Shown here one piece after another: positions 1 through 64,000 of a DNA stretch of 64,000 bases. Source of the DNA: an uncultured Bacillales bacterium. GTDB taxonomy: Bacteria > Bacillota_I > Bacilli_A > RFN20 > CAG-826. The notes under the pieces were generated by a model. It was not told where the DNA came from, did no database searches, and was given only the letters and a program-made list of their open reading frames with translations. The position numbers and the translations under genes are program-made. Every line of letters starts with the position of its first letter. Positions within the stretch are counted from its first letter, which is position 1. The stretch is taken from positions 133,765 to 197,764 of the forward strand of contig CAMKPL010000002.1 of NCBI GenBank assembly GCA_946414655.1, in the 5' to 3' direction.

Positions 1-2174
1 GCTATGTTTTAGCAGGAATTTTAAATAGCGCACTAACAATCATTGGGACATCCATTGTTTGTTGGATTCTCTTTGTTGTTGGCGTTGTTTTAATCTTTAA
101 TAAGCAAGTTGTTTTACTCTTTAAAATGATTAAAAACCGAAAGAATAAAACTCCTAAACGAGAAGTTCGTTCTGAAGTAGCTGTGATCGAAGAAATTGAG
201 ACACCTGTTAATGAAGAATCTTCAGGAACTAATTTAGAAGATAAAAGTGATGAAGATCAAGCAGCACTTCGTTCAATGGTGATGCATAGTTTTAACAATA
301 CACATGGATTCCAAAAAGCAACATTTAACTTTGCTGAAGAAAAAGAGACTGAAACCAAGTTTGAACAACATTCATTCCAAGCCAGTCAATTCAATCCAGA
401 ACAACCTGTGTTTAATCAACAAGTTGAGACCGAACAAGTTCCAAGCGAACCTGTTGAAAGTGAATATGCATTTTCTGCTGAAAATGAAGAACCACAAGTT
501 GAAGAAGAAACTGTTGTTGAAAAGACACCACTTGCTCCAGCTGAACCAGTGGAAGAAGTTGTGAGTGATCCATATCATCGTCCGCAACCAAAAGCGGTGA
601 TTCAAAAACCATATATTTACCCAGAAAAATCACTTTTAACTCCGCATGAATCAGCAGATGATATTTCGAAAAATGATGAATCGTGCGCTTCGCGTACTGA
701 TTTAATGAATCAAGTCTTTTCTGACCTAGGGATTGGCGCCAAAATCGTTGGACACACAATCGGACCTTCGGTCACTCGTTTTGATGTCGCAATGAATGCT
801 AATGTTTCGGTTTCCACAATGCTAAGATATGTTGATGATATTTCCATTCGTCTTGGCGGTGTTCCATGCCGTTTCGAGAGAATTGTTTTTGGTAAACCAA
901 CTTCTGGTTTAGAAATCCCAAATGCCGTTCGTACAAATGTCGGTTTATTCGAATCCATCAATGTTATGGAAGAGAAGAAGTGTAAACCAATGGAAATTAT
1001 TTTTGGCAAGAACATTTCTGGCGAATTAATTACGGCTGATTTAACAAAATTCCCACACATGTTAGTCGCTGGTACAACCGGTTCTGGTAAATCAATCTTT
1101 ATGCATGCAACGATTTTATCGTTGATTATGCGTAATTCACCAGAACATTTAAAGCTCATGCTTGTTGATCCAAAGAAGGTTGAAATGAGCTATTACAAAG
1201 AGATTCCACATCTCCTTTGTCCAAATATTTCTGATCCACAAAAAGCCTATTTTGCTTTCAAAAAACTCGTTATTGAAATGGAACGTCGTTATAACCTTTT
1301 TGAGGCTTCGGGCGTTCGTGATATTGGCGAATTTAATGATTATGCTAAAGCAAATGCCATTCAACCACTCCCATTTATTTGTGTCTTTATTGATGAATAC
1401 GCAGACTTAAGTGAAGCTTGTAAGGATATTCGTACACCAGTTGTTCGTATCGCTCAAAAAGCACGCAGTGCTGGTATCCATTTAGTTATTGCAACCCAAC
1501 GCCCAAGCGTAAATGTTATTGATGGCGTAATTAAGGCCAACGTGCCTGTTCACGTGGCATTAATGACATCAAGTGCTACTGACTCGATAACAATTATTGG
1601 TGAAGGTGGCGCGGAGCAACTTCTTGGAAACGGCGATATGCTCGTTGAATGTTCTCTTATTTCTCGTAGCAACAAACCACGTGTCCAAGGTTGCTTTGTT
1701 TCTAGTAGCGAAATTCATAATGTCTGTAACTACATTCGTAGTGAAAATAAACCACAATATGATCCGTTCTTTATGGATCTAGAAAAAGATCCAGATGAAC
1801 CAGTCGGTGGCATCTCTAAATCAAACGAACCAGAGGTGACAAAAGTTGATAAAAACCTTGAAGAAGAAAAGCTTTACGAAATCATTAAAGAAGATATTTC
1901 TTCTCGTGAATATTGTTCCATCTCATTTTTAACGAGAAGTTATGGAATTGGTTTCCCAAAAGCTGGACGTCTTTTCAATAAACTTGTTTGTGATGGATAT
2001 GTTGCTGACAAGGGTGATGCTCGTGGTTCAAAAGTCTTAATTCATACTGTTTCTCAGCCACAACAAAACGGTTCAATTGAGCAATCTGAATTTATTCCAA
2101 ATGATCAACTTGAAGAATCTAGTGATGATTCAAGTTTTAGCCATGATACTGAAGTCGATCCAGTAGATGAATAG
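1..2174 (+). CDS. ftsK: DNA translocase FtsK/SpoIIIE, 5'-truncated by the window edge. The ORF is open and in-frame from position 3 and encodes a TM helix before the first listed Met.
   Basis: Walker A 'GTTGSGKS'. RecA-like motor motifs. C-terminal winged-helix gamma domain 'SISFLTRSYGIGFPKAGRLFNKL'. The upstream in-frame translation 'YVLAGILNSALTIIGTSIVCWILFVVGVVLIF' is a TM segment. Confidence 0.9.
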   Translation, partial: YVLAGILNSALTIIGTSIVCWILFVVGVVLIFNKQVVLLFKMIKNRKNKTPKREVRSEVAVIEEIETPVNEESSGTNLEDKSDEDQAALRSMVMHSFNNTHGFQKATFNFAEEKETETKFEQHSFQASQFNPEQPVFNQQVETEQVPSEPVESEYAFSAENEEPQVEEETVVEKTPLAPAEPVEEVVSDPYHRPQPKAVIQKPYIYPEKSLLTPHESADDISKNDESCASRTDLMNQVFSDLGIGAKIVGHTIGPSVTRFDVAMNANVSVSTMLRYVDDISIRLGGVPCRFERIVFGKPTSGLEIPNAVRTNVGLFESINVMEEKKCKPMEIIFGKNISGELITADLTKFPHMLVAGTTGSGKSIFMHATILSLIMRNSPEHLKLMLVDPKKVEMSYYKEIPHLLCPNISDPQKAYFAFKKLVIEMERRYNLFEASGVRDIGEFNDYAKANAIQPLPFICVFIDEYADLSEACKDIRTPVVRIAQKARSAGIHLVIATQRPSVNVIDGVIKANVPVHVALMTSSATDSITIIGEGGAEQLLGNGDMLVECSLISRSNKPRVQGCFVSSSEIHNVCNYIRSENKPQYDPFFMDLEKDPDEPVGGISKSNEPEVTKVDKNLEEEKLYEIIKEDISSREYCSISFLTRSYGIGFPKAGRLFNKLVCDGYVADKGDARGSKVLIHTVSQPQQNGSIEQSEFIPNDQLEESSDDSSFSHDTEVDPVDE

Positions 2175-4185
2175 TTATTTATCAAATTATCACGAAATAT
2201 GCATTCCTAACCACATCCTCGGATCTGGTTTTTCTCTTTTTATTAATAACGAAGAAAGAGAATGTCAATTTGTCAGTAATACTGACAAGGTTTTATATTA
2301 TAACATTTCAGGAAATGATGAAATTCTTGATAAAGAAATCATTTTAAAATATGGTGATCAACAAGAGCATGTCGATGTGACAAAACTTGCTCTTTTATTG
2401 GACTTTGATGATATCTACGCTACTGATATTGAGCTTGGACCAATCTGTCATGATGATTACACGATCTTTCGATTATGGGCTCCGTTTGCTTCAAGTGTCG
2501 TTTTATCTATAGATAACGCCTCATATAAACTTCAGCGTTTAGACCGTGGTGTATATGAAATTCGTGTTGATGGTGATTTAGATGGTCATCTTTATCAATA
2601 TGAAGTAACCGTGAATGGTCAAAAACACGTCGTAACCGACCCATACGCGAAATCAAGTAATGCCAACGGAAAAGAGTCTGCCGTAATTAATCTATCTCGC
2701 TTAATGCGTTCATTTAAAAATGTCGTCGTGGAAAAGACATATAGCAAACTTAAAAGCAGTATCTATGAATTACATGTCCGTGACTTCACGATTCAACAAA
2801 CAACCAACATTGTTCATAAAGGAAAATATTTAGGTTTAACCGAGGAAAATCGCGTTACAAAACAGAATCATCATTGTGGTTTAGATTATTTAAAGTTCCT
2901 TCACGTGAGTCATGTTCAACTTCTTCCGGTGCTAGATTTTGAAACAGTGGATGAAATTAAAGGTGGTTATAACTGGGGTTATGACCCAGTATCTTTCTTT
3001 ACTTTAGAAGGAAGCTATTCCTTAGATCCAAATAATCCGTTTTCAAGAATGGTGGAGTTCCGTGAACTTGTTGATTCGTTACATAAAGCAGGATTGAGAG
3101 TTAATCTCGATGTGGTTTATAACCACATTTACAATGGGGCGAGACAAAATCTAAATGTTATTACTCCACATTACTTCTTAAGAGAAGAAAATGGAAAACT
3201 TGCTAATCATTCTTGGTGCGGATGTGATTTTGCTAGCGAGAGAAAAATGGCTCGTCGGCTAATTAAAGAATCGATCGATTTCTTAATGAAAACTTATGAT
3301 GTTGATGGCTTCCGCTTTGATCTTATGGGTCTAATTGATTTAGAGACAATGAAAGAAGTGACAAATCTCATTTTATCTAACAAAAAAGAAGCCCTTGTTT
3401 ACGGTGAAGGTTGGGATATGAACGCCATCACTTTTAAAGATGAAAAACTCGCCACAATCAAAAATAGCCACGAATTGCCTGACGTTTCGTTCTTTAATGA
3501 CACATATCGTGACATTATGAGAGGCCATGGTGGACACGCTAAACTCGACGATAACGGATTTCTTTTGGGTAACACATCGTATGTCGAAGGTTTTAAATTT
3601 GCTTATCTTGGATCATCAAAAAACTTAACATATCCAAAGCTTTTTGATAACCCAAGTCAATCTATCAACTATGTTGAGTGCCATGATAACGCAACGCTTT
3701 ATGACGTTATAAATGAATCAACCGAAGATATTGATGTTTTAAGAATGGTGAAACTATTTAATAAAGTTATCATGTGTTCGGTTGGTATCCCATTTATTCA
3801 TATGGGACAAGAAATCGGTTTAACCAAGCACAACCAAAGAAATACATATAATTTAGGTGATTATTATAATCAAATGGATTATGACATTTTGGATGAACGC
3901 TATGACATGGCACAGTCATTTAGACACTATAACCTCGCTCGTCAGCATGCTGATTTTTTAGATAATCTAGATTTAAACAATGTTAGTTTTACGTCTCCTA
4001 AAGAAGGTGTGCTAATCGCGACCTGGAATGGGGAAAGAAAATATAAATATTGTTTCAATGTAACGAAACAAGAATTTGCCTTGCCAAATAGTGAAAGTTT
4101 CTATAATTATTCAAAGAATAATAATCGAGTAGAAGAAACAATTTATCTTCCACCTTTCCGTTGTACTTATTTATTAAAGGATTAA
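2167..4185 (+). CDS. Type I pullulanase / alpha-1,6-glucosidase (GH13), cytoplasmic with no signal peptide.
   Basis: GH13 conserved regions I-IV: 'YNWGYDP', 'GFRFDLMG', 'GEGWD', 'YVECHDN'. Overlaps the ftsK stop by 8 nt. Confidence 0.8.
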   Translation: MNSYLSNYHEICIPNHILGSGFSLFINNEERECQFVSNTDKVLYYNISGNDEILDKEIILKYGDQQEHVDVTKLALLLDFDDIYATDIELGPICHDDYTIFRLWAPFASSVVLSIDNASYKLQRLDRGVYEIRVDGDLDGHLYQYEVTVNGQKHVVTDPYAKSSNANGKESAVINLSRLMRSFKNVVVEKTYSKLKSSIYELHVRDFTIQQTTNIVHKGKYLGLTEENRVTKQNHHCGLDYLKFLHVSHVQLLPVLDFETVDEIKGGYNWGYDPVSFFTLEGSYSLDPNNPFSRMVEFRELVDSLHKAGLRVNLDVVYNHIYNGARQNLNVITPHYFLREENGKLANHSWCGCDFASERKMARRLIKESIDFLMKTYDVDGFRFDLMGLIDLETMKEVTNLILSNKKEALVYGEGWDMNAITFKDEKLATIKNSHELPDVSFFNDTYRDIMRGHGGHAKLDDNGFLLGNTSYVEGFKFAYLGSSKNLTYPKLFDNPSQSINYVECHDNATLYDVINESTEDIDVLRMVKLFNKVIMCSVGIPFIHMGQEIGLTKHNQRNTYNLGDYYNQMDYDILDERYDMAQSFRHYNLARQHADFLDNLDLNNVSFTSPKEGVLIATWNGERKYKYCFNVTKQEFALPNSESFYNYSKNNNRVEETIYLPPFRCTYLLKD

Positions 4186-4194
4186 AATGTTGTT

Positions 4195-5016
4195 ATGAGA
4201 AAATTCTTTATTTACTTAAAAGTTGTCTTCATGTGTGGCCCAGTTATTCTTTTTAATTTATTTCGTTATTTAAAATACACTCGTCATCCAGAGAAATATC
4301 CTTTTGAAAAAAGATATGCCATGGTGCGTAAGGAAATCAACTTTGTTTTACGCCGCTTCCATATCGATGTTCAAGCTCAAGGCTACGAAACACTTAGCAA
4401 AGCTAAAAAACCTTGCTTAGTCATTTCAAACCACTATAGTTTAATGGACCCAGTCATGCTCATTGCTAGTAGTGAACGTCCAATTACTTTCTTATCAAAG
4501 AAAGAAAATTTAAAGATGCCATTTGTTGGTCAAATCTTAAAGATGCTCCAAGTGTTTACGATTGACCGTAAAAACGTTCTTTCTCAAGTTCGTACATTGC
4601 AACAAATCGGCGAATATCTAAAAGATGAAACCAAACCACACGTTGTCATTTTTATTGAAGGTACCAGAAACAAAAAACCAGAAGGCGATCTTCTTGAATT
4701 CCATCCTGGAACATTAAAAATTGCCTATAAGGCAAATTGTAATATTGTTCCAGCAACAATGTATGGAACATTCCGTATCTTAAAGCTTAATTCGTATCTT
4801 AAAAAATATCCATTCTGGTGGAAGATTAATGGTCCAATCACACCAGAGATGTTTGCTAATAAGAGCACGATTGATTTAGCTGCTGAAATTAGACAAAAAA
4901 TGACCGAACAAGTCGATCAATTGCGAGTTTTAGATCAGAAATATATCTACGAAGAGAAAGTTAGTGTCAAACGCAAAGCGTTAGAAACTGTCGTCGATCT
5001 TCGCGTTAATGCGTAA
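4195..5016 (+). CDS. plsC: 1-acyl-sn-glycerol-3-phosphate acyltransferase (PlsC family)
   Basis: 'NHYSLMDP' HxxxxD acyltransferase motif, 'FIEGTRN' motif, N-terminal TM helix. Confidence 0.75.
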   Translation: MRKFFIYLKVVFMCGPVILFNLFRYLKYTRHPEKYPFEKRYAMVRKEINFVLRRFHIDVQAQGYETLSKAKKPCLVISNHYSLMDPVMLIASSERPITFLSKKENLKMPFVGQILKMLQVFTIDRKNVLSQVRTLQQIGEYLKDETKPHVVIFIEGTRNKKPEGDLLEFHPGTLKIAYKANCNIVPATMYGTFRILKLNSYLKKYPFWWKINGPITPEMFANKSTIDLAAEIRQKMTEQVDQLRVLDQKYIYEEKVSVKRKALETVVDLRVNA

Positions 5017-6285
5017 TCCCTTCGGATATAAGTTCTTTAGAACTCCATTTACGGAATGAACGCATCCAAGATTCATTCCTAGATACGAAACGAAATAATA
5101 GCCCTCTGGGTTATTTTTTCTAATTTGATTTCCGCTTAGGTATTGGACAACTTCCTCTCGAGTAAGTTCGATGCTATTTCTGGCTGAGACGGCATGAGAG
5201 AAGTGGTGGGAAGGAATCTCTTTGTTATTAATAATTGACTTTGTTAGTAATCCTGGACGAATAGATAATTCAATCAGGCGTTCATCAATCTTATTTTTTA
5301 AATGAAAAACTTGCGTTTCTTTGGAGTTTCCTTTGGTTTGAACAACACGTTTGATGTCAATTTCTTCGACCCGATTTTCACTTAAAATTCCTGGTTTTGT
5401 AATTAAGGCAATGTAGTGTCCCTCCCCAGGAAACATGTTTGGAAAAAAGTGTATGGTTTCCGGATATTTTTTTGAGCGGAAATTGCCGGTGATTTCTGGA
5501 ATTCGTTTGAGTTTTGCTGGTGTTTTTTGAAGGAGATATTCGACGACTTCTTCGTCTTCTTCATATGAATATGAGCAGGTTGAATAAACGAGAGTTCCTC
5601 CTTCTTTTAACATGGAAAAGGCCATCAAAATTAGTTCCTTTTGAATGGCAGAATATTTTAAGACTTTTTCATAAGTCCAATCTTTTTTCATTTTCTCGTT
5701 TTTACGAAACATCCCCGATCCGCTACAAGGAGCATCAAGGATAATTGCGTCAAAATAATTCAGGTAATTCTGAGATATTTTTGAGAAGTCTAGTGATGTT
5801 ACAACAACATTATCAAGACCCATTCTTTCAACGTTTTGAAGAAGAGTTAATGCTCTTGGTTTTGATAAATCGTTTGAAACTAGAATCCCGTTTTGATTGA
5901 GTCTTAATGAAGCTTGAACAGTTTTTCCTCCTGGTGCCGCACAAAGATCAAGAATCCTTTCATTTCCTTGTAAAGGAAGAAGGGAAGCAACAATAGCGGC
6001 GCTAGGATCTTGAATATAATACGCGCCTTGTTCGTGATAAATCATTTTTCCTAAGTCATATTTACTTTGGTCATACAAGAAGGCATGTTCTACGAACGGA
6101 TGTCTTCTAAGACGAGGAAAAAGATTAATGAAAGCCTCATCGCTCATTTTCTTAAAGTTTAAATAAACGCCTTTGTGCTCCTTTTCATCGAAAGATGAAA
6201 TAAGACCAGAAATTTCACTTTCTGTTAAATACTTTTTTAAGTGGTTAGTAAAATCCATATCTTTATTATTAAATAAAACAAACAC
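4981..6285 (-). CDS. rRNA cytosine-C5 methyltransferase, RsmB/RsmF (NOL1/NOP2/Sun) family. Start may be the internal Met at about 6258.
   Basis: SAM-binding motif 'DLCAAPGGKT', catalytic 'DAPCSGSGMFRK', C-terminal PUA-like region. The 3' ends overlap plsC by 36 nt (convergent). Confidence 0.75.
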   Translation of the reverse strand: MFVLFNNKDMDFTNHLKKYLTESEISGLISSFDEKEHKGVYLNFKKMSDEAFINLFPRLRRHPFVEHAFLYDQSKYDLGKMIYHEQGAYYIQDPSAAIVASLLPLQGNERILDLCAAPGGKTVQASLRLNQNGILVSNDLSKPRALTLLQNVERMGLDNVVVTSLDFSKISQNYLNYFDAIILDAPCSGSGMFRKNEKMKKDWTYEKVLKYSAIQKELILMAFSMLKEGGTLVYSTCSYSYEEDEEVVEYLLQKTPAKLKRIPEITGNFRSKKYPETIHFFPNMFPGEGHYIALITKPGILSENRVEEIDIKRVVQTKGNSKETQVFHLKNKIDERLIELSIRPGLLTKSIINNKEIPSHHFSHAVSARNSIELTREEVVQYLSGNQIRKNNPEGYYFVSYLGMNLGCVHSVNGVLKNLYPKGLRINAKIDDSF

Positions 6286-6356
6286 AATTACGAGTTTTAA
6301 AAATTGTTATTATAATTCATACTAATTTGGTATGATTATAATGAGGTTTTATTTTT

Positions 6357-7658
6357 ATGAGAATGGTAGATATTATTACAAAAAAACGTGATGGTAAGGA
6401 ATTAACCGACCAAGAAATCACGTTCTTTGTTGACGGATATGTCGCTGGTAGAATTCCAGACTATCAAGTTTCCGCACTTTTAATGGCCATCGTCTTTAAA
6501 GGCATGACCAACCGTGAAATCGTCACTTTAACTGACCGTATGGAACATAGTGGCGATGTTATGGATTTAAGTGATATTAAGGGAGTAAAAGTTGATAAAC
6601 ACTCCACAGGTGGTGTTGGAGATAAAACTACCTTGGCCCTTGGGCCAATGGTTGCCGCTTGTGGTGCTGTTTTAGCTAAAATGAGCGGTCGTGGTTTAGG
6701 TCACACCGGTGGAACACTTGATAAACTTGAATCAATTCCGGGTATGAATGTGTTTGTTTCTGATGAACAATTTAGAAAACAAGTTGCTGAAATTGGATGC
6801 GCAGTTGTCGGACAAACCGGACAACTCGTTCCAGCTGATAAAAAGTTATACGCCCTTCGTGACGTTACTGGTACAGTTGAGTCAATGCCTTTAATTGCTT
6901 CTTCGGTTATGTCAAAGAAGCTTGCTAGTGGATCAGACTGTATTTTACTCGATGTGAAGTTTGGTAATGGCGCTTTCATGAAGAATATTGAAGCTGCTAA
7001 AGAACTTGCTATTGTGATGTGCAAGATTGGTAATGCACTAGGACGTGATACTCGCGCAGTCTTAACTGATATGGAACAACCATTAGGCTTTGCCGTAGGC
7101 AATGCCTTAGAAGTTAAAGAAGCAATTGCTACCTTACATGGACACGGTCCAAAAGATTTTACTGAATTATGCTTACGTTCAGGCGCAATCATGCTTGAGC
7201 AAGCCAAGATTGCTAAATCAGAAGAAGAAGCCATGAAAATGCTCAAGAAAGTTATTGCTGATGGCAGTGCTTTTGAAAAATTCCGTCAAATGGTTATCGC
7301 CCAAGGTGGTGATGTTTCCTATATCGATCATCCAGAAAAATTCCCAGAATCCAAATATGTCGTTGAAGTCAAAGCGGCTAAAGATGGTTATATTAAGCGC
7401 ATTGTTGCCCTTGAAATCGGCGAAAGCGCTATGCGCTTAGGCGCCGGTAGAGAAACATTTGATGATGTCATTGATATGTCTGCTGGTATTGTCTTAAGTA
7501 AGAAGGTTGGAGACAAGGTCAAGAAGGGTGATGTTCTTTGCACAGTTCACACCAATGTTGAAGATCATGCTCAAATTCTTAAGGATATTGAAGAAGCTTT
7601 CCATATTGTTGATGAATTTGTCGCTGTTCCTCCAACTGTTCACGATTACATTCATTAA
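6357..7658 (+). CDS. pdp: Pyrimidine-nucleoside phosphorylase
   Basis: 'DKHSTGGVGDKTTL' phosphate-binding motif and 'SGRGLGHTGGTLDKLESIPG'. Length 433 aa is typical of Pdp/DeoA. Confidence 0.85.
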   Translation: MRMVDIITKKRDGKELTDQEITFFVDGYVAGRIPDYQVSALLMAIVFKGMTNREIVTLTDRMEHSGDVMDLSDIKGVKVDKHSTGGVGDKTTLALGPMVAACGAVLAKMSGRGLGHTGGTLDKLESIPGMNVFVSDEQFRKQVAEIGCAVVGQTGQLVPADKKLYALRDVTGTVESMPLIASSVMSKKLASGSDCILLDVKFGNGAFMKNIEAAKELAIVMCKIGNALGRDTRAVLTDMEQPLGFAVGNALEVKEAIATLHGHGPKDFTELCLRSGAIMLEQAKIAKSEEEAMKMLKKVIADGSAFEKFRQMVIAQGGDVSYIDHPEKFPESKYVVEVKAAKDGYIKRIVALEIGESAMRLGAGRETFDDVIDMSAGIVLSKKVGDKVKKGDVLCTVHTNVEDHAQILKDIEEAFHIVDEFVAVPPTVHDYIH

Positions 7659-7660
7659 TA

Positions 7661-8110
7661 ATGAAAATTGTTATTCAAAATGTAACAAGAGCCTCATGTG
7701 AGGTTGATAAAAAAATCGTGGGAAGTATTTCCCGCGGTTTTTGTCTATTTGTTGGTTTTACCAATGGAGATAATAAAGAGCTCGTTGAAAAGATGAGTAA
7801 TAAACTTCTTTCGTTACGTTTGTTTGATGACAAAAATGGTAAGACAAATCTTTCTTTGAAAGATATTAACGGAGAAATCCTCTCGATTTCGCAGTTTACT
7901 TTGTATGCATCGGTTAAAGATGGACGTCGTCCAAGCTTTGTTAATGCTCTTAATCCAAATGAAGCTAGTGAATTATACGATTACTTTAATCAATGTCTAA
8001 AAGATGCTGGATATAAAGTAGAAACTGGTATTTTTGGTGCAATGATGAAAATTGATTTAGTCAATGATGGCCCATTTACAACCATCCTTGATTCAAAGGA
8101 GCTTTTCTAA
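7661..8110 (+). CDS. dtd: D-aminoacyl-tRNA deacylase
   Basis: 149 aa. 'SQFTLYA' and the C-terminal 'NDGPFT' motif are characteristic of Dtd. Confidence 0.85.
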   Translation: MKIVIQNVTRASCEVDKKIVGSISRGFCLFVGFTNGDNKELVEKMSNKLLSLRLFDDKNGKTNLSLKDINGEILSISQFTLYASVKDGRRPSFVNALNPNEASELYDYFNQCLKDAGYKVETGIFGAMMKIDLVNDGPFTTILDSKELF

Positions 8111-9237
8111 TGAAAGTCATGCTTGGCTTAAGTGGTGGTGTTGACTCTGCCGTCGCCGCATACCTTCTAAAGAAGGAAGGCTATGATGTTGTCTGTTGTT
8201 TTATGCGTAATTGGGACGCTATGGCAAATGGAGATTACCTTGGTAATCCAACTGTAAATGATGATCAATGTCCACAAGAAAAAGACTATCAAGATGCCCA
8301 AAAAGTTGCCTCTAAACTTGGTATTCCACTCTTAAGAGTAGACTTTATTAAAGAATACTGGGATCATGTTTTCTCATTCTTCATTGAAGAATATGAACAC
8401 GGAAGAACACCGAACCCTGATATTTTGTGTAACAAATACATTAAGTTTGATGCCTTTTTAAAGTTTGCTAAGGAGCATGGCTGTGACATGATCGCAATGG
8501 GACACTATGCATCTAGAGAAGAAAAAGATGGTCATTTCTACTTAAAGAAATGCGCCGACACAAACAAAGATCAAACATATTTCTTATCCCAGATTAATGA
8601 AGAACAAATTCGTTCATGTCTATTTCCATTAGGAAACATCGACAAAACTGAAGTCAGACGAATCGCCCATGAATTACAACTCGATTCAGTGATGGATAAA
8701 AAAGACTCAACAGGAGTTTGTTTTATCGGAGAAAGAAACTTCCGTGAATTCTTAAAGAACTATATTCCTGCACAAAATGGCAATATCATTGATATTGATA
8801 CAGGAAAAATCATTGGAACACATCGCGGAGTTTACTATTACACGATTGGTCAACATAAAGGACTAGGAATCGGTGGTATTTCAGGCGAAACAGCGACAGG
8901 ATGGTTCATTGTTAAAAAGGATGCTAAGAAAAACATCCTTTATGTTACGCGTGGAGACGCACAACAATATTTAATGTCTAATAAGTGTGTTGTTCGTAAG
9001 CTGAATATTATTAATCCGAATGAGAAGTTCCCTCAAAAAGTCGGAGTAAAATTCCGTTATCGTCAACTAGATCATCCAGCAACAATAGATCTTAAAGAAG
9101 ATGCGATTATTTGTACATACGACTGCTATAAAGCAGTCACCCCTGGACAAGAAGCCGTTTTCTATAATAAAGACGGATTACTAATTGCCTCTGGAACAAT
9201 CGATGAAGTTTATCGAGATGATAAACGAATAGACTAA
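8110..9237 (+). CDS. mnmA: tRNA-specific 2-thiouridylase MnmA
   Basis: PP-loop 'GLSGGVDSAV', catalytic Cys residues, 'CNKYIKF' motif. Start overlaps the dtd stop (ATGA-type coupling). Confidence 0.9.
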   Translation: MKVMLGLSGGVDSAVAAYLLKKEGYDVVCCFMRNWDAMANGDYLGNPTVNDDQCPQEKDYQDAQKVASKLGIPLLRVDFIKEYWDHVFSFFIEEYEHGRTPNPDILCNKYIKFDAFLKFAKEHGCDMIAMGHYASREEKDGHFYLKKCADTNKDQTYFLSQINEEQIRSCLFPLGNIDKTEVRRIAHELQLDSVMDKKDSTGVCFIGERNFREFLKNYIPAQNGNIIDIDTGKIIGTHRGVYYYTIGQHKGLGIGGISGETATGWFIVKKDAKKNILYVTRGDAQQYLMSNKCVVRKLNIINPNEKFPQKVGVKFRYRQLDHPATIDLKEDAIICTYDCYKAVTPGQEAVFYNKDGLLIASGTIDEVYRDDKRID

Positions 9238-9242
9238 AAGAA

Positions 9243-9270
9243 AACACACCATAAGGTGTGTCTTTTCTTA
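9243..9270. terminator. Bidirectional rho-independent terminator between the convergent genes mnmA and the ABC ATPase.
   Basis: Hairpin ACACACC-ataa-GGTGTGT followed by CTTTTCTT. Confidence 0.5.
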
Positions 9271-10269
9271 TCTATTGATTGATTTAGCTTCTGCTTCATC
9301 AAACATATTGAGCAGATGTTCAACTGTGAGATTTTGTTTTTCTTTTCCGGAGATGTCGTGAATGATCTTTCCTTCATAGAACATGATTAAGCGGTCACCG
9401 TAAGTAATCGCATCACGCATGTTATGTGTGACCATGAGGGTGGTTAGTTTATTCTCACGGACAATCTTTTCTGTTAAGGCAAGAACCTTCTTGGCGGTTT
9501 TTGGATCAAGCGCTGCAGTGTGCTCATCAAGAAGAAGAATTTGTTTTGTGAGATCGTATTTACGAATCTTGGCATCAAATTCATCATATAAAGCACGCTT
9601 TTTGGCGCGTTTTTCTTTGCAAGAAAGTTTCTCCTTAGAAAGTTCTTTTAAAGCCTCTTTGTAGGCTTGTTTAGCATCATTATAAACTCTCGTCACTTCT
9701 TGTTTGGCTTTTTCTTTATCACCAATATAGAAAGTCGAATAATCTTTAATGATTTGTTTATGCGATGGTTCAGCTCTTAATGTTGCCATTAACAATGTTA
9801 ATGCTTGACGTTGTCCGCCAGAAAGAACACTTGTTTTAGTTGTTAAACGTGTTTCTAATCCAAGATTGAAACTCTTTAACATCTCAATGTATTTTTGTTT
9901 TTGTTCTTTGTTGATGTACCAACCTAAACCATTATGTCCGCCTTTACGTGAGGCAATCGCCATGTTTTCAATGACTTGCATTGATCCAGCAGTACCTTTG
10001 TTCGTGTCTTGGAAGACACGGGCGAAGTATTTAGCGCGTTTATTCTCTGGCATGTTGGTAATATCAACATCGTTAAGTAAAACAGCGCCTTGATCTGGAT
10101 TCATATTTCCAGTAAGAACATTTAATGTAGTTGATTTTCCGCTTCCGTTTCCACCAATAATAGTGACAAATTCGCCATCATTTATGGTGAAAGAAACATT
10201 GTTTAAAGCAACTTTTTCATCAGCTGTTCCTTTGTAGAAGACTTTTGTAACGTTTTTAAAAGATAACAT
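9268..10269 (-). CDS. ABC transporter ATP-binding protein, COG1101-like. It carries an about 78-aa Lys/Glu-rich insert between the signature motif and Walker B.
   Basis: Walker A 'GGNGSGKST', signature 'LSGGQRQ', Walker B 'ILLLDEHTAALD', H-loop 'THNM'. Insert is 'RAEPSHKQ...KIRKYDLTKQ'. Confidence 0.8.
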   Translation of the reverse strand: MLSFKNVTKVFYKGTADEKVALNNVSFTINDGEFVTIIGGNGSGKSTTLNVLTGNMNPDQGAVLLNDVDITNMPENKRAKYFARVFQDTNKGTAGSMQVIENMAIASRKGGHNGLGWYINKEQKQKYIEMLKSFNLGLETRLTTKTSVLSGGQRQALTLLMATLRAEPSHKQIIKDYSTFYIGDKEKAKQEVTRVYNDAKQAYKEALKELSKEKLSCKEKRAKKRALYDEFDAKIRKYDLTKQILLLDEHTAALDPKTAKKVLALTEKIVRENKLTTLMVTHNMRDAITYGDRLIMFYEGKIIHDISGKEKQNLTVEHLLNMFDEAEAKSINR

Positions 10270-11180
10270 TATTTAGCCTCCTTTGCTCGTTGATGTTTTG
10301 ACTTCGCATTCTTAATATATACATTTTTAATGTATGGTACAGCAAGGAAGATGGCGACAACAATTGCTGAAAGCATCTTTAATAATTCTGGTTCGTTTGT
10401 GACATAGACAATGAATTGGAAGACAAAGAAATAGATAATTGCGCCAACAGTAACAAATCCCATATTAAGTGCAAAATTCTTTGATAAACGACCAAATAAA
10501 GTTGTTCCAATAACAATGGCAGCTAATCCAATGACGATTGCTCCTCGACCCATATTAATATCAGCTGAACCTTGGAAACGAGCAAGTACTGCTCCGGCAA
10601 AAGCAACAATAGCATTGGAAATCATTAACGCAATGATTTTACGGGCATTAACATTAATACCGTTTGCTTTGGCCATCGCTTCGTTTGAACCAGTCGCACG
10701 AATAGATGACCCATATTTGGTTCCAAAGAACCAATACAATGCTAGAATGAGGATGGCAGCGATGCCAATAACAATTGGAATTGTCGTATAAACACCTGAA
10801 CTAGCATTCATCGAAATGAGTGCGTCACGTGAATTAATTGGCATTGATGCTTGACCTAAGATCTTGTAGTTAATTGACCAGAGCATTAACTGAGTTAAAA
10901 TACCAGCCAAAATCCCTGGAATTCCTAGATAACAGTGGAGTAAGGCTGTAATTAAACCAGCCGCAGCTCCAGCAAAGAAGGAAATAAGAAAACCAAGTGG
11001 AACAGGAACACCAGCCGCTGTAAGGATGGCAAATAAACATCCTCCAGTAGCAAATGATCCATCAACAGTTAAATCAGCAAAATCCAAGATTTTGAATGTG
11101 ATAAAAACACCAATGGCCATAATTCCCCAAATGATGCCTTGGTCTAGAACAGATGGTAGTGTGTTAAAAAATCCAGCCAT
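10269..11180 (-). CDS. ABC transporter permease, COG4120 / branched-chain-type BPD_transp_2 family.
   Basis: Polytopic membrane protein. Translationally coupled to the downstream ATPase gene (start/stop overlap). Confidence 0.75.
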   Translation of the reverse strand: MAGFFNTLPSVLDQGIIWGIMAIGVFITFKILDFADLTVDGSFATGGCLFAILTAAGVPVPLGFLISFFAGAAAGLITALLHCYLGIPGILAGILTQLMLWSINYKILGQASMPINSRDALISMNASSGVYTTIPIVIGIAAILILALYWFFGTKYGSSIRATGSNEAMAKANGINVNARKIIALMISNAIVAFAGAVLARFQGSADINMGRGAIVIGLAAIVIGTTLFGRLSKNFALNMGFVTVGAIIYFFVFQFIVYVTNEPELLKMLSAIVVAIFLAVPYIKNVYIKNAKSKHQRAKEAK

Positions 11181-11196
11181 TTTATTTGCTTAAAAA

Positions 11197-12183
11197 TTAT
11201 TCGAGTGGTAAGACTTCGTAACCAGCATCTTCAGGAACATCAATTCCTAAAGCTGTACAACGGGAAGGAACATAAAGTTTCTTCACATTGGTATCGTATT
11301 GAATTTCGTATTCACGAATATCTTTTTTACCAAGTAAAATGTTGAATGCCATTTCACCAGTGATTTCACCTAAACGGGTGTAATCAATGGATAATGTGGC
11401 AAAGCCACAACCTTTACAAATGCCAGATTCTCCAGCAAAAACTGGGACACCAGCACCTTCAAATACTTGGTTAATCGAAGCAGTGTTATCAGCACAGAAG
11501 TTATCTGTTGGGATATAAATCACATCTTCTTTAGAAGCGGCAGTATTACAAACTGATGTTAATGTGTCGGATCCAGAGATTGGATAAGTAGAAACTGTTT
11601 TACCAGCATCTTCTAAATGCTTCTTGACTTCATCAACTTGGAATTTGGAGTTAGCTTCGCTAGCGGAGTATAAAATACCAAATTTTGTTGCATCTGGGCA
11701 AAGTTCTTTCATTGCATTAACTTGTCCATCAAGTGGTGCAAGATCGCTTGTTCCAGAAACATTAGTTTTTGTTTTTCCACCTTCAACTTCAATACTACAT
11801 GCGACACCAAAATCAGTTACAGATGTTCCTAAAATAGGAATATAAGATGTGGCAGTGTAAGCCGCAGATAAGCATGGAGTAGCATTAGCTAAGATTAAAT
11901 CAACATCTTTACTAACTAAAGTCGAAATAATGGTTGGGCAGTTAGCTTGATCACCAGCAGCATCGGTTTGAACAAATTCGATTTCACGTCCTTCCGCAGT
12001 AAGGAGAGCGGCTAATTTGGATTTAAAACCGTTTGTTGCTGCATCAAGAGCAACGTGAGGAACGAACTGAGCAATACCTACAACATATTTTTGTTTGTCT
12101 GGGTTAACTTTAATGTCAGTTTTTCCACAACCTGCTAAAGCAGTAATCGCGGCAACGCCGAGGAGTAATGAACCTTTCTTCAT
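11197..12183 (-). CDS. ABC transporter substrate-binding lipoprotein, ABC_sub_bind/COG2984 family.
   Basis: Lipoprotein signal 'LAGC'. First gene of a three-gene importer operon. RBS AGAGGT upstream. Confidence 0.75.
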   Translation of the reverse strand: MKKGSLLLGVAAITALAGCGKTDIKVNPDKQKYVVGIAQFVPHVALDAATNGFKSKLAALLTAEGREIEFVQTDAAGDQANCPTIISTLVSKDVDLILANATPCLSAAYTATSYIPILGTSVTDFGVACSIEVEGGKTKTNVSGTSDLAPLDGQVNAMKELCPDATKFGILYSASEANSKFQVDEVKKHLEDAGKTVSTYPISGSDTLTSVCNTAASKEDVIYIPTDNFCADNTASINQVFEGAGVPVFAGESGICKGCGFATLSIDYTRLGEITGEMAFNILLGKKDIREYEIQYDTNVKKLYVPSRCTALGIDVPEDAGYEVLPLE

Positions 12184-12219
12184 AATTTTTACCTCTAATC
12201 ACTTTCTATTTATGTTTAA

Positions 12220-12237
12220 TTCACCTTATTTGGTGAA
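12220..12237. promoter_or_regulatory. Perfect inverted repeat TTCACC-N6-GGTGAA in the divergent intergenic region; candidate operator.
   Basis: Lies 37-54 bp upstream of the ABC operon start codon and about 160 bp upstream of the HTH-trpB start. Confidence 0.35.
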
Positions 12238-12344
12238 AGTTTTCTAATAATTTGATAATTATCTGAAATTTAAACGGTGCTTAAATTCTACAAAATTTAA
12301 TGAAAATTGTATATAAAAATTTTTTTATGAAATTCCAAATGTTC

Positions 12345-12373
12345 TTGAAATCGCATTATCGGTATTTTATAAT
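12345..12373 (+). promoter_or_regulatory. Sigma-A-type promoter for HTH-trpB
   Basis: TTGAAA - 17 bp - TATAAT, then RBS GAGGAA 8 nt before the ATG at 12400. Confidence 0.45.
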
Positions 12374-13800
12374 TGTGCCGAAAGTTGAGGAACGGAACAA
12401 TGTATATTTCAGTCAAAGAAGCCGCAGAAAAGTGGGGAATTAATGAACGCCGTGTTCGTCTTTTATGCCAAGAAAACCGTATCGAAGGTTTAAAAAAGAA
12501 AGGCAAAGCTTATCTTATTCCAGATAATGCACCAAAACCACTTGATCGAAGAGGCAAAACAAATCCGATTAAAATTAATAAGAATAAAGAAATAAATTTC
12601 GCGACATATCGTAAAGAATATCCGACAAAAGACGGTTATTTTGGTGAATATGGTGGGTCTTATTTTGATGAAAAAACAAACAAGATTTTCCAGGAAATTT
12701 ATAATGCCTACCTCACCATTTGCAAATCCTCGAAATTTATCAACGAATTACGTGAAATCCGCAAGAATTACCAAGGAAGACCAACACCAGTTTATCACTG
12801 TGAACGTCTCTCGAATTACCTTGGAAAAGTTCAAATATATTTGAAAAGAGAAGATTTAAACCATAATGGTTCCCATAAACTAAATAACTGCATGGGACAA
12901 GCTCTTTTGGCAAAATATCTTGGTAAAACTAAGTTAATTGCCGAAACTGGAGCTGGTTCTCACGGCTCTGCTGTGGCAACTGCAGCAGCTTATTTTGGTC
13001 TAAAATGTGACATTTATATGGGCGCTGTTGATATGGAAAAACAAGCACCAAATGTGAACCGCATGAAAATGCTTGGAGCAAGAGTTATTCCAGTTTATGA
13101 AGGCACTCAAACTCTAAAAGAAGCTGTTGATGTTGCTTTTGTAAATTATTTAAAAGAATCTAAAGATGCTTTCTATCTTATGGGATCGGCCGTCGGACCT
13201 CATCCTTATCCGCTAATTGTTAGGGATTTCCAGGAAATTATTGGTCGAGAAGCACGTGAACAGTTCTTAGAAATGACTGGAGAATTGCCTGATATTGTTT
13301 GTGCGTGTGTCGGTGGTGGAAGTAACGCTATCGGTATGTTTGAGGCTTTCTTAAATGATCCAGTCCAAATTGTTGGTGTTGAACCAATGGGTACCGGAAA
13401 GGAAATCGGCAAAAATGCCGCATCCATGACTTTCGGCAAACCTTATGTTCTCCATGGATTTAAGAACCGTGTTTTATTAAATAAAGACGGTAGTGTGGCA
13501 AATGCTTACTCCATTGCATCTGGCTTAGATTATCCAGGCGTTGGACCAGAGCACTGCTTCCTTCATGATATTGGTCGAGTAGAATATGATAGTGTGACTG
13601 ATGAGGAAGCGTTAGAAGCTTTTAAGCTTCTTTCAAGACTCGAAGGTATTATTCCAGCAATCGAATCAGCTCATGCACTAGCTTATGCTATTCGTGTTGC
13701 TCGTACTCGTCATTCTGGTTCAATCCTTGTCAATTTAAGTGGACGAGGAGATAAAGATCTCGACTACATCATGAAAAAATACCCAGAAATTCTTGAATAA
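12373..13800 (+). CDS. trpB: Tryptophan synthase beta subunit (TrpB1-type) fused to an N-terminal HTH DNA-binding domain. Probable true start is the ATG at 12400 ([13 protein letters not shown]...).
   Basis: Core is collinear with E. coli TrpB: '[17 protein letters not shown]' (PLP lysine), 'GGGSNAIG', '[12 protein letters not shown]', 'NLSGRGDKD'. N-terminal 60 aa '[39 protein letters not shown]' matches the common Firmicute stand-alone HTH family. No trpA is adjacent. Confidence 0.8.
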
Positions 13801-13829
13801 TTCTTTTAATTATTCGTATTTGTGATATA

Positions 13830-13990
13830 TTTATTGTGCTCCGATAAAGGAACTTGCCACTCCTTTGGAGATGATGAAGAATCATCGTGTCTCTGCGTTA
13901 AAGAGAAAATAATTAAGTGCAATACAAAGTATTGAAAGAGGATGGTACCGCGATAAGTTCGTTCCTCTGAGATACTTTTTTATTTTGTTT
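13830..13990 (+). ncRNA. T-box leader (probable Ala specifier GCC) controlling alaS by transcription attenuation.
   Basis: Conserved T-box sequence 'AGAGGATGGTACCGCG' at about 13935-13952. Candidate specifier loop 'ACUUGCCAC' (GCC followed by a purine). Terminator-like interrupted stem GUAU..AGAGGA / UCCUCU..AUAC followed by UUUUUUUAUUUU directly before the alaS RBS. Confidence 0.65.
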
Positions 13991-14003
13991 AGGAGGTCAA
14001 GAT

Positions 14004-16610
14004 ATGAAATACATGACCGGTCAAGAAATTCGTGAAACATGGTTAAACTTTTTTAAATCCAAAGGTCACCATGTTGAAAAAGGTGCTTCTTTAATTCCAT
14101 ACCAAGATCCAACATTACTCTGGATTAATTCAGGTGTGGCCGCTTTAAAGAAATACATGGACGGTAGTGAAGTACCACCAAGCCGAAGAATCACCAATGT
14201 CCAGAAGTCAATTCGTACAAACGATATTGAAAACGTTGGTTTTACTGCTCGACACCACACATTCTTTGAAATGCTTGGTAACTTCTCCATAGGAGACTAC
14301 TTTAAAAAGGAAGTTATTCCATTTGCATTCGAAATTCTCACTAGTGAGAAATATTTTGGAATGCCTAAGGATAAACTCTATTTCACATATAACCCAATTG
14401 ATGAAGAAACACATCAACTTTGGTTAAAAGAAGGTGTTGAAGAGTCACATCTAATTCCTTTAGAAGGAAACTATTGGGAAATCGGCGAAGGTCCAGCTGG
14501 ACCAAACACTGAAGTGTTTTTTGACCGTGGTGAAAAGTATGATCCTAAACATTTAGGTGTTCGACTACTTCGTGAAGAAATTGAAAACGACAGATACATC
14601 GAAATCTGGGGTATTGTTTTTTCACAATTTAACGCCGTTCCTGGAACACCAAGAAGTCAGTATAAGGAATTACCAAGCAAGAACATTGATACAGGCGCTG
14701 GATTGGAACGTATTGCTTGCGTATTACAGGAAACAGAAACGAATTTTGAAACAGACTTGTTCCTACCAATTATTAAAAAGATTGAGCTTATAGCTCAACA
14801 ACCATATAAACCTCCATACCTGACCAATTACAGAGTTATTGCTGATCATATTAGAGCTGTGACATTTGCGATTGCTGATGGCGAAATTTTCTCAAATGAA
14901 GGTCGCGGATATGTTTTACGTCGACTTGTCCGACGTGCAATGAGATTTGCAAAGCAAATTGGTATTGAAAAACCATTCATGTACACACTTGTTGATGTTG
15001 TTATCAACATCTATGCTAAGTTCTACCCAGAAAATGTTTCTAAAGGACCAAGTATCGCTAAGATGGTTAAAGCCGAAGAAGAAAAATTCCTTGAGACATT
15101 GACTACAGGCGAAGCTTTGCTTCGTGAAATGATTATTGGCAAAAAAGAACTTTCTGGAATTGATGCTTTTAAACTCTATGATACATTCGGCTTCCCAATT
15201 GATTTAACAATTGAGATTTGTGCTGAAAAAGGTGTTAAAGTTGATCGAGATGGTTTTGAAAAAGAGATGGAAAAGCAAAAAGAACGTGCTCGTCAAGCTC
15301 GCTCAAATGCGCAAAGCATGCATAAACAGTCCAAGGATCTGCTCGAATTTGTTACTCCATCTGAATTTACTTATGAACCAGAACCGCTTATAGCGGTTGT
15401 TATTGGATGTTTTAAAGATGGAGTCCGAGTAAAAGAGATTTCTGACGAAGGCGAAATCATTTTGTCGAGAACAAATTTCTATGCCGAATCTGGTGGCGAA
15501 GTTGCAGACACAGGCGAAATTTCCAATAGTTCTACAACTCTAGAGGTGTTTAACGTTGTTAAAGCACCAAACAAGCAACATCTTCATGCTGTCAAAGTAA
15601 AACGCGGTGTTATTAGAGAAGGTGATGAAGTTCGAGCTGAAATTAATATCGAAGATCGTCGATTAATCGAAAGAAACCATACTGCAACACACCTTTTACA
15701 AGCTGCTTTGGATAAAGTGCTTGGAAACCACATTAAACAAATGGGTTCTTACGTATGTAAGGATTATATGAGATTTGACTTCACTCATTATAGTAAAATT
15801 ACTAGCGAAGAATTAAAAGCAATTGATTCTGAGGTAAATAAAATGATTGCTGAAGCTATTCCAGCAAACATCCAAATCATGTCTTTAGCCGATGCAAATA
15901 AGCTTGGTGCTAAAGCGTTCTTCTCTGAAAAATATGGTGATGAAGTTCGTGTTGTTGCTTATAGCAACAAGTCAATTGAATTCTGTGGTGGTTGTCACGT
16001 TAAGAACACTTCTGAAATTGGAGTGTTTGTTATTGAAAGTGAATCATCAATCGCATCTGGAGTGCGAAGAATTCAAGGGCGTTCATCTGTTGGTGCCTAT
16101 GAATTAATAAAAGAACGACAAGACACATTAAAACAAATTGTTGAGAGTGTTGGTGCTTATAGCACCAGTGATGCATTAAATAAGATTCATAATATGTTAG
16201 AGGAACTCAACAAAGTTAATCGTCGCTTATCATCGCTGATGGATCGAATCTCTCACTCAAGCGCTAATGATGCCCTTGAACAATTTATTGATCTTAAAGG
16301 ATATAAGGTTTTAACAAAATATGTTAAGGGCGCCTCAATGGAAAACCTAAATTCCATGGGTGATGACCTTAAAGTCAAATTTAATGATTATGCTATCCTC
16401 CTTATAGGAGGAGATGGAGATTCTCTGCCAATTTCAGTATTTATTGGTGGCTCAGCGTTACGAAAAAATATGGCCGGAAATCTTGTTCGAGAAGTTGCTA
16501 AACAACTTGGTGGTGGTGGCGGAGGACGCCCGAATATGGCAAACGGTTCGGGCCGTGATTCAACAAGGATTGAATCCGCTATTCAGTTATTCAAGGAGAC
16601 TCTTCAATGA
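14004..16610 (+). CDS. alaS: Alanine--tRNA ligase
   Basis: 868 aa. Class II aaRS motifs, editing-domain 'HTATHLL' and 'CGGCH' zinc motifs, C-terminal DHHA1-like 'GGGGGGRPNMANG'. Confidence 0.9.
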   Translation: MKYMTGQEIRETWLNFFKSKGHHVEKGASLIPYQDPTLLWINSGVAALKKYMDGSEVPPSRRITNVQKSIRTNDIENVGFTARHHTFFEMLGNFSIGDYFKKEVIPFAFEILTSEKYFGMPKDKLYFTYNPIDEETHQLWLKEGVEESHLIPLEGNYWEIGEGPAGPNTEVFFDRGEKYDPKHLGVRLLREEIENDRYIEIWGIVFSQFNAVPGTPRSQYKELPSKNIDTGAGLERIACVLQETETNFETDLFLPIIKKIELIAQQPYKPPYLTNYRVIADHIRAVTFAIADGEIFSNEGRGYVLRRLVRRAMRFAKQIGIEKPFMYTLVDVVINIYAKFYPENVSKGPSIAKMVKAEEEKFLETLTTGEALLREMIIGKKELSGIDAFKLYDTFGFPIDLTIEICAEKGVKVDRDGFEKEMEKQKERARQARSNAQSMHKQSKDLLEFVTPSEFTYEPEPLIAVVIGCFKDGVRVKEISDEGEIILSRTNFYAESGGEVADTGEISNSSTTLEVFNVVKAPNKQHLHAVKVKRGVIREGDEVRAEINIEDRRLIERNHTATHLLQAALDKVLGNHIKQMGSYVCKDYMRFDFTHYSKITSEELKAIDSEVNKMIAEAIPANIQIMSLADANKLGAKAFFSEKYGDEVRVVAYSNKSIEFCGGCHVKNTSEIGVFVIESESSIASGVRRIQGRSSVGAYELIKERQDTLKQIVESVGAYSTSDALNKIHNMLEELNKVNRRLSSLMDRISHSSANDALEQFIDLKGYKVLTKYVKGASMENLNSMGDDLKVKFNDYAILLIGGDGDSLPISVFIGGSALRKNMAGNLVREVAKQLGGGGGGRPNMANGSGRDSTRIESAIQLFKETLQ

Positions 16611-17038
16611 GTAAAATCCTCGGACTTGATTTAGGAACGACAACGCTTGGTATTGCTGTTACCGATGCTTTAAGCATCGCAGTACATCCAAGAGAAGTTT
16701 ATCGGTTTGAAAAAGGAAATTTTAAAAGCGCGCGCGAGCATGTTTTAGAAATCTGCGAGAAAGAAAACATCCATGAATTAGTTATTGGTGTTCCATATTA
16801 CGAATCAGGCGACCTATCTCCACATGCTAAAAGTTGCTTAAGATTTAAAAATGATTTGCTTATAGCAAATAGCAAACTAATTATTCACGAAATTGATGAA
16901 TCTTACTCCACGATTGATGCAGACGAAAAATTAAAAGAAATGAATTTGTCTTATGAAAAACGCAAAGCGCTTGTAGACGAGTACGCTGCTGTCGTGATTC
17001 TAGAAAGATATCTTAGAAAACTGGAGGAACAGAAATGA
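16607..17038 (+). CDS. ruvX: Holliday-junction resolvase-like / pre-16S rRNA nuclease YqgF (RuvX)
   Basis: 'ILGLDLGTTTLGIAV' RNase H-like fold N-terminus. 143 aa. ATGA overlap with alaS. Confidence 0.85.
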   Translation: MSKILGLDLGTTTLGIAVTDALSIAVHPREVYRFEKGNFKSAREHVLEICEKENIHELVIGVPYYESGDLSPHAKSCLRFKNDLLIANSKLIIHEIDESYSTIDADEKLKEMNLSYEKRKALVDEYAAVVILERYLRKLEEQK

Positions 17039-17307
17039 AAAACCCATTGTTAGAAGACGAAATTTTAATTACCGATGAAAACGGTGTCGAACAAGTGATG
17101 AAAATTCTCTTCACATACGAGAATGAAGAACGTCATAAAATGTATGCCTTCTTATATAAAGAAGGGGATGAAGATAATGTCGTTCCTGTTTCGATAAACG
17201 AAAAGGATTCTTCAATTGAGGTCATTGAAGACGAAAAAGAGCTTGAAGAAGTTGAAGAAGTTTTCAATTGCTTCCTTGATGACCCAAAAATGAAGGAAAT
17301 TAAATAA
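17035..17307 (+). CDS. DUF1292 family protein (B. subtilis YrzB-like)
   Basis: Small acidic protein in the conserved position after ruvX. 'ITDENGVE...YAFLYK' pattern. Confidence 0.65.
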   Translation: MKNPLLEDEILITDENGVEQVMKILFTYENEERHKMYAFLYKEGDEDNVVPVSINEKDSSIEVIEDEKELEEVEEVFNCFLDDPKMKEIK

Positions 17308-17372
17308 TTTGTTGTTTACAACATTAAATATGATTGGTAAACTCTTTATTGCGATTTAGGAGGCTTTAAAAG

Positions 17373-17852
17373 ATGGCCACAGAAAAAATTGAATTAACAA
17401 AAGAAGGCGAAGCTAAGTTAACGAAAGAACTTCGTCACTTAATTGATATTGATCGTCCAGAAGTCTTGGACCAACTTGCTGCCGCTCGTGCACAAGGCGA
17501 CTTGAGCGAAAACGCTGACTATGATGCAGCGCGTAATAAACAAGCTGAAGTTGAAGCTCGTATTAAAGAAATCGAAAATATTTTAGCAAATGCTAAAATT
17601 ATCGAAGAAAAGAAACAAACAAGTAAACTTGTCGCTCTAGGTTCAACAGTTGAAATCAAAGATCTTAGTGATAACACCAAGGCAACCTATACCATCGTTG
17701 GTACAGTTGAAGCTAATCCAACTAAAGGATTGATCTCCAATGTCTCTCCACTTGGAAAAGCCATTATTGGTAAAAAAGTTGGTGATGTTTGTGTTGTGCG
17801 TGTTGCTCGCGAATATAAAGTCGAAATCTTAAAGCTTACAACTGGTAAATAA
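17373..17852 (+). CDS. greA: Transcription elongation factor GreA
   Basis: N-terminal coiled coil 'LTKEGEAKLTKEL...RPEV' and C-terminal FKBP-like domain. 159 aa. Confidence 0.9.
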   Translation: MATEKIELTKEGEAKLTKELRHLIDIDRPEVLDQLAAARAQGDLSENADYDAARNKQAEVEARIKEIENILANAKIIEEKKQTSKLVALGSTVEIKDLSDNTKATYTIVGTVEANPTKGLISNVSPLGKAIIGKKVGDVCVVRVAREYKVEILKLTTGK

Positions 17853-17865
17853 GATTCCCACCCAA

Positions 17866-17893
17866 AAAAATTAAGGTACCTATGGTACCTTTT
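17866..17893 (+). terminator. Rho-independent terminator after greA
   Basis: AAGGTACC-tat-GGTACCTT followed by TTTT. Confidence 0.6.
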
Positions 17894-17954
17894 TTAATTC
17901 GTGCGAAAAATTTGTCTTTATTTTACGCATATAGATAGTGAAAGGAGACAAATT

Positions 17955-18128
17955 ATGCGCAAATTAACTAGAGAAGAACTCGCCGAGATTAAGACTGGCG
18001 AGCTCACATTAACAGCAGTATTAACTGTTCTGGCTGTTTCTTTGATGGCAGTAGTAATTTATAAATTATTCATGTCTAAAGAAGGCAGCTCGACTGTCCC
18101 TGGTGGTTGGAAATTTACTTGGAAATGA
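17955..18128 (+). CDS. Small (57 aa) single-TM peptide, translationally coupled to radC (ATGA overlap). Its N-terminus resembles a double-glycine-type leader.
   Basis: RBS AAAGGAGA 7 nt upstream of ATG. Sequence 'MRKLTREELAEIKTG|ELTLTAVLTVLAVSLMAVVIYKLFMSKEGSSTVPGGWKFTWK'. The longer track ORF (17901) would overlap its own RBS. Confidence 0.5.
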   Translation: MRKLTREELAEIKTGELTLTAVLTVLAVSLMAVVIYKLFMSKEGSSTVPGGWKFTWK

Positions 18129-18799
18129 AAATTGCCGATTTACCAAAGGAGGCAAAGCCTCGTGAAAAAGCCTTCTGTTATGGCATTGGTGAATTAGACG
18201 ATCAAGAACTACTCGCTTTAATCATCGGAAGTGGGGTGAGGGGGCATTCAGCGATTGAGATTGCAAGGTCCTTGTTAGAGACCTTCATTACACTCCCTCA
18301 CCTCTCTACGGCTTCATTAAGTGCGCTTATAGCGCAAAAAGGATTAAACAGAGTAAATGCGTTAAAATTGATCGCCGCATTTGAATTACATAGACGCCTT
18401 TCATCAACGAAATATGCCTTACCAGAGCAAATAACTAAGACAAATCAAATAGTCGATCGTTTTCGTTATCTAGAAAACTTTGATTATGAGGTTGTTATTT
18501 TAGTCATGCTGAATCGGAAAAAAGAAATCATTCGCGAGGTCACTAAGTATAAAGGGACATATGATTCATGTTTCTTTAATTTCAAAGAAATTATATCCGA
18601 ATTATTGGATTCAAAATGCACGTCTTTCATTGTTGTGCACAATCATCCAGATGAATCACACTTACCTAGCGAGAACGATGTCATCTCGACTTCGATTCTT
18701 AAAGACAAAACGGAAGAATTCGGAATGAAGCTTTACGATCATGTAATCATCTTCAAAAATGGTTTCTATTCGTTCAAAGAACAAGGCCATTTTCGCTAA
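18107..18799 (+). CDS. radC: RadC-like JAB/MPN domain protein (UPF0758). Likely start is the ATG at 18125 (MKIADLPKE...).
   Basis: N-terminal HhH-like 'ELLALIIGSG', JAMM motif 'HNHPDESHLPSENDV'. Confidence 0.8.
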   Translation: MEIYLEMKIADLPKEAKPREKAFCYGIGELDDQELLALIIGSGVRGHSAIEIARSLLETFITLPHLSTASLSALIAQKGLNRVNALKLIAAFELHRRLSSTKYALPEQITKTNQIVDRFRYLENFDYEVVILVMLNRKKEIIREVTKYKGTYDSCFFNFKEIISELLDSKCTSFIVVHNHPDESHLPSENDVISTSILKDKTEEFGMKLYDHVIIFKNGFYSFKEQGHFR

Positions 18800-18967
18800 A
18801 ATATGGTTTACATTTGTAAAAAAATGTTTACAAACACTTTCATTAATAATATATTAATAAGCGTTGTCGCCTCACAAGCTACAACCGCATAGAAAAGGTA
18901 ACTAACTTATTACTCATAGTAATAGACCTTAATAGCGAGTCTTGAGTGAGAAAGTCGAGGTATATTT
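18800..18967 (+). promoter_or_regulatory. rplU 5' leader region containing two short palindromes; possible L21-leader autoregulatory RNA.
   Basis: Palindrome TTTGTAAA-N7-TTTACAAA overlaps a TTTACA(-35)-17-TATATT(-10) promoter. Second palindrome ATTACTCATAGTAAT. The 168-nt untranslated leader is typical of Firmicute rplU operons. Confidence 0.3.
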
Positions 18968-19279
18968 ATGTACGCTATCATTGAAACTGGTGGAAAACAA
19001 GTTCGCGTCGAAGTCGGACAAAAGGTTTTTGTTGAAAAACTCGATGTAGAAGAAAACAAAGCAGTGAGCTTTGAGAAGGTTCTTCTTGTCGCGGACAAAG
19101 AAGTTAAAGTCGGTACACCATATGTCGAAGGAGCGAAAGTAACCGCAAAAGTCGTGAAAAACGGACTTGGTAAAAAGATTCGCATCTACAAATACAAAGC
19201 TAAACATAATTCCGCTCGTCGTATGATTGGTCATCGTCAACCATATACTTGCGTTGTTATTGAAAGCATCGTTGCTTAA
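18968..19279 (+). CDS. rplU: 50S ribosomal protein L21
   Basis: '[11 protein letters not shown]' N-terminus. 103 aa. Confidence 0.9.
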
Positions 19280-19282
19280 TTT

Positions 19283-19594
19283 ATGATCAAAGTTACTGTC
19301 ATAAAAGCAGAACAAAAAATTAAAAGTATATTAGTCAAAGGCCATTCTAATTCTGCACCAAAAGGAGAAGACCTCATCTGTGCTGGAGTTAGCTCAATCA
19401 TCATTGGTGGAGCAAACGCCATCACTCATCCTGAATGTTATACATTCAAAACTGATGAAGGTTACTTCGAAATAAGAGAATTAAAAACGGCGAATGAGCA
19501 CGATTACAACGTCTTAGAAACTGTGCTTACTCAATTAAAAACTATTGAGGAAACATATCCTAAATTCGTTCAAGTAATCGAGAAAGGAAATTAG
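19283..19594 (+). CDS. prp: Ribosomal-processing cysteine protease Prp (YsxB)
   Basis: Conserved position between rplU and rpmA. Catalytic 'GHS...C' pattern ('[19 protein letters not shown]'). Confidence 0.8.
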
Positions 19595-19596
19595 TT

Positions 19597-19878
19597 ATGT
19601 TATTTAGATTAAATATCCAACTCTTTGCTTCTAAAAAAGGTGTTGGTTCAACTAAAAACGGACGTGATAGCGAATCGAAACGTCTTGGTGCAAAAGTCTC
19701 TGATGGAGAATATTGCACAGCCGGTTCAATTATTTACCGCCAAAGAGGAACAAAAATTCTTCCAGGTGTGAATACCAAACGTGGTGGAGATGATACCATC
19801 TTCGCAACCATCTCTGGTATTTGTAAGTATGAACGTGTTGGACGTTCTAAAACACGCGTTAGCGTTTACGCCAAGTAA
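19597..19878 (+). CDS. rpmA: 50S ribosomal protein L27 with Prp-cleaved N-terminal propeptide
   Basis: '[20 protein letters not shown]'. The FAS|KKG cleavage motif is typical of Firmicute L27. Confidence 0.9.
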
Positions 19879-19889
19879 GTTGAAAAATA

Positions 19890-19957
19890 TTAGACCTCTT
19901 AGGAGGTCTTTTATTTTATTTAAACGATTAAGACCACAAAAAAGTGGTCTTTTATTA
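19890..19957 (+). terminator. Two tandem rho-independent terminators after rpmA
   Basis: AGACCTC-ttag-GAGGTCT followed by TTTTATTTTATTT. Then AAGACCAC-aaaaaa-GTGGTCTT followed by TTATT. Confidence 0.55.
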
Positions 19958-19980
19958 TCTGACGTATATAATGTGAGTGT

Positions 19981-21252
19981 ATGTTTATTGACCGAGTAGT
20001 AGTTGAAGTAAGATCCGGTAAAGGCGGAGATGGCATGATTGCCTTCCTCCACGAAAAGTACGTCGCTAAAGGCGGACCAAGTGGTGGAAATGGTGGTCGT
20101 GGTGCTTCGATTATTTTTCGTGCGAATAAATCAATTAACACATTGTTTAATTTCCGTCACTCTAAAGTCATCATTGGACAAGATGGTGGAAAAGGTTTAA
20201 CCAAAAACAAATACGGACGCGGTGCAGATGATGTCTATGTCGATGTACCTTTAGGTACTGTTGTTTATTTAGAGAAGAATCACGAGTTCCTTTGCGACTT
20301 ATCCCAAGACGGTCAAGAAGTTGTTGTCGCTAAAGGCGGCCGTGGTGGAAGAGGCAATGCTGCTTTTAAATCTGATAAGAACCGTGTTCCGCGTATTGCT
20401 GAAAACGGCTTACCAGGCGAAACCAAACGTCTTATCCTAGAGTTAAAACTTTTAGCTGATGTCGGATTGGTCGGACTTCCAAATGCTGGTAAATCAACAC
20501 TATTAAGTGTTGTAAGTAATGCAAATCCTGAAATTGCTGATTATCCATTTACGACTATTGCTCCAAATTTAGGAGTGGTAAACGTTTCCAAATATGAAAC
20601 TTTTGTCATGGCTGATTTACCAGGATTAATCGAAGGTGCACACCTTGGTAAGGGTTTAGGATTAACATTCTTAAGACATCTTGAAAGATGTCGAGTTATT
20701 GTCCATCTTGTTTCAATGAGTGATGAAAATCCATATGAATCGTTTAAACAAATTCAAACCGAACTCAAAGAGTACGGCATGGGATTAGAAAAACGTCCAT
20801 TAATTATTGTGGCAAGTAAAATGGATGAGGATGGAGCAGAAGATAAACTCAGAGAGTTTAAGAAAAAAGTTAAAACGGAAGTTATTCCAATCTCATCTTT
20901 AACACACGATGGAATTAATGAGCTTGTTAAAAAATGTTATGAACTAGTTTCAAAAACTGATCCATTCCCATTAATGGGAACTAAAGACAAAGTCGAAACT
21001 AAAGTTTATAATGCTTATAAAGATCAAAAACCAATCTTTGAGGTTATTAAAGAAAGAGATCATGTCTATCGCCTTGTCGGAGAATCAATTGAACGAACTT
21101 ATTCATTGATCAACATTTCTACTGATGAAGGTTTGATGCGTCTGATAAACTATTTAAGGAAAATCGAAGTTGAAGAAGCGCTAAAAGAAGCTGGAGCCGA
21201 AGATGGAGACAGTGTCTTCTTATGTGACTTTGAATTCGAATATTTAGAATAA
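19981..21252 (+). CDS. obg: GTPase Obg/CgtA
   Basis: Obg fold Gly-rich N-terminal domain, G1 'GLPNAGKST', G3 'DLPG', C-terminal OCT domain. Confidence 0.9.
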   Translation: MFIDRVVVEVRSGKGGDGMIAFLHEKYVAKGGPSGGNGGRGASIIFRANKSINTLFNFRHSKVIIGQDGGKGLTKNKYGRGADDVYVDVPLGTVVYLEKNHEFLCDLSQDGQEVVVAKGGRGGRGNAAFKSDKNRVPRIAENGLPGETKRLILELKLLADVGLVGLPNAGKSTLLSVVSNANPEIADYPFTTIAPNLGVVNVSKYETFVMADLPGLIEGAHLGKGLGLTFLRHLERCRVIVHLVSMSDENPYESFKQIQTELKEYGMGLEKRPLIIVASKMDEDGAEDKLREFKKKVKTEVIPISSLTHDGINELVKKCYELVSKTDPFPLMGTKDKVETKVYNAYKDQKPIFEVIKERDHVYRLVGESIERTYSLINISTDEGLMRLINYLRKIEVEEALKEAGAEDGDSVFLCDFEFEYLE

Positions 21253-21983
21253 TGAAGAATTTAGAAGCTTATTTATTAGAAATCCAATCCTTTTTAAAGG
21301 ATTATTTAGATAAATCTGGCTGCAAAGCCTATGTTTTGGGTTTAAGCGGCGGAGTGGATTCTTCTTTAGTTGCAGCCTTAGCCCGTAAAGCTGTTGGAAA
21401 AGATAAACTTTATTGCTATTGTATTGACATTGAATCCAATCCAAAAGATATCGAAGATGCTAAAAAAGTTGCTATGCAACTTGATGTTAACCTCGAAGTC
21501 ATCTCTTTGACTGAGACTTATCATTGTTATCTAAAGGATTTAAAAGGCAAAAACTTTTTACGTTTATCTAAATCTAATTTAAAAGTGCGTATGCGCATGT
21601 GTGCATTATTTGCGTATGCTCAAGAACACTCTGGTCTTGTTTTAGGCACAGACAATTGGGACGAACGCTATGTCGGCTATTTCACAAAGTACGGTGATGG
21701 TGCCGCCGATATCCTTCCAATTGTGCATCTGACCAAACAAGAAGTGCGGGAATCATCAAAAATTTTGGGAATCTCTGAAGATTTATATAATCGCGTTCCA
21801 TCTGCCGGACTTTTCGAAGGCCAAACTGATGAATTAGAAATGGGAATCTCCTATGCTGACTTAGATAATTACCTTTTAGGTAAAGAAGTCAATATAGAAG
21901 CAAAAAAACGTATCGAACATCTCCATAAAATTAGTGAACATAAGCGTGTTGAAATCCCTTCTCCAAAGCCTCCAAAAAGATAA
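21252..21983 (+). CDS. nadE: NH3-dependent NAD+ synthetase
   Basis: PP-loop 'GLSGGVDSS'. 243 aa. ATGA overlap with obg. Confidence 0.85.
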   Translation: MKNLEAYLLEIQSFLKDYLDKSGCKAYVLGLSGGVDSSLVAALARKAVGKDKLYCYCIDIESNPKDIEDAKKVAMQLDVNLEVISLTETYHCYLKDLKGKNFLRLSKSNLKVRMRMCALFAYAQEHSGLVLGTDNWDERYVGYFTKYGDGAADILPIVHLTKQEVRESSKILGISEDLYNRVPSAGLFEGQTDELEMGISYADLDNYLLGKEVNIEAKKRIEHLHKISEHKRVEIPSPKPPKR

Positions 21984-22002
21984 CAAAATAAAAAAATTTT
22001 AA

Positions 22003-22030
22003 GAAAAGTGGCAAATTTGCCGCTTTTTTT
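22003..22030 (+). terminator. Rho-independent terminator after nadE
   Basis: GUGGCAAA-UUUGCCGC (one G-U pair) followed by UUUUUUU. Confidence 0.5.
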
Positions 22031-22072
22031 ACGATAAAGATATATATAAGGAATAACGAGGAAGGAGTCACT

Positions 22073-22642
22073 ATGTTTGACTATTTTATTGGATGCGTCA
22101 CTCGTGTCCTACCTCACGCCATCGTGCTTGAAACAAACGCGATTGGTTATTACATTTTTGTTTCAAAACCTAAACTTTTCCAAATTGGTGACGAAACTAA
22201 AGTTTATGTGCAAGACCTTTTAAAAGAAGACGGTTATTATTTGGTTGGTTTCCCATCGATCGAAGAAAGAGAAGTTTATTACGGGCTTAACTCGGTTAAT
22301 GGAATTGGTCCAAAAACAGCATTAAAAATTCTTAGTGAATGTAACTATCAAGATCTGAAGAAAGCTATTGAAAGCAATAATCTCTTCTTTTTAAGAAGTA
22401 TTAAGTGGATTGGACAAAAAGCATCAGCCCAAATTCTTCTTGATCTTCGTGGTTTCTTTGACCTAAATCAAAACATCAATGTTAACCAGTATGAAGAAGT
22501 TCAATTTGCCTTAAAACGTCTTGGATATAAAAACCGAGATATTGTTTCAACTTTGTCCGGTATCAACATACCAGATGCCTCAAACGAAGAAATCATCAAA
22601 GAGGCATTAAGGAGGTTAAGACCTTATGCGCAGCACAGTTGA
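22073..22642 (+). CDS. ruvA: Holliday junction branch-migration protein RuvA
   Basis: OB-fold N-terminus 'MFDYFIGCV', HhH motifs 'VNGIGPKTALKIL'. 189 aa. Confidence 0.85.
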   Translation: MFDYFIGCVTRVLPHAIVLETNAIGYYIFVSKPKLFQIGDETKVYVQDLLKEDGYYLVGFPSIEEREVYYGLNSVNGIGPKTALKILSECNYQDLKKAIESNNLFFLRSIKWIGQKASAQILLDLRGFFDLNQNINVNQYEEVQFALKRLGYKNRDIVSTLSGINIPDASNEEIIKEALRRLRPYAQHS

Positions 22643-23630
22643 AAGCAAAGAAGAAAAGCAGGTTGAAAACACTCTTCGTCCACATTCTTTTGATGAGTTT
22701 TTTGGGCAACATTCTCTTATAGAGAATCTCCGTGTCTTTATTAGCGCAGCTAAGAAAAGAAACGAAGCTCTGGACCATGTTCTTGTATATGGCCCATCTG
22801 GACTAGGAAAAACAACGATAGCTCACGTTATTGCAAACGAATTAGAACAAAAGCTCATTTCGATTAGTGGACCAACAATCGAAAAGATTGGTGATATGGC
22901 CTCCATTCTTTCATCTTTAGAACCCGGACAAGTCCTTTTTATTGACGAAATTCATCGACTGCCAAAAGTGGTGGAGGAATTTCTTTATGGAGCAATGGAA
23001 GATTACCAAATTTCTATCCTTATTCAACATGATAAAGATTCCCAAAATATTGTGATTGATCTACCTCCATTTACCATTGTTGGAGCGACAACAAAAGTTA
23101 GTTCATTATCGTGGCCTTTAAGGCAAAGATTTGGCATTAATTTTAAATTCGACTTCTACAGAGTAGAAGAAATTGAACAAATCACTAAACGTTCGACTTT
23201 TGTTTTGGGTAACAAAATTGACCAAGAATCTTCACATGAAATTGCCATTCGTTCTCGAGGTACACCACGTATTGCTAATCGTTTGTTAAGACGAGTACGT
23301 GATTTTGCGACTGATCAAGGCAAATACGCAATCACAATCGATATCACAAAAGATGCTTTACAAAGGATTGGAGTTGACCAAATTGGACTCGATGAGATGG
23401 ACTTGATGTATCTAACACAACTTATTTCGAGGTTTAATGGTGGTCCGGTGGGTCTTGATACATTAGCTTCATCATTTGGTGAAGATCCATCAACTCTAGA
23501 AGAGATTTGTGAACCATATTTGATTGGAATCGGTTTAATTAACCGAACACCTCGTGGAAGAGAAATCACTCTCGTTGGAAAAGAGTATTTTTTAAAACAT
23601 CATTCAGAGAGACTTTCTAAACAAATTTAG
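22626..23630 (+). CDS. ruvB: Holliday junction ATP-dependent DNA helicase RuvB
   Basis: Walker A 'GPSGLGKTT', Walker B 'LFIDEIHRL', sensor motifs, C-terminal winged helix. Confidence 0.9.
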   Translation: MRSTVESKEEKQVENTLRPHSFDEFFGQHSLIENLRVFISAAKKRNEALDHVLVYGPSGLGKTTIAHVIANELEQKLISISGPTIEKIGDMASILSSLEPGQVLFIDEIHRLPKVVEEFLYGAMEDYQISILIQHDKDSQNIVIDLPPFTIVGATTKVSSLSWPLRQRFGINFKFDFYRVEEIEQITKRSTFVLGNKIDQESSHEIAIRSRGTPRIANRLLRRVRDFATDQGKYAITIDITKDALQRIGVDQIGLDEMDLMYLTQLISRFNGGPVGLDTLASSFGEDPSTLEEICEPYLIGIGLINRTPRGREITLVGKEYFLKHHSERLSKQI

Positions 23631-23818
23631 TCGATTTTATCGGTTATTTTCTATTTATTCTATATTATTGATTTTTCAATATTTTGAAACAATCGATAAT
23701 AGTTATCCAATACGTTTCTTAAAACTTTCCTTGCTTAAGCAAAGGAGTAGTAGTATTCTTTAAAAGCAAACTTAATTTTTAATTAAGGTCTAGAAAATAC
23801 AAGAAAGAGAACATAGTT

Positions 23819-26512
23819 ATGCGTCGTTTAATTGCTTATATCTCGATGGTCATCGCCATCTTAATCGGTGTTGGCGTATCTTTTGCTCCAACATTTACCA
23901 AAATGAAAGAAGGTCGTGAATTCGCTTCTGGTCGTGAAATTGTCTTTACCCTTAAGGATAAAGAAAATGAAGCTGATCCAGTAAAAGCAGATGCCGCAGA
24001 AAAAGTTGCCGATATCATGAAGGAACGTTTAGACCTCATGAATGTCGAAGACTATTCTGTTAAGATTGGCACAAACAAAGACGACCCAAGCCAAGTTTAT
24101 GCAGATACGATTTCTGTTTCTTTCTCAACCCAAGACGACACCTTATTTAACTATGTTTCTCGTTTACTTGAATTCTCCGGTAAGGATTTCTCTTTAAGAG
24201 GAAACCTTGATGAAGCCTTTGCTGAAAACGTCTTTAAAGACGTTGAAGCTTATATTTATCGTGATTCAGGCACAATTCCTTATGTTATTTTCCCTGTTTC
24301 CGATAGTGAAGCCGTCAAAACTTTCTTAAAAGTTGTTAGCGGTGAAGATGAAGAATCAGAAGATTCTGGAGCAAAAAGTCTCCTACTTCCAAAATTCGCT
24401 GAAGCTGATGAAGGCGAAGGAGAAAGCGAAGAAGAAGGCGAACAAAAGAATCCAGATGTTTTCCTTTGTGGAAACTGGGGTGATGATGACTCCATTGAAA
24501 AAGCATCTGAAAACCCATATTCAGCCGAGAAGGTTATTTGTTCTTGGAACCACGAGAACATTTGGAACCCAGATTCAAAAGAAGCCGAAACTGAATTACG
24601 TTTCCTCTGTGGATCTGCCAATGAATCCGGTGAATACGATTTAACCGCTTTAAAGAAAGCGAACCAACAAGCATCATTCCTTTTAGGAATGTTTAACGCA
24701 AAAGAATACGAAGTCGCTGTTGAAAACAAGTTTAAAGACGTCACCGTTGATGGTGGGATTAAATATAACTATCTCACTGTTGAAGCTTCTTATGAAAACC
24801 TCATTTCCTTTGAAGGAAATAGCACTAAGCTTGCTTGGTCAGCGACACTTAAAGCAACTTTAATTGGTGTCGTCATTGTTTCTTTACTTTTAGCAATGTT
24901 CTTCCGTTTACAATCTTTGGCCGCGATTGCAACAAGTTTATTAAGCTTGTTCTTCACGTATTTACTATTCTTCGCCATGACTCCAACATTTAATGTTGCA
25001 GCCATTGTTGGAGGTATTGTTGTTGCTCTCCTTTCGATTTTTGGTGAAATTGTTTATATGCATCGCTTCCGTGATGAAGTTTATAAAGGACGTAGTTTAA
25101 AGAAAGCTAATACTGAAGCATTTAGACGTTCAAACTTAATTGTTCTTGATGGAACAGTTTTAGTTGGTGCAAGTGGATTACTCTTCTACCTTCTTGGAGG
25201 TGAAGCTTTAAAATCATTCGGAGTGATCGCTTTCTTTGGTGCAATTATTTCCTTTGTTTTATTCCACATTGTCTATCGTATTTTGAATTGGCTTTTAGCC
25301 AATACAACAAATATTCAAACTAAATATAGTTTGTTTAATATTGACGAAAGCAAAGTTCCAAACATTGCTCTTGATGAAAAGCCAAACTTTGAAAGCCCAT
25401 ATGAGAAAACCGATTTTACTAAGAAACGCAAAGCGTTAGGTATTGTTGGTGGCGTCTTATTGGTTGCTTCCTTAGCTGGTATCATCACTTTTGGTGTATT
25501 AAATGGTTCACCAATTAACACCAAGAAAGCATCAGATGATCACTCAGTCATCTATACATCAATTCAAGCTGATGATGACAGATTAAATTCCACACTCTTT
25601 AGTGATGAAATCTTAGCCAAGATTGTTATCGACGGCAAAGCCGTTAACGTGAAAAATGTTTCTGTCGAATTTAAAGAAACAAAGAGCTACGATCTTGATG
25701 AAAAACTCGAAAAGACAACATATCAATATGTTGCTAAATTCGATAATGTGCTCTCCAACGATAAAGTCCAATACAAGGATGGAGAAGATTTAAAAGATGC
25801 GGAGAATTTACAAGATGCGGTAGTTAATCTTGTTGAAAAATATGAAATTATTGAAAATGGTGTCACTGCCGATGTTCGTGTCACCGGTGAAACTGTTTCA
25901 ACTCCAAATCAAGGCGAAATTGCTTTAGCAACCGGCATTACTTTAGCAGCCGCATTTGTCTACTGCGCTTTCCGCTATCGTTTATCTCGTGCTTGTAGCT
26001 TACTTGTTGTGAGCACTGGTGTGACAACCGTGACATACGGATTACTCACACTTACACGTCTAGCCACATCATCCGTGAGCGCAATTTTACTTCCAATCGT
26101 TGCCATCTCATCCTTATTAACTGCTCTCTTCTACTTAAGTAGAGAGAAAGAACTTGATAAAGAAGAAAAGGCCTATGATGCTGAAAAGCGAAGCGCACTT
26201 GTTGCTCGCGCTGCTTCACTTAGTGCATTACCAGTATTCACTTTTGCATTAATTGGTGGATACCTAGCGATTAACTTCTTTGGTTTTGGACCAGTTGAAT
26301 TAACAATCCTCTTTGGTGCAGTGATTGTCGGAACAGTATTAACTGTTCTTGCAGTGCTCTCACTTATGGGTCCACTTGCTAGTGTCTTTGATCGCTTATT
26401 CAGCAAGGTTCGCTTACCAAAATTACGCCGTCATAAAGAAAACAAACAACATTCGCTTAAACCAAAAACAAGTGAACCACAAGAAACAATCTTTATCGGT
26501 ATTAACGACTAA
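23819..26512 (+). CDS. secDF: Fused protein-export membrane protein SecDF (897 aa) with an about 180-aa acidic, Cys-containing insertion in the first periplasmic domain.
   Basis: 12 TM segments in two blocks with periplasmic domains. Conserved SecD/SecF TM motifs. Insert is 'SGEDEESEDSGAK...GEGESEEEGEQ...FLCGNWGDDD...VICSWNHE...FLCGSANESG'. Confidence 0.85.
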   Translation: MRRLIAYISMVIAILIGVGVSFAPTFTKMKEGREFASGREIVFTLKDKENEADPVKADAAEKVADIMKERLDLMNVEDYSVKIGTNKDDPSQVYADTISVSFSTQDDTLFNYVSRLLEFSGKDFSLRGNLDEAFAENVFKDVEAYIYRDSGTIPYVIFPVSDSEAVKTFLKVVSGEDEESEDSGAKSLLLPKFAEADEGEGESEEEGEQKNPDVFLCGNWGDDDSIEKASENPYSAEKVICSWNHENIWNPDSKEAETELRFLCGSANESGEYDLTALKKANQQASFLLGMFNAKEYEVAVENKFKDVTVDGGIKYNYLTVEASYENLISFEGNSTKLAWSATLKATLIGVVIVSLLLAMFFRLQSLAAIATSLLSLFFTYLLFFAMTPTFNVAAIVGGIVVALLSIFGEIVYMHRFRDEVYKGRSLKKANTEAFRRSNLIVLDGTVLVGASGLLFYLLGGEALKSFGVIAFFGAIISFVLFHIVYRILNWLLANTTNIQTKYSLFNIDESKVPNIALDEKPNFESPYEKTDFTKKRKALGIVGGVLLVASLAGIITFGVLNGSPINTKKASDDHSVIYTSIQADDDRLNSTLFSDEILAKIVIDGKAVNVKNVSVEFKETKSYDLDEKLEKTTYQYVAKFDNVLSNDKVQYKDGEDLKDAENLQDAVVNLVEKYEIIENGVTADVRVTGETVSTPNQGEIALATGITLAAAFVYCAFRYRLSRACSLLVVSTGVTTVTYGLLTLTRLATSSVSAILLPIVAISSLLTALFYLSREKELDKEEKAYDAEKRSALVARAASLSALPVFTFALIGGYLAINFFGFGPVELTILFGAVIVGTVLTVLAVLSLMGPLASVFDRLFSKVRLPKLRRHKENKQHSLKPKTSEPQETIFIGIND

Positions 26513-26518
26513 TTTTAA

Positions 26519-26547
26519 TAGGGCTATTTAAATAGCCCTTTAATTTA
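26519..26547 (+). terminator. Rho-independent terminator after secDF
   Basis: AGGGCTATTTAAATAGCCCT palindrome followed by TTAATTT. Confidence 0.5.
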
Positions 26548-26554
26548 CTTAAAT

Positions 26555-28135
26555 ATGGACCGTTTATATCACGAACTTCTCAATTACTATCACCTTTCTG
26601 AAGATGAGTTTTTAAAGATGTCATGTCCCTTAGAAGAGATTCATCTAATTGAACCAACTTCGATTAAGGGAATGAATCGAGTTAAGTCACGTATTTTTGA
26701 ATCAATCAAAAACAACGAAAAGATTATTATCTATGGTGATTATGATTGTGATGGAATCAGTGCTACATCAATCATGTATCGCACATTCCAAATCCTCAAT
26801 TACCATGTTTCTTATTACATTCCATCACGTTATTTAGACGGATATGGACTTAATGTCCAAAACGTTGAAAAGATTGCTTTAGCCGGCTACAAACTAATTA
26901 TTTGTGTCGATAACGGCATCTCTCAACATGAAGCGATTCATCGTGCCAAAGAACTTGGTATTGACGTTATCGTTATTGACCATCATGAAGTTCCTGAAGT
27001 AAGAACTGAAGCGTACGAGATTATTCATCCAACTGTTTCCGAAATTTCAGAGATTATTGGTTCAGGCGGATTTATGGCGTTATATGTTTCAGCTGCACTT
27101 CTTGGTTCATATGATGATTATTTAGTGACAATTGCTGGTTTAAGTGTCATTTCCGACATGATGGAATTAAAAGGTCAAAATCGTGACCTTGTTCGACTCG
27201 CTGTGAACAATTTTGAGAAGAATAAATACCTTCCTCTCCGCTTGTTAGCGGAATCTCCAATCATTTCTGAGAAATCATTCTCGATGGAAATCGCGCCGAA
27301 AATTAACGCGATTGGACGTCTGATGGAGAAAAACGAGGCCAATCTTCTTGTGAAATATTTCACAACAGATAATGACCAAGATGTTTATTCACTATGTGAT
27401 TGGATTAACCGTATCAACGCTGAGCGAAAAGAAATCACACGAGAAACCGTCGATAACCTTCAAGAGGACTTCTCTAGTTTACCTGGTATCTGTGTCAACA
27501 TTGATACAAAAGAAGGCATTATTGGTTTGATTGCCAATCGGTTCTTAAATTTATATAACGTTCCTTCTTTAGTTTTCACAAAGGATGTTTTACATCCTGA
27601 AATCTTAAAAGGTTCAATTCGATCAAAAGAAGGATTTAATGTCACAAAAGCATTTAAATCCCTAGAAAAATATCTTGTTACTGGTGGTGGACACTCCTTT
27701 GCTGGAGGCTTATCCATCAAAGCAAACGACTTTGAAGAATTTAAAAAAGAATTCCTCAAACTTTGTGAGCAATACAGGATTGAAGAAAGCAAACATCCAA
27801 GCATCGATATTTCCCTTTCTGAAATCACCATGTCGAACTATGAACTTGTTCGCAAATTTGCTCCATTTGGAATGGGTTTTGAAGAACCTCTATTCTCTAT
27901 TGAGAATATTCCAACTAGAGGCCTAACATTTATCTGTGAAGGAAAACACCTCTCCACACCATTAACAATCCAATCAAAATTACTCGGTTTTAATATGAGT
28001 AAAGATGAGATTCAGTCAGCGTCTTTAATGAACATTGAAGGCCACTTTAACCTCTCTTCATTTAAAGGCGCAAAGACGCTTGAATTTCGAATTTCAAAAT
28101 ATAATCTTCACCAATCTAGCGCACCTGTGCGATAA
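26555..28135 (+). CDS. recJ: Single-stranded-DNA-specific exonuclease RecJ, short form with DHH + DHHA1 core only.
   Basis: DHH motifs 'IIIYGDYDCDGISA' and 'VIDHHE'. DHHA1 'GGGHSFAGG'. Conserved position after secDF as in Bacillus. Confidence 0.75.
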   Translation: MDRLYHELLNYYHLSEDEFLKMSCPLEEIHLIEPTSIKGMNRVKSRIFESIKNNEKIIIYGDYDCDGISATSIMYRTFQILNYHVSYYIPSRYLDGYGLNVQNVEKIALAGYKLIICVDNGISQHEAIHRAKELGIDVIVIDHHEVPEVRTEAYEIIHPTVSEISEIIGSGGFMALYVSAALLGSYDDYLVTIAGLSVISDMMELKGQNRDLVRLAVNNFEKNKYLPLRLLAESPIISEKSFSMEIAPKINAIGRLMEKNEANLLVKYFTTDNDQDVYSLCDWINRINAERKEITRETVDNLQEDFSSLPGICVNIDTKEGIIGLIANRFLNLYNVPSLVFTKDVLHPEILKGSIRSKEGFNVTKAFKSLEKYLVTGGGHSFAGGLSIKANDFEEFKKEFLKLCEQYRIEESKHPSIDISLSEITMSNYELVRKFAPFGMGFEEPLFSIENIPTRGLTFICEGKHLSTPLTIQSKLLGFNMSKDEIQSASLMNIEGHFNLSSFKGAKTLEFRISKYNLHQSSAPVR

Positions 28136-28158
28136 TTATTTATAAGGAACCCCCGCCT

Positions 28159-30474
28159 ATGAACACAAAGAAAATAATTCTTCCATTAGTAGCATTATTT
28201 CTTTTAGCTGGCTGTAATTCTGGTTCGAAGAAAACGAGTAAAAAATCCGGAACTAGCCAATCGCCAACACCAAGTGAACAAAAAATTCCATCTTATGATG
28301 GATTGCCTGATTATGGTGAATATGAAGGCACACCAGGAGTTGGAGAAAACCATATTCAATCTATTTCTGCATCTCCAAATAAGACGCATTTAGCCTATGT
28401 TGGTGATGTTTTTACAATCGATTCATCAGTTTCACCTTCATCGATTCCTGAAGAAGAGAAAGTATTTTCATACACATCTTCAAATGAATCTATTGCATCT
28501 GTCAAGATTCTTGATGAAGGACCTGATGGCGAGGTGACATGTTTATCTCCTGGAAAAACAACAATTACGGTTTATTCTTTTGAAAAGAGATTTAAAAGGG
28601 AAATTGTCTTAACAGTTTATGAAAAATCCGATTCAACCGATTTTTATCAAGTTGGCACGAATGCAAACAATGATAAAAAGAAATTTGGTTGGGTCGATAA
28701 AAGATATTTTGATGGCGATAGTGCTGGTGTAACTCAGCTCGGAAGAAACTTCTGGAAGTTCCTTAGATCCCAACCATCCAAGATTGCTACCTATGGTGGA
28801 GCGCTTGCTTTTGGTAGTGCAAACGCCCCAGAAGGATCATTTGAATTATCAACTGTTTTCCAATATCCTGTTGAATCTGTTATTTTAAATTGCTCCAGCG
28901 CTCCTGAAACTGATCCATCAACAGGGATTAATACATCCTACGGAAGTTCAACAATTGATTCATGGATTGGTGAAAATCATTTCGATATTACTATTAACGG
29001 AACAAAATATTCACCAACCAGTGCGATACATACTGCTCGCGGAACTGATGACGCTACTTGTAGTGATCATATCATTGATTGTAAGAATATGTCAGGTGAA
29101 TTCCATGTTAAGCTTGGTGCATCTGCTGGATATATCCGTATTAAATCAATTGTCATTAATTACGCAAATCGTGTTTTCCCAAGCGGCAATGAATCGACCG
29201 CAAACATCAATTTTGATGAAGCATCGTTTACGACCACACCTTCTTCATCATTTAAAGCCAATACCTGTAAAGACGCCAATAATCTTGTTAATGTTGCTCT
29301 TTCATATATGAAAGAAAAGGATGCTGCTGTGGAGAATCATTACGCCATGCGTGGTAACTCAACATTAATCATCACACCTGTTGATAAAACAAAAACAATT
29401 AAGAGTGTTGATGCCACATTTGCCCAATACACACTTCCAGAAGACGAAGTTGATAAAGATGGAAAAGTTATAAAAGAAGCCGGTACTGTTATTATAAATA
29501 ACATTACCACTCGTGAATCCTATACTAACGCCGACGCAATTCTCGATAATTTCCCATCAAAAGAAAACAATGTTAAACTAACAAATTTAAACCTTGGTAC
29601 AAACTGGGTAGAAATCAAAAATGCTCAAACTCAAACAAGTGGATATCTTCTAGGATTAGTTTCACTAAAAGTGGAACTTACTGATGCTGTTACACCGGCT
29701 TCCTTTAGTAAGATGGAAATTGAAGGTCATGTCTTACAAGATACGTATGATTATGAGTCAACAACATATCGTGATACATTTAAAGATCGCGGATGTGCTG
29801 TGAATGCATATTTTACGAATCCAAATCTAATGCCAATCATGCTTAACTCAAATGATTTAAACTTTAAGACAGTTAAAGATTCTCTGAGCTGGAATGCCCT
29901 TAGTTTAGGCGATACAAGTGTTAGTGGAACATCAAAATATGGTGCATTGACATATGAAGGCATTACAGTTCAACAACACGAAAATAAACAATGGAAAAAA
30001 GCGACCAGTGTGGGAGAAGGAAAATATCTAATTGTCTCACGTGAAACACATAAGTGTTTTTCTGGAATCGGAACTAATACACAGATGCAAAACGGGACAA
30101 CGGATTTTGTTGTTAGTTTGAACACCGATAATATGATTGATGGAAGTTACCAAATTGATTATTCCTATTTCACATTTACATCAACTACAAGCAATCATTT
30201 CCGTGCTGATAGTCGCTCCGAATACTTTATTAATGGATTGACAAGCAGTGGTAAGATTTCCTTCTCATATTCAAGTAATGTCTCTTTGTTCCTTGTTCAA
30301 AATGAAGGCGGATTTGATATCCATTATAGTCAAAACAAAAAACAAGACGATGGAACCTATGTTACATACGAATATGTTTTTGGTTTAACTTCATCTGGAT
30401 ATTTCTCTTTTGTTGATGTGACAAGTGAGGCAAGTCAACTTCCAGAACCTGTTGATTTCTATCGTCTTGCCTAG
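28159..30474 (+). CDS. Large surface lipoprotein (771 aa) of unknown function, with an N-terminal Big_2-like Ig domain.
   Basis: Lipobox 'FLLAGC'. Ser/Thr/Pro/Lys-rich linker. Big_2-like 'AYVGDVFTIDSSVSP...VTCLSPGKTTITVY'. Remainder has no recognisable catalytic motifs. Confidence 0.6.
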   Translation: MNTKKIILPLVALFLLAGCNSGSKKTSKKSGTSQSPTPSEQKIPSYDGLPDYGEYEGTPGVGENHIQSISASPNKTHLAYVGDVFTIDSSVSPSSIPEEEKVFSYTSSNESIASVKILDEGPDGEVTCLSPGKTTITVYSFEKRFKREIVLTVYEKSDSTDFYQVGTNANNDKKKFGWVDKRYFDGDSAGVTQLGRNFWKFLRSQPSKIATYGGALAFGSANAPEGSFELSTVFQYPVESVILNCSSAPETDPSTGINTSYGSSTIDSWIGENHFDITINGTKYSPTSAIHTARGTDDATCSDHIIDCKNMSGEFHVKLGASAGYIRIKSIVINYANRVFPSGNESTANINFDEASFTTTPSSSFKANTCKDANNLVNVALSYMKEKDAAVENHYAMRGNSTLIITPVDKTKTIKSVDATFAQYTLPEDEVDKDGKVIKEAGTVIINNITTRESYTNADAILDNFPSKENNVKLTNLNLGTNWVEIKNAQTQTSGYLLGLVSLKVELTDAVTPASFSKMEIEGHVLQDTYDYESTTYRDTFKDRGCAVNAYFTNPNLMPIMLNSNDLNFKTVKDSLSWNALSLGDTSVSGTSKYGALTYEGITVQQHENKQWKKATSVGEGKYLIVSRETHKCFSGIGTNTQMQNGTTDFVVSLNTDNMIDGSYQIDYSYFTFTSTTSNHFRADSRSEYFINGLTSSGKISFSYSSNVSLFLVQNEGGFDIHYSQNKKQDDGTYVTYEYVFGLTSSGYFSFVDVTSEASQLPEPVDFYRLA

Positions 30475-30518
30475 TCGAACAAGCAAGAATAGATTTATCT
30501 ATTAAAAATAAAATGGAT

Positions 30519-30552
30519 TTCGTTATCTACACGAAGTCCTTTTTGTTATAAT
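30519..30552 (+). terminator. Probable terminator after the 771-aa lipoprotein gene
   Basis: GGAUUUCG-uuaucuacac-CGAAGUCC (one G-U pair) followed by UUUUUG. Confidence 0.4.
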
Positions 30553-30622
30553 ATTTAATATAGAAGTGAAAAACGTACGATTTCATTTCTATTAGTAATA
30601 GAAAGGAGATTATAAATTACTT

Positions 30623-31255
30623 ATGAAAAAAACTACTTTAGTTTTACTCCCAGTCTTAGGTGCACTTCTTCTTGCTGGTTGTACAACCGCAAAGAGGCCA
30701 AACAAGAAAAAATCTTCTAGTGCTACCGTTACTTCCAAAACCACATCTCAAGGTGGTGGTGGTAACACTTCCCAAGGTGGCGGTGGCAATACCTCCCAAG
30801 GTGGTGGTGGTAACACTTCCCAAGGCGGAGGCGGCGGAGGCGGCGGTAACGGCACTGTTACCCTTAAAGCTAACGCTGATAAAAGCGCTCAAGATACAAC
30901 TTCAGTTACATTCTCAAATTCTGGTTATACTGTTCTAATTGAACAAGGTAGCAATACCCAAAACACCATTGAAGATTGTGTTAGTAAAACTGGACAAAAT
31001 TCTTTTAGAATGTATAAGGCATTTGACGTTACATTTAGCGCCCCATCTGCATTCAGCAAGCTTGAAATCCAATGGTTCAGCTTCAATGATGAGCCAACTA
31101 AATACGCATTTAATTTCGAAAATGATAATGCGACATTTGAGATGGATCAAACAAACATGAAGACAACCGTCACACTTAAATCTGCTGCAAGCAGCATTAA
31201 GTACGCCAACATCGCTCATCAAGCTCGTGTTGATACCGTTACGTTTATTGCTTAA
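30623..31255 (+). CDS. Small surface lipoprotein (210 aa) with an (S/T)QGGGGN(T) low-complexity linker; paralog of the next gene.
   Basis: Lipobox 'LLLAGC'. 'TSQGGGGNTSQGGGGNTSQGGGGNTSQGGGGGGGGNG'. C-terminal about 130-aa beta-rich domain ending '...VDTVTFIA'. Confidence 0.6.
   Translation: MKKTTLVLLPVLGALLLAGCTTAKRPNKKKSSSATVTSKTTSQGGGGNTSQGGGGNTSQGGGGNTSQGGGGGGGGNGTVTLKANADKSAQDTTSVTFSNSGYTVLIEQGSNTQNTIEDCVSKTGQNSFRMYKAFDVTFSAPSAFSKLEIQWFSFNDEPTKYAFNFENDNATFEMDQTNMKTTVTLKSAASSIKYANIAHQARVDTVTFIA
30745..30860 (+). repeat. Tandem near-identical 21-24-bp coding repeats (ACnTCcCAAGGtGGtGGtGGtAAc x4-5) encoding the TSQGGGGN linker.
   Basis: Direct reading of the sequence. The same repeat DNA recurs at 31500-31565 in the adjacent paralog. 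Confidence 0.7.
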
Positions 31256-31300
31256 TATCAGGGAAGACTAATAAGTTAATTTCTATTACAACCAAGAGAG

Positions 31301-31340
31301 GATTATAAATCCTCTCTTTTTCTTTTTCTTCAAATAATAT
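31301..31340 (+). terminator. Rho-independent terminator after the 210-aa lipoprotein gene
   Basis: AGAGAGGAT-tataa-ATCCTCTCT followed by TTTTTCTTTTTCTT. Confidence 0.6.
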
Positions 31341-31369
31341 AAAATATTATGTGAAAGAAGGGTTTTAAT

Positions 31370-33094
31370 ATGAATAAAAAATTCCTTATTCTTCCAATCG
31401 TCTCGGCTCTTTTGTTAGCGGGATGTACACTTGGAGGAAAAAAATCTAACAGGAAGAAAAAATCTTCTAGTGCAGTGATTACTTCTTCTGTAACCTCAGG
31501 AGGAAACACTTCTCAAGGTGGTGGTGGTAACACCTCGCAAGGTGGCGGTGGCAATACCTCTCAACCAAGCGGAAGTAGTTCGACACCAGCTCCAACAGAT
31601 TGGTCCTCTGCTGAAGCATCTGCTTTTAGTACAGCGTTCCACGGTATTGTCCCAGCTTATTTTTCTGTTGGGCTTGATTCAGAAGAATCTCAAGCAGAGT
31701 ATGGTTATTTCGTTTCAAAAGCAACAACCGAAGCAATTGCTGATGCCTACTATAATGGCCTCGATTCAACATGGGAAATCGCCTATGATGCAGATGGATA
31801 CGAAGAGAAGCATAAGACTCCTACTGATAACACGGGTTATGTTGTTTGCTATGTAGGTGGTGATCTTAGCGGAAACATTTTTGTTGTTTGGCAATGGTAT
31901 TCTCCAGTCACTTCACTTTCATTGAGTGGAACTCAAAATACTGAATTTGATGTTGGTGACACATTTAGTTACGAAGGCTTAGTTGTCACAGTTAACTTTA
32001 AAGATGGTGACACCATGTCATTTGATTCTGTAGAAGACATTGAATACTATTTCACCGTTACATCTCCAGACATGACTACAGCCGGTCAAAAAACAATTAC
32101 TGTTTCATATTCTGTAGATGAAACAACGACGGTCACAGCAAGCTACACAATTAATGTTAAATCTTCTGTGAAATATACTGTTTCATTTGATGGTGGTGAA
32201 GGAACAGGAACCATGTCCGATGTTGAAGCATCCGAGGGAAGTTATACTCTTCCAGGTTCAACATTTGTTGCCCCAGAAGGCAAAGCCTTTGCCGGTTGGA
32301 AAGCCAATAATACTGGTGACTTAATCCCAGCTGGTGGAACATATAACTTAACTGCTGCTGTGACATTCTATGCTCAATGGGCAAACGAATATACCGTTTC
32401 ATTCTCCGCAGGAGAAGGTAGTGGCACAATGGATCCAGTCAAAGTTGGAGAAGGTGGTAAGATTAGCGAACCAACCTGCACATTTACTGCTCCAACTGGA
32501 AAAGAATTTGATAAATGGGTCATTGGAACCGAAGCTGTTACATTCCCATATACTGTTACAGGCAATGTTACCTTAACCGCAACATGGAAAGAAAAAGCAA
32601 CACCTGTTCAATCAGTCAAATATACGATTGATAATCCAGCCGATCAATATGGTAAGAAATTCTCTGAATTAACTGCAGACCAAATTCTTTCCGGCTTTGT
32701 CTCAAACGGAGCAAATGTCATTACCGAGGTCAAAGATTATAATGCTAACGTTTATTTCGGCGGAAACGGTGGTTCTGGTGATACAGCATTCACCATTGTC
32801 GATGCATTTAAACTTGGTAAGAGTAAAGCAAAAGGCGAGGCAACAGTTGTCATTGGCTCTGGATATTCATTCTCTAAATTAGTTTTAACAGTTGTTGGAC
32901 AACGTGATGATGGTTCGTTAACCGTTAATGGCGTTGAAAAAGCTGTTACAGCTAAAGCTGGTCCAGGTGATCTTACTACACAAACTCTTGAGTTTGATAT
33001 TGCTAGTGGCACAACTGAATTTGTGATGTCATCTAAAGATGATTCAACCGGAAACTTTAGTATTTACATCTTAAGTCTTGAATTTGTTGCCTAA
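31370..33094 (+). CDS. Surface lipoprotein (574 aa) with Gly-rich linker, Listeria-Bacteroides-type (Flg_new) repeats, and a C-terminal domain shared with the 210-aa paralog.
   Basis: Lipobox 'LLLAGC'. 'TSQGGGGNTSQGGGGNTSQ'. Two about 65-aa repeats 'YTVSFDGGEGTGTM...FAGWKAN...TFYAQWA' and 'YTVSFSAGEGSGTM...FDKWVIG...TLTATWK'. C-terminus ends '...IYILSLEFVA'. Confidence 0.65.
   Translation: MNKKFLILPIVSALLLAGCTLGGKKSNRKKKSSSAVITSSVTSGGNTSQGGGGNTSQGGGGNTSQPSGSSSTPAPTDWSSAEASAFSTAFHGIVPAYFSVGLDSEESQAEYGYFVSKATTEAIADAYYNGLDSTWEIAYDADGYEEKHKTPTDNTGYVVCYVGGDLSGNIFVVWQWYSPVTSLSLSGTQNTEFDVGDTFSYEGLVVTVNFKDGDTMSFDSVEDIEYYFTVTSPDMTTAGQKTITVSYSVDETTTVTASYTINVKSSVKYTVSFDGGEGTGTMSDVEASEGSYTLPGSTFVAPEGKAFAGWKANNTGDLIPAGGTYNLTAAVTFYAQWANEYTVSFSAGEGSGTMDPVKVGEGGKISEPTCTFTAPTGKEFDKWVIGTEAVTFPYTVTGNVTLTATWKEKATPVQSVKYTIDNPADQYGKKFSELTADQILSGFVSNGANVITEVKDYNANVYFGGNGGSGDTAFTIVDAFKLGKSKAKGEATVVIGSGYSFSKLVLTVVGQRDDGSLTVNGVEKAVTAKAGPGDLTTQTLEFDIASGTTEFVMSSKDDSTGNFSIYILSLEFVA
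31500..31565 (+). repeat. Second copy of the (ACTTCNCAAGGTGGNGGTGGNAA)n linker repeat DNA, about 95% identical over about 55 bp to 30766-30830.
   Basis: caaggtggtggtggtaacacctcgcaaggtggcggtggcaatacctctcaa compared with caaggtggtggtggtaacacttcccaaggtggcggtggcaatacctcccaa. Confidence 0.7.
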
Positions 33095-33107
33095 TTAATG
33101 AACATTT

Positions 33108-33142
33108 GATTAGAGGCTAGTTCATCTGGCCTCTTTTCTTAT
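33108..33142 (+). terminator. Rho-independent terminator after the lipoprotein cluster
   Basis: AGAGGC-tagttcatctg-GCCTCT followed by TTTCTT. Followed by an extended -10 'TGgTATAAT' promoter for relA. Confidence 0.55.
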
Positions 33143-33196
33143 GCCTATATTACTTCGCTTTTCTTTTTAAAGAACGTTGGTATAATATTTAGCAAG

Positions 33197-35398
33197 ATGG
33201 CAAATCAAGTGAATATTTCTAATGAAAATAAACTCCACACCTTTGACGAAGTCAAGGATGTTTTCTATGTTTATATTCGTGATGAAAAATCACGTGATTT
33301 AATTGAGAAAGCATATAAGTATGCCGAGAAAAAACACGCTAAACAAGTTCGTAAATCTGGCGAACCTTATATTCATCATCTAATTGAGGTTTGTTATATC
33401 TTAGCAGAGCTTCAAGCTGGCCCAGCTACTCTTTGTGCTGGACTTCTTCACGATGTTGTCGAAGATACAAACACCAGCGTTGAAGACATTAAGAAAGAAT
33501 TTGGTGATGATATTGCCTATCTTGTTGATTGTTTAACCAAGATTCAACGTTTAAAACTCTCGCATCGAACCGAAGAAGAATTCGTTGCTGAAGACCATCG
33601 TAAGATTTTCTTAGGCATGGCTAGAGATGTTCGTGTTATTTTGATTAAACTTGCTGATCGATTACATAATATGCGTACCTTAGGTGCTTTAGCACCTGAA
33701 CGTCAAGTCGTACTGGCCCGCGAAACACTAGAAGTGTTCGCTCCAATTGCACACCGTTTAGGTATGAACCAGATCAAATCTGAACTGGAAGACCTTTCGC
33801 TAAAATACCTTGAACCAGAGAAATACGAAGAGATTACTCAACTCGTTAATTCAAAAGTTAAAAACGCCATGAAGTCTTTGGAGACTTTCTCGAAGAAGGT
33901 TGCTGATGACCTCTTTGAAAAAGGTATTCCTTTCCAGATGGAAAGACGTGTGAAATCGATTTACTCGATTTATCGTAAGATTTATCAAAAGCATCATAAA
34001 TTCGAAGATATCTTTGATATTTTAGCGATGAGAATCATCACCGAAACCGAATTAAACTGTTATGAAATCTTAGGTATTATTCACGCCACATATAAACCAA
34101 TTCCTGGACGATTCAAAGATTATATCGCCATGCCAAAACCAAACATGTATCAATCACTACATACATGTATTCTTTCTGGTGATGGAAACATCTTTGAAGT
34201 TCAAATCAGAACAAAAGAAATGGATGAAGTCGCTGAAAGCGGTGTTGCCGCCCACTGGAGATATAAAGAAGGCACCAACTATAATGCCTCCCGCGAACAA
34301 AAAGAAATTGAAGAACGTTTACACTGGCTTCGTGACTTTGTCACGATTAGTGAAGAAGATTTAAACGCTAAAGAATACATGTCGACATTGTCCAATGATA
34401 TTTTTAATGCGAATGTCTACGTCTTTACTCCACAAGGTAAGGTCATCGACCTTCCTCAAGGAGCAACCCCGATTGACTTTGCTTATAAGATCCACACCAA
34501 GGTTGCTGAAAAGGCTGTCGGAGCCAAAGTCAATAACTCGATGGTCCCATTAAACACCGCCTTAAAAACTGGTGACGTGGTGGAGATTAAAACAAGTAAT
34601 AACGCTACTGGACCAAATGAAGGTTGGTTAAATATTGCGACCTCTAACTTTGCTAAATCTCATATTCGTAAATTCCTGGCTAAAAAGAACGCGGAATTCA
34701 TGAAAGATGATAAGATTGCCAAAGGCAAAGATGCGATGATTGATGCCTTTAAAACGATCGGTATTGGTGAATCCGACATGGAACGTTTAGCTAACCAAGA
34801 TAAGGTTTTTAAACAGTTTGGTGTGAAGGACTTAGATGAACTTTATTTAGCGGTCTCCAACAAGAACCCAATCCCGGCAGCAATCATTGATTTTCTTAAC
34901 GTTCGACCAAAGGAAGAAATCAAGGTCGACAAGGTCAAGAAAAATGACAACGATCACTGCCCGGTTTATGTCCCAAATGCTGGCAAAATTGCCATCACTT
35001 TAGGGTCCTGTTGTACCCCAATTCCAGGAGATGAAATTGTGGGTTATATTACCAAGGGAAAAGGCATCACAGTTCACGTCAAAAATTGTCCAAATATTAT
35101 CAACGAAAAGAAGCGACTGATCGATGTTTTTTGGAAAGATGACCTTAAGGATGGAACCTATCCTGTTGACCTCAAAATTGAGTGTTATGACCGAGCGAAT
35201 TTAGTCACCGATGTGATGCAAATTTTCTCGTCTCAAAAAGTCTCTGTTACATCGCTTAATTGTCAACTCCATTCCTCGACCATGACAACATCGATTGCCT
35301 GCACAATTTATGTCAAAAATGCTGCTCAACTTCGCGATGTAATGAACGTTTTATTAAACGTTAAATCGGTCTATGAAGTAAGCCGAGTTTTCCATTAA
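33197..35398 (+). CDS. relA: Bifunctional (p)ppGpp synthetase/hydrolase Rel (RelA/SpoT homolog)
   Basis: HD hydrolase domain 'HHLIEV...HDVVED'. Synthetase domain 'RVKSIYSIYRK...' and 'FEVQIRT'. TGS and ACT C-terminal domains. 733 aa. Confidence 0.85.
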   Translation: MANQVNISNENKLHTFDEVKDVFYVYIRDEKSRDLIEKAYKYAEKKHAKQVRKSGEPYIHHLIEVCYILAELQAGPATLCAGLLHDVVEDTNTSVEDIKKEFGDDIAYLVDCLTKIQRLKLSHRTEEEFVAEDHRKIFLGMARDVRVILIKLADRLHNMRTLGALAPERQVVLARETLEVFAPIAHRLGMNQIKSELEDLSLKYLEPEKYEEITQLVNSKVKNAMKSLETFSKKVADDLFEKGIPFQMERRVKSIYSIYRKIYQKHHKFEDIFDILAMRIITETELNCYEILGIIHATYKPIPGRFKDYIAMPKPNMYQSLHTCILSGDGNIFEVQIRTKEMDEVAESGVAAHWRYKEGTNYNASREQKEIEERLHWLRDFVTISEEDLNAKEYMSTLSNDIFNANVYVFTPQGKVIDLPQGATPIDFAYKIHTKVAEKAVGAKVNNSMVPLNTALKTGDVVEIKTSNNATGPNEGWLNIATSNFAKSHIRKFLAKKNAEFMKDDKIAKGKDAMIDAFKTIGIGESDMERLANQDKVFKQFGVKDLDELYLAVSNKNPIPAAIIDFLNVRPKEEIKVDKVKKNDNDHCPVYVPNAGKIAITLGSCCTPIPGDEIVGYITKGKGITVHVKNCPNIINEKKRLIDVFWKDDLKDGTYPVDLKIECYDRANLVTDVMQIFSSQKVSVTSLNCQLHSSTMTTSIACTIYVKNAAQLRDVMNVLLNVKSVYEVSRVFH

Positions 35399-35433
35399 TT
35401 TAAATCATATTTTTTGACTCCTATTATAATCAA

Positions 35434-35462
35434 TTGCATTTATAGAGTTATTTCTCTATAAT
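35434..35462 (+). promoter_or_regulatory. Sigma-A-type promoter for hisS-aspS-tkt
   Basis: TTGCAT - 17 bp - TATAAT about 28 bp upstream of the hisS RBS AAAGGAG. No T-box motif is present. Confidence 0.4.
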
Positions 35463-35490
35463 ATGAACGATTAATAAAGGAGTTTTTATT

Positions 35491-36810
35491 ATGGAAAACC
35501 CAGTCAAAGGAACACACGATATTATTGGCACAGAAGCCGTTTTCTATACTGAAATTGAAGAACGTCTAAAAACAGTGGCCACAATTTTTGGCTACGATGA
35601 AATTCGTACTCCAATCTTAGAATACACCCCACTTTTCTTACGCTCAGTTGGAGAATCAAGCGATATTGTTCATAAAGAAATGTATACCTTTGACGATAAA
35701 GGTGGCCGTTCTGTGACTATGCGTCCAGAGATGACTGCCGGAGTAATGCGTAGCATTGTTTCCAATAAACTCTACGCGGAAGCTGATCTTCCATTAAAGT
35801 ATTTCTACCTTGGACCATGCTTCCGTTATGAAAGACCACAAGCTGGAAGGTACCGTCAATTCCATCAATTTGGTGTGGAATGCGTTGGTGCACCAAGCGC
35901 TTACTTAGACGCCGATGTGATTAACCTTGGTTTTCATTGTTTCTCTTCAATCCGCGTTCCGGTGAAAGTCAAAATTAACTCTCTAGGTGACGAAGAAAGT
36001 CGTAATAACTATCGAACTGCTCTAAAAAAGTATTTTGCTAAATACATTGACAAGATGTGCGACGACTGCAAACGTCGTTACGAGATTAATCCTCTTCGTA
36101 TCCTTGACTGTAAAGTTCCAGAAGACGCCGAAATTGTTAAAGGCGCACCAAAATTAAGAGACTATCTTTCTAGTCACGCTAAAGCATACCTTAAAGAAGT
36201 GATGGCGATTCTAGAATCCTATAACATTGAAGCGGAAATTGATGATAACCTCGTAAGAGGTTTAGATTACTATACTGGTATTGTTTTTGAATACCACGCT
36301 GAAGAAATTGAAGGATTAGCCGAAGTTGGTGCTTTGGGTGGTGGAGGACACTACGCACATCTTTTAAAAGATGTCGGTGGTCCAGATTATGAAGGAGTTG
36401 GTATGTCACTAGGCATTGAACGACTCTATCATGTCTTTAATCACTTCAATAAAGAACTACCAGACACCTTTGGTTTAGATTTCTACATTATGCCAATGGA
36501 TGCTAAATATATTGGTGATTGTGCTGTTTTACTTAACCAAATCCGCTTTAGCGGAATGATTGCTGATATGTCATTTGAACCAAAATCCTTCAAATCACAA
36601 TTTAAGAGTGCATTACGTAAGAAAGCCAAATTCGCCATCATCGTTGGTGAAGACGAATTTAAAAACGGTGAATTTACAGTGAAGAACTTATCCACCCAAG
36701 TCCAAACTAAAGTTCGTGGGGAAGATATTTCGAACTCACTTAGAACAATGCTTCAGGAATATTATGAAGCAGCAGAAATGAAATTTTTCGAGGAGCACGG
36801 CAATGAATAG
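35491..36810 (+). CDS. hisS: Histidine--tRNA ligase
   Basis: Class II motifs; 'FRYERPQAGRYRQFHQFGVE' is motif 2. C-terminal anticodon-binding domain. Confidence 0.9.
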   Translation: MENPVKGTHDIIGTEAVFYTEIEERLKTVATIFGYDEIRTPILEYTPLFLRSVGESSDIVHKEMYTFDDKGGRSVTMRPEMTAGVMRSIVSNKLYAEADLPLKYFYLGPCFRYERPQAGRYRQFHQFGVECVGAPSAYLDADVINLGFHCFSSIRVPVKVKINSLGDEESRNNYRTALKKYFAKYIDKMCDDCKRRYEINPLRILDCKVPEDAEIVKGAPKLRDYLSSHAKAYLKEVMAILESYNIEAEIDDNLVRGLDYYTGIVFEYHAEEIEGLAEVGALGGGGHYAHLLKDVGGPDYEGVGMSLGIERLYHVFNHFNKELPDTFGLDFYIMPMDAKYIGDCAVLLNQIRFSGMIADMSFEPKSFKSQFKSALRKKAKFAIIVGEDEFKNGEFTVKNLSTQVQTKVRGEDISNSLRTMLQEYYEAAEMKFFEEHGNE

Positions 36811-38530
36811 AACTTGTTATAATACAGATCTTTCTTTGAAAGATGAAGGTCGTGAAGTTAGCCTAGTTGGCTGGGTGAGTAAAAAGAGAAATCTTGGCGC
36901 TCTCCAATTTATCGATCTTAGAGATCGTAGCGGAATCATCCAAATTACTGTCCAAGAAGGCGTCAGTGTCCCAGATGTCCGTAATGAATACGTGATCCGC
37001 GTTGAAGGAACAGTCCACAAAAAGGATGTTCCAAACAAAGCCTTAAAAACTGGTGAAATCGAAGTTTTGGCAAAGAAAATCGAAGTCTTTAGTAAAGCTA
37101 ATCCAACTCCTCTAATCATTGCTGATGATACAGATGCCTTGGAAGATGTGCGATTAAAATATCGTTATCTTGATCTTCGTCGACCAGTGATGAGACATAA
37201 TCTCGAAAAAAGAGCCCAAATCGTGAAAGCCGCTCACCAATATTTTGATGAGAACGGTTTTATCGAAGTTGAAACTCCGTGTTTAACTCTTTCGACACCT
37301 GAAGGCGCTCGCGATTATATCGTGCCATCTCGTGTGAGTCACGGTTGTTTCTATGCTCTTCCTCAATCACCTCAATTGTTTAAACAATTGCTGATGATTG
37401 GTGGTTTTGAACGTTACTATCAAATCGCCCGTTGCTTCCGTGATGAAGATTTAAGACAAGATCGACAACCTGAATTTACTCAGATTGACTTAGAAATGTC
37501 TTTCCTTGACCAAGACGAAATCTTAACTATTATGGAAGGCTTCTTGAAGAAGGTATTTAAGGAAACTGTTAATTTTGATCTAAAGCTTCCACTTCGTCGT
37601 CTTCCATATAAGGAAGCAGTTGATGTTTATGGTAGCGATAAACCAGATACTCGATTTGAAATGCATCTTATTGAAGTAACAGATGTCTTAAAGAAAACTG
37701 AATTTAGTGGTTATCAATCCGCTGAATCTATTAAAGCTCTTGTTGTTCCAGGAGTTGCTCCAGTAACTTCAAGAAAAGTGATTGATAATTTAACACTTGA
37801 AGCGAAAAAGTTTGGGTTTGGTGGAATTGGTGTTTACAAAGTAAACAACGGCACAGTTGAATCCTCTTTAGCAAAGTTTATGAATGAAGAACAAATGAAA
37901 GAATTTGTTGCTTTAACAAAAGCGAAAGATGGAGATCTTATTCTTGTGCTTGCTGGGAAGCATGACCCGGTGTGCTTTGCGCTTGGTGCATTACGCTCTA
38001 AATACGCTCACGAGCTCGGTTATGTGAAGCCAAACACTTATGATTTGCTCTGGGTGGTGGATTTCCCACTTTTCGAGAAAGATATTCATGATGGTTCATA
38101 TAAACCATTACACCATCCATTCACACGTCCAACACCTGAAACTGCCCAATATTTAGACAGTGACCCAAGTAAGGTTTTGTCAGCCGCTTATGACATAGTC
38201 ATAAATGGTTATGAAGCAGGCGGTGGATCTCTTCGAATTTATGACCAAGATATGCAAAAGAAAATCTTCAACATTCTTGGTTTTACCAATGAAGATATTG
38301 CCAGAAAATTTGGTTATTTTGTGAAGGCGTTTCAATATGGAACTCCTCCACATGGTGGAATTGCCTTTGGATTAGAACGTTTATCAATGATTATTTGTGG
38401 AACCGATAACATTCGCGATGTAATCGCCTTCCCAAAGAACCTCAAAGCAACATGCCCAATGAGTAATGCACCAGAGCCAGTTGATGAAGCTCAATTAAAA
38501 GATGTCGGTATCAAAATTGCCGAAGAATAA
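36803..38530 (+). CDS. aspS: Aspartate--tRNA ligase
   Basis: N-terminal OB fold. Motif 2 'FRDEDLRQDRQPEFTQIDLEMSF'. Motif 3 'GGIAFGLERL'. GAD insertion domain. 575 aa. Confidence 0.9.
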   Translation: MNRTCYNTDLSLKDEGREVSLVGWVSKKRNLGALQFIDLRDRSGIIQITVQEGVSVPDVRNEYVIRVEGTVHKKDVPNKALKTGEIEVLAKKIEVFSKANPTPLIIADDTDALEDVRLKYRYLDLRRPVMRHNLEKRAQIVKAAHQYFDENGFIEVETPCLTLSTPEGARDYIVPSRVSHGCFYALPQSPQLFKQLLMIGGFERYYQIARCFRDEDLRQDRQPEFTQIDLEMSFLDQDEILTIMEGFLKKVFKETVNFDLKLPLRRLPYKEAVDVYGSDKPDTRFEMHLIEVTDVLKKTEFSGYQSAESIKALVVPGVAPVTSRKVIDNLTLEAKKFGFGGIGVYKVNNGTVESSLAKFMNEEQMKEFVALTKAKDGDLILVLAGKHDPVCFALGALRSKYAHELGYVKPNTYDLLWVVDFPLFEKDIHDGSYKPLHHPFTRPTPETAQYLDSDPSKVLSAAYDIVINGYEAGGGSLRIYDQDMQKKIFNILGFTNEDIARKFGYFVKAFQYGTPPHGGIAFGLERLSMIICGTDNIRDVIAFPKNLKATCPMSNAPEPVDEAQLKDVGIKIAEE

Positions 38531-38553
38531 TTTATTAATTAAGGAGAAAAAAG

Positions 38554-40509
38554 ATGAATCAAAAAGAACTCTCAGTTGCCGCAATCAGATCCATGTGTAT
38601 CGATGTGGTGAACAAAGCCAAATCTGGTCACCCAGGAATGGCCTTAGGCAGTGCCCCAATCCTTTATACTCTTTGGACACGCCACCTCGTTGCTGATCCA
38701 AAAGATCCAACATGGTTTAACCGTGATCGTTTTGTCTTAAGTGCCGGACACGCTAGTTCCCTTCTTTACACAATGCTTCATGTGTCTGGATACAACGTAT
38801 CCATGGATGACTTAAAAGCCTTCCGCCAACTCGGAAGCTTAACTCCAGGACATCCAGAATTTAAGCACACATGTGGTGTGGATGCGACCAGCGGACCTTT
38901 AGGTCAAGGTATTGCTCAAGCCGTCGGTATGGCCATGGCGGAACGCGCTGTTAGTCACCAATATCCACAAGGCAAAGTGCTTTGCGATCATTACACATAT
39001 GTCTTATGTGGTGACGGATGTCTCCAAGAAGGACTTTCACAAGAAGCGATTTCTCTTGCTGGACATCATAAGTTAAATAAACTTATTCTCATTTATGACA
39101 GCAACGCTGTCACACTTGATGGAGGACTTGATTTATCCTTCTCCGAAAATGTTAAAAACCGTTTCAAAGCTTCCGAATGGAATGTTTTAGAAGTGATGGA
39201 TGGAAATGATGTGGAAGCAATTGATCAAGCAATAGCAAAAGCAAAAACTTCCAAATCAAAGCCAACATTAATCATTGTTCATACCGTGATTGGTTATGGT
39301 AGTGAAAAACAAGGAACCTCAAAAGTTCATGGTAACCCACTTGGTGAAGAAGATGGTGCGAAAGCAAAAGCTTTCTACGGATTTAATTATCCAACATTCA
39401 CTATTCCTCAAGAAGTTTACGATGAATTTAAAAATTCATTTGCTAAACGTGGTATTGCTTCACACAAGGAGTATGACGCGAAAGTGTCAGCTTGGAAAGC
39501 TGCTCACCCAGGCGCCACCAAGAAATTTGAGCGTGCAGTAAGTGGTGATGTTTCTAGCTATTTCAAGAAAACTCCAAAATTTGTCGAAAATACTGATTCA
39601 ACCCGTGTTAGTTCTGGAAAAGCTCTTAATGAGCTTTACAACAAGATTCCATTTTTAATGGGTGGATCTGCCGATGTTGCTGGTTCGGTCATGACTCATA
39701 TTAATGGCGGTGTTGACTTCACACCAAGAACTCCAAAGGGTCGTAATGTAAACTGGGGTATCCGTGAATTTGAAATGGCGAGCGCCCAAAACGGGATGCT
39801 TTTACACGGAGGTCTAAAGACCTATGTTGGATGTTTCTTAGTCTTCTCTGATTACATGAAGTCTGCTATCCGTATGGCTGCTCTTTCTAAATTACCAGCC
39901 ATTTATCTTTTCTCCCATGATACAATCGCTGTTGGCGAAGATGGACCAACCCATCAACCAATTGAACACTTAGCTATGCTAAGAAGTATTCCAAATATGA
40001 ACGTTATTCGTCCATGTGATGTGAACGAAACATACGCGGCATGGGAAATTGCTCTTCGTTCAACCGAAACACCAACTGCATTAATTCTTTCTCGTCAAGG
40101 TCTACCTTTATTAGGTAGCAAGTATCATGAAGTCGCTAAAGGTGCTTATGTGATTGATAAAGAAGCAAAACATGTTGATGCAACTATTGTTGCAACAGGT
40201 AGTGAAGTTGCTTTAGCAGTTGAAGCCAAGAAGCTTCTTCAAGAACAAGGCGTTGATGTCCGTGTTGTCTCCATGCCATCCTGGTTTGATTTTGAAAAAC
40301 AACCAGACGAATACAAGAAAGCTGTCTTTGGAGTTAGTAAAGACAAAGTCTTTGCTGTCGAAATGCTTTCTAGCTTTGGTTGGTACAAATACGCTGATCA
40401 TGTTATGAGCGTCGATACATTCGGAACTAGCGCTCCAGCCAAAGAAGCAATCAAAGCCTATGGCTTTACGGCTGAAAAAGTTGCTGAATTTGTAAAAAGA
40501 GGACTTTAA
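38554..40509 (+). CDS. tkt: Transketolase
   Basis: ThDP-binding 'GDGCLQEG' and 'GEDGPTHQPIE'. 651 aa. Only 23 bp separate it from aspS, so it is co-transcribed. Confidence 0.9.
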   Translation: MNQKELSVAAIRSMCIDVVNKAKSGHPGMALGSAPILYTLWTRHLVADPKDPTWFNRDRFVLSAGHASSLLYTMLHVSGYNVSMDDLKAFRQLGSLTPGHPEFKHTCGVDATSGPLGQGIAQAVGMAMAERAVSHQYPQGKVLCDHYTYVLCGDGCLQEGLSQEAISLAGHHKLNKLILIYDSNAVTLDGGLDLSFSENVKNRFKASEWNVLEVMDGNDVEAIDQAIAKAKTSKSKPTLIIVHTVIGYGSEKQGTSKVHGNPLGEEDGAKAKAFYGFNYPTFTIPQEVYDEFKNSFAKRGIASHKEYDAKVSAWKAAHPGATKKFERAVSGDVSSYFKKTPKFVENTDSTRVSSGKALNELYNKIPFLMGGSADVAGSVMTHINGGVDFTPRTPKGRNVNWGIREFEMASAQNGMLLHGGLKTYVGCFLVFSDYMKSAIRMAALSKLPAIYLFSHDTIAVGEDGPTHQPIEHLAMLRSIPNMNVIRPCDVNETYAAWEIALRSTETPTALILSRQGLPLLGSKYHEVAKGAYVIDKEAKHVDATIVATGSEVALAVEAKKLLQEQGVDVRVVSMPSWFDFEKQPDEYKKAVFGVSKDKVFAVEMLSSFGWYKYADHVMSVDTFGTSAPAKEAIKAYGFTAEKVAEFVKRGL

Positions 40510-40513
40510 TCTG

Positions 40514-40921
40514 ATGCCTTCCTTTTCTCGCAATAAAGAACATGAACTTGTGATGATATGCATTTATGATGCATTAACACACATCTCTTTGGGAGATGAG
40601 TTTTCAGTTGAAGAGACAATGGAGTCCATTTTTGAAGAACCTTTTGAAAATATTTCTCTCTTTGCTAAGCAAATTGTGGTGAAATCTCTAAAAAACATTG
40701 ACGAAATTGAGTCAGTTTACCAAGCGAAAATGCCAAAATGGAAATTCTCACGCTTAAACCGACTTGAACAAGCAATTCTTTTAATGAGCTACACCCAAGC
40801 TGAGATTGAGGGAAAAGACTCTAAAAGAGTCATTATTGATGTAGCAGTGCGATTATCAAAGAAATACCTTGATGAATCGGACTATAAATTCGTAAACGCG
40901 ATCTTGGATAATGTGCTGTGA
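40514..40921 (+). CDS. nusB: Transcription antitermination factor NusB
   Basis: 135 aa, all alpha-helical. 'NRLEQAILLMSYT' motif. Confidence 0.8.
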   Translation: MPSFSRNKEHELVMICIYDALTHISLGDEFSVEETMESIFEEPFENISLFAKQIVVKSLKNIDEIESVYQAKMPKWKFSRLNRLEQAILLMSYTQAEIEGKDSKRVIIDVAVRLSKKYLDESDYKFVNAILDNVL

Positions 40922-42117
40922 ATCTAACTTTATATTCTGTCACTAGTCTTAACCGTTATATCAAACAGAAGTTTGATTCGGACACTTCTCTTAGAGGGAT
41001 TAAACTTAAGGGAGAAGTTTCTAATTTTAAACCCTATAGTAACGGCCACATCTACTTTACCCTCAAGGATGAAAACTCCTCTATAAGGGCAGTAATGTTT
41101 GGTGAATATACAAAGTATATCCAAGGACCAATTAAAGACGGTGATGAAATTATTGCGGTTGGGTATGTGTCGACTTACCCAGCACGTGGCGAGTACCAGT
41201 TCTACGCCCAAGCGATTGAACTTGCCGGGGCCGGACAGCAACTCCTTGAACTAGAGATGCTTAAAAAGAAACTCGCTGCCGAAGGATTATTTGACCAGTC
41301 ACGCAAGCGTGAAATCAAACAATTCCCACGAGCGATTGGTGTCATCTGTGCACCAAATAGCGCAGCTCTAAGCGATATTGAAAAGAATATTCGTCTAAGA
41401 AACCCGTTTGTAGAGCTTAAAATCTTCCCATCCCTTGTCCAAGGTAGTGAAGCGCCAAAAGAGCTCTTAAAAGCCCTTAAAAAGGCCGAAATATCAAGTA
41501 TTGATACGTTGATCATCGGTCGAGGTGGCGGTGCTAGTGAAGATTTATCAGCCTTTAATGATGAGGCACTTGTACGCGCAGCAGCTGCATTCCCAGTTCC
41601 AGTTATTGCAGCAGTCGGTCATGAAATTGACTTCACACTCATTGACTATGTTGCTGATGCTAGAGCATCAACACCAACTGGAGCAGCAGTCTTATCAACT
41701 ATTGATATGCGTGAGGTGATGCAACGTGTCGATGTCGATTCTGCTAGGCTAGATGAAGCAATGAAGAATCGAATGACGTTGTTACGTCATAAGATTGATT
41801 CGTTAAAGAATCGCCCATTCTTCATTAATCCACGTTCAATGTATGAAACAACTTTAGTTGAAGTGGATAATTCCAAGAAACGTCTCGAACAAGCGATGCT
41901 CTACCAGATTAAGTCTCGCCAAGAAAGAGTCGAGATGATGAGCAAGCAACTTCAATCACTATCTATTGATAGTGTTCTAACCAGAGGATTTGCAATCATG
42001 CAAACACCAGATGGAAAAGTTGTGACGAGCGTTGAGCAAGTTAGTATCGACCAAGAACTAAAAACAAAATTAAAAGATGGTTGTATAACAACCAAAGTGA
42101 TTAAGAAGGAGAAATAA
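40918..42117 (+). CDS. xseA: Exodeoxyribonuclease VII large subunit (GTG start overlapping the nusB stop)
   Basis: N-terminal OB fold 'GEVSNFKPYSNGHIYFTLKD'. Catalytic domain 'IGRGGGASEDL'. Confidence 0.85.
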   Translation: MNLTLYSVTSLNRYIKQKFDSDTSLRGIKLKGEVSNFKPYSNGHIYFTLKDENSSIRAVMFGEYTKYIQGPIKDGDEIIAVGYVSTYPARGEYQFYAQAIELAGAGQQLLELEMLKKKLAAEGLFDQSRKREIKQFPRAIGVICAPNSAALSDIEKNIRLRNPFVELKIFPSLVQGSEAPKELLKALKKAEISSIDTLIIGRGGGASEDLSAFNDEALVRAAAAFPVPVIAAVGHEIDFTLIDYVADARASTPTGAAVLSTIDMREVMQRVDVDSARLDEAMKNRMTLLRHKIDSLKNRPFFINPRSMYETTLVEVDNSKKRLEQAMLYQIKSRQERVEMMSKQLQSLSIDSVLTRGFAIMQTPDGKVVTSVEQVSIDQELKTKLKDGCITTKVIKKEK

Positions 42118-42119
42118 AA

Positions 42120-42308
42120 ATGGCAACTGAACAAATTAATTTCGAAAAATCACTCGAACGTCTGCAAGAGATTGTCGACAAGATTGAAAAGGAAACCCTT
42201 CCTTTGGAAGAATCTATCAAACTCTATGAAGAAGGAAAGAAGGTTATTTCGACCTTAGAGAAGGCCTTAAAGGAAGCTGAAGCAAAAATCGGAGAACTAC
42301 AAAAATAA
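42120..42308 (+). CDS. xseB: Exodeoxyribonuclease VII small subunit
   Basis: 62 aa. 'FEKSLERLQEIVDKIE...LEESIKLYEEG' is the canonical XseB coiled coil. Confidence 0.8.
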   Translation: MATEQINFEKSLERLQEIVDKIEKETLPLEESIKLYEEGKKVISTLEKALKEAEAKIGELQK

Positions 42309-42329
42309 CTTAAAAGTTAGAAATTTAAA

Positions 42330-42358
42330 ATAGTAGTTATTTAGTAGATTATTAGTAA
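42330..42358 (+). repeat. Site a of the 11-bp-periodic TTAGTAG heptamer direct-repeat motif (ATAGTAGttatTTAGTAGattaTTAGTAAatg), ending at the dxs ATG.
   Basis: Heptamers at 42330, 42341 and 42352 with 11-bp spacing. Related sites at about 49852 and about 58622. Confidence 0.55.
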
Positions 42359-44221
42359 ATGTCTAGAAAGAAAGTTAACAATGTTAAACACGTTAATTTA
42401 AACGAAATCAAAGATCCATCATTTTTGAAGAATCTTTCGTATGCTGAGCTCAACGTTCTTGCTGACGATATTCGTAAAGAAATTATCCGCTGTACTGCCA
42501 AGAATGGTGGACACCTTTCTAGTAATCTCGGAGTAGTGGAATTAACCATTGCTATCGAACATTTCTTTGATTTATCAAAGGACAAACTAATTTTCGATGT
42601 TGGTCACCAATGTTACACACACAAAATCTTAACTGGACGTCCTCTTGAAACATTAAGACAAACAAACGGTATTTCTGGTTTCCAGAAAATCGATGAATCA
42701 ACCTATGACTGTTTTGATGCTGGACATTCTTCAACATCAATTTCCGTAGCAAATGGCTTTGCCATTGCTCGTGATTTAAAAGGTGAAAACTATAATGTCA
42801 TCGCTCTAATTGGCGATGGATCTATTCCTTCTGGATTAGCTTTTGAAGGACTCAATAACATTGCTAGTGGAAAAAATAAAGTTGTTATCATTTTAAATGA
42901 TAATGGTATGTCTATTTCTAAACCTGTTGGTGCTTTATCAAAGTCATTTGGCCGAATTTCAACTGCAGCAGGTTATAACCGTATTAAATACGGATATCGC
43001 CGAGCAATGTTTAAAACCAAAGTCGGTAAGAAGATTTATAATCTTACTTTAAGAATTAAGAACTGGTTTAAACGCCATCTTACTTCCCCAAATATTTTTA
43101 CCGATCTTGGTTTTGCCTATATTGGTCCGGTTGATGGACACGACATTCGAAAGCTTGAAAAAGCATTTAAACGAATTGGAAACACTGAAAAATCAGTGGT
43201 CGTTCATGTATGTACTACCAAAGGTAAAGGCTACGAATTAGCTGAAAACGACAACACCGGATCATGGCATGGAGTTGCCCCATTCAAGATTCAAGATGGT
43301 GTACCTTTAAAATCATCAAATCACGTTAGTTGGTCGAAAGTCTTTGCTGACCTATCTCTTGAAGAGATGAAGAAACATCAAGATGCATTTTTAATCTCTC
43401 CAGCGACAACTGTGGGCGCAGAAATGGAAGAGGTTTTAAAACAATTCCCGGAGAGAAGTCTTGATGTCGGCATTGCCGAAGAACATGCCGCAACACTTTC
43501 TGGAGCACTTTCTCGCGGTGGTTATCACCCCATTATTTCGATTTATTCAACATTCATGCAGCGTGCTTACGATGAAATATCGCATGACATGTCACGTACT
43601 AAAGCGAATGCGACACTACTGATCGACCGTGCCGGACTAGTTGGACGTGATGGTGAAACTCATCAAGGCATCTATGATGCAGCGTTTTTATCAACAATTC
43701 CAGGTGTTGTTATTACAATGCCTTCGACACGTAAAGAAGCCGAATACCTATATAGCGAATCATTCAACAATCACGGTGTATTTGCGATGCGTTATCCACG
43801 TGCCACATGCATTGAGGAAGGAAAAGAAGAACAACTTTCCTTTGGAAAATGGATTAAAGTACGCGAATCTAAATCAAAGAAAGTTGCGGTGATCTCTGTT
43901 GGACATCTCACTCATGAGTTGAATCAACTGGTTGAGGAAAAGCGTCTAGATTGCACAATTTATAACGCTATTTTCATTAATCCAGTTGATGAGGATGCTT
44001 TGAAGAGCCTCCTCTCATATGATAAAATCGTCATTTACGATGCGTATAGCACCCAAGGAGGCCTTGTTTCGCTCGTGACGCTTAAATTATCGCAACTAAA
44101 ATTTAAAGGGCTTATTTCGGCTCGTTGTGTACCAAACGTTTTTGTCAAGCAAGCAACAATCACGGAACAACTCGAATCTTTTGGATTGCTTCCAAGACAA
44201 ATTTTAGAAGAACTTAAATAA
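42359..44221 (+). CDS. dxs: 1-deoxy-D-xylulose-5-phosphate synthase
   Basis: 'DPSFLKNLSYAELNVLADDIR' N-terminus. ThDP motif 'GDGSIPSGLAFEGLNN'. Transketolase-like domains. No Shine-Dalgarno; the start abuts the repeat motif. Confidence 0.85.
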   Translation: MSRKKVNNVKHVNLNEIKDPSFLKNLSYAELNVLADDIRKEIIRCTAKNGGHLSSNLGVVELTIAIEHFFDLSKDKLIFDVGHQCYTHKILTGRPLETLRQTNGISGFQKIDESTYDCFDAGHSSTSISVANGFAIARDLKGENYNVIALIGDGSIPSGLAFEGLNNIASGKNKVVIILNDNGMSISKPVGALSKSFGRISTAAGYNRIKYGYRRAMFKTKVGKKIYNLTLRIKNWFKRHLTSPNIFTDLGFAYIGPVDGHDIRKLEKAFKRIGNTEKSVVVHVCTTKGKGYELAENDNTGSWHGVAPFKIQDGVPLKSSNHVSWSKVFADLSLEEMKKHQDAFLISPATTVGAEMEEVLKQFPERSLDVGIAEEHAATLSGALSRGGYHPIISIYSTFMQRAYDEISHDMSRTKANATLLIDRAGLVGRDGETHQGIYDAAFLSTIPGVVITMPSTRKEAEYLYSESFNNHGVFAMRYPRATCIEEGKEEQLSFGKWIKVRESKSKKVAVISVGHLTHELNQLVEEKRLDCTIYNAIFINPVDEDALKSLLSYDKIVIYDAYSTQGGLVSLVTLKLSQLKFKGLISARCVPNVFVKQATITEQLESFGLLPRQILEELK

Positions 44222-44225
44222 AAAG

Positions 44226-44268
44226 TCATTCGTGTTATGGTTAACATAATATTGAATGATTTTTTTAT
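44226..44268 (+). terminator. Terminator-like hairpin after dxs
   Basis: TCATTC...GAATGA outer stem followed by TTTTTTT. Confidence 0.45.
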
Positions 44269-44286
44269 GCTCTATAGAATAGAAGT

Positions 44287-45480
44287 ATGAGTAAAATCAT
44301 TTTGCATATTGATCTCAACACCTTCTTTGTTCGTTGCGAAGAACTTGTTAATCCATCCTTAGAAGGCCAGCCAGTTATTATTGGTCATAGCGGTCGTGGC
44401 GGAATTGTTTCAACATGTTCATATGAAGCAAGAAAATACGGTGTGCATAGTGGTCAGCCAACATTTAAAGCTCTCGAACTTTGTCCAAATGCGATTGTTA
44501 TTCATGGACATTACGAACTTTATAGTCGTAAATCAAAAGAGTTCTTTAACTATGTTAAGCAGTACTCTAAAATCATCGAAAAAGCCTCCATTGATGAATG
44601 TTATGTCGATATGACAAAGCAGCTTTCAAATGTGAAAGATGTTGTGGCGTATCTAAAAGAATTCCAAAATAAATTACTTCAAACAGTTGGACTTAAATGT
44701 TCAATTGGCGTTGCTCCAACCAAATTCCTTGCCAAAATGGCAAGCGATATGAAGAAACCAATGGGAATCACCATTATTCGCCGTCGAGATGTTCGTAAAA
44801 TGCTTGATCCACTTCCGATTTCTTCCTTCTATGGAATCGGTAAAAAGACTGCTCCGAGATTAGAAGCAATGGGCGTTAAGACAATTGGTGATTTAGCAAA
44901 GCTAATTAATTCTGATGAACCATCAGTTAAGCAAGCATTCGGCAAATTTTACTATGTCATTAAGGATTGGATTAACGGATATGGTAGCGATGAAGTTGAT
45001 GTCGAACCATGGGATCCAAAATCCATTGGCCACTCGACAACATTTGTCAGCGATTCAACAGATTTTGATGAAATCCGAGGTTATTTAAAAGATCTTGCTA
45101 AAGAAGTATCCGATGAAGCCAAAGAAAAAGGCAAAATCGGATTTAATGTTCAACTTGTCTTAAAGACAAACGAATTCAAAACAATTAATCGTTCAGTCAA
45201 ATTGCCTAAACCAACAAACGATTTTGAAACAATTTATAATGAGGCTTCGATTCTTTTAGAAAAGAACCTTAATGGTCAAGAAATTCGTCTATGTGGTGTA
45301 ACGCTACAAAATCTGATTTATGCTTCTGATTATGTTGAACAGTTATCAATTTTTGATAATTATGAAGACGACGAGAAGAATGCGACAAGAGATTTAATTC
45401 GTGAACTGAACCGGAAGATGAAGGGAGCCAAGTTTATGCGAGCCTCGGACATCCTTAAGGAGAAGAGAAATGGACATTAA
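44287..45480 (+). CDS. dinB: DNA polymerase IV (Y-family)
   Basis: 'ILHIDLNTFFVRCEE', catalytic 'SIDECYVDMT', little-finger domain. Confidence 0.85.
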   Translation: MSKIILHIDLNTFFVRCEELVNPSLEGQPVIIGHSGRGGIVSTCSYEARKYGVHSGQPTFKALELCPNAIVIHGHYELYSRKSKEFFNYVKQYSKIIEKASIDECYVDMTKQLSNVKDVVAYLKEFQNKLLQTVGLKCSIGVAPTKFLAKMASDMKKPMGITIIRRRDVRKMLDPLPISSFYGIGKKTAPRLEAMGVKTIGDLAKLINSDEPSVKQAFGKFYYVIKDWINGYGSDEVDVEPWDPKSIGHSTTFVSDSTDFDEIRGYLKDLAKEVSDEAKEKGKIGFNVQLVLKTNEFKTINRSVKLPKPTNDFETIYNEASILLEKNLNGQEIRLCGVTLQNLIYASDYVEQLSIFDNYEDDEKNATRDLIRELNRKMKGAKFMRASDILKEKRNGH

Positions 45481-46348
45481 TCGCGCTAAAGAACTCTTCT
45501 TCCAACATCTTCGCGTTGAAAAAGGTCTCTCTGAAGATACTGTTCTTTCCTATGCTTACGATATTAACGAATTCTTTAAAGAATTCAAATATAAAGATAC
45601 TGAAGATATCCTTCCAACAGATATTGGCGATTTTATACGCATTCAAAGTAAAAACAAGATGGCCACAGCAACGATTGCTCGTCGTCTATCTTCTTTAAAA
45701 AACTTCTACATTTTCCTAGAAAAAGAAGATTTTATTCATCTTCCAATGAGGGATGTCGAAACACCAAAAGGAGTGAAGCATTTGCCATCAGTACTTAGTA
45801 TTGAACAAGTTGAGCAACTTCTTGATGCCCCTGATTTAAACAAGGACGAAGGAGTTCGCGATCGAGCAATGCTTGAGCTAATGTATGCATCGGGACTCCG
45901 TGTTAGTGAACTGCTTTCATTAAAAATGAAAAACATTTCTTTCGAGAGAAATATTGTCACGGTAATTGGTAAAGGAAATAAACAAAGAAAAGTTCCTTTT
46001 GGAGATTTTGCAAAGGATTATCTTGTTCAATATATTGACCATGCTCGAAAAAAGAATCCTGGTTCAAGAACTGACTATGTTTTCTTAAATCGATATGGAA
46101 AACCATTATCTAGACAATACTTCTTTTTACAAGTAAAAAAGTATGCCGAACAAGTCGGAATAAAAGAAGATATTTCACCTCATACATTACGGCATTGTTT
46201 TGCAACCCACCTTCTTGAATCCAGTGCGGATATCCGAACTGTTCAAGAAATGCTTGGACATAGCAATATTGCTACAACCCAGATTTATTTAAATATCTCT
46301 ACGCGACGTATCCTTGAAGCGTATGATTTGTATAGCAAACGAAAATAG
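45470..46348 (+). CDS. xerD: Tyrosine recombinase XerD (XerC/D family)
   Basis: Catalytic R..HxxR..Y: '[36 protein letters not shown]'. A xerD-deoB adjacency is also found in B. subtilis. Overlaps dinB by 11 nt. Confidence 0.75.
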
Positions 46349-47576
46349 TTTAGAATATGGACGATTTAGGAGTGAAATTATGAAAAAATTTAAAAGAATC
46401 TTCGTCATTGTAACAGACTCAGCCGGTATTGGTGAAATGCCAGATGCTGAAAAATTTGGTGATAAAGGCACTAACACCTGGGTTCATACCGCGGAAAAGT
46501 GCGGTGGACTGCATGTTCCAAATATGAATGCATTAGGCATTGGTGATCTTGCTCCAGTGAAAGGTACTAGTAAAGTTAGTCATCCACATGCATATAGCAT
46601 GAGATTAAGAGAAGCCAGTAATGGAAAAGACACCATGACTGGTCACTGGGAAATGATGGGTATTTATACAACAAAACCATTTATTACCTTTACAGACACT
46701 GGATTCCCAAAATCGTTAATGGATGAATTAGCTGAAAAAACTGGTCATAAGTTAATTGGTAATAAAGCCGCATCTGGAACCGAAATTCTTAAAGAATTAG
46801 GTGAACAGCAGATGAGAGAAAACTCCTTAATTGTTTATACTTCCGCCGACTCTGTTTTACAGATTGCCGCTCACGAGGAAGTAACTGGTGTTCCTGAACT
46901 TTATCGTTGTTGCGAAATCGCTCGTGAAATCTGCTTACGTCCAGAATATTATGTTGGCCGCGTTATCGCTCGTCCGTTTGTTGGCACAGATGCATCCAAC
47001 TTCAAACGTACACCAAATCGACACGACTTAGCCGTCTCTCCAAGTGGTACTACTGCTATGGACATTCTTAAAGAGAATGGTTATATGGTTTCATGTATTG
47101 GTAAGATTGGTGATATCTTCAATCAATGTGGGGTTGTTAAAACCCAAAAAACTGTCTCCAATAAAGACGGAATGGAAAAGACGATTGATGAATGTAAGCA
47201 CCACGATTTCGAAGGTTTATGTTACATCAACTTAGTTGAATTCGACTCGGAATACGGACATCGTCGTAACCCACTTGGATACGGAAAAGCTCTTGAAGAA
47301 TTTGATGTTCAACTTGGTGAATTAATGGAAGCTTCTAAAGAAGATGACCTGATTATGGTGACTGCTGACCACGGAAATGACCCAACTCATACCGGGACAG
47401 ACCACACCAGAGAAAAAGTTCCTCTAATTTGCTATAGCAAGTCCTTCAAACATGGTAAATACCTTGAAGAACGTGAATGCTTTGCTGACATTGGTGAAAC
47501 TATCCTTCAAAACTTTGGACTTAAGAAAGCCGATACAATGATTGGTAAACCAATCAAAGAGCTTCTTGAAGACTAA
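46314..47576 (+). CDS. deoB: Phosphopentomutase. Probable true start is the ATG at about 46380 with RBS TAGGAGTG.
   Basis: '[14 protein letters not shown]' metal-binding N-terminus, '[18 protein letters not shown]'. The track ORF start (TTG) lies inside xerD. Confidence 0.85.
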
Positions 47577-48160
47577 TTTAGTAAAATTATTTGATGAGAA
47601 AGGCGTCTTATGAGATGCCTTTTTTCTAATTTTGAAATAAGACGAGACAAAGTCTCACGTTCTAAATGGACACTTTGTGCAAGAGTGGTGATGCTCTTAA
47701 ATGAAATTTGTCCTTTGTTAGATTGAAGGTAGAACAGAAAACGTTCCTCAGCACTTTCTAAAGACAAAAGTTTGATATGGTGGTTCAAACGTTTCACAAA
47801 ACTCGATTCAAGTTTCATATATTCCTCAAAAAACTGCGGATCTTTCATAAGATTTTTAAACTCTTCTTTCTTTATAAGAAAGATTTGACTATCATCAATT
47901 GTCGTAACGTTGCCTTTAAATTTGTTATCTTCTCCAAAAACAAGATGTACGCCAAAGAAGTCGTTAGGTTTAATTTCGTTATAAACAATCTCGGTCCCTT
48001 TAAAGGAGTACGACTGAATACGAATAAAGCCAGATTTAACTAATCCAACATAATGACATTCTTCTCCTTCATGAAAAAGAACCATTCCTTTAGGAAAAGA
48101 TTTTGTCGTGTATCCATGTTCTTCCAAAATTTGTATAAAAGTCATAATTTCGTGATTCAA
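47573..48160 (-). CDS. Crp/Fnr-family transcriptional regulator (TTG start in track; an alternative ATG lies 5 codons in).
   Basis: cNMP-binding beta-roll '[24 protein letters not shown]'. C-terminal HTH '[17 protein letters not shown]'. Confidence 0.7.
47597..47628. terminator. Bidirectional terminator between the convergent genes deoB and the crp/fnr-like gene
   Basis: AAGGCGTCT-tatg-AGATGCCTT flanked by T-runs on both strands. Confidence 0.55.
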
Positions 48161-48177
48161 ATCACATTTTAATTAAA

Positions 48178-48195
48178 TCATATAAAGTATGATGT
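48178..48195. promoter_or_regulatory. Palindrome ATCATA-N5-TATGAT in the short divergent intergenic region between the crp/fnr-like gene and the ABC operon; candidate operator.
   Basis: Inverted repeat seen directly. Located immediately upstream of the SBP start codon. Confidence 0.3.
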
Positions 48196-49108
48196 GTCTA
48201 TGAAAACAAAGAAATTATTTTTACTCCCAGCACTCCTTCTAGCTGGCTGCTCTATCGATAGTCAGGAAAAACTATCCATTCTTACTCCAACGGGCGCTCC
48301 AGCGGTCGTTTTTGCATCGTTTTTAAACGATTCTAACTTCAAAGTCATTGATCAACCAGCGAATATTATTGCCCAAATGGTCAATGAAAATGTCGATATC
48401 GCTGTTTTACCAACAAACGTCGGAGTTCAGCAAATTGCAAAAGGTCTCAAGTACAAAATTGCTTCAACAATCACATTTGGAAACCTATTTATTTGTTCGA
48501 CTGGACTAGATGAAGACGGCGTTATGGGTGATGACGATTATATCGTCTCATTCCAGGAAAATGCTGTTCCAGACAAAATATATAAGGCTGTTTATGATGT
48601 AGCAGTTGATTATTACGCAACAAATGCCCAAGAAGCTGCAAAGTGTTTAAAACTAAAACGCGATGTTGTGAATAGCAAAGATGTTGATTATGTCTTAATG
48701 GCTGAACCAGCTATTAGCAAACAAGAATCTATCGGAACTGACTTTAGCATTTATGCTAATCTTCAAGAACAATATCAGACGAAGTACGATAATCAACAAA
48801 TCTTTCAAGCCTCAATTTTTGTTCGTGATTCATTATCTCATGAGCAAGTTGATCCTTATTTAGGTCGTATTAAATCCTATGTTTCTTCCTTAAAAGCTAA
48901 TCCTTCTCTTTTAGAGAATGCAAAACAATTAGACCCAAACGCCGAAACAACTTTAGGAATTGATATTGCAGCAACTGTGGCGGCAATTAAAAAAGATAAT
49001 GCCATCGGTATCGGTTATGAAGTTGCCTATGAACACAAACACGAGATTGATACATTCTTAAAAATCTTTGGCATGACGGAGACTAATGAAGAAATTTATT
49101 ACAAATAA
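48194..49108 (+). CDS. ABC transporter substrate-binding lipoprotein, NMT1/THI5-like/NitT-TauT-type fold; specificity unknown.
   Basis: Lipobox 'LLLAGCS'. GTG start in track. 304 aa. Confidence 0.6.
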   Translation: MSMKTKKLFLLPALLLAGCSIDSQEKLSILTPTGAPAVVFASFLNDSNFKVIDQPANIIAQMVNENVDIAVLPTNVGVQQIAKGLKYKIASTITFGNLFICSTGLDEDGVMGDDDYIVSFQENAVPDKIYKAVYDVAVDYYATNAQEAAKCLKLKRDVVNSKDVDYVLMAEPAISKQESIGTDFSIYANLQEQYQTKYDNQQIFQASIFVRDSLSHEQVDPYLGRIKSYVSSLKANPSLLENAKQLDPNAETTLGIDIAATVAAIKKDNAIGIGYEVAYEHKHEIDTFLKIFGMTETNEEIYYK

Positions 49109-49862
49109 GTATTTCTTAATTTTTTCAGGAATAGTTTTACTATTTGGACTGTGGTTTTTAGCAACGCTTATCTTTGATAAGAACTCAATGATTTTTCCAT
49201 CTCCGATTGTTACTTTTGATGCATTAATTCAACTTTTAGGGGTTGGCTATACATATCAATGTTTAGCTTATTCTGTGCTGAAGATGTTGATCGGATTTGG
49301 ATTGGGATTTATTGTGGCGTTTATTCTCGCACTTATTGTGCGTGATAATGACCATTTGTACACATTATTCTCACCAATCATTACAGCCTTAAAAGCCATT
49401 CCAACAGCAGCGATTGTCTTTTTGTTCGTTGTTTTAGTGGATGCCGAATATGCTCCATGTTTTCTTGTAATGATTTTATCATTACCAATCTTATATGAAT
49501 CGCTTGTTAACGGTATGAGAAATATTGATCCTCAAATTCTTGATGCTGTGAAAATCGATGGTGGTAAAGGAATACAAAAGCTCTTTCGTGTTCAACTACC
49601 TTTAGCGCTCCCATATCTGCTTGTCGGTATCATTTCGTCGTTTTCTCTATCTTTTAAGATAGAAATCATGTCTGAAATTGTTACCGGATATACACGTAAC
49701 GGTTTAGGAAGTTTGATTAAATCTGTGCAAATCAATGACCCAACAAATATGGCAGCCATTTTTGCATATTCTTTAATCGCAATTATATTGATGATCATTG
49801 TTTCTATTCCGGCATCTTACTTAAGAAATAAAGTGGCAGTGAAAGCTGGAATTAGTAGATAA
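49086..49862 (+). CDS. ABC transporter permease (binding-protein-dependent, TauC/SsuC-like). No cognate ATPase gene is adjacent.
   Basis: 6 TM helices. EAA-like loop 'KIDGGKGIQKLFRVQLP'. Overlaps the SBP gene. Confidence 0.65.
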   Translation: MKKFITNKYFLIFSGIVLLFGLWFLATLIFDKNSMIFPSPIVTFDALIQLLGVGYTYQCLAYSVLKMLIGFGLGFIVAFILALIVRDNDHLYTLFSPIITALKAIPTAAIVFLFVVLVDAEYAPCFLVMILSLPILYESLVNGMRNIDPQILDAVKIDGGKGIQKLFRVQLPLALPYLLVGIISSFSLSFKIEIMSEIVTGYTRNGLGSLIKSVQINDPTNMAAIFAYSLIAIILMIIVSIPASYLRNKVAVKAGISR

Positions 49863-49882
49863 TTAGTAGTTGTTATCCACTC
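49852..49882 (+). repeat. Site b of the TTAGTAG 11-mer repeat motif (TTAGTAGATAA-TTAGTAGTTGT), overlapping the permease stop codon and abutting the DnaA-box-like TTATCCACT.
   Basis: The two 11-mers are identical to the two 11-mers found at site c. Confidence 0.55.
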
Positions 49883-49934
49883 ATTTATATGTGGAAAAGT
49901 CCTAGTTCAGGGCTTTTTCTTTAGTTAATTGATA

Positions 49935-49975
49935 TAAAGGAAATAAATAAAAAAGAACGATTAATTCGCTCTTTC
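49935..49975 (-). terminator. Probable rho-independent terminator (minus strand) after rsfS
   Basis: On the minus strand: AAGAGCG-aauuaau-CGUUCUU (one G-U pair) followed by UUUUUUAUUUAUUU. Confidence 0.4.
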
Positions 49976-50011
49976 TTGGTATTTGGTTAACATAATATCT
50001 ATTATGCGAAG

Positions 50012-50338
50012 TTATCTCTTTTTCGGACTTTCTAAAACTTGCTCAATGGAAACTCTCTCGCGTTCTTCTTTGGAGAAAATATTCACAATAACATGATAAG
50101 CATCGATCAAAATCCATCCAGATTCTGGAGTTCCTTCTTTGTGCGAGTAATTGACTTTCTTTTCCTCGAGCTTATCGATGATAGCGTCAGCCAATGCTCC
50201 GAGTTGACGAACGTTTGTCGCTGAACAAAGAACATAATATTCCGCGAAAGGCGTTCTTTCTGAGACATCAATTACTGAAATATCTTCTGCTTTATGATCA
50301 GAAAGAACTTTTTTAACCATTTGAACAACTTTATCCAT
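50012..50338 (-). CDS. rsfS: Ribosomal silencing factor RsfS (YqeL/Iojap)
   Basis: 108 aa. 'DKKAEDI...IDV...FADYFVICSGTS'-type pattern ('AEDISVIDVSERTPFAEYYVLCSATN'). Confidence 0.85.
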   Translation of the reverse strand: MDKVVQMVKKVLSDHKAEDISVIDVSERTPFAEYYVLCSATNVRQLGALADAIIDKLEEKKVNYSHKEGTPESGWILIDAYHVIVNIFSKEERERVSIEQVLESPKKR

Positions 50339-50340
50339 TG

Positions 50341-51444
50341 TTAATCTCCTAAATACATTTTAAAACATTCGTCTGTCAGACGATTTTTAATATCTTTAGC
50401 ATGCGCAAGTAAATACTTGCGGTTATCTTTCAAAGTATCTAAAAATCCTTGTTTCCAGTTTTTCATGCACGAATTAATTAAAAAACGAGAATCAAATTGG
50501 CGAGTTGGTTCGATTTTGTCTGCGGCATAGACCACCATTCCAAGTTCACTCATATTTGCGCAGCCTGTGCAATGGAACTTCACCGCATTAAGAATCTCTT
50601 TGTCTTTGATATGGAAATCGTTTATTAAAATATATTCACCAATAAATTGGTGATAAGCAAAACGAGGCATATCTAAATAATCTTTGTATTTTTCCTTCAT
50701 AACTTTTTCAGGATCAATTTTTCCATAGCTTGCGAGTTTACCAATATCGTGGAATAATCCGGTAAAGTAATACTTTGCAGGATTTGGAAGATTATTAACC
50801 ACCGCAATTTGGTATGCTAACTTTGCGACTTCGATGGAGTGGTTTAATCGTTTTTCATCAACATATTCGCTAACTTTCTTTACATAGTAAAGACGATGCT
50901 TTTCAATATAGTTTAAAACTTCTTTTGGAAGATCAAGAGACATCCCTAAACGAACTGCAGTTGAACTAACTTCACCGCTTTCTAAATAGTTCAGATTAAT
51001 CATGTTGTATTTGTAAACAATATCTTCGCTGATAAGAACACCTGGTCTAGGAACATAGACAATCTGTGTTAGTCTTGATAGTAACTCAGCATCCTTCCAT
51101 TCTGGGAATTTATTAACCTGGTCTCCACCAATTAAAAGGTAGAGTTTTGATTTTGGGTATTTCTTATAGAAATAACTAACGGTATCAATTGTATAATTCA
51201 CTTCACTTGTGGATTTCAGTTCATATTCGCTGATTTGTGACCCGGCAGGAGCGTATAGGCGAAGAACTAGCTTCATCATTTTTAAACGGTCTTCACCACT
51301 GGCCTCGCATTCTTTCCATCGTGGAGAACGTGCCGGCACGAAAATGACGTCTGCGTTTAGCTTAAGCGATGCAGCACGCGCAATCCGAAGATGACCATTA
51401 TGGATTGGATCAAATGATCCACCGTAAATGATGTAATTAGCCAT
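50341..51444 (-). CDS. nadD: Fusion protein: nicotinate-nucleotide adenylyltransferase NadD (N-terminal) + HD-domain hydrolase YqeK (C-terminal)
   Basis: 'YGGSFDPIHNGHL' (H/T)xGH motif and 'SSTAVR' at the NadD end. HD motif 'GLFHDIGK' in the C-terminal half. 367 aa total. Confidence 0.8.
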   Translation of the reverse strand: MANYIIYGGSFDPIHNGHLRIARAASLKLNADVIFVPARSPRWKECEASGEDRLKMMKLVLRLYAPAGSQISEYELKSTSEVNYTIDTVSYFYKKYPKSKLYLLIGGDQVNKFPEWKDAELLSRLTQIVYVPRPGVLISEDIVYKYNMINLNYLESGEVSSTAVRLGMSLDLPKEVLNYIEKHRLYYVKKVSEYVDEKRLNHSIEVAKLAYQIAVVNNLPNPAKYYFTGLFHDIGKLASYGKIDPEKVMKEKYKDYLDMPRFAYHQFIGEYILINDFHIKDKEILNAVKFHCTGCANMSELGMVVYAADKIEPTRQFDSRFLINSCMKNWKQGFLDTLKDNRKYLLAHAKDIKNRLTDECFKMYLGD

Positions 51445-51447
51445 TAA

Positions 51448-52605
51448 TTATTTGGTTAAGACCTTTGGTCTTGACGAATAAATCGCCACTCCTTTTGGAA
51501 TGCAGATACGGAATGTTTGGTTCGCGGCTTTAAAGTTGATCCAACCTAAACCTTGAACACCAATATCACGATAGTTACTTTCAGTAATTGTAATTTCAAA
51601 GACGTCTAAATCATGCCCAGAGTGAATTCTAGGAAGTGATGGTACAAGACGTTTACGTAAAACAGATTGAATAAATTTCTCATCGACATGTTGTCCGGTA
51701 ATCTTTTTTAATTCAACATGGTCGTGGAAATAGCATTTAAACTCGGTTTTCTTGCCTTTTAGGAGTTGGATGTAGCCAATTCCACCAAAGCAGAGAACTT
51801 GGCCTTCCTCGAGGCTTACTTTTTTGGCCTCAACGGCCTTGGTTAGATAGATTTGTTTAAGTGTGGCCTTGTCGAGGTTATAAAGAATCGAGTTATTAAT
51901 GGAAAGTCCTGGAGCATCATATAATGATGTTGTTCTAGAAAGAGGAATCTCCATAACTGATAATTTTGTTTTTGGATATAGATGTGTAGAGATAGTTCCT
52001 TTACTCATATTTGAGTAAACACGAAGGAACGATTGAACAAGAGTGGTTTTACCACTCATCGAAGCTCCGACAACGTAGACATCTCTTCCGTTGCGGAGTT
52101 CGTATATTCTTGAAAGAATATGTTTAGCGTTTTCATCGGTTGTTGCGGTTGCTAAAACAACATCGTCCTTGGTTAATTTAATTCCTGATGCACGGAAACG
52201 ATGGGCGACATATTCTTTGGTGTCTTCTTCGGTGCATGTTGGTGGCAAAAGGTCAAATTTGTTACCGACAACTAAAATATCCATACCTTGGATAATCGCG
52301 TTGATTTGGAGAGAGAAACTTGCTTCAAAAGAGAAGAGGTTTACTACGTAAACAAGAAGAGCGTTTTTACGTTTTGCATCCATGACAAACTTCAGATAGT
52401 CTTCACTGACTTCTGGTTCGTTGGATTTGTTGCGATAACGTTCGAGTTCGAAACAATGGTCACAGAACAAAAAGTTTTGTGATGCGTTTTCGAGTGTTTC
52501 TTTCTTAACGTAACCTTCTTTTGTTGGGTCTTCGCTTTGTAAGACTGCGCCGCAACTATAGCAGCGACGAATTTGAGAAATTTTTGCCATTATCTTTCCC
52601 TCCAA
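51448..52605 (-). CDS. yqeH: Ribosome-biogenesis GTPase YqeH (circularly permuted, N-terminal Zn finger)
   Basis: N-terminal 'CYSCGAVLQ...CDHCF' zinc ribbon. Permuted G motifs 'NKFDLL' (G4) before 'GASMSGKTT' (G1). Confidence 0.8.
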   Translation of the reverse strand: MEGKIMAKISQIRRCYSCGAVLQSEDPTKEGYVKKETLENASQNFLFCDHCFELERYRNKSNEPEVSEDYLKFVMDAKRKNALLVYVVNLFSFEASFSLQINAIIQGMDILVVGNKFDLLPPTCTEEDTKEYVAHRFRASGIKLTKDDVVLATATTDENAKHILSRIYELRNGRDVYVVGASMSGKTTLVQSFLRVYSNMSKGTISTHLYPKTKLSVMEIPLSRTTSLYDAPGLSINNSILYNLDKATLKQIYLTKAVEAKKVSLEEGQVLCFGGIGYIQLLKGKKTEFKCYFHDHVELKKITGQHVDEKFIQSVLRKRLVPSLPRIHSGHDLDVFEITITESNYRDIGVQGLGWINFKAANQTFRICIPKGVAIYSSRPKVLTK

Positions 52606-53111
52606 TCAATTAATTTGCCTTTTCGTTTTAAATGACGACGAATTGGGCGATCAAACAAGCGGTTAAAGTGGGTTGTTGGTTGGTCTTCCTTAACAATTTT
52701 ATCTGTGAGAATACATAGTATTCTAGCACGATTCGCTGAAGCAATATCCGTGACCGTTTGATCACCAATCATCACCGCTGTTTTTAAATCAATTTGTGCT
52801 TCTTTTAGTTTACGAATCAGCTTTCGAGCAAATGGTTTGCCCACTGCTGAGGCATATCTAACTCCGAGAGCATTAGCGTATTCTTGGACACGTTTGCCAG
52901 TGTTATTAGAGATGATGAATAACTCAATCCCATTTTCTTCAAGAAGCTGCTTAAATGAAACAACATTTGCGCTCGGTGTTTTTGTTTTATACGAATCTAG
53001 AGTATTGTCTAGATCCGATAAAACGGTCTTAATCCCATGCTTTTTATAAAAATCAATTTCGATTTCGAATATTGATTTCGCATGAGCATAAGGAGTGTAA
53101 ACTTTGCACAT
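52590..53111 (-). CDS. yqeG: HAD-superfamily phosphatase YqeG
   Basis: 'VLSDLDNTL' DxD motif, 'IISNN', 'MIGDQTVTD'. Confidence 0.75.
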   Translation of the reverse strand: MCKVYTPYAHAKSIFEIEIDFYKKHGIKTVLSDLDNTLDSYKTKTPSANVVSFKQLLEENGIELFIISNNTGKRVQEYANALGVRYASAVGKPFARKLIRKLKEAQIDLKTAVMIGDQTVTDIASANRARILCILTDKIVKEDQPTTHFNRLFDRPIRRHLKRKGKLIDWRER

Positions 53112-53169
53112 ATCTTAATTATACACATTCTTTAGTTAACTAAAAGTGAGAATAATTCGCATATGTATG

Positions 53170-53202
53170 AAAAAAACGCTGATTTCGCAGCGTTTTTTGT
53201 TA
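53170..53202. terminator. Terminator after parC (minus strand) and upstream of yqeG
   Basis: AACGCTG-atttcg-CAGCGTT flanked by A/T runs. Confidence 0.55.
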
Positions 53203-53215
53203 ATTTTGGAGTTAA

Positions 53216-55840
53216 TTAGTCATCCAGAATATCGTCATCAAAGATGGAGATTTGGGTATAACCTTTTTCCTCTTCTTCCTTAATTTCTTCTAAAGAAGCT
53301 TCTTCTTTTTCGCTATGTTTAGAGAACTCTGGAACTTCTTCTTTTTTAACATAGTGAGAAACGATTTTATCATCCACAAATTCGCTTGATTCAACAAATG
53401 GCGTAATTAAGCGAATTTTGGCGCTCATTTCGACACTTTGTTTAGCGTATCGATCCATTGGAGTGAGATGATAATCATCCACGACAATGTCACGAATCTC
53501 CTGCATGTTGTCTAAGAAACGAATCGCATTCGATTCTTCTTCCTTGTTAAGCTTGAAGGCGTAAACAAGTTCATGGACATCAGATTTAAATGATTTAAAG
53601 ACACATGAAGAGTGGCCTAAACGAGAGGTTAATTCGGTCTTTTCCACATCATAAATTCTGACGCAGGCTTTATTGGTAATAACAACGACTTTTCCTTTGG
53701 TGTTATACTTTGGATAAGCAAGGACATTTACGATGTGTGCTTTACCTAGTTTAGCAAACGATTTTACACCACCACTTCGCATGCCACTTGTTGGTAGTTC
53801 ATTTTCGTTAAACATTGTTGAATTTCCGTCACTAGTGAAGAGGACTAAATTAGAATCTCCATCAGTTAATGTGACGTCAGCTAATTCATCATCCTGGAGT
53901 AATTTGATGCAGATTAGTGGTTTAGAATAACGTACAACTTGGAAATCTGAGACTGGAAGTCGTTTAATTTGCCCGTTTTTAGTGACAAGAGCAAAGAATA
54001 GGTCACTTCTAAACGTATCTATCGCATATGCACGCACTATTTTTTCATTAGGATTTAAAGAAATTAAATAGTTAATGTGACGACCTTCTTCTTTCCACTT
54101 ATTTTCTGTTAATTGGTGCACTGGAATATAAAGAAAGTTACCTTCATTTGTAAAACAAATGAGGTAGTCAGTTGTGTAAACTTCTCCATTATAAACAAGG
54201 ACGTCTCCTGCTTTCATACCTGGAAGTGGGTTTTCACCACTTGAACGATATGATTTTAAGGAGGAATATTTCATATAACCATCTCGAGTAATCGCGAGCT
54301 TAACAAGTTCTTTGCTAATTAAATCACGTTTATCAATGGCTATTGATTCATGTTTATCGACAATTTGTGTTTTTCTTTCGTAGCCATATTTTTTGGAGAT
54401 TTCACGAAGATCACTAATAAGTAGACGATTAAGTTTATTTCTGTCTTCAAGAATTCCTTTTAGGAATTCGATTCTCTCTTCTAATGATTTTTTCTCATTT
54501 AAAAGAGTTGTGATGTCGGTGTTAGACAACTTATAAAGTTGTAACATGACAATCGCTTCAGATTGAGCTTCACTAAAACCGAATTTTTCTTGTAAATTCT
54601 TCTTCGCATCCGCTTTATCTTTCGATTTTCTAATTAAATCAACGACTTCATCAAGAATCGAAATGGCTTTGATTAAACCGTCAACGATATGCAGACGTGA
54701 TTGGTTCTTATTGAGCTCAAAATTTGAGCGTCTTGTGATGACGTTAACTTGGTGTTCAATATAACAATCAATGAAATCTAAAAGATTCATTGTTTTTGGT
54801 GAACCATTAACAATCGCGACCATGTTCGCCGAGTAGGAAGAACGTAATCCAGACTTACTTAAAAGGTATTGATGAATAACGTCAATATTCGCTTCTTTTT
54901 TGACATCGATAACGATGCGTAAACCTTGTCGATCAGATTCATCACGAACTTCAGCAATACCTGGTAAAACATTGTTGTGTCGGAGCATATCGATCTCATG
55001 AACAATGTCAATTTTGACTGCTTTATATGGAATTTCGGTGACGATAATTTTCTTTTCTTTTTCCGTATTAATCACTTCGGTTTTTGAGAGAATTTCGATT
55101 CTTCCTCGACCCTCTAAATAGATGTCTTCAAGACCCTTTGAACGGATGATTAAACCACCGCCTGGAAAGTCTGGTCCGGGAACAAATTGGAGGAGGTCTT
55201 TTGGTTCAACTCGGACGTGATTAATGCGATAAATTATTGCTTCAATAACCTCTTTGAGGTTATGTGTTGGGATTTCTGTTGCCATACCAACAGCGATACC
55301 TTCACTACCATTAACAAGTAAATTTGGAAAGCGAGAAGGCACAACAACCGGCTCAAAATTTTCATCATCAAATGTGAGCGCCATGTCGACTGTATCTTTA
55401 TCAATATCGCGGATCATTTCTTCAGCGATTTGACTGAGCCTGGCCTCGGTATATCGATAAGCAGCAGGACCATCTCCATCGATGGATCCGTTGTTACCTT
55501 GGAAGTCAATTAATGGGTTATTTACTTTCCATGTTTGGCTCATACGAACAAGAGCTTCATAAATGGAGCTATCACCATGTGGGTGATAAGTACCCATCAC
55601 AGCACCAACTGTGTGTGCACATTTTCTTGTTGGACGAGTGAAAATATTGCCATCTTTGTACATGGCATAAATGATTCTTCTTTGAACTGGTTTTAAACCA
55701 TCTCGAGCATCTGGAATCGCACGATCTTGGATGACATATTTGGCGTAAGTCGCATAGCGACTTCCCATAATCTCTTCCATCGTCTCATGATGGATGTTTT
55801 CGATGATTTCGACTGGTTGAACTTCTTTTTTCTTCGCCAT
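53216..55840 (-). CDS. parC: DNA topoisomerase IV subunit A (ParC, GyrA paralog) with an acidic C-terminal tail
   Basis: 'DGLKPVQRRI', active-site 'AAYRYTEARL'. C-terminal beta-pinwheel. Follows parE and lies opposite plsY, as in streptococci/bacilli. Assignment as ParC rather than GyrA rests on context. Confidence 0.75.
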   Translation of the reverse strand: MAKKKEVQPVEIIENIHHETMEEIMGSRYATYAKYVIQDRAIPDARDGLKPVQRRIIYAMYKDGNIFTRPTRKCAHTVGAVMGTYHPHGDSSIYEALVRMSQTWKVNNPLIDFQGNNGSIDGDGPAAYRYTEARLSQIAEEMIRDIDKDTVDMALTFDDENFEPVVVPSRFPNLLVNGSEGIAVGMATEIPTHNLKEVIEAIIYRINHVRVEPKDLLQFVPGPDFPGGGLIIRSKGLEDIYLEGRGRIEILSKTEVINTEKEKKIIVTEIPYKAVKIDIVHEIDMLRHNNVLPGIAEVRDESDRQGLRIVIDVKKEANIDVIHQYLLSKSGLRSSYSANMVAIVNGSPKTMNLLDFIDCYIEHQVNVITRRSNFELNKNQSRLHIVDGLIKAISILDEVVDLIRKSKDKADAKKNLQEKFGFSEAQSEAIVMLQLYKLSNTDITTLLNEKKSLEERIEFLKGILEDRNKLNRLLISDLREISKKYGYERKTQIVDKHESIAIDKRDLISKELVKLAITRDGYMKYSSLKSYRSSGENPLPGMKAGDVLVYNGEVYTTDYLICFTNEGNFLYIPVHQLTENKWKEEGRHINYLISLNPNEKIVRAYAIDTFRSDLFFALVTKNGQIKRLPVSDFQVVRYSKPLICIKLLQDDELADVTLTDGDSNLVLFTSDGNSTMFNENELPTSGMRSGGVKSFAKLGKAHIVNVLAYPKYNTKGKVVVITNKACVRIYDVEKTELTSRLGHSSCVFKSFKSDVHELVYAFKLNKEEESNAIRFLDNMQEIRDIVVDDYHLTPMDRYAKQSVEMSAKIRLITPFVESSEFVDDKIVSHYVKKEEVPEFSKHSEKEEASLEEIKEEEEKGYTQISIFDDDILDD

Positions 55841-55841
55841 C

Positions 55842-57785
55842 TTACTTCACCTCATCAATAAACGAATCAACTTCGTTGAAGTTAATATTTTCTTCGATCC
55901 AACGACGTCTTGTAGCTGGGTCATTACCCATTAAAATAGTTAATTCTTGGGCTGCTAATAAGGAATCTTCGATTGTGACTTGAGTTAATTGTCTTGTCGC
56001 TGGATTCATGGTTGTTTCCCATAGTTGATCAGCGTTCATTTCGCCTAAACCTTTATAGCGGGAAACCTTGCATCCAGGGCCTACTTCCTTCTTGGCTTGT
56101 TCTAATCCAACATCATCCCAAGCATATCGATGAATCATTTTATGATTCACTTCTCTTTGAACTCGGTATAAAGGAGGCATTGCGACAAAGAGTCGGCCTT
56201 TCTTAATGAGTTCAGGCATAAAGTTATAGAAGAAGGTAATTAAAAGTGTTTGAATGTGTGCTCCATCGGTATCAGCATCAGTCATAATAATGATTTTGCC
56301 ATATCTAGCATGATCGATATTAAATGACTCATTTACACCAGTTCCAATGGTGTTAATTAATGTCGCACATTCTTCGTTTTTAAGAACTTTATCTAAAGGA
56401 AGTCCAAAAGTATTTAGTGGTTTACCACGTAGTGGTAAGATTGCTTGATGGCTTCGATCACGCGAGTTTTTCGCTGTTCCACCAGCAGAATCACCCTCAA
56501 CAATAAATAATTCGTTACTATCATAATCTTTCGATGTTGCTGGAGTAAGTTTATCAGACAAGACTATGTCTTGTTTGATACTTTTCTTAGAACGGATCTC
56601 TTCTTTGGCTTTTCTAGCGGCTAAACGAGCACTTTGAGCCTTCAAACATTTCTGGATTAACGAAACAGCAAAATCTTTGTGTTCGTTCATATAATAACTA
56701 AAGTTATTATAAATAAAGTTAGTTACAAGAGGTAAAGCTTCAGGAGTACCAAGTTTTTGCTTAGTTTGACCTTCATATTCGAGCTTTTCCTCAGGTATTT
56801 TTAAGGAAATAATCGCGGTTAAACCTTCGCGAATGTCATTTCCATCGAGTTTTTGTTTACTACGTAAAAGGTTATTTTGTTCGGCATAATCGTTCACAAT
56901 TTTAGTTAACCCAGCACGTAAACCTTGTTCATGAGTACCACCGTCACGGGTTCTGACATTATTCGCGTAAGAATAGATTGTTTCTTGATAATCATCGGAA
57001 CAGTATTGCAGAGCAATACTAATAGCAATGCCGTTTTCTTTTCCTTCGAAATAAATCGACTCACCAATACGTTGTTTTTTCTCGGTGAGATAGTTCACAT
57101 ACTCCTTAATTCCGTCTTTATAGCAGAATTCCGAATGTTGACCACTTCTTTCATCATGAAGAGTGAATTTTACACCGCGGAGAAGATAAGCACTTTCTTG
57201 AATGTGGTTGGCAATAATATCGTATTTAAAATCTACACTAGAGAAGATTCGTGCGTCAGGTTTAAATCTGATCAAAGAACCACGCTTCTTGGTGTTACCA
57301 AGAACTTCGAGTGGAGTCTCAAGTTTTCCACCATCTTTAAAACGAATATGATAGATTTTTCCATCCCTAAAAACAGTCACATCACAGTAGTCAGAAAGGG
57401 CATTTGTAACTGAGCTTCCGACACCATGAAGACCAGCACTACTTTGGTAGGCTTTATTCGAGAATTTTCCACCAGAATGGAGGGTGGTAAAAATGAGTTG
57501 AACAGCTGGCATTCCAGTAGCTTTATGAATGTCGACTGGAATACCTCTACCACCATCTAAAACGGATAAAGAACCATCCTTATGGATGGTTATGTTAATT
57601 TCATTACCATAACCATTGAGTGCTTCGTCAACCGCGTTATCAACAATTTCCCACACTAAATGATGTAGTCCATTGAGGTTAGTTGAGCCGATGTACATAG
57701 CTGGTCTTTTTCGCACACCGGAAAGACCCTCTAAAAGGTCAATATCGGCAGCAGTATAAGACGTGTTTTTGTTTGTTTCTGACAT
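55842..57785 (-). CDS. parE: DNA topoisomerase IV subunit B (ParE, GyrB paralog)
   Basis: GHKL ATPase 'LHHLVWEIVDNAVDE', 'GLHGVGSSV'. Toprim 'EGDSAGG', 'PLRGK', 'IMTDADTDG'. Confidence 0.8.
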   Translation of the reverse strand: MSETNKNTSYTAADIDLLEGLSGVRKRPAMYIGSTNLNGLHHLVWEIVDNAVDEALNGYGNEINITIHKDGSLSVLDGGRGIPVDIHKATGMPAVQLIFTTLHSGGKFSNKAYQSSAGLHGVGSSVTNALSDYCDVTVFRDGKIYHIRFKDGGKLETPLEVLGNTKKRGSLIRFKPDARIFSSVDFKYDIIANHIQESAYLLRGVKFTLHDERSGQHSEFCYKDGIKEYVNYLTEKKQRIGESIYFEGKENGIAISIALQYCSDDYQETIYSYANNVRTRDGGTHEQGLRAGLTKIVNDYAEQNNLLRSKQKLDGNDIREGLTAIISLKIPEEKLEYEGQTKQKLGTPEALPLVTNFIYNNFSYYMNEHKDFAVSLIQKCLKAQSARLAARKAKEEIRSKKSIKQDIVLSDKLTPATSKDYDSNELFIVEGDSAGGTAKNSRDRSHQAILPLRGKPLNTFGLPLDKVLKNEECATLINTIGTGVNESFNIDHARYGKIIIMTDADTDGAHIQTLLITFFYNFMPELIKKGRLFVAMPPLYRVQREVNHKMIHRYAWDDVGLEQAKKEVGPGCKVSRYKGLGEMNADQLWETTMNPATRQLTQVTIEDSLLAAQELTILMGNDPATRRRWIEENINFNEVDSFIDEVK

Positions 57786-57884
57786 ATACTTAATTCAATT
57801 TCCAGAAATTGATTATAGCAAACAAAAGGTTGAAAAAGCACGGAGTTTTTTATTAGAATAAATGACGTATTTAGGAGATTTGAA

Positions 57885-58625
57885 ATGGATATTATTTTAT
57901 ATAATATAATCGTCGGTTTTTTATCATTAATTTTAGGTTATTTTTTTGGTTCTATTCCAACAGGAATCATTCTTGGAAAGGTCTTTTTTCATCGTGATCC
58001 ACGTCAAGAAGGGTCAAAAAACTCGGGTGGAACGAACGTCGGAAGACTATTTGGCAAGAAAATTGGCTTACTTTGCATCATCCTCGATATGATCAAAACT
58101 GTGATTCCTTTAATAATTGTTTGGTCAATTATTAAATTCTCTTCCTTAAATCAAGTTTTAGTCGACAACTTTGGTTCAGGCTTATGGAACAACGGAGTCC
58201 TTTATATTTATCTTGCTCCTTTAGGAGCAATGGTTGGACATTGTTATCCTGTGTTTGCGAAGTTTAATGGAGGTAAAGCTGTGGCAACTGTCGCAGGATT
58301 TGTTCTTGCGACATCTTGGTTACTCTCTGTTCTCGGCTTAGCAGTCTTCTTTATAGTTCTAAAAATTAAAAAGTATGTCTCACTTGGTTCAATTGTAACA
58401 ATCATTGCCGTGACACTCGTTGCTTGGATTATGGTCATCGTTAAATACTTTGGTCCAGTCTCATTTGCAAACTTCGGAATGTATGGTTGGGGCGATTATG
58501 TTGTTGCCGGATTTGAGTATGCCGGGGTGATGACATTCGGAGCGGCGTTATTAATCTATAGACACCGCGCAAACATCAAACGATTGGCCAACCATGAAGA
58601 ATCAAAAATTAAGTGGTTAAGTTAG
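57885..58625 (+). CDS. plsY: Glycerol-3-phosphate acyltransferase PlsY
   Basis: 'GSKNSGGTNVGR' motif. Polytopic membrane protein, 246 aa with an internal insertion. Confidence 0.8.
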   Translation: MDIILYNIIVGFLSLILGYFFGSIPTGIILGKVFFHRDPRQEGSKNSGGTNVGRLFGKKIGLLCIILDMIKTVIPLIIVWSIIKFSSLNQVLVDNFGSGLWNNGVLYIYLAPLGAMVGHCYPVFAKFNGGKAVATVAGFVLATSWLLSVLGLAVFFIVLKIKKYVSLGSIVTIIAVTLVAWIMVIVKYFGPVSFANFGMYGWGDYVVAGFEYAGVMTFGAALLIYRHRANIKRLANHEESKIKWLS

Positions 58626-58654
58626 TAGTTGTTTAGTAGCAAATTAGTAGATAA
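58622..58654 (+). repeat. Site c of the TTAGTAG repeat motif: three perfect heptamers at 11-bp spacing (TTAGTAGttgtTTAGTAGcaaaTTAGTAGataatta), overlapping the plsY stop codon.
   Basis: Heptamers at 58622, 58633 and 58644. A perfect DnaA-box 9-mer (TGTGGATAA = rc TTATCCACA) lies 35 bp downstream at about 58685-58693. Confidence 0.6.
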
Positions 58655-58670
58655 TTACACTGTTGATAAA

Positions 58671-58738
58671 ACACTCATCGTTATTGTGGATAAACAAATT
58701 ATTCCGATTTGATGGGTGTTTTTCATTGACACTTTTTA
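58671..58738 (+). terminator. Possible long-loop terminator for plsY
   Basis: AAACACUCAUC...GAUGGGUGUUU (11 bp, one G-U pair) followed by UUUUU. Confidence 0.3.
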
Positions 58739-58800
58739 AAATCGTCAACGTACCACTACCACTACTGCTCAAAATTTTTATATAGCAAAATCGGGCACAA

Positions 58801-58832
58801 AAAAAGCGCCCGTTTAAGGCGCTTAATTTGCT
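58801..58832 (-). terminator. Rho-independent terminator after yneF (minus strand)
   Basis: AAGCGCC-uuaaacg-GGCGCUU followed by UUUUUUUG on the minus strand. Confidence 0.55.
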
Positions 58833-58848
58833 TGGGTGAGGAATTGTC

Positions 58849-59070
58849 TTACCCGTTTCTTTTCATGCTGTTCATGACCGCTCTGACTTGAGCTTCAGAT
58901 GGCTTTCTTCCCATCTGTTGAAACATAGCACGAATCATCTTTTCGTTGATTGGAGGATTCTTCTGAAGTTCACGTTTGAAGAACCAACGTGAGAGGAAGA
59001 AGCCCACCGCAAGACCGACGATTAAGACACCAATAAGGGCTCCAATGAAGCCGCCGACTGAGATATCCAT
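58849..59070 (-). CDS. yneF: UPF0154 family small membrane protein (B. subtilis YneF-like)
   Basis: N-terminal TM helix, then 'NPPINEKMIRAMFQQMGRKPSEAQV', the hallmark of UPF0154. Confidence 0.7.
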   Translation of the reverse strand: MDISVGGFIGALIGVLIVGLAVGFFLSRWFFKRELQKNPPINEKMIRAMFQQMGRKPSEAQVRAVMNSMKRNG

Positions 59071-59086
59071 AATTTAAATCTCCTTT

Positions 59087-59641
59087 TTAGGCGCGTCCGT
59101 CGTATTCACCAGTGTCGGTGCGAACAAGGATCTTTTCGCCATTGTTAATGAATAATGGGACTTTGGTCTTAAGACCAGTCTCTAAAACCGCCTGTTTCAT
59201 TGCTTTATTAACAGTGTCACCACGAACACCTGGTTCGCATTCGGTAATTGTTAAAGCAACTGTTGATGGAAGAGAAATTCCAAGAATTTCATCATCATAG
59301 AAGAGAATTTCGATTTCAGATCCTGAAACTAGGAAGTTCTTTTCCCATTCTAAACGGTCTTTATTAATTTCGATTTGTTCATAGGTTTCATTATCCATGA
59401 AGACAAAGTTAACTCCGTCATCATAAAGGAATCCCATTTTCTTCTTAGAAAGCGTTGCTTTCTCGACATCATAACCAGAGTTACGAGCAAGTTCAATGAT
59501 TGCTCCTGTACGCATATTTTTAGCTTTGACTTTAGCAACCATCTTGCGCATCGCTGTCTTATTTAATAAGATATCGAGCACTTGATAAAGGTTACCTTCG
59601 TCGATGAAATAGTTTCCAGGACGTAATTCAGTAACGTTCAT
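59087..59641 (-). CDS. efp: Elongation factor P
   Basis: 'VTELRPGNYF', KOW-like N-terminal domain with the conserved Lys region 'AKVKAKNMRTGA'. 184 aa. Confidence 0.9.
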   Translation of the reverse strand: MNVTELRPGNYFIDEGNLYQVLDILLNKTAMRKMVAKVKAKNMRTGAIIELARNSGYDVEKATLSKKKMGFLYDDGVNFVFMDNETYEQIEINKDRLEWEKNFLVSGSEIEILFYDDEILGISLPSTVALTITECEPGVRGDTVNKAMKQAVLETGLKTKVPLFINNGEKILVRTDTGEYDGRA

Positions 59642-59680
59642 ATTTAGTTCCTCCTAAAACGCTAACAATTATATCTAAAA

Positions 59681-60319
59681 TTAGATATTTCGTAAATATG
59701 AGTTATATTTCTTCTCTCTTTCAAGAGTAGTTTTTGGCCCATGACCAGGATAAATATTGTAATTTTTCTCTAGTTTCACAAGCTTTAATAAGCTTGAAGA
59801 CATTAATCGAGGAGCGCTGCTTGCTAGATCAACTCTTCCCACAGTTGTGTAAAAGAGAGTGTCTCCGCTAAACATCGCGTTTTCCTCATCGACAAGAAAA
59901 ACTGCTGATCCACGAGTATGAAATGGAGTTGCTATACACTTAATAGTGTATCCGCATGTTTCAAATTCTTCTCCATCCATTAATTCTTTCATGTTCTTAG
60001 GACGATACACAAGATTCTTGTTTCCGTATTCAGTCCAACTAGAAAGATTATATTTTGGATTATCGATTTCCTTAGCTTCGTCTTCATAAATGAAGACAGT
60101 GGCTTTTGGGAAAGCATTTACCACCGCTTCTAAGGCATCAATATGGTCAAAATGGACATGAGTGATAAGGATTGCCTCGATTGTTAATTCGAGGTGATTA
60201 ATATGATCGAGTAAACAATTGTTAATGTTATAACCAGGGTCGACTAAAATAGCATGTTTTTTATCTTTCCACATCAAATATGATGTGCAGGCTATTCTAG
60301 AACGAAATAAATCGATCAT
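59681..60319 (-). CDS. Metallo-beta-lactamase-fold hydrolase
   Basis: 'THVHFDH' (HxHxDH) and downstream His/Asp ligands. 212 aa. Confidence 0.7.
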   Translation of the reverse strand: MIDLFRSRIACTSYLMWKDKKHAILVDPGYNINNCLLDHINHLELTIEAILITHVHFDHIDALEAVVNAFPKATVFIYEDEAKEIDNPKYNLSSWTEYGNKNLVYRPKNMKELMDGEEFETCGYTIKCIATPFHTRGSAVFLVDEENAMFSGDTLFYTTVGRVDLASSAPRLMSSSLLKLVKLEKNYNIYPGHGPKTTLEREKKYNSYLRNI

Positions 60320-60342
60320 ATATAAAAAAATAAGGATGAACC

Positions 60343-60495
60343 TTATTTCTTCTCCTTATGCACTGTGTGCTTTTTGCATCTTGGACAGTATTTTTTGGTT
60401 TCCATACGGTCTGGATGTTCTTTTTTATTTTTATCGGCGATGTAGTTTTCTTCGCCACAAACGGTGCATTTTAATGTGAAATGATCTCTTGGCAT
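60343..60495 (-). CDS. rpmG: 50S ribosomal protein L33. The true start is the ATG at about 60495 with RBS GGAGG; the 82-aa track ORF over-extends upstream.
   Basis: '[50 protein letters not shown]' is a 50-aa CxxC...CxxC zinc ribbon. Confidence 0.8.
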
Positions 60496-60582
60496 AGTTA
60501 TTTCCTCCGTTAAGCAAGTAAGATAATACCACAAGGCTAAAAATATATCTACAAGATATTTTAAGAATGATATAATCAATTC

Positions 60583-61641
60583 ATGGCTCAATTAGCTCGA
60601 GAAAAAACAAAACAAATTCATGTTGGAAAGATTGCTCTTGGTGGACAGAACAAAGTTTTAATCCAATCCATGTGTAATATTAAAACATCCAACTTCATTG
60701 AAGTTGCTGAACAAATTAACGCTTGTGCTGCTCTAGGAGCAGACTTAATGCGTGTTAGTGTTTTAGACATGGATGATGCTCACGCGATTAAAGAGATTAA
60801 ATCACGAATTAGTGTCCCATTAATTGCTGATATCCATTTTGACTATAAATTAGCCTTAGCTTCTATTGAAGCTGGTGTTGATGCAATCAGATTAAATCCT
60901 GGAAATATTGGGTCAAAAGAGAATGTCCAAAAAGTAGTCGAAGCATGTAAACAAAAACACATTCCAATTCGCGTTGGTGTTAACTCTGGATCAATCGATA
61001 AGGAAGTGAACAACAACACCGCCATTGTTACCGCCAAAGAACTTGTTGAATCTGTTTCAAGAATGGTAAAAATTCTTGAGGATTTGGACTTCTATGACAT
61101 TGTCATTTCTTTGAAATGTTCTCATGTTCTTGAAACAATCGAGTCTTATAGACTCGCAAGTAAGAAATTTAAATATCCACTTCATATTGGAATCACTGAG
61201 GCTGGACCAAAGGATATCGGACTTGTTCGCTCCGTTGCTGGCTTAGCCCCATTATTAAGTGAAGGTATCGGAGATACAATTCGTATCTCGCTTAGTGATG
61301 AACCAGAAGAAGAAGTGCGTGCCTGTCGACGTCTTTTAAAAGATTTAGGAATCCGAAGCGATTATCCAAATCTGATTTCGTGCCCGACATGTGGTCGAAC
61401 ACAAGTTAATCTTGTTCCGCTTGCCAACAAGATTTCGAAGTTTCTAGAAGAAAACAAGATTAATAAAACCGTCGCTGTGATGGGCTGCATTGTCAATGGT
61501 CCAGGCGAAGCAAAACGCGCTGACATCGGTTGTGCAGGTGGAAAAAACGAATGGGTTATTTTTAAAAAAGATAAAATAATTAAAAAAGTTCCCGATAAAG
61601 ACATTTATAAGGAACTTACTAAACTAATCTTAGAATTATAA
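60583..61641 (+). CDS. ispG: 4-hydroxy-3-methylbut-2-enyl diphosphate synthase (GcpE)
   Basis: TIM-barrel N-terminal domain and C-terminal [4Fe-4S] motif 'CPTCGRT...GCIVNGPGE'. Confidence 0.85.
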
Positions 61642-61643
61642 AA

Positions 61644-62549
61644 TTATCTCCAGTTCACAAACTGGGATTTTTTTAACATTTCAATCTCCTCCTTGTATGG
61701 AGGTTTTTCACCGACATATGGAGTTTCCAGTAACTTTGGAAGATCTTTTAATAATGGGTGATGGACAAATTTGTTTAATGCTTCAAATCCGATTGTTCCA
61801 TAACCGAGATTTTCGTGTCGGTCTTTATGTGAACCTGGTTCATTTTTTGAGTCATTAATATGTAGACAAAGAAGTTTGTTCAAACCTATGGTTTGGTCAA
61901 ACTGCTTTAAGATGGTGTCGATATCTTTGATATCGTAACCATAATCAGAAATGTGACATGTGTCCAAGCAAACACCGATTCTTTCTGGGTGTTTAACTTT
62001 CGAAATAATTTCAGCGAGTTGTTCAAATGTTGAACCCATTTCGCCGCCTTTTCCAGCCATTGTTTCAAGAGCAATTTTCACATCAGTTGTATCTTTATCC
62101 AACACCCCATCTAAGGCTTTGACGATTGAGTCAATTCCATTTTCAACGCCTGTTCCAACGTGACTACCTGGATGAAGGACCATGATTTTCACACCAAAAG
62201 CTGCTGTACGCACTAATTCGATTGCCAAGGCTTTCTTGGCTAGATCATAAACATTTTCGTTAAGCTGGTTAGCGATGTTAATGATGTATGGGGCATGCAC
62301 GACAATTTTGCTTTCATCGATACCATGCTCTTTTAAAAGAGCACGTCCTTCATTAATTTTTAGTCTTTCAAGAGGAAGACGAAATGTGTTTTGAGGAGCG
62401 CCAGTGTAAAACATGAGTGTGTTAGCGCCATATGAAAGGGCCTCTTTAATTGATCCTAGATAGTAATCTGGTGCTGACATGGAAACATGTGAGCCAATGT
62501 AGAGTGTTTCTTTATCCATTTTGTCTGTTTTCTTTCTTGTATCGTTCAA
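61644..62549 (-). CDS. nfo: Endonuclease IV (probable start at the internal Met at about 62519, '[13 protein letters not shown]')
   Basis: TIM-barrel AP endonuclease motifs 'HAPYIINIA', 'LETMAGKG', 'CLDTCH', 'LHINDS'. Confidence 0.85.
61651..61678 (+). terminator. ispG terminator hairpin embedded in the 3' coding end of the convergent nfo gene
   Basis: CCAGTT-cacaa-AACTGG followed by GATTTTTTT. The ispG and nfo stop codons are separated by only 2 bp. Confidence 0.4.
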
Positions 62550-63870
62550 CGCGTTGACGACGAATATCTTTTTTAATGATTTCGCGTCGATGTTGTTGTT
62601 TAACTTTCTTGACTTCTAAGCGAACTTTTTTCTTGTATCCTGGTTTAACTTTCTTATTTTTTCCTTTGGAAAGATTTACTACTTTACGGATCTTTTGATC
62701 AAGTTCACTATCTTTCTTTTTACTAGTTGGATGCGCTTTAACAATCTCGTGCCCTTCGCTTAGTTTTCCATTTCGAAGGGTGAGATATTTAAAGTTGACG
62801 CCTTGTTCTTTTAAAGTGAGTGGTTTAGAAGTGTGTTCGTTATTGTAGAATGTATAACATTTTCCTTCTTTACCAAAGCGTCCGGTACGACCAGCGCGAT
62901 GATAGTAGAATTCAAGATTTTCTGGTAAATCAACATTTATAATGTCGGTGACATCTTCAATATCAAGGCCTCGTGCCGCCATATCGGAGCACACAAGGTA
63001 ATAAATCTCGCCGTTTTTAACTCGTTTAAGAACATTCTTTCTTTCACGAGCAGATAAGTCTCCGGTTAGTAAACCAGCTGGTTGACCATTTGATTTCAAG
63101 AATTCATACACTTTGTTTGCGGTTTCTTTCTTTGAAGCAAACACTAAAAGAAGATAAGGATGAATTTCTTTTATCATAGATAAAACAGCATGATTAATAT
63201 CTTGGTGACCAACATCGACAAGAAGATGCTCAACACTGCTACTAGTCATAATTTCTTCGTTGATGACGAGTTGATCAGCACCGATGTACTTTTCTAATTC
63301 GTGACCGAGGTTAGCTTCAAGCGTAGCGGAACAAACAAGGAATTGCGGATGACTGATTCGTAAAACGAATCGGTCGATATCAGGAAAAAAACCTTCTTTT
63401 AGAAGCATATCAGCTTCATCAAGTACAATTGTTTTCACATTAGTGAGGGAAACAATGTTTTGATCAAAGATATCTGCAAGTCTTCCTGGAGTTCCGACAA
63501 TTATGTGTGGAGCGACAGAGAGACCTTTAGTTGAGTTATCTCGCTCAGTACCAGATTTAAATAAACGAACTTTCAGTTCTGAATAATCCTTTGTAAATTC
63601 GACAAATGTGTCAAAGATTTGTTGAGCAAGTTCTCTAGTTGGAGCAACGACAATCGCTTGAACATTTTGATTTTCTAAATCAATTCGCTCAATAATTGGA
63701 ATAACAAAGCTGAGGGTTTTACCTGTTCCTGTAGCTGATTGAATAAGTAAATTTTCACCTTTTAAGGCCTTTGGAATGACGCGAAGTTGAATTTCACTTG
63801 GATGATAAAAATGCTGGCGTTTTAAGCTAGCAATCATTTTGTCGGAAAGGTTAATCGCATTAAAAGGCAT
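62512..63870 (-). CDS. DEAD-box ATP-dependent RNA helicase (CshA-like) with a Lys/Arg-rich C-terminal tail
   Basis: Q motif, 'ATGTGKT', 'DEAD', 'SAT', '[10 protein letters not shown]'. Basic C-terminus '[24 protein letters not shown]...'. Confidence 0.85.
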
Positions 63871-63917
63871 AATTTTTACCGCGCTTTATTATACACGAAA
63901 AATTCTATTCGTGTTAT

Positions 63918-64000
63918 CATAACGACATGAAAATCGAAATTCTCGAACCATTTGGATATTGTGCGGGTGTGGACCGGGCAATCTCGATGGCCTACAAGTG
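63918..64000 (+). CDS. ispH: 4-hydroxy-3-methylbut-2-enyl diphosphate reductase IspH (LytB), N-terminal fragment; continues beyond the window.
   Basis: 'MKIEILEPFGYCAGVDRAISMAYK' matches the conserved IspH N-terminus (GFCAGVxRAI). Confidence 0.7.

What the first reader, a model, noticed from the sequence alone, without database searches (positions are those of the whole stretch)
30745..31565. Near-identical Gly-rich repeat DNA shared by two adjacent lipoprotein genes: substrate for slipped-strand length variation and inter-gene recombination
The 21-24-bp unit ACTTCCCAAGGTGGTGGTGGTAAC, encoding TSQGGGGN, is tandemly repeated 4-5 times in gene 30623-31255. It is repeated about 2.5 times in gene 31370-33094, with about 95% DNA identity over about 55 bp between genes.

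A tandem in-frame repeat of a multiple-of-3 unit predicts linker-length variation by slippage. About 740 bp separate the two repeat blocks in direct orientation. Homologous recombination between them would delete the intervening DNA and create a chimeric lipoprotein, joining the first gene's signal peptide and linker to the second gene's body. This is a classic antigenic-variation mechanism.
Basis: partly seen in the sequence, partly recalled or inferred. Interest (0 to 1): 0.55.

Follow-up and report, generated by a model that had tools for sequence, protein, structure and literature searches.

The report
Repeat-built tethers of two variable lipoproteins
Two neighbouring surface-lipoprotein genes of an uncultured gut or rumen bacterium share a short glycine-rich repeat that encodes a floppy tether; strain comparisons show these tethers change length and mark where gene segments are swapped, a familiar pattern for bacterial surface proteins.

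Summary
Gene A (30623-31255) carries three 24-nt TSQGGGGN units plus a fourth with a poly-Gly tract. Gene B (31370-33094) carries 2.5 units. The blocks are 53/57 nt identical, in frame, at an offset of 765 nt.

Both repeats encode the disordered tether between the lipid-anchored cysteine and folded, carbohydrate-binding-like ectodomains. The genes lie in a three-gene lipoprotein island between recJ and relA in an uncultured Bacilli MAG lineage.

- Among 22 close relatives, 24 of 25 indel columns fall in the tethers.
- Two assemblies of a sister species are otherwise identical over 4.6 kb and differ by exactly one 24-nt unit.
- Within the species, identity drops from about 96% to 45-58% exactly at the 3' edge of A's Gly tract and inside B's repeat.
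- Only this lineage's gene B carries A-type units, which suggests short-tract conversion.

Not supported:
- No A-B deletion chimera was seen, and the longest exact match is only 23 nt.
- The 24-nt unit count is the same in all five gene A alleles of this species.
- Nothing shows rapid within-clone antigenic variation.

This is a new member of a known kind and is moderately interesting.

The parts
28159..30474 (+). lipoU: the first lipoprotein gene of the island (771 aa, lipobox LLAGC, Big_2 domain). It has its own terminator at 30515-30539.
   Evidence: It is only 52% identical in the same-species strain L006.
30623..31255 (+). Gene A: a 210-aa lipoprotein made of signal peptide, lipobox (Cys20, 30680-30682), disordered tether and a beta-sandwich domain.
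   Evidence: The family is P0121-P0130.
30683..30741 (+). K/S/T-rich box after the lipid-anchored Cys of gene A. It contains the 20-nt exact match AAGAAAAAATCTTCTAGTGC (30704-30723), also present in gene B.
30742..30825 (+). 24-nt tandem array of gene A (TSQGGGGN, 3.5 copies, 83% matches). It holds an internal 29-nt exact direct repeat at 48-nt spacing (30749 and 30797).
30824..30846 (+). GGCGGAGGC 9-nt array (poly-Gly, G8). This is the tract that is actually length-polymorphic in this species (G8, G7, G5). Its 3' end is the breakpoint of the divergent A-domain allele of strain L012.
30847..31252 (+). [not shown]
31294..31318 (+). Intrinsic-terminator-like hairpin plus T run after gene A, so A and B look like separate transcription units.
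31370..33094 (+). Gene B: a 574-aa lipoprotein (Cys19, 31424-31426). In order it has a tether, an alpha/beta N-domain, Big_3, two InlB-B-repeat-like units and a C-terminal beta-sandwich.
31454..31473 (+). 20-nt exact copy of the gene A K/S-box sequence.
31505..31564 (+). 24-nt tandem array of gene B (2.5 copies), 53/57 nt identical to 30743-30799. Identity to other strains breaks down inside it, at about 31523.
31565..32170 (+). Hypervariable N-domain plus Big_3 segment of gene B, 56-58% identical to same-species strains L007, L012 and L006.
32171..32655 (+). Conserved middle of gene B (InlB-B-repeat-like units), 85-98% identical between strains.
32656..33094 (+). C-terminal domain of gene B. 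A second allele type (72-73% identity) occurs in all other strains compared, including L001.

Best explanation
The Gly-rich 24-nt repeats encode the intrinsically disordered tether that links the lipid-anchored N-terminal cysteine to the folded ectodomains. These ectodomains look like carbohydrate-binding or Ig-like modules. The two genes are adjacent, appear to be separately transcribed, and share a homologous N-terminal module: signal peptide, K/S box and tether. They sit in a hypervariable three-gene lipoprotein island between recJ and relA in an uncultured gut/rumen Bacilli lineage (NCBI name 'Bacillales/Caryophanales bacterium UBA4278').

Shown:
1. The tether is low-complexity and free to change length. 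Unit gain and loss, as expected from replication slippage or unequal exchange, has produced length polymorphism between strains.
2. The conserved N-terminal module ending in the repeat forms the 5' boundary of allelic replacement of the downstream domain-coding segments between strains.

Inferred:
3. The window lineage's gene B picked up about 55 nt of A-type units by short-tract gene conversion from gene A, or from an imported allele.
4. The biological payoff is diversification of exposed ligand-binding domains and of their reach from the membrane, on a population time scale rather than as a programmed switch.
For: - Disorder: AF2 gives pLDDT below 50 for residues 11-25 and 27-73 of A and 1-74 of B. 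Confident folded domains follow.
- Length polymorphism: 24 of 25 gap columns in four clusters of close relatives (22 proteins) lie in the tether. L017 and L014 show 0 mismatches over the 744-column gene alignment and over 4.6 kb, and differ by exactly one 24-nt unit. L006 gene B has two extra 15-nt TSQGG units, and L006 gene A lacks one 9-nt unit.
- Breakpoints: against same-species strains (recJ 95-96.5%), signal plus K-box segments stay at 95-100%. The A domain falls to 45% from position 30847, and the B N-domain falls to 56-58% from about 31523. P0127/L012 has an N-terminus that differs at a single residue (Ala23Thr) from the window's gene A over residues 1-75, including all of the repeats, followed by a domain only 32% identical.
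- A-to-B transfer: the window's B tether scores 45-46 against every A allele of the species, whereas other strains' B tethers score 14-17. Codon-level identity exceeds what the shared peptide predicts.
- Co-variation: A and B tethers are both Gly-rich in one clade and both Pro/Thr-rich in another. U and C tethers do not co-vary.
- Separate terminators follow U, A and B.
Against: - Everything is comparative. No read-level or experimental evidence shows ongoing slippage or recombination in this strain.
- In this species the 24-nt unit count of gene A is invariant in five alleles. Its units are only 83% alike, so slippage may be slow here.
- Copy-number differences come from short-read assemblies. 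Collapse is unlikely for arrays of 96 nt or less, but it is not excluded.
- The codon-identity test is only P = 0.014 when the linker's own codon usage is used.
- Co-variation rests on about three clades and could reflect shared selection rather than conversion.
- The surface exposure and the cell-envelope type of the organism are unknown.
Confidence: 0.7

Rival explanations
1. One reading: the repeats are an active antigenic-variation device. Frequent slipped-strand changes in unit number occur within a clone. RecA-mediated crossover between the two blocks deletes about 765 bp and yields a chimeric lipoprotein, with the A signal peptide and tether joined to the B body.
For: - The blocks are direct, in the same reading frame (offsets 765 and 717, both multiples of 3). 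A modelled crossover gives an open 568-aa chimera.
- Unit-number polymorphism exists in relatives.
- Surface lipoproteins with repeat-based size variation are known, for example the Ureaplasma MBA (PMC3637154).
Against: - No chimera was found. All nine gene B relatives and their cluster members start with the B-type signal MNKK[FHL]LILP.
- All proteins with the A-type signal are 272 aa or shorter.
- The longest exact homology is 23 nt. From general knowledge, this is at the lower limit for RecA-dependent exchange.
- The three Logan assemblies carrying this gene A allele (L001-L003) are identical to the window across both blocks.
- The unit count of A is constant in five alleles.
- The unit is a multiple of 3, so there is no ON/OFF switching.
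Confidence: 0.1
2. There has been no exchange between A and B. The two genes are old tandem paralogues whose N-terminal modules are kept similar by selection for the same tether peptide and by codon bias. The similarity is ancestral or convergent.
For: - The signal peptide, K/S box and tether architecture is shared by A, B and even other lipoproteins of the lineage.
- With the linker's own codon usage, the excess DNA identity is only modest (P = 0.014).
Against: - Same-species strains L007, L012 and L006 have a different unit in gene B (15-nt TSQGG) with low similarity to A (scores 14-17 against 45-46). The A-type units in B are therefore derived in the window lineage, not ancestral.
- The alternating synonymous pattern GGTGGTGGTGGTAAC / GGTGGCGGTGGCAAT is shared in the same order.
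Confidence: 0.15
3. Assembly artefact: reads from gene A were mis-joined into gene B in a metagenome-assembled genome.
For: The window probably derives from a MAG contig. The exact proteins are recorded on a 267-kb NCBI contig.
Against: - Three further assemblies (SRR11485369, SRR11485372 and SRR11485376) give 100% identical DNA across both genes.
- The B block has four private substitutions relative to A.
- The arrays are shorter than a typical read.
Confidence: 0.02

Closest known systems
Size-variable surface lipoproteins of Mollicutes: Ureaplasma multiple banded antigen (PMC3637154), and Mycoplasma Vlp/Vsa (from my own knowledge)
   Same: A lipoprotein with a conserved N-terminal anchor and an in-frame tandem repeat whose unit number differs between isolates. 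Slipped-strand mispairing is the accepted mechanism.
   Different: - In those proteins the repeats form most of the exposed C-terminal region and are the antigen itself, with many units and documented rapid within-strain variation.
- Here the repeat is a short N-terminal tether (2.5-4 units) ahead of folded domains.
- No sequence homology was found.
- Within-clone variation is untested.
- The organism is an uncultured Bacilli MAG that uses the standard genetic code.
Intrinsically disordered N-terminal linkers of bacterial lipoproteins (El Rayes et al., bioRxiv 10.1101/2021.01.05.425367)
   Same: A disordered segment directly after the lipidated Cys that spaces the folded domain from the membrane. 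AF2 predicts the same here.
   Different: That work concerns E. coli outer-membrane lipoproteins and Lol sorting. Here the linkers are repeat-built, much more Gly-rich, polymorphic in length and shared at the DNA level between neighbouring genes.
Pneumococcal PspA and PspC: mosaic surface-protein genes that share a proline-rich low-complexity domain (PMC3018475, PMC8437407)
   Same: Two different surface proteins of one genome carry a closely related low-complexity spacer. Alleles form deeply divergent clades that arose by recombination. Conserved segments flank hypervariable domains.
   Different: Those are choline-binding proteins, not lipoproteins. Their spacer is Pro-rich and internal. The genes are not adjacent. 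A role of the spacer as a recombination junction is an analogy here, not a tested equivalence.
InlB B-repeat (PF09479 / TIGR02543) and Big_3 cell-surface proteins of Bacillota
   Same: The middle of gene B is homologous to proteins annotated this way (for example P0016 at E 7e-66), and gene B has a Big_3 hit.
   Different: Anchoring is by lipid rather than LPXTG, S-layer or GW modules. PF09479 itself was not reported for the window protein in my Pfam scan.

Membership tests
Bacterial lipoproteins (Lgt/Lsp substrates) | N-terminal signal peptide ending in a lipobox [LVI][ASTVI][GAS]C | tested here: met
   A has ...ALLLAGC (Cys20) and B has ...ALLLAGC (Cys19). Neither A nor B hit LPAM_1 in the Pfam scan; only lipoU did, below cut-off (17.6 vs 20 bits). 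N-termini align with lipoprotein models in NCBIfam below cut-off.
Bacterial lipoproteins (Lgt/Lsp substrates) | Actual lipidation and cleavage at the Cys | not testable with these tools
   This needs biochemistry, or at least the presence of lgt and lsp in the genome. Neither was seen in the 64-kb window.
Size-variable repeat lipoproteins (MBA / Vlp / Vsa type) | In-frame tandem repeats whose number differs between isolates | tested here: met
   L017 vs L014 differ by one 24-nt unit. L006 vs L007/L012 differ by two 15-nt units and by a 9-nt unit. 24 of 25 indel columns lie in the tether. In the window's own species only the poly-Gly tract varies.
Size-variable repeat lipoproteins (MBA / Vlp / Vsa type) | Repeats make up the bulk of the exposed C-terminal region and are the variable antigen | tested here: not met
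   The repeats are an N-terminal tether of about 35-55 residues followed by folded domains of 135 and about 500 residues.
Size-variable repeat lipoproteins (MBA / Vlp / Vsa type) | High-frequency variation within a clonal population | not testable with these tools
   No reads or cultures are available. The three Logan assemblies carrying this gene A allele (L001-L003) are identical to the window across both repeat blocks.
Simple-sequence contingency loci (phase variation by frameshift) | A repeat unit that is not a multiple of 3, or a promoter-spacer repeat, giving ON/OFF switching | tested here: not met
   The units are 24, 15 and 9 nt, all multiples of 3 and all within coding sequence.
Pfam GRP (PF07172, plant glycine-rich protein family) | Score at or above the gathering threshold | tested here: not met
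   Gene A scores 29.5 bits against a cut-off of 30, and gene B scores 15.6 bits. These are compositional matches to signal peptide plus Gly-rich stretch.
InlB B-repeat-containing surface proteins (PF09479) | Match to the B-repeat model | tested here: inconclusive
   Pfam reported only Big_3 for gene B. However, phmmer links residues of about 265-410 to many PF09479 proteins.
Carbohydrate-binding modules (beta-sandwich) | Fold match and a conserved ligand site | tested here: inconclusive
   [not shown]

The most novel reading that the evidence does not exclude
The conserved module of signal peptide, K/S box and repeat tether acts as a portable recombination handle. It lets an uncultured commensal Bacilli lineage swap whole ectodomain cassettes between strains, and tether units between neighbouring genes. 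This would produce concerted evolution of the tethers (Gly-rich or Pro/Thr-rich in both A and B of a genome) and a combinatorial repertoire of CBM-like surface lipoproteins at one fixed chromosomal island between recJ and relA.
Probability: 0.35. Interest if true: 0.55.

Novelty: new member of a known kind. Interest (0 to 1): 0.38.

Why it matters
This gives a concrete, sequence-level example, in an uncultured gut/rumen Bacilli lineage, of how surface lipoproteins diversify. Their repeat-built tethers change length, and conserved N-terminal modules flank domain segments that are exchanged between strains.

For MAG-based strain tracking it flags a hypervariable island between recJ and relA, at which three of the Logan assemblies examined end (L001-L003). 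It also supplies candidate glycan-binding surface proteins whose alleles may reflect adaptation to host, diet or phage pressure.

It does not reveal a new mechanism. Repeat slippage and mosaic surface-protein genes are well established.

Tried and rejected
- Exact look-up of the gene B protein found nothing on record.
- The first metagenome scan failed. The repeat run gave only three loci, too few for a population survey.
- A protein search with the tether peptide alone returned nothing, probably because of composition filtering. I could not establish how many other lipoproteins of the lineage use TSQGGGGN tethers. This also used the last protein search.
- BLASTP of the A domain against the B C-terminal domain showed no sequence similarity. 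I dropped the idea that they are recent duplicates.
- tblastn of alternative alleles (P0127, P0131, P0002, P0008 and P0009 domains) against the window found only the expressed genes. No silent cassettes lie within these 64 kb, so a donor-cassette system of the vlsE or pilS type is not supported.
- The promoter scan was not above chance and is not used as evidence.
- A literature search for 'UBA4278' found nothing.
- Pfam annotation of 20 flanking ORFs showed only housekeeping genes and gave no information on the cell-envelope type.
Full report
**1. Observation**

The window holds two adjacent plus-strand ORFs exactly as stated: gene A at 30623-31255 (210 aa) and gene B at 31370-33094 (574 aa). 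Both start with a lipoprotein-type signal peptide ending in LLAGC.

Tandem Repeats Finder reports three arrays:
- A period-24 array at 30742-30825 (3.5 copies).
- An abutting 9-nt GGCGGAGGC array at 30824-30846.
- A second period-24 array at 31505-31564 (2.5 copies).

In protein terms, A reads TSQGGGGN x3 followed by TSQ-G8-N. B reads GGN-(TSQGGGGN)x2-TSQ.

The two blocks are 92% identical over 61 nt and 53/57 nt identical over the shared 19 codons. The longest exact runs are two 23-mers. A further 20-nt exact match lies in the lysine/serine box just upstream in both genes.

All offsets (765, 717, 750) are multiples of three, so a crossover would stay in frame. A modelled crossover gives an open 568-aa chimera.

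The motif does not occur by chance: 4 matches in the window against 0 in 100 shuffles. The DNA identity also exceeds what the shared peptide would give, which is 43.7 +/- 2.7 of 57 with genome codon usage (P = 2.7e-4) and 48.2 +/- 2.0 with the linker's own codon usage (P = 0.014).

Three independent assemblies reproduce the whole region base for base.

**2. What the repeats encode**

AlphaFold2 models place both repeats inside long disordered N-terminal segments. These cover residues 11-25 and 27-73 of A and residues 1-74 of B (pLDDT below 50). Confident folded domains follow.

Gene B has, in order:
- an alpha/beta N-domain;
- a Big_3 Ig-like domain;
- two units homologous to InlB-B-repeat proteins;
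- a C-terminal beta-sandwich; the whole-protein model gives single-domain Foldseek hits to CBM35 and CBM16 structures, which I attribute to this domain without having checked the aligned residues.

The repeats are therefore the flexible tether between the lipid anchor and the exposed, probably glycan-binding, modules.

Terminator-like hairpins follow each of the three lipoprotein genes of the island, at 30515-30539, 31294-31318 and 33112-33134. This suggests separate transcription units.

**3. Context and organism**

The island (lipoU, A, B) lies between recJ and relA/spoT in an otherwise housekeeping region.

The same arrangement is found in metagenome-assembled genomes labelled 'Bacillales bacterium UBA4278', 'Bacilli bacterium RGIG3288' (goat reticulum) and other uncultured Bacillales. 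NCBI taxonomy lists UBA4278 as an unclassified Caryophanales. Some species carry a fourth lipoprotein gene.

**4. Test of the length-variation prediction**

I aligned four clusters of close relatives (22 proteins). Of 25 gap columns, 24 fall in the tether.

At the DNA level:
- Strain L006 has two extra 15-nt TSQGG units in gene B and lacks one 9-nt GGCGGAGGC unit in gene A, relative to L007 and L012.
- Two assemblies of a sister species from different sources, L014 (ENA) and L017 (JGI), show no mismatch in the 744-column alignment of the A-type gene or across 4.6 kb of the locus. They differ only by one perfect 24-nt unit, ACATCGCAAGGTGGTGGTGGAAAC (two copies against three).

This is what slippage or unequal exchange predicts.

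In the window's own species, however, all five gene A alleles keep the same number of 24-nt units. Only the terminal poly-Gly run varies (G8, G7, G5). This fits the fact that the window's units are only 83% alike. The longest internal exact repeat is 29 nt at 48-nt spacing.

**5. Test of the recombination prediction**

I compared the window with same-species strains, where recJ is 95-96.5% identical. The signal-peptide and K-box segments stay at 95-100%, but identity collapses in three places:
- Against L012, it falls to 45% from the last Gly codon of gene A (30847) to just past its stop codon.
- Against L007, L012 and L006, it falls to 56-58% from inside the gene B repeat (about 31523) to about 32170.
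- Against all strains, it falls to 72-73% in the gene B C-terminal domain.

The gene A protein of L012 (P0127) differs from the window's gene A at a single residue (Ala23Thr) over residues 1-75, including every repeat. It then continues with a domain only 32% identical.

L001 is 99.7-100% identical to the window over about 4 kb, from lipoU to the B N-domain. It is 96.5% identical in recJ and 72% in the B C-domain, which indicates a recently transferred block.

Both repeat blocks thus coincide with 5' breakpoints of allelic replacement.

**6. Exchange between A and B**

The tether of the window's gene B scores 45-46 in local alignment against every gene A allele of the species. The gene B tethers of the other strains are built from 15-nt units and score only 14-17.

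A-type units in gene B are therefore a derived feature of the window lineage. Short-tract gene conversion from A, or from an imported allele, explains this best.

Across clades, the A and B tethers share their composition. They are both Gly-rich (28-50% Gly, 0-8% Pro) in the window's species, or both Pro/Thr-rich (2-10% Gly, 22-28% Pro) in clade 3. In the second clade (L008, L014) gene B is intermediate, at 12% Gly and 12% Pro. The lipoU and lipoC tethers do not follow this pattern. This hints at concerted evolution, although it rests on only about three clades.

**7. What is not supported**

- No A-B deletion chimera was found. All gene B relatives and their cluster members keep the B-type signal peptide. 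Every protein with an A-type signal peptide is 272 aa or shorter.
- Exact homology between the blocks is only 23 nt.
- No silent cassettes exist in the window.
- The repeat units are multiples of three, so they cannot switch expression on and off.
- Nothing here measures within-clone variation, so 'classic antigenic variation' remains an analogy.

**8. Comparison with known systems**

The behaviour resembles three known cases:
- Size-variable repeat lipoproteins such as the Ureaplasma multiple banded antigen (PMC3637154).
- The disordered N-terminal linkers of E. coli lipoproteins (bioRxiv 10.1101/2021.01.05.425367).
- The mosaic pneumococcal PspA and PspC genes, which share a low-complexity proline-rich spacer (PMC3018475, PMC8437407).

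It differs from the first case in three ways. The repeat is a short N-terminal tether rather than the bulk of the antigen. No homology was detected. The Pfam GRP hit is compositional and below threshold.

**9. Verdict**

The feature is real and is correctly read as repeat-encoded linker DNA shared by two lipoprotein genes. The specific deletion-chimera and antigenic-variation claims are not. I rate it a new member of a known kind, of moderate interest.

Noticed in passing
window 32656-33094 (gene B C-terminal domain); L001 6190-6646; ends of L002 and L003: The C-terminal domain of gene B exists as two allele types, about 72% identical, within one species. Two Logan contigs end exactly at this boundary (residue 432), which suggests co-existing strains broke the assembly there.
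   Followed up: partly
L001 1693-5700 vs window 28159-32170: L001 is 99.7-100% identical to the window over about 4 kb (lipoU to the gene B N-domain). It is 96.5% identical in recJ and 72% in the B C-domain, which looks like a recently transferred block.
   Followed up: partly
window 28159-30474 (lipoU): The first lipoprotein of the island (771 aa, Big_2) is only 52% identical in the same-species strain L006 and has a 30-nt indel in L007. It is hypervariable too, but its tether does not share the Gly repeat.
   Followed up: no
window 23819-26512: An 897-aa ORF with an N-terminal hydrophobic segment lies just upstream of recJ. An 895-900-aa ORF occupies the same position in the related loci that extend that far (L004, L005, L007, L010, L011, L012, L014). 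It has no Pfam match at E <= 1e-5.
   Followed up: no
L009 2675-3370; L010 12058-12753: Species with Pro/Thr-rich tethers carry a fourth lipoprotein gene (231 aa) between gene B and relA.
   Followed up: no
P0008, P0009 (gene B relatives): Two gene B relatives keep the N-terminal two-thirds of the protein but end in C-terminal domains that are unrelated to the window's and to each other. This is further cassette-like replacement.
   Followed up: no
L014 5001-5720 and L017 541-1284: In a sister species the A-position gene combines perfect TSQGGGGN units with a third, different ectodomain type (TSFVLTAGTHTVTLDF...). In L010 and L011 the same ectodomain type carries a Pro/Thr-rich tether, so tether type and domain type assort independently.
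   Followed up: partly

What the first reader, a model, noticed from the sequence alone, without database searches (positions are those of the whole stretch)
42330..42358. TTAGTAG repeat site a occupies the translation-initiation region of dxs
A degenerate copy (ATAGTAG...TTAGTAG...TTAGTAA at 11-bp spacing) ends 0 nt before the dxs ATG. It replaces any recognisable Shine-Dalgarno sequence. A protein or RNA-binding factor recognising the repeat would be positioned to control entry into the MEP isoprenoid pathway. Alternatively, dxs is translated by coupling or leaderless-like initiation.
Basis: partly seen in the sequence, partly recalled or inferred. Interest (0 to 1): 0.55.

Follow-up and report, generated by a model that had tools for sequence, protein, structure and literature searches.

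The report
Conserved phased TAGTA repeats at gene junctions
The three repeats in front of dxs are real and strongly conserved, but they belong to a family of phased TTAGTAG arrays that mark many gene junctions in this group of uncultured rumen bacteria, so they are probably a docking site for an unknown general nucleic-acid-binding factor and not a switch specific to isoprenoid synthesis.

Summary
ATAGTAG, TTAGTAG and TTAGTAA sit 11 bp apart at 42330-42358 and end at the dxs ATG (42359), and no Shine-Dalgarno sequence is present.

Two more arrays lie on the same strand, at the stop codons of an ABC permease (49852-49869) and of plsY (58622-58650). That is 5 phased pairs against 0.03 expected.

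All three sites are conserved at matching positions in related uncultured Bacilli genomes, down to 40-50% protein identity. The linkers and flanks drift while the pentamer TAGTA and the 11-bp phase stay fixed.

In three relatives the array lies between xseB and dinB with no dxs there, so it belongs to the junction after xseB and not to dxs. At least 14 other junctions carry arrays, next to unrelated housekeeping genes, mostly sense but also antisense under selection.

Arrays with the same heptamer and period are abundant in rumen Bacteroidales. Hits in phage contigs are at background level, as permuted controls show.

No Rfam family, known operator or paper matches. My best guess (0.4) is a cooperative protein-binding array on duplex DNA. 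An RNA-level site (0.28) is not excluded.

The MEP-specific reading is only partly supported.

The parts
42330..42358 (+). Site a: three heptamers (ATAGTAG 42330-36, TTAGTAG 42341-47, TTAGTAA 42352-58) at an 11-bp period, ending at the dxs ATG.
   Evidence: Conserved in L001, L004, L006, L112, L088, L087, L121, L106, L019 and L361-L363.
42317..42323 (+). Degenerate fourth heptamer TTAGAAA, 13 nt upstream of unit 1 and therefore out of phase.
   Evidence: Read. The matching TTAGTAA/TTAGTAT is present in relatives.
42120..42308 (+). xseB, the gene whose 3' junction carries the array in every relative.
   Evidence: TIGR01280. xseB-[array]-dinB in L130, L141 and L146.
42359..44221 (+). dxs. The ATG at 42359-61 has no Shine-Dalgarno sequence.
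   Evidence: N-terminus conserved.
42324..42352 (+). Possible weak sigma-A promoter overlapping the array: TTTAAA (42324-29), 17 nt, GATTAT (42347-52), then 6 nt to the A of ATG. It would give a leaderless dxs mRNA.
   Evidence: Read. Same geometry as yqeG, dinB and ispG. It is not among the promoter-like sites listed by the scan, and it is poorly conserved.
49852..49869 (+). Site b: TTAGTAG-ATAA-TTAGTAG. It overlaps the stop codon (TAA 49860-62) of an ABC permease, in the convergent spacer facing rsfS.
   Evidence: Invariant in L001, L004 and L006 while the flanks drift. Orthologous sites in L116, L118, L136, L146, L361 and L362.
49893..49919 (+). Intrinsic terminator 23 nt downstream of site b.
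58622..58650 (+). Site c: three perfect TTAGTAG units with linkers TTGT and CAAA. The first TAG (58623-25) is the plsY stop codon.
   Evidence: The same junction carries an array in L137 and L179, where PlsY is 40-43% identical.
58664..58725 (+). Strong terminator hairpin downstream of site c.
   Evidence: z = -4.8.

Best explanation
Site a is one member of a lineage-wide family of TAGTA arrays. Each array has two to five copies, usually three, of T-TAGTA-G spaced exactly 11 bp apart with A/T-rich linkers.

I think the arrays are docking platforms for an unidentified sequence-specific protein. Several copies would bind cooperatively on one face of duplex DNA, one per helical turn. The invariant pentamer is nearly its own reverse complement (TA-G/C-TA), so such a protein could use the array in either orientation.

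The factor would be a general one, architectural or a roadblock/insulator at gene boundaries, and not a pathway regulator. At this junction its footprint would cover the 29 bp before the dxs ATG. When bound it could hinder RNA polymerase reading through from xseAB, or an overlapping weak promoter. dxs itself would be translated without a Shine-Dalgarno sequence.

**Shown:** the phasing, the conservation, the distribution, use in both orientations, and the absence of a Shine-Dalgarno sequence.

**Inferred:** that a protein binds, that it binds DNA and not RNA, and what binding does.
For: 1. **Period.** The strict 11-bp period equals one helical turn. There are 5 phased pairs against 0.03 expected. 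Of 32 distinct arrays, 27 have three units, though the two collection scans required three.
2. **Selection on the units, not the linkers.** In 96 units, TAGTA is invariant, although the detection rule of at most one mismatch per heptamer contributes to this. The tolerated mismatches fall almost only on T1 of the first unit and G7 of the last. G7 is 92% in non-last units and 41% in last units. This fits contacts that bridge neighbouring units. Linkers are about 97% A/T but vary in sequence.
3. **Independence from coding.** Site b is identical in four genomes, yet the permease ends in a different frame in L006.
4. **Antisense arrays are also under selection.** The aspS-tkt arrays of L074 and L121 (Tkt 81% identical) keep all three heptamers while both linkers differ. 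The ftsL-like/ftsA spacer carries a sense array in L044 and an antisense one in L045. L121 has opposite arrays 4 kb apart within one co-directional gene run.
5. **The Bacteroidales arrays.** In rumen Bacteroidales the same heptamer and period occur in 3-8 copies. They are always intergenic and mostly on the promoter side: 26 divergent, 43 co-directional and 6 convergent spacers. In co-directional spacers there is no orientation bias, 24 to 19.
6. **Precedent.** The best pentamers of the B. subtilis nucleoid protein Rok are TACTA (the reverse complement of TAGTA) and AACTA, read through the minor groove (PMC6212790). From established knowledge, the Pho-box layout of 7 conserved bp plus 4 A/T bp per 11-bp unit is the same geometry.
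Against: - No binding protein has been identified.
- In the Bacilli clade most junction classes carry the array in sense orientation, about 12 to 3. The array sits close to the stop codon of the same-strand gene even in long spacers (site c: overlaps the stop, then 436 nt to the next gene). It usually lies between the stop codon and the terminator hairpin: sites b and c, L009, L118a, L137. This polarity is what an RNA or translation-linked element would show.
- Sites in convergent spacers have no promoter to regulate.
- Three units is an odd number for a dimeric regulator.
- TAGTA outside the arrays is not avoided in the window: observed/expected 0.84. Rok-carrying Bacillus genomes do avoid it.
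Confidence: 0.4

Rival explanations
1. RNA-level element. The transcribed repeats (UUAGUAG at an 11-nt period) would bind an oligomeric RNA-binding protein, a nuclease or a complementary RNA. At 3' ends this would affect mRNA processing or stability. At the xseB junction it would occupy the initiation region of the next gene and set its translation. One variant is cleavage just before the AUG, giving a leaderless mRNA.
For: - Sense orientation predominates, in about 12 of 15 junction classes.
- The arrays abut or overlap the stop codon of the same-strand gene and precede the terminator hairpin.
- Genes that directly follow a sense array (dxs, dinB, a purK-like gene) have no Shine-Dalgarno sequence. 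Genes that follow an antisense array (tkt, nrdB) keep one.
- Leaderless-looking genes are common in the window, so these ribosomes probably cope with such mRNAs.
- The array region of site a is not significantly structured: z = -1.1.
Against: - Antisense arrays are conserved heptamer by heptamer. They would present a different RNA (CUACUAA).
- The Bacteroidales arrays show no orientation bias and lie mostly upstream of promoters.
- There is no Rfam match.
- The spacing differs from the known UAG-repeat binders. From memory, TRAP uses triplets every 5-6 nt and HutP every 7 nt.
Confidence: 0.28
2. The array overlaps a promoter, so that dxs is made as a leaderless mRNA. The repeat conservation would then reflect promoter or operator sequence.
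For: - TTTAAA (42324-29), 17 nt, GATTAT (42347-52), then 6 nt to ATG.
- L001 and L112 have the better TTGAAT-17-GATTAT.
- yqeG, dinB and ispG have TATAAT or TAGAAT exactly 6 nt before their ATG.
Against: - The hexamer at -12..-7 keeps A at -11 in only about 5 of 12 relatives. Examples that lose it are GTTTAT, GTTATT and TTTTTT.
- The promoter scan did not list it.
- It cannot explain arrays at 3' ends, in convergent spacers, or in antisense orientation.
Confidence: 0.08
3. Passive translational punctuation. Because 11 is not a multiple of 3, three units place stop codons in all three frames: TAG TAG on one strand and TAA on the other. This would release stray ribosomes at gene boundaries and let ribosomes leaving xseB reinitiate at the next AUG.
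For: - The geometry follows directly from the sequence.
- The arrays start at or just after stop codons.
- The two-unit arrays of the window, L034 and L118 have the linker ATAA, which supplies the third frame.
- The xseB-dxs spacer contains no start codon.
Against: - The window's genes end in TAA 44 times, TAG 7 times and TGA 5 times. Yet the first stop of a unit is TAG in 96 of 96 units and never TAA.
- TA at positions 5-6 is kept even when the second stop is lost, as in TAGTAT and TAGTAC. So the sequence is selected, not merely its stop codons.
- L362 has a two-unit array with linker TTTT that leaves one frame open.
- Many Bacteroidales arrays lie upstream of promoters.
Confidence: 0.07
4. 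DnaA-related element. TAG repeats are the single-strand motif preferred by DnaA (DnaA-trios), and DnaA-box-like 9-mers follow sites b and c.
For: - PMC10316083 reports that the B. subtilis, H. pylori and T. maritima unwinding elements use TAG repeats next to DnaA boxes.
- The window has TTATCCACT and TGTGGAAAA after site b, and TGTTGATAA and TGTGGATAA after site c.
- TGTGGAAAA is kept in most site b orthologues.
Against: - Only site b orthologues and the window's site c have such boxes. About 25 other arrays have none within 60 nt.
- DnaA-trios are contiguous triplets. In T. maritima two TAGs were not enough, and here pairs of TAG are separated by 5 nt.
- Site a has no box.
Confidence: 0.05

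Closest known systems
Pho-box-type operator arrays of OmpR/PhoB-family response regulators. The layout is recalled from established knowledge of PhoB, B. subtilis PhoP, ArcA, CiaR and PmrA.
   Same: Direct repeats with an 11-bp period. Each unit has about 6-7 conserved bp followed by 4-5 A/T-rich bp. Copy number varies from 2 to 6. Binding is head to tail on one face of the helix.
   Different: The core (TTAGTA) matches no box that I know. The sites lie at stop codons and in convergent spacers and not only at promoters. The neighbouring genes share no function. Three units is the usual number.
High-affinity sites of the Bacillus nucleoid protein Rok (PMC6212790).
   Same: The invariant pentamer TAGTA is the reverse complement of TACTA, one of Rok's two best pentamers. 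Flexible TpA steps are favoured. Minor-groove reading would be nearly blind to orientation. Rok is a general factor with no regulon logic.
   Different: No Rok homologue was looked for or found here. Rok sites are not known as exact 11-bp phased triplets. TAGTA is not depleted elsewhere in the window. The paper's homologue survey covered Bacillus species only.
UAG-repeat sites of RNA-binding attenuation proteins (TRAP, HutP). Recalled from memory.
   Same: Repeated UAG triplets that can overlap a start region and block translation, or sit before a terminator.
   Different: The spacing is 3 and 8 nt alternately, not 5-6 or 7. There are dozens of sites per genome next to unrelated genes. Antisense copies are conserved.
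DnaA-trios of replication origins (PMC10316083).
   Same: TAG TAG on one strand. At sites b and c this lies 5' of DnaA-box-like 9-mers.
   Different: The triplets are interrupted and not contiguous. Most arrays have no DnaA box. The location is not an origin.
Iterons and arm-type sites of mobile elements. The 11-bp Tn916 DR2 repeat AGTAGTAAATT is recalled from memory. I could not verify it.
   Same: Tandem direct repeats of 11 bp containing TAGTAG, bound by a small DNA-binding domain. Generic 11-bp tandem repeats are common in phage contigs.
   Different: The arrays here sit between housekeeping genes at the same positions in genomes as far apart as 40-50% protein identity. They are therefore not ends of mobile elements.

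Membership tests
Shine-Dalgarno ribosome-binding site | A purine-rich stretch complementary to the 16S 3' tail, 4-15 nt before the start codon. | tested here: not met
   Duplex energy is -2.4 kcal/mol, against a window median of -5.1 and -9.7 for xseB. None of 13 orthologous dxs leaders has GGAG or GAGG.
Leaderless mRNA promoter | A -10 hexamer with A at -11 and T at -7 ending about 6 nt before the A of ATG, with a -35 hexamer 16-18 nt upstream, conserved among relatives. | tested here: inconclusive
   The window has TTTAAA-17-GATTAT-6-ATG. The geometry matches yqeG, dinB and ispG. A at -11 is kept in about 5 of 12 relatives. The site is not reported by the promoter scan. No transcript data are available.
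OmpR/PhoB-type direct-repeat operator | Direct repeats at a 10-11 bp period with A/T-rich linkers. | tested here: met
   exact 11-bp period, linkers about 97% A/T.
OmpR/PhoB-type direct-repeat operator | Sites lie at promoters of a functionally coherent regulon and match a known box. | tested here: not met
   Sites lie at stop codons and in convergent spacers. The neighbours are unrelated housekeeping genes. No known box is matched, judged from memory.
Rok-type nucleoid protein site | A pentamer A/T-A-C-T-A with a central G:C pair flanked by TpA steps. | tested here: met
   TAGTA (= TACTA) is invariant in 96 units. Rok's preference is taken from PMC6212790.
Rok-type nucleoid protein site | A Rok homologue is present in the genome, and the pentamer is depleted elsewhere in it. 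| tested here: not met
   Depletion is weak: observed/expected 0.84, rank 52 of 512 pentamers. Presence of a homologue was not tested. Only 64 kb of the genome is available.
TRAP/HutP-type (G/U)AG RNA site | Triplets separated by constant 2-3 nt (TRAP) or 4 nt (HutP) spacers, on the sense strand only. | tested here: not met
   Triplet starts fall at 2, 5, 13, 16, 24 and 27, giving gaps of 0 and 5 nt. Antisense arrays are conserved. The spacer rules are recalled from memory.
DnaA-trio unwinding module | Three or more contiguous TAG/TAA triplets next to a DnaA box. | tested here: not met
   The triplets come in pairs separated by 5 nt. Boxes are found only at site b orthologues and the window's site c.
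Rfam RNA families | A match at or near a family's gathering score. | tested here: not met
   There is no hit at any array in the window or in 8 related loci.
REP/BIME-like or MITE-like selfish intergenic repeats | Palindromic units or terminal inverted repeats, with positions that differ between related genomes. | tested here: not met
   The units are direct repeats with no palindrome. Their positions are orthologous across genomes with 40-50% protein identity.

The most novel reading that the evidence does not exclude
Uncultured rumen Bacilli, and independently or by transfer many rumen Bacteroidales, possess an undescribed global factor. It reads triplets of TAGTA phased one helical turn apart and uses them as punctuation at gene boundaries. 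It could act as a protein-mediated insulator, terminator or loop anchor. At the xseB junction it would replace the ribosome-binding site, so that the next gene (dxs or dinB) is expressed by a route that needs no Shine-Dalgarno sequence and that the factor gates.
Probability: 0.25. Interest if true: 0.8.

Novelty: new variant of a known kind. Interest (0 to 1): 0.55.

Why it matters
If the arrays are read by one factor, they define a new global cis-element in two abundant and largely uncultured groups of gut and rumen bacteria. That gives a direct handle for finding the factor, by phylogenetic profiling of genomes with and without arrays or by DAP-seq with proteins from the MAGs.

Expression of the first MEP enzyme in this clade does not use a Shine-Dalgarno sequence, and it is tied to a junction element that is shared with DNA-repair and housekeeping genes.

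The work also shows that generic 11-bp tandem repeats are common background in phage and environmental DNA. Motif scans of this kind therefore need permuted controls.

Tried and rejected
- **Rfam.** Gathering thresholds on the window and on 8 related loci, and permissive E-values on 42-59.2 kb, gave nothing at the arrays.
- **Full-text search for the repeat sequences.** Only unrelated primers turned up. A keyword search for 11-bp repeats in Bacteroidales or rumen found nothing.
- **A replication-polar element (Ter or KOPS type).** Rejected, because L034 has arrays on -, - and + within 5 kb and L121 has opposite arrays inside one co-directional gene run.
- **A regulon.** Rejected, because the neighbouring genes are functionally unrelated in Bacilli and in Bacteroidales, where no shared neighbour family appeared.
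- **A phage or mobile-element origin.** The 36 viral hits are matched by 64, 34 and 30 hits for three permuted heptamers, so those hits are background. The genes around a 17-unit array in contig L171 gave no PHROG annotation.
- **A fixed distance from the Bacteroidetes -7 promoter motif.** The distribution is broad.
- **DnaA boxes as general partners.** Found only at site b orthologues and at the window's site c.
- **Depletion of TAGTA outside the arrays.** Weak.
- **An exact-sequence look-up of the window's Dxs.** Not on record.
- **The Tn916 DR2 sequence.** Could not be verified in the library.

Full report
**1. The observation**

The window reads ...aaaATAGTAGttatTTAGTAGattaTTAGTAAATGtct.... 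The three heptamers start at 42330, 42341 and 42352, and the ATG follows at 42359.

The ORF 42359..44221 is Dxs: TIGR00204 E=3e-180, 600 bits against a cut-off of 466. In-frame TAG TAA precede the ATG. The Lys-rich N-terminal extension (MSRKKVNNVKH...) recurs in all relatives, so no other start codon is plausible.

No Shine-Dalgarno sequence is present. The best pairing of -22..-4 with the 16S tail is -2.4 kcal/mol, against a median of -5.1 for 56 ORFs and -9.7 for xseB.

The single heptamer is not enriched (7 against 5.4). The phased pair WTAGTAR-N4-WTAGTAR occurs 5 times against 0.03 expected.

The five pairs fall in three clusters, all on the + strand.
- Site a is the reported site.
- Site b (49852-69) overlaps the TAA stop of an ABC permease in a convergent spacer facing rsfS.
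- Site c (58622-50) consists of three perfect units, and its first TAG is the plsY stop codon.

Sites b and c are each followed by an intrinsic terminator. Site a has no significant RNA structure: z = -1.1.

**2. Source and relatives**

The closest Dxs proteins (80-91% identical) come from sheep and cattle rumen metagenomes and from MAGs labelled "Bacilli bacterium". Gene order around dxs is conserved.

The heptamers of site a, and the whole of site b, are invariant or nearly so while the rest of the spacer diverges. In L006 the permease ends in a different reading frame, yet the site b DNA is unchanged. Coding constraint therefore does not explain the conservation.

**3. How widely the motif occurs**

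- About 85 loci are in rumen or gut Bacteroidales (Paludibacteraceae, Prevotella and others). Their units are TTAGTAGGTGA or TTAGTAGAGGN, in 3-8 copies.
- About 17 loci are in uncultured Bacilli or Mollicutes MAGs, with A/T linkers.
- The rest are perfect 11-mer tandem repeats in scattered phyla.

A metagenome scan restricted to A/T linkers gave 70 loci. A phage scan gave 36. Three permuted heptamers at the same spacing gave 64, 34 and 30 phage hits. Hits outside the two lineages are therefore the ordinary background of 11-bp tandem repeats.

**4. Site a belongs to the junction after xseB, not to dxs**

The array precedes dxs in 13 genomes, with Dxs identity from 89% down to 47%. It ends 0-1 nt from the ATG in most of them, and none has a Shine-Dalgarno sequence.

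In L130, L141 and L146 the order is xseA-xseB-[array]-dinB, with no dxs in between. There the array starts 3 nt after, or on, the xseB stop and ends 4-13 nt before the dinB ATG. In the window, dinB follows dxs.

The conserved partner is thus the 3' end of xseB. The downstream gene changes.

**5. Other junctions**

In the Bacilli loci every array is intergenic.

| Junction | Orientation | Loci |
|---|---|---|
| parC to yqeG | sense | L009, L118, L145 |
| aspS to tkt | antisense, abutting the tkt Shine-Dalgarno sequence | L074, L121 |
| nrdA to nrdB | antisense | L034 |
| pfp / nrdA (divergent) | sense to pfp | L034 |
| udk / degV (divergent) | sense to degV | L034 |
| ftsL-like gene to ftsA | sense in L044, antisense in L045 | L044, L045 |
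| cobB 3' end | sense | L026 |
| ABC-F gene to marR | sense | L056 |
| mscL 3' end | sense | L059 |
| purK-like gene start | sense | L135 |
| esterase gene | sense | L143 |

There is no functional theme.

Sites b and c are conserved deeply as well. The rsfS junction carries an array in L116, L118, L136, L146, L361 and L362. The plsY end carries one in L137 and L179, where PlsY is 40-43% identical.

**6. Anatomy of the unit**

In 32 distinct arrays (96 units), positions 2-6 (TAGTA) are invariant. T1 is 94% and G7 is 75%. Linkers are about 97% A/T with no fixed sequence. The detection rule allowed one mismatch per heptamer, so invariance is partly imposed. Where the mismatches fall is still informative: almost all are T1 of the first unit or G7 of the last. 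G7 is 59 of 64 in non-last units and 13 of 32 in last units, where T occurs 14 times. The outer flanks therefore matter only when another unit follows. This suggests contacts between neighbouring readers.

TAGTA is nearly its own reverse complement (TACTA).

**7. Stop codons are not the whole story**

Because 11 = 3x3+2, three units place stops in all three frames, as TAG TAG on one strand and TAA on the other. The arrays also tend to start at stop codons.

However, the window's genes end in TAA 44 times, TAG 7 times and TGA 5 times. The first stop of a unit is TAG in 96 of 96 units. Positions 5-6 are kept even when the second stop is lost. A specific sequence is selected, not merely its stops.

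**8. DNA or RNA?**

For DNA:
- the period of one helical turn;
- conserved antisense arrays, as in L074 and L121, which keep all heptamers while both linkers differ and whose Tkt proteins are 81% identical;
- opposite orientations in one spacer in two lineages;
- the quasi-palindromic core;
- the Bacteroidales arrays, which avoid convergent spacers (6 of 75 classified) and show no orientation bias in co-directional spacers, 24 to 19.

For RNA or translation:
- about 12 of 15 junction classes in the Bacilli are sense;
- the arrays sit close to the same-strand stop codon even in spacers of 150-460 nt and lie before the terminator hairpin;
- genes directly behind sense arrays lack a Shine-Dalgarno sequence, while those behind antisense arrays keep one.

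I cannot settle this with sequence alone. I put DNA-level binding at 0.4 and RNA-level binding at 0.28.

**9. Leaderless option**

yqeG, dinB and ispG have TATAAT or TAGAAT exactly 6 nt before their ATG, so leaderless mRNAs seem common here. dxs has TTTAAA-17-GATTAT-6-ATG, and L001 and L112 have TTGAAT-17-GATTAT. The hexamer is formed by G7, the linker and the next T1. It keeps A at -11 only when the linker happens to start with A, which is about 5 of 12 relatives. I treat this as a minor possibility for this genome.

**10. Known systems**

Nothing in Rfam matches.

The layout equals Pho-box-type operators, but the locations and neighbours do not fit a regulon.

The pentamer equals the best site of the B. 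subtilis nucleoid protein Rok. No homologue was tested, and TAGTA is not depleted elsewhere in the window.

TAG repeats are the single-strand motif of DnaA. DnaA-box-like 9-mers follow sites b and c, but not the other arrays, and DnaA-trios are contiguous.

TRAP and HutP spacings do not fit.

**11. Verdict**

The proposed meaning, a switch for the MEP pathway, is too narrow. The site is a general junction element of this clade that happens to occupy the dxs initiation region.

Noticed in passing
window 60583-61641 (ispG/GcpE), 44287 (dinB), 52590-53111 minus strand (yqeG): These three genes have TATAAT or TAGAAT ending exactly 6 nt before the ATG and no Shine-Dalgarno sequence, so they look like leaderless mRNAs. 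ispG is a second MEP-pathway gene in the window.
   Followed up: partly
window 49873-49881 and 49890-49898; 58661-58669 and 58685-58693: DnaA-box-like 9-mers follow sites b and c within 45 nt: TTATCCACT and TGTGGAAAA after site b, TGTTGATAA and a perfect TGTGGATAA after site c. Only about 0.04 would be expected there by chance. TGTGGAAAA is conserved in most site b orthologues. It may instead be part of a small hairpin or of the A-tract of the terminator.
   Followed up: partly
loci L007-L126 (rumen and gut Bacteroidales): Arrays of 3-8 units of TTAGTAGGTGA or TTAGTAGAGGN occur at many intergenic sites per genome, for example at least 12 contigs of MAG RGIG9891. One subfamily has conserved flanks (TAGTATGCGATTAGTATG... 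before the array and ...GGTTATAATCGGTATCATC after it). Copy number varies between close relatives. The linkers GGTGA and GAGG resemble Shine-Dalgarno sequences.
   Followed up: partly
L171 2770-2960 (metagenome contig, 50% G+C): An array of about 17 TTAGTA units at an 11-bp period lies inside an otherwise G+C-rich contig full of small unannotated ORFs. It looks like an iteron-type origin or operator of a phage or plasmid. There were no informative PHROG hits; one 96-aa ORF gave a marginal match (E=0.0006) to a terminase large-subunit family.
   Followed up: partly
L361 9985-10003 and L363 9985-10003: In the relatives with about 61-63% Dxs identity, the third unit is replaced by a three-codon mini-ORF (ATGGCAAAATGA or GTGGTAAAATGA). 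Its TGA overlaps the dxs ATG, an arrangement typical of termination-reinitiation coupling.
   Followed up: no
window about 48000-50000: AT skew changes sign and gene orientation flips from + to - at site b, while GC skew only falls to about zero. This could be a local effect of gene orientation and need not be the replication terminus.
   Followed up: no
window 18873-18952: A ribosomal protein L21 leader (RF00559, 43.8 bits) is the only Rfam match in the window at the gathering threshold.
   Followed up: no
L019 (contig labelled Sodaliphilus sp., a Bacteroidales genus): This contig carries xseA, an A/T-linker array and a Bacilli-type dxs (47% identical to the window's Dxs). It is probably a mis-binned Bacilli contig.
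   Followed up: no
L121 1285-1313 and 5483-5511: The antisense array before tkt and the sense array before dxs lie on the same presumed transcript. They are complementary heptamer by heptamer, so they could pair over a long range. Both enzymes depend on thiamine diphosphate and use glyceraldehyde-3-phosphate. The window has no tkt array.
   Followed up: no

What the first reader, a model, noticed from the sequence alone, without database searches (positions are those of the whole stretch)
49852..49882. TTAGTAG repeat site b overlapping the ABC permease stop codon and abutting a DnaA-box-like 9-mer
Both 11-mers (TTAGTAGATAA then TTAGTAGTTGT) are identical to those in site c, 9 kb away, but in swapped order. 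That argues for a modular binding unit rather than a duplicated segment. The TAA stop of the permease gene lies inside the first 11-mer. The motif runs directly into TTATCCACT, an 8/9 match to the DnaA box.
Basis: seen in the sequence. Interest (0 to 1): 0.6.

Follow-up and report, generated by a model that had tools for sequence, protein, structure and literature searches.

The report
Conserved repeat-and-box module beside dif
The TTAGTAG repeats and the DnaA-box-like sequence are real, and they are one end of a rigidly spaced, widely conserved non-coding module that sits next to dif, the site where the chromosome is untangled at the end of replication; chromosomal dif sites have been thought to need no such flanking module.

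Summary
Two 11-bp-phased TTAGTAG units (49852-49873) overlap the permease stop codon and run into TTATCCACT (49873-49881).

A canonical 28-bp dif site lies 112 bp downstream (49985-50012), exactly where gene orientation flips. This is the replication terminus.

The module is conserved in 40 dereplicated loci from relatives whose RsfS is as little as about 30% identical:
- TTAGTAG units start at -148/-137/-126/(-115) from dif, in a single 11-bp register.
- A full-consensus DnaA box, TGTGGAWAA (window 49890-49898), ends 90-94 nt before dif.
- The spacer between them varies in sequence but not in length.

A metagenome scan for array plus box returned 54 hits, and at least 46 of them sit beside dif.

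TTAGTAG arrays also occur without dif: at the dxs start, after plsY, and upstream of dnaG, yqeG, ftsA and tkt. Many of these lie within about 25 kb of dif.

Best reading: a head-to-tail protein-binding array plus a DnaA-type box form an architectural or accessory complex on the XerD-arm side of dif. The closest analogue is the cer/psi accessory sequences of plasmids. The binding proteins and the function are inferred, not shown.

Rival readings are a polar fork barrier, a DnaA titration or nucleation site, and ordinary operators.

The parts
49852..49873 (+). Array b: two head-to-tail units, TTAGTAG plus a 4-nt AT-rich spacer. They start 138 and 127 nt before the A of ACATAAT in dif. The permease TAA stop (49860-49862) lies inside unit 1.
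   Evidence: tandem score 23.8; shuffle maximum 18.8. Orthologous arrays in one 11-bp register in 40 dereplicated loci.
49873..49881 (+). TTATCCACT, a forward DnaA-box-like 9-mer (8/9 to TTATCCACA). It is a second box found only in close relatives.
   Evidence: The same position holds TTATACACA (L159, L173, L169), TTATCAACA (L140) and TTATTAACA (L154). It is absent in distant species.
49890..49898 (+). TGTGGAAAA, the reverse complement of TTTTCCACA and a full match to the DnaA-box consensus TT(A/T)TNCACA. This is the conserved box of the module and it ends 91 nt before ACATAAT of dif.
   Evidence: distances: 91 in 17 loci, 90 in 12, 92 in 5, 93 in 2, 94 in 1. Always 91 in five strain haplotypes although the spacer sequence differs. 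Only 4 TGTGGAWAA in the whole window, and 2 of them directly follow arrays.
49893..49919 (+). Intrinsic terminator of the ABC-transporter operon. Its left arm overlaps the box.
   Evidence: 11 pairs plus a T-run; RNA fold, z = -2.9.
49949..49977 (-). Intrinsic terminator of the rsfS operon. It contains the semi-conserved palindrome tCGATTAAtTCg at a fixed position, about 33 nt before ACATAAT of dif.
   Evidence: CGAT at -32 in 19 of 40 dereplicated loci.
49985..50012 (-). dif, the chromosome dimer-resolution site. Minus strand: 5'-ACTTCGCATAA TAGATA TTATGTTAACC-3'. The XerD-type arm (49985-49995) faces the array and box; the XerC-type arm (50002-50012) touches the rsfS stop codon.
   Evidence: 21/28 identical to E. 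coli dif and 22/28 to B. subtilis dif (reference sequences from PMC3025954). Single copy in the window. Lies at the switch of gene orientation. Conserved in all orthologous loci.
45470..46348 (+). Xer-type tyrosine recombinase gene (XerD-like), 3.6 kb from dif.
   Evidence: TIGR02225 XerD scores 324 bits (cut-off 329.6); NF001399 tyrosine recombinase scores 303 bits (cut-off 279).
42330..42362 (+). Array a: three units between xseB and dxs. The third unit overlaps the dxs ATG (42359). No box follows.
   Evidence: The orthologous array ends on the dxs start codon in L140-L143, L104, L106 and L124.
58622..58693 (+). Array c: three units overlapping the plsY TAG stop, followed by a perfect DnaA box, TGTGGATAA, at 58685-58693. 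There is no dif here.
   Evidence: Orthologous array plus box after plsY in L140, L141, L142, L122 and L147.
44239..44255 (+). Isolated XerD-arm half-site, GGTTAACATAA followed by TATTGA, in the dxs|dinB spacer (XDS-like). It belongs to the same terminus neighbourhood.
   Evidence: Exact 11-mer match. Conserved in L140-L143 and L011.

Best explanation
Site b is the outer part of a roughly 170-bp non-coding module attached to the chromosomal dif site at the replication terminus.

Shown by sequence and comparison:
- TTAGTAG heptamers are repeated head-to-tail every 11 bp, one per helical turn. They start at -148/-137/-126/(-115) relative to dif.
- A DnaA-consensus box, TGTGGAWAA, lies at -100 to -92.
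- A spacer follows whose sequence is free but whose length is fixed.
- dif comes next, with its XerD-type arm facing the module.

Inferred:
- The heptamer array binds several protomers of one sequence-specific DNA-binding protein on one face of the helix. This is the architecture used by OmpR/PhoB-type regulators and by ribbon-helix-helix proteins such as ParR.
- The box binds DnaA, or a protein with the same specificity.
- Together they build a fixed-geometry nucleoprotein complex that contacts or positions XerCD at dif. It would act as accessory sequences controlling when or how dimer resolution (or another XerD-dependent terminus function) takes place.
- The same array-binding protein also acts at other, mostly terminus-proximal, sites (dxs, plsY, dnaG, yqeG and others).

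I put about 0.85 on 'conserved dif-linked protein-binding module' and about 0.4 on the specific Xer-accessory function. The confidence given for this entry is for the whole statement.
For: 1. The arrays are non-random: tandem scores 20.8-23.8 against a shuffle maximum of 18.8.
2. dif is identified by 21-22/28 identity to the experimentally defined E. coli and B. subtilis sites, by its place at the gene-orientation switch, by a nearby xerD-like gene and by a conserved extra XerD half-site.
3. Synteny and all three array positions are kept in relatives with 82-57% RsfS identity.
4. A metagenome scan for array plus box, with dif not in the pattern, gave 54 hits. In 43 of them dif lies 85-97 nt after the box, and three more are also dif-linked.
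5. In 37 dereplicated loci the distance from box to dif is 90-94 nt. The units keep a single register relative to the box: 67 of 73 units fall within 1 nt of one 11-bp phase.
6. Within the species the spacer is heavily substituted, yet the distance stays at 91.
7. The variable position of the box (A/T) is exactly the degenerate position of the DnaA-box consensus (the consensus is from my own knowledge).
8. Precedent: Xer sites on plasmids need about 180 bp of accessory sequence bound by ArgR or ArcA plus PepA (PMC9113270). ArcA is an OmpR-family regulator that binds 11-bp-spaced direct repeats (own knowledge).
9. No RNA family matches and no promoter-like site accompanies the arrays.
Against: - No protein has been identified for either element, and no binding has been tested.
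- The module lies on the XerD-arm side of dif. cer and psi accessory sequences lie on the XerC side (own knowledge).
- A topological filter of the cer type is hard to picture for dif sites megabases apart on a chromosome dimer.
- Arrays, and array plus box at plsY, also occur without any dif, so the elements have a function that does not need Xer.
- One b-type locus (L137) has the array at the right distance but no box.
- The array, box and spacing would also fit a barrier or a DnaA-related role.
Confidence: 0.45

Rival explanations
1. Polar replication-fork barrier, a third kind of Ter system. A protein bound head-to-tail on the arrays would stop forks from one side only, and the copy next to dif would fix where forks meet.
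For: - The arrays are asymmetric direct repeats and are concentrated round dif. In this species there are 4 within -8 to +23 kb and none in the other 42 kb of the window.
- 8 of 16 unbiased hits in low-GC Bacilli lie in the block syntenic with dif.
- In two genomes the arrays on either side point towards dif: L104/L023, which are one contig, and L137.
- Most bacteria have no known fork trap, and dif normally lies between the innermost Ter sites (PMC10331603).
Against: - Array c (+8.6 kb) points the same way as a and b, so dif would lie outside the trap in this species.
- Reverse-oriented arrays upstream of tkt, on the origin-proximal side of array a, would block the incoming fork.
- Helical-register precision relative to dif is not needed for a barrier.
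- A third-codon-position GC-skew test could not locate the fork meeting point.
- There is no similarity to Tus or RTP Ter sites.
Confidence: 0.15
2. DnaA site with DnaA-trio-like partners. DnaA bound at the box would nucleate on the neighbouring TAG-TAG motifs, or the cluster would titrate or modulate DnaA once per cycle, when the terminus is replicated.
For: - The box is a full match to TT(A/T)TNCACA, and its variation is confined to the degenerate position.
- Extra boxes occur at 10- or 19-bp spacing and on the far side of dif in the inverted sense (L141 has 3-4 boxes).
- The order 5'-TAGTAG...TGTGGATAA-3' matches that of DnaA-trios and boxes in origins. [quoted passage not shown]
- In the most distant group the nearest TAGTAG ends 8 nt before the box.
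Against: - An 11-nt period is not a multiple of 3, so the units cannot be read as one trio filament.
- There is no GC cluster, and the gap to the box is 8-19 nt.
- Arrays occur without any box at dxs, dnaG, ftsA and tkt, and in either orientation.
- One or two boxes titrate little DnaA.
- This reading gives no reason for a fixed distance to dif.
Confidence: 0.12
3. Ordinary operator arrays of a transcription factor, for example an OmpR/PhoB-type response regulator, whose regulon includes dxs, dnaG, yqeG, ftsA, tkt and nrdF. Site b would be just one more site that happens to lie near dif because of conserved gene order.
For: - A 7-bp direct repeat plus a 4-bp AT-rich spacer is the classic architecture of such regulators (own knowledge).
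- Many arrays lie immediately upstream of start codons: dxs in 8 species, and also dinB, dnaG, yqeG, tkt and nrdF.
Against: - Sites b and c lie between convergent genes, with terminators and no promoter-like site.
- The register and distance of array b relative to dif are fixed over deep divergence, which gene regulation does not explain.
- About half of the unbiased hits fall in 1-2% of the genome.
Confidence: 0.15
4. RNA-level or translational element. The repeats would give UAG-UAG stops in all three frames (11 mod 3 = 2), or would be a 3'-UTR or leader binding site for an RNA-binding protein.
For: - Three units place tandem stops in all three frames (read directly from the sequence).
- In this species all four arrays have the sense of the flanking genes and touch stop or start codons.
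- dxs lacks a Shine-Dalgarno sequence.
Against: - Reverse-oriented arrays occur at tkt, nrdE|nrdF, one ftsA locus and L162/L172.
- Stop codons alone do not need a conserved TTAGTA core or an exact 11-nt phase.
- A fixed distance to dif is a DNA property.
- There is no Rfam match and no stable conserved fold beyond the terminator.
Confidence: 0.03

Closest known systems
Accessory sequences of plasmid Xer sites (cer of ColE1, psi of pSC101)
   Same: About 150-180 bp of flanking DNA on one side of a 28-bp XerCD core. It carries sites for host DNA-binding proteins at fixed distances. One of those proteins, ArcA at psi, recognises 11-bp-spaced direct repeats (PMC9113270; the ArcA site architecture is from my own knowledge).
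   Different: The module here is on a chromosome, not a plasmid. It lies on the XerD-arm side instead of the XerC side. The motifs are different (TTAGTAG array, DnaA-type box). No ArgR, ArcA or PepA sites can be recognised. No similar DNA was found in 72,556 plasmids.
DnaA-box clusters outside oriC (B. subtilis DBCs, E. coli datA/DARS)
   Same: Consensus DnaA boxes in intergenic DNA away from the origin, sometimes several in both orientations.
   Different: The known clusters are mostly origin-proximal and are not tied to dif (own knowledge). Here there are only 1-4 boxes, one of them locked at 90-94 nt from dif and paired with a heptamer array.
Basal unwinding system of oriC (DnaA box + DnaA-trios)
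   Same: TAG-TAG motifs lie 5' of a box read as TGTGGATAA on the same strand (PMC10316083).
   Different: The trios here are not contiguous (11-nt period). There is no GC cluster and the gap is larger. The site is at the terminus, not the origin.
Arm-type sites of lambda-Int-family attachment sites
   Same: Tandem direct repeats about one helical turn apart, 100-150 bp from a tyrosine-recombinase core, at a fixed distance (own knowledge).
   Different: The Xer protein here is 292 aa with no extra arm-binding domain. The same repeats also occur far from any core site.
Ter/Tus, Ter/RTP fork traps and matS/MatP or XDS/XerD terminus organisers
   Same: Sequence-specific sites concentrated round dif. 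An XDS-like XerD half-site is present nearby (PMC10331603; PMC11894783).
   Different: There is no sequence similarity. The sites are multi-unit direct repeats, not a single 23-bp site or a palindrome. The orientation pattern is only partly trap-like.

Membership tests
dif (XerCD chromosome dimer-resolution site) | A 28-bp site made of two 11-bp arms round a 6-bp centre, with sequence close to experimentally defined dif sites | tested here: met
   ACTTCGCATAA-TAGATA-TTATGTTAACC. 21/28 identical to E. coli dif and 22/28 to B. subtilis dif.
dif (XerCD chromosome dimer-resolution site) | Single copy, located at the replication terminus | tested here: met
   One full site in 64 kb. It lies exactly where genes switch from + to -. 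GC skew alone is uninformative. The whole genome was not available.
dif (XerCD chromosome dimer-resolution site) | Cognate Xer recombinase encoded in the genome | tested here: met
   XerD-like gene at 45470-46348. A second Xer gene was not looked for.
DnaA box | 9-mer matching TTATCCACA or TT(A/T)TNCACA | tested here: met
   TGTGGAAAA (49890-98) matches the degenerate consensus 9/9. TTATCCACT (49873-81) matches 8/9. Orthologues hold TGTGGATAA or TGTGGAAAA.
DnaA box | Bound by DnaA | not testable with these tools
   Needs EMSA or ChIP.
DnaA-trio / basal unwinding system | Contiguous 3-nt repeats (TAG/TAA) directly next to a box through a short GC-rich cluster | tested here: not met
   The period is 11 nt, the gap is 8-19 nt and there is no GC cluster.
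cer/psi-type Xer accessory sequences | About 150-180 bp at a fixed distance on one side of the core, with sites for accessory proteins | tested here: met
   The module spans -148 to -92 with invariant spacing in 37-40 loci.
cer/psi-type Xer accessory sequences | Lies on the XerC-arm side and needs ArgR or ArcA plus PepA | tested here: not met
   The module adjoins the arm most like the XerD arm (TTATGTTAACC against TTATGTTAAAT). No ARG box or ArcA box is evident. Protein dependence cannot be tested here.
OmpR/PhoB-type response-regulator site | Direct repeats of about 7 bp with about 4-bp AT-rich spacers, 11-bp period | tested here: met
   In 91 units, positions 1-6 are nearly invariant, position 7 is G/A and positions 8-11 are A/T-rich (partly circular, because some units were found with the pattern).
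OmpR/PhoB-type response-regulator site | A cognate regulator and a promoter-proximal position | tested here: inconclusive
   No regulator was identified. Sites b and c are not at promoters, while a, d and others abut start codons.
Iteron-type replication origin | Iterons plus DnaA box plus an adjacent rep gene and AT-rich unwinding element | tested here: not met
   There is no rep gene. The flanking genes are core housekeeping genes in conserved order. No plasmid or phage match.
KOPS/SRS-type FtsK-orienting sequences | Frequent, strand-skewed octamer whose polarity switches at dif | tested here: not met
   GTGGAWAA occurs 8 times on + and 8 times on -, with no switch at dif. TTAGTAG is not over-represented.
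Tus-Ter / RTP-Ter fork trap | Two opposed groups of polar sites round the terminus, with the terminator protein gene next to a site | tested here: inconclusive
   Arrays converge on dif in L104/L023 and L137, but site c and the tkt arrays break the pattern. No candidate gene is recognised near the sites.

The most novel reading that the evidence does not exclude
In a large clade of low-GC Bacillota (Erysipelotrichaceae and related 'Bacilli' MAGs), the terminus carries a dedicated nucleoprotein machine. The replication initiator DnaA sits at a fixed helical phase about 100 bp from dif, next to a head-to-tail array bound by an unknown protein. This machine would couple chromosome dimer resolution or fork fusion to the initiation cycle, or would amount to a third, independently evolved replication fork trap.
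Probability: 0.2. Interest if true: 0.9.

Novelty: new variant of a known kind. Interest (0 to 1): 0.72.

Why it matters
Chromosomal dif sites are treated as bare 28-bp sites whose use is controlled by FtsK. Accessory DNA is considered a plasmid speciality.

Here a module is locked to dif at single-nucleotide precision across very divergent genomes, and it contains a consensus DnaA box. That points to an unrecognised layer of control at the replication terminus in bacteria that have no known Tus or RTP system.

It gives concrete handles: two short motifs for pull-downs, spacing mutants, and dif-cassette excision assays. With these one can ask how termination, dimer resolution and possibly initiation are linked.

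The spacing rule (TGTGGAWAA about 91 nt before ACATAAT) is also a practical marker for finding dif and the terminus in fragmentary MAGs of this clade.

Tried and rejected
- **Chance.** Rejected by the phased-pair count and the PWM/shuffle test.
- **Recent duplication between b and c.** Rejected. The spacers differ among strains and species while the core and the phase persist.
- **RNA family, riboswitch or sRNA.** No Rfam hit at gathering thresholds anywhere near the site. Only sub-threshold noise at E = 0.1-0.6. Only the terminator folds.
- **Promoter.** No sigma-70-like site is associated with the arrays.
- **Strand or orientation rule.** Neither 'always with transcription' nor 'always towards dif' holds without exceptions.
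- **KOPS-like skew of the box.** None.
- **Locating the fork meeting point by third-position GC skew.** The replication signal is too weak (r about 0.04, under 2 standard errors). Window-level skew is uninformative.
- **Mobile element, plasmid or phage origin.** No blastn match of 49830-50020 in PLSDB or INPHARED. The viral scan returned only generic perfect tandem repeats.
- **Literature.** Searches for TTAGTAG repeats, dif accessory sequences in Firmicutes and DnaA boxes at dif found nothing describing this module.
- **oriC comparison.** Could not be done, because no route to the dnaA region of this genome was available. The permease itself is not on record as an exact sequence.
- **Shine-Dalgarno census.** Too crude to use, because ORF starts are uncertain.
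Full report

Yes. The + strand reads TTAGTAGATAA (49852-49862), TTAGTAGTTGT (49863-49873), then TATCCACTC. The 258-aa ABC permease ORF (49086-49862) ends with the TAA inside unit 1. TTATCCACT occupies 49873-49881 and shares one T with unit 2. Both 11-mers recur at 58622 and 58644, with a third unit between them.

The heptamer alone is not enriched: 7 copies against 5.4 expected. Allowing one mismatch, phased pairs exactly 11 bp apart occur five times. All are on the + strand and they form three clusters: a at 42330, b at 49852 and c at 58622. A PWM tandem scan scores these three at 20.8-23.8. Everything else scores 9.6 or less, and the shuffle maximum is 18.8. A fourth array (d) lies just outside the window, between glyS and dnaG (L001:293).

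**2. What surrounds site b?**

The window has 37% GC and carries Firmicute-type genes. On the + strand these are tkt-nusB-xseAB-dxs-dinB-xerD-deoB, then a crp-like gene on the - strand, then the ABC binding protein and permease. They converge on rsfS-nadD/yqeK-yqeH-yqeG-parC-parE on the - strand, followed by plsY (+), yneF and efp.

The convergent spacer between permease and rsfS contains, in order:

| Feature | Coordinates | Source |
|---|---|---|
| Array b | 49852-49873 | |
| TTATCCACT | 49873-49881 | |
| TGTGGAAAA | 49890-49898 | |
| + strand terminator | 49893-49919 | |
| - strand terminator | 49949-49977 | |
| 28-mer, minus strand ACTTCGCATAA-TAGATA-TTATGTTAACC | 49985-50012 | |

The 28-mer is 21/28 identical to E. 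coli dif and 22/28 identical to B. subtilis dif (reference sequences quoted from PMC3025954). It occurs once in the window. It sits exactly where gene orientation flips, and an XerD-like recombinase gene lies 3.6 kb away. I conclude that it is dif and that the window spans the replication terminus. Compositional skew neither supports nor contradicts this.

**3. Conservation**

RsfS homologues led to syntenic loci at 82, 71, 65 and 57% RsfS identity (L140-L143).
- All four keep an array ending on the dxs start codon.
- All four keep an array facing dif, but in L142 its first unit is degenerate (AGAGTAG).
- After the plsY stop, L140 and L141 keep a clear three-unit array. In L142 the units are irregularly spaced, and the L143 locus does not reach plsY.

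An unbiased scan of one genome per species for three phased units added 16 loci from low-GC 'Bacilli', Erysipelotrichaceae or Mollicutes-labelled MAGs. Eight of them fall in this same dif-centred block: L023, L061, L089, L104, L106, L122, L124 and L137.

**4. The module has a fixed geometry**

I then scanned metagenomes for TTAGTAG-N4-TTAGTAG-N(5-35)-TGTGGAWAA. dif was not part of the pattern. There were 54 hits.
- In 43 hits a dif-like site follows 85-97 nt after the box.
- Three more are dif-linked at 80, 84 or with a deviant arm.
- Three are plsY-type.
- Three are unrelated.
- None is origin-like.

The upstream gene varies (permease, deoB or crp-like). RsfS identity falls to about 30% and GC content ranges from 0.29 to 0.48.

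After dereplication at 85% identity, 40 loci remain, including the window and L140-143/L061.
- The box ends 90-94 nt before the A of ACATAAT: 91 nt in 17 loci, 90 in 12, 92 in 5, 93 in 2 and 94 in 1 (37 of the 40 loci could be scored this way).
- Unit starts fall at -148/-137/-126/-115.
- The distance from unit start to box start is 15, 26, 37 or 48 nt. 67 of 73 units lie within 1 nt of a single phase.
- The sequence between box and dif is not conserved, apart from a semi-conserved palindrome tCGATTAAWTC about 33 nt before ACATAAT, found in 19 of 40 loci.
- Five haplotypes of the window's own species differ heavily in the spacer, yet all keep 91 nt.

Length conserved without sequence is the signature of a spacing and phasing constraint between proteins bound at the two ends.

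**5. The box**

TGTGGAWAA is the reverse complement of TTWTCCACA. It therefore matches the classical DnaA-box consensus TT(A/T)TNCACA in full (my own knowledge). The only position that varies among species is the degenerate one.

The window holds only four TGTGGAWAA, and two of them directly follow arrays b and c in the same sense. DnaA-like boxes (up to 1 mismatch) lie within 100 nt of 5 of 22 arrays, against about 1.6 expected, and only at b- and c-type sites.

Some species add boxes 10 or 19-21 bp away. Eight of 40 carry an inverted box 40-59 nt beyond the start of dif. L141 has three or four boxes, including a perfect TTATCCACA.

At the same place close relatives carry TTATACACA, TTATCAACA or TTATTAACA, and distant species carry nothing. 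The lack of compensatory change between the two inverted boxes argues for two protein sites and not a hairpin.

**6. Arrays elsewhere**

Arrays without a box abut start codons: dxs in eight species, and also dinB, dnaG and yqeG. Others lie 65-97 nt upstream of ftsA.

Orientation usually follows the neighbouring gene but not always. Reverse arrays lie just upstream of tkt (L106, L124), between nrdE and nrdF (L051), upstream of one ftsA (L129) and beside plsY in L162/L172. This makes a DNA-level protein site more likely than an RNA element.

In this species four arrays lie between -8 and +23 kb of dif, and none lies in the remaining 42 kb of the window. In two genomes the nearest arrays on either side converge on dif (L104/L023 on one contig; L137). 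In the window's species, array c breaks that pattern.

**7. How it most likely works**

Shown: the motifs, their conservation, their register and their attachment to dif.

Inferred:
- The heptamer array is a head-to-tail binding array, one protomer per helical turn.
- The box binds DnaA or a protein of the same specificity.
- Together they form an architectural complex on the XerD-arm side of dif.

The closest known logic is the roughly 180-bp accessory sequence of the plasmid Xer sites cer and psi. These are bound by ArgR or ArcA plus PepA (PMC9113270). ArcA is an OmpR-type regulator that reads 11-bp-spaced direct repeats (own knowledge).

Membership fails on the side of the core, on the motifs and on the replicon type. 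I therefore claim 'works like', not 'is a'.

The rivals are set out with their tests in the rival-explanations section: a polar fork barrier (most bacteria lack a known trap; PMC10331603), a DnaA nucleation or titration site related to box-plus-trio origin modules (PMC10316083), ordinary operators, and an RNA or stop-codon element.

**8. Novelty and limits**

Literature searches found no description of repeats or DnaA boxes tied to a chromosomal dif. The module has no relative in plasmid or phage collections.

Limits:
- No whole genome of the clade could be read.
- oriC could not be examined.
- The binding proteins are unknown.
- Part of the unit statistics is circular, because the loci were found with the motif. 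The dif distance and the register are independent of the search patterns.

Noticed in passing
window 44239-44255 (dxs|dinB spacer); also L140, L141, L142, L143, L011: An isolated exact copy of the XerD-type arm of dif, GGTTAACATAA followed by TATTGA, with no XerC arm. It is conserved at the same place in five species. It resembles the XerD-binding XDS sites that unload SMC at the B. subtilis terminus (PMC11894783).
   Followed up: partly
L021-L139 (e.g. L022, L031, L042, L044, L050, L055, L082, L086, L090, L135): A separate and much larger family in rumen and gut Bacteroidales/Paludibacteraceae MAGs: arrays of 3-8 copies of TTAGTAGGTGA or TTAGTAGGTTA (same heptamer, same 11-bp period, G-rich spacer). 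There are several per genome. They usually lie 100-170 nt upstream of housekeeping genes (typA, ssb, pfkA, cinA, maf), are often preceded by TAGTATGCGATTAGTATG and followed by GTTATAATCGGTATCATC. Nature unknown.
   Followed up: partly
window 58655-58830 (downstream of site c); L140, L141, L122, L142: After the array and box at plsY come a large hairpin with a T-run, a conserved ATTGACA (-35-like), and a CCAC-rich stretch (TACCACTACCACTACTGC; variants in other species). All of this lies between two terminators. It may be a small unannotated transcript. There is no Rfam match.
   Followed up: no
window 49996-50001 and strain loci L001, L002/L012, L011, L015: The central hexamer of dif differs among strains of the same species (TATCTA, TATCCC, TATACA), while both arms are invariant.
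   Followed up: no
window 49828-49851; L142, L161, L169, L174, L176, L187: A further recurrent motif, AAGTGG(C/T)AG(T/A)G, lies 10-40 nt upstream of the dif-linked arrays. In the window it is read as the last codons of the permease (KVAVKAGISR*). The ORF tail therefore seems to run into conserved non-coding DNA.
   Followed up: no
window 42330-42362 and orthologues (L104, L106, L124, L140-L143): dxs has no recognisable Shine-Dalgarno sequence. Its ATG lies 5-9 nt after the start of the last TTAGTAG unit in eight species. dinB (L089), dnaG (L001) and yqeG (L137) show the same arrangement.
   Followed up: partly
40-59 nt after the A of ACATAAT in dif, in L141, L156, L161, L163, L166, L168, L181: A second DnaA-type box in the inverted sense (TTATCCACA, TTATCCACT, TTTTCCACA) lies beyond the XerC arm in 8 of 40 species, so boxes bracket dif. 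It is absent in the window, where rsfS abuts dif.
   Followed up: partly
window 49949-49977; -33 from dif in 19 of 40 loci: The rsfS-operon terminator lies after dif, so dif is transcribed as 3' UTR. Its stem top and loop form a palindrome, CGATTAATCG, that is conserved in sequence and position across distant species. This is unusual for a terminator.
   Followed up: no
window 18873-18952 (+): Ribosomal protein L21 leader (RF00559, 43.8 bits). It is the only Rfam family above threshold in the window.
   Followed up: no
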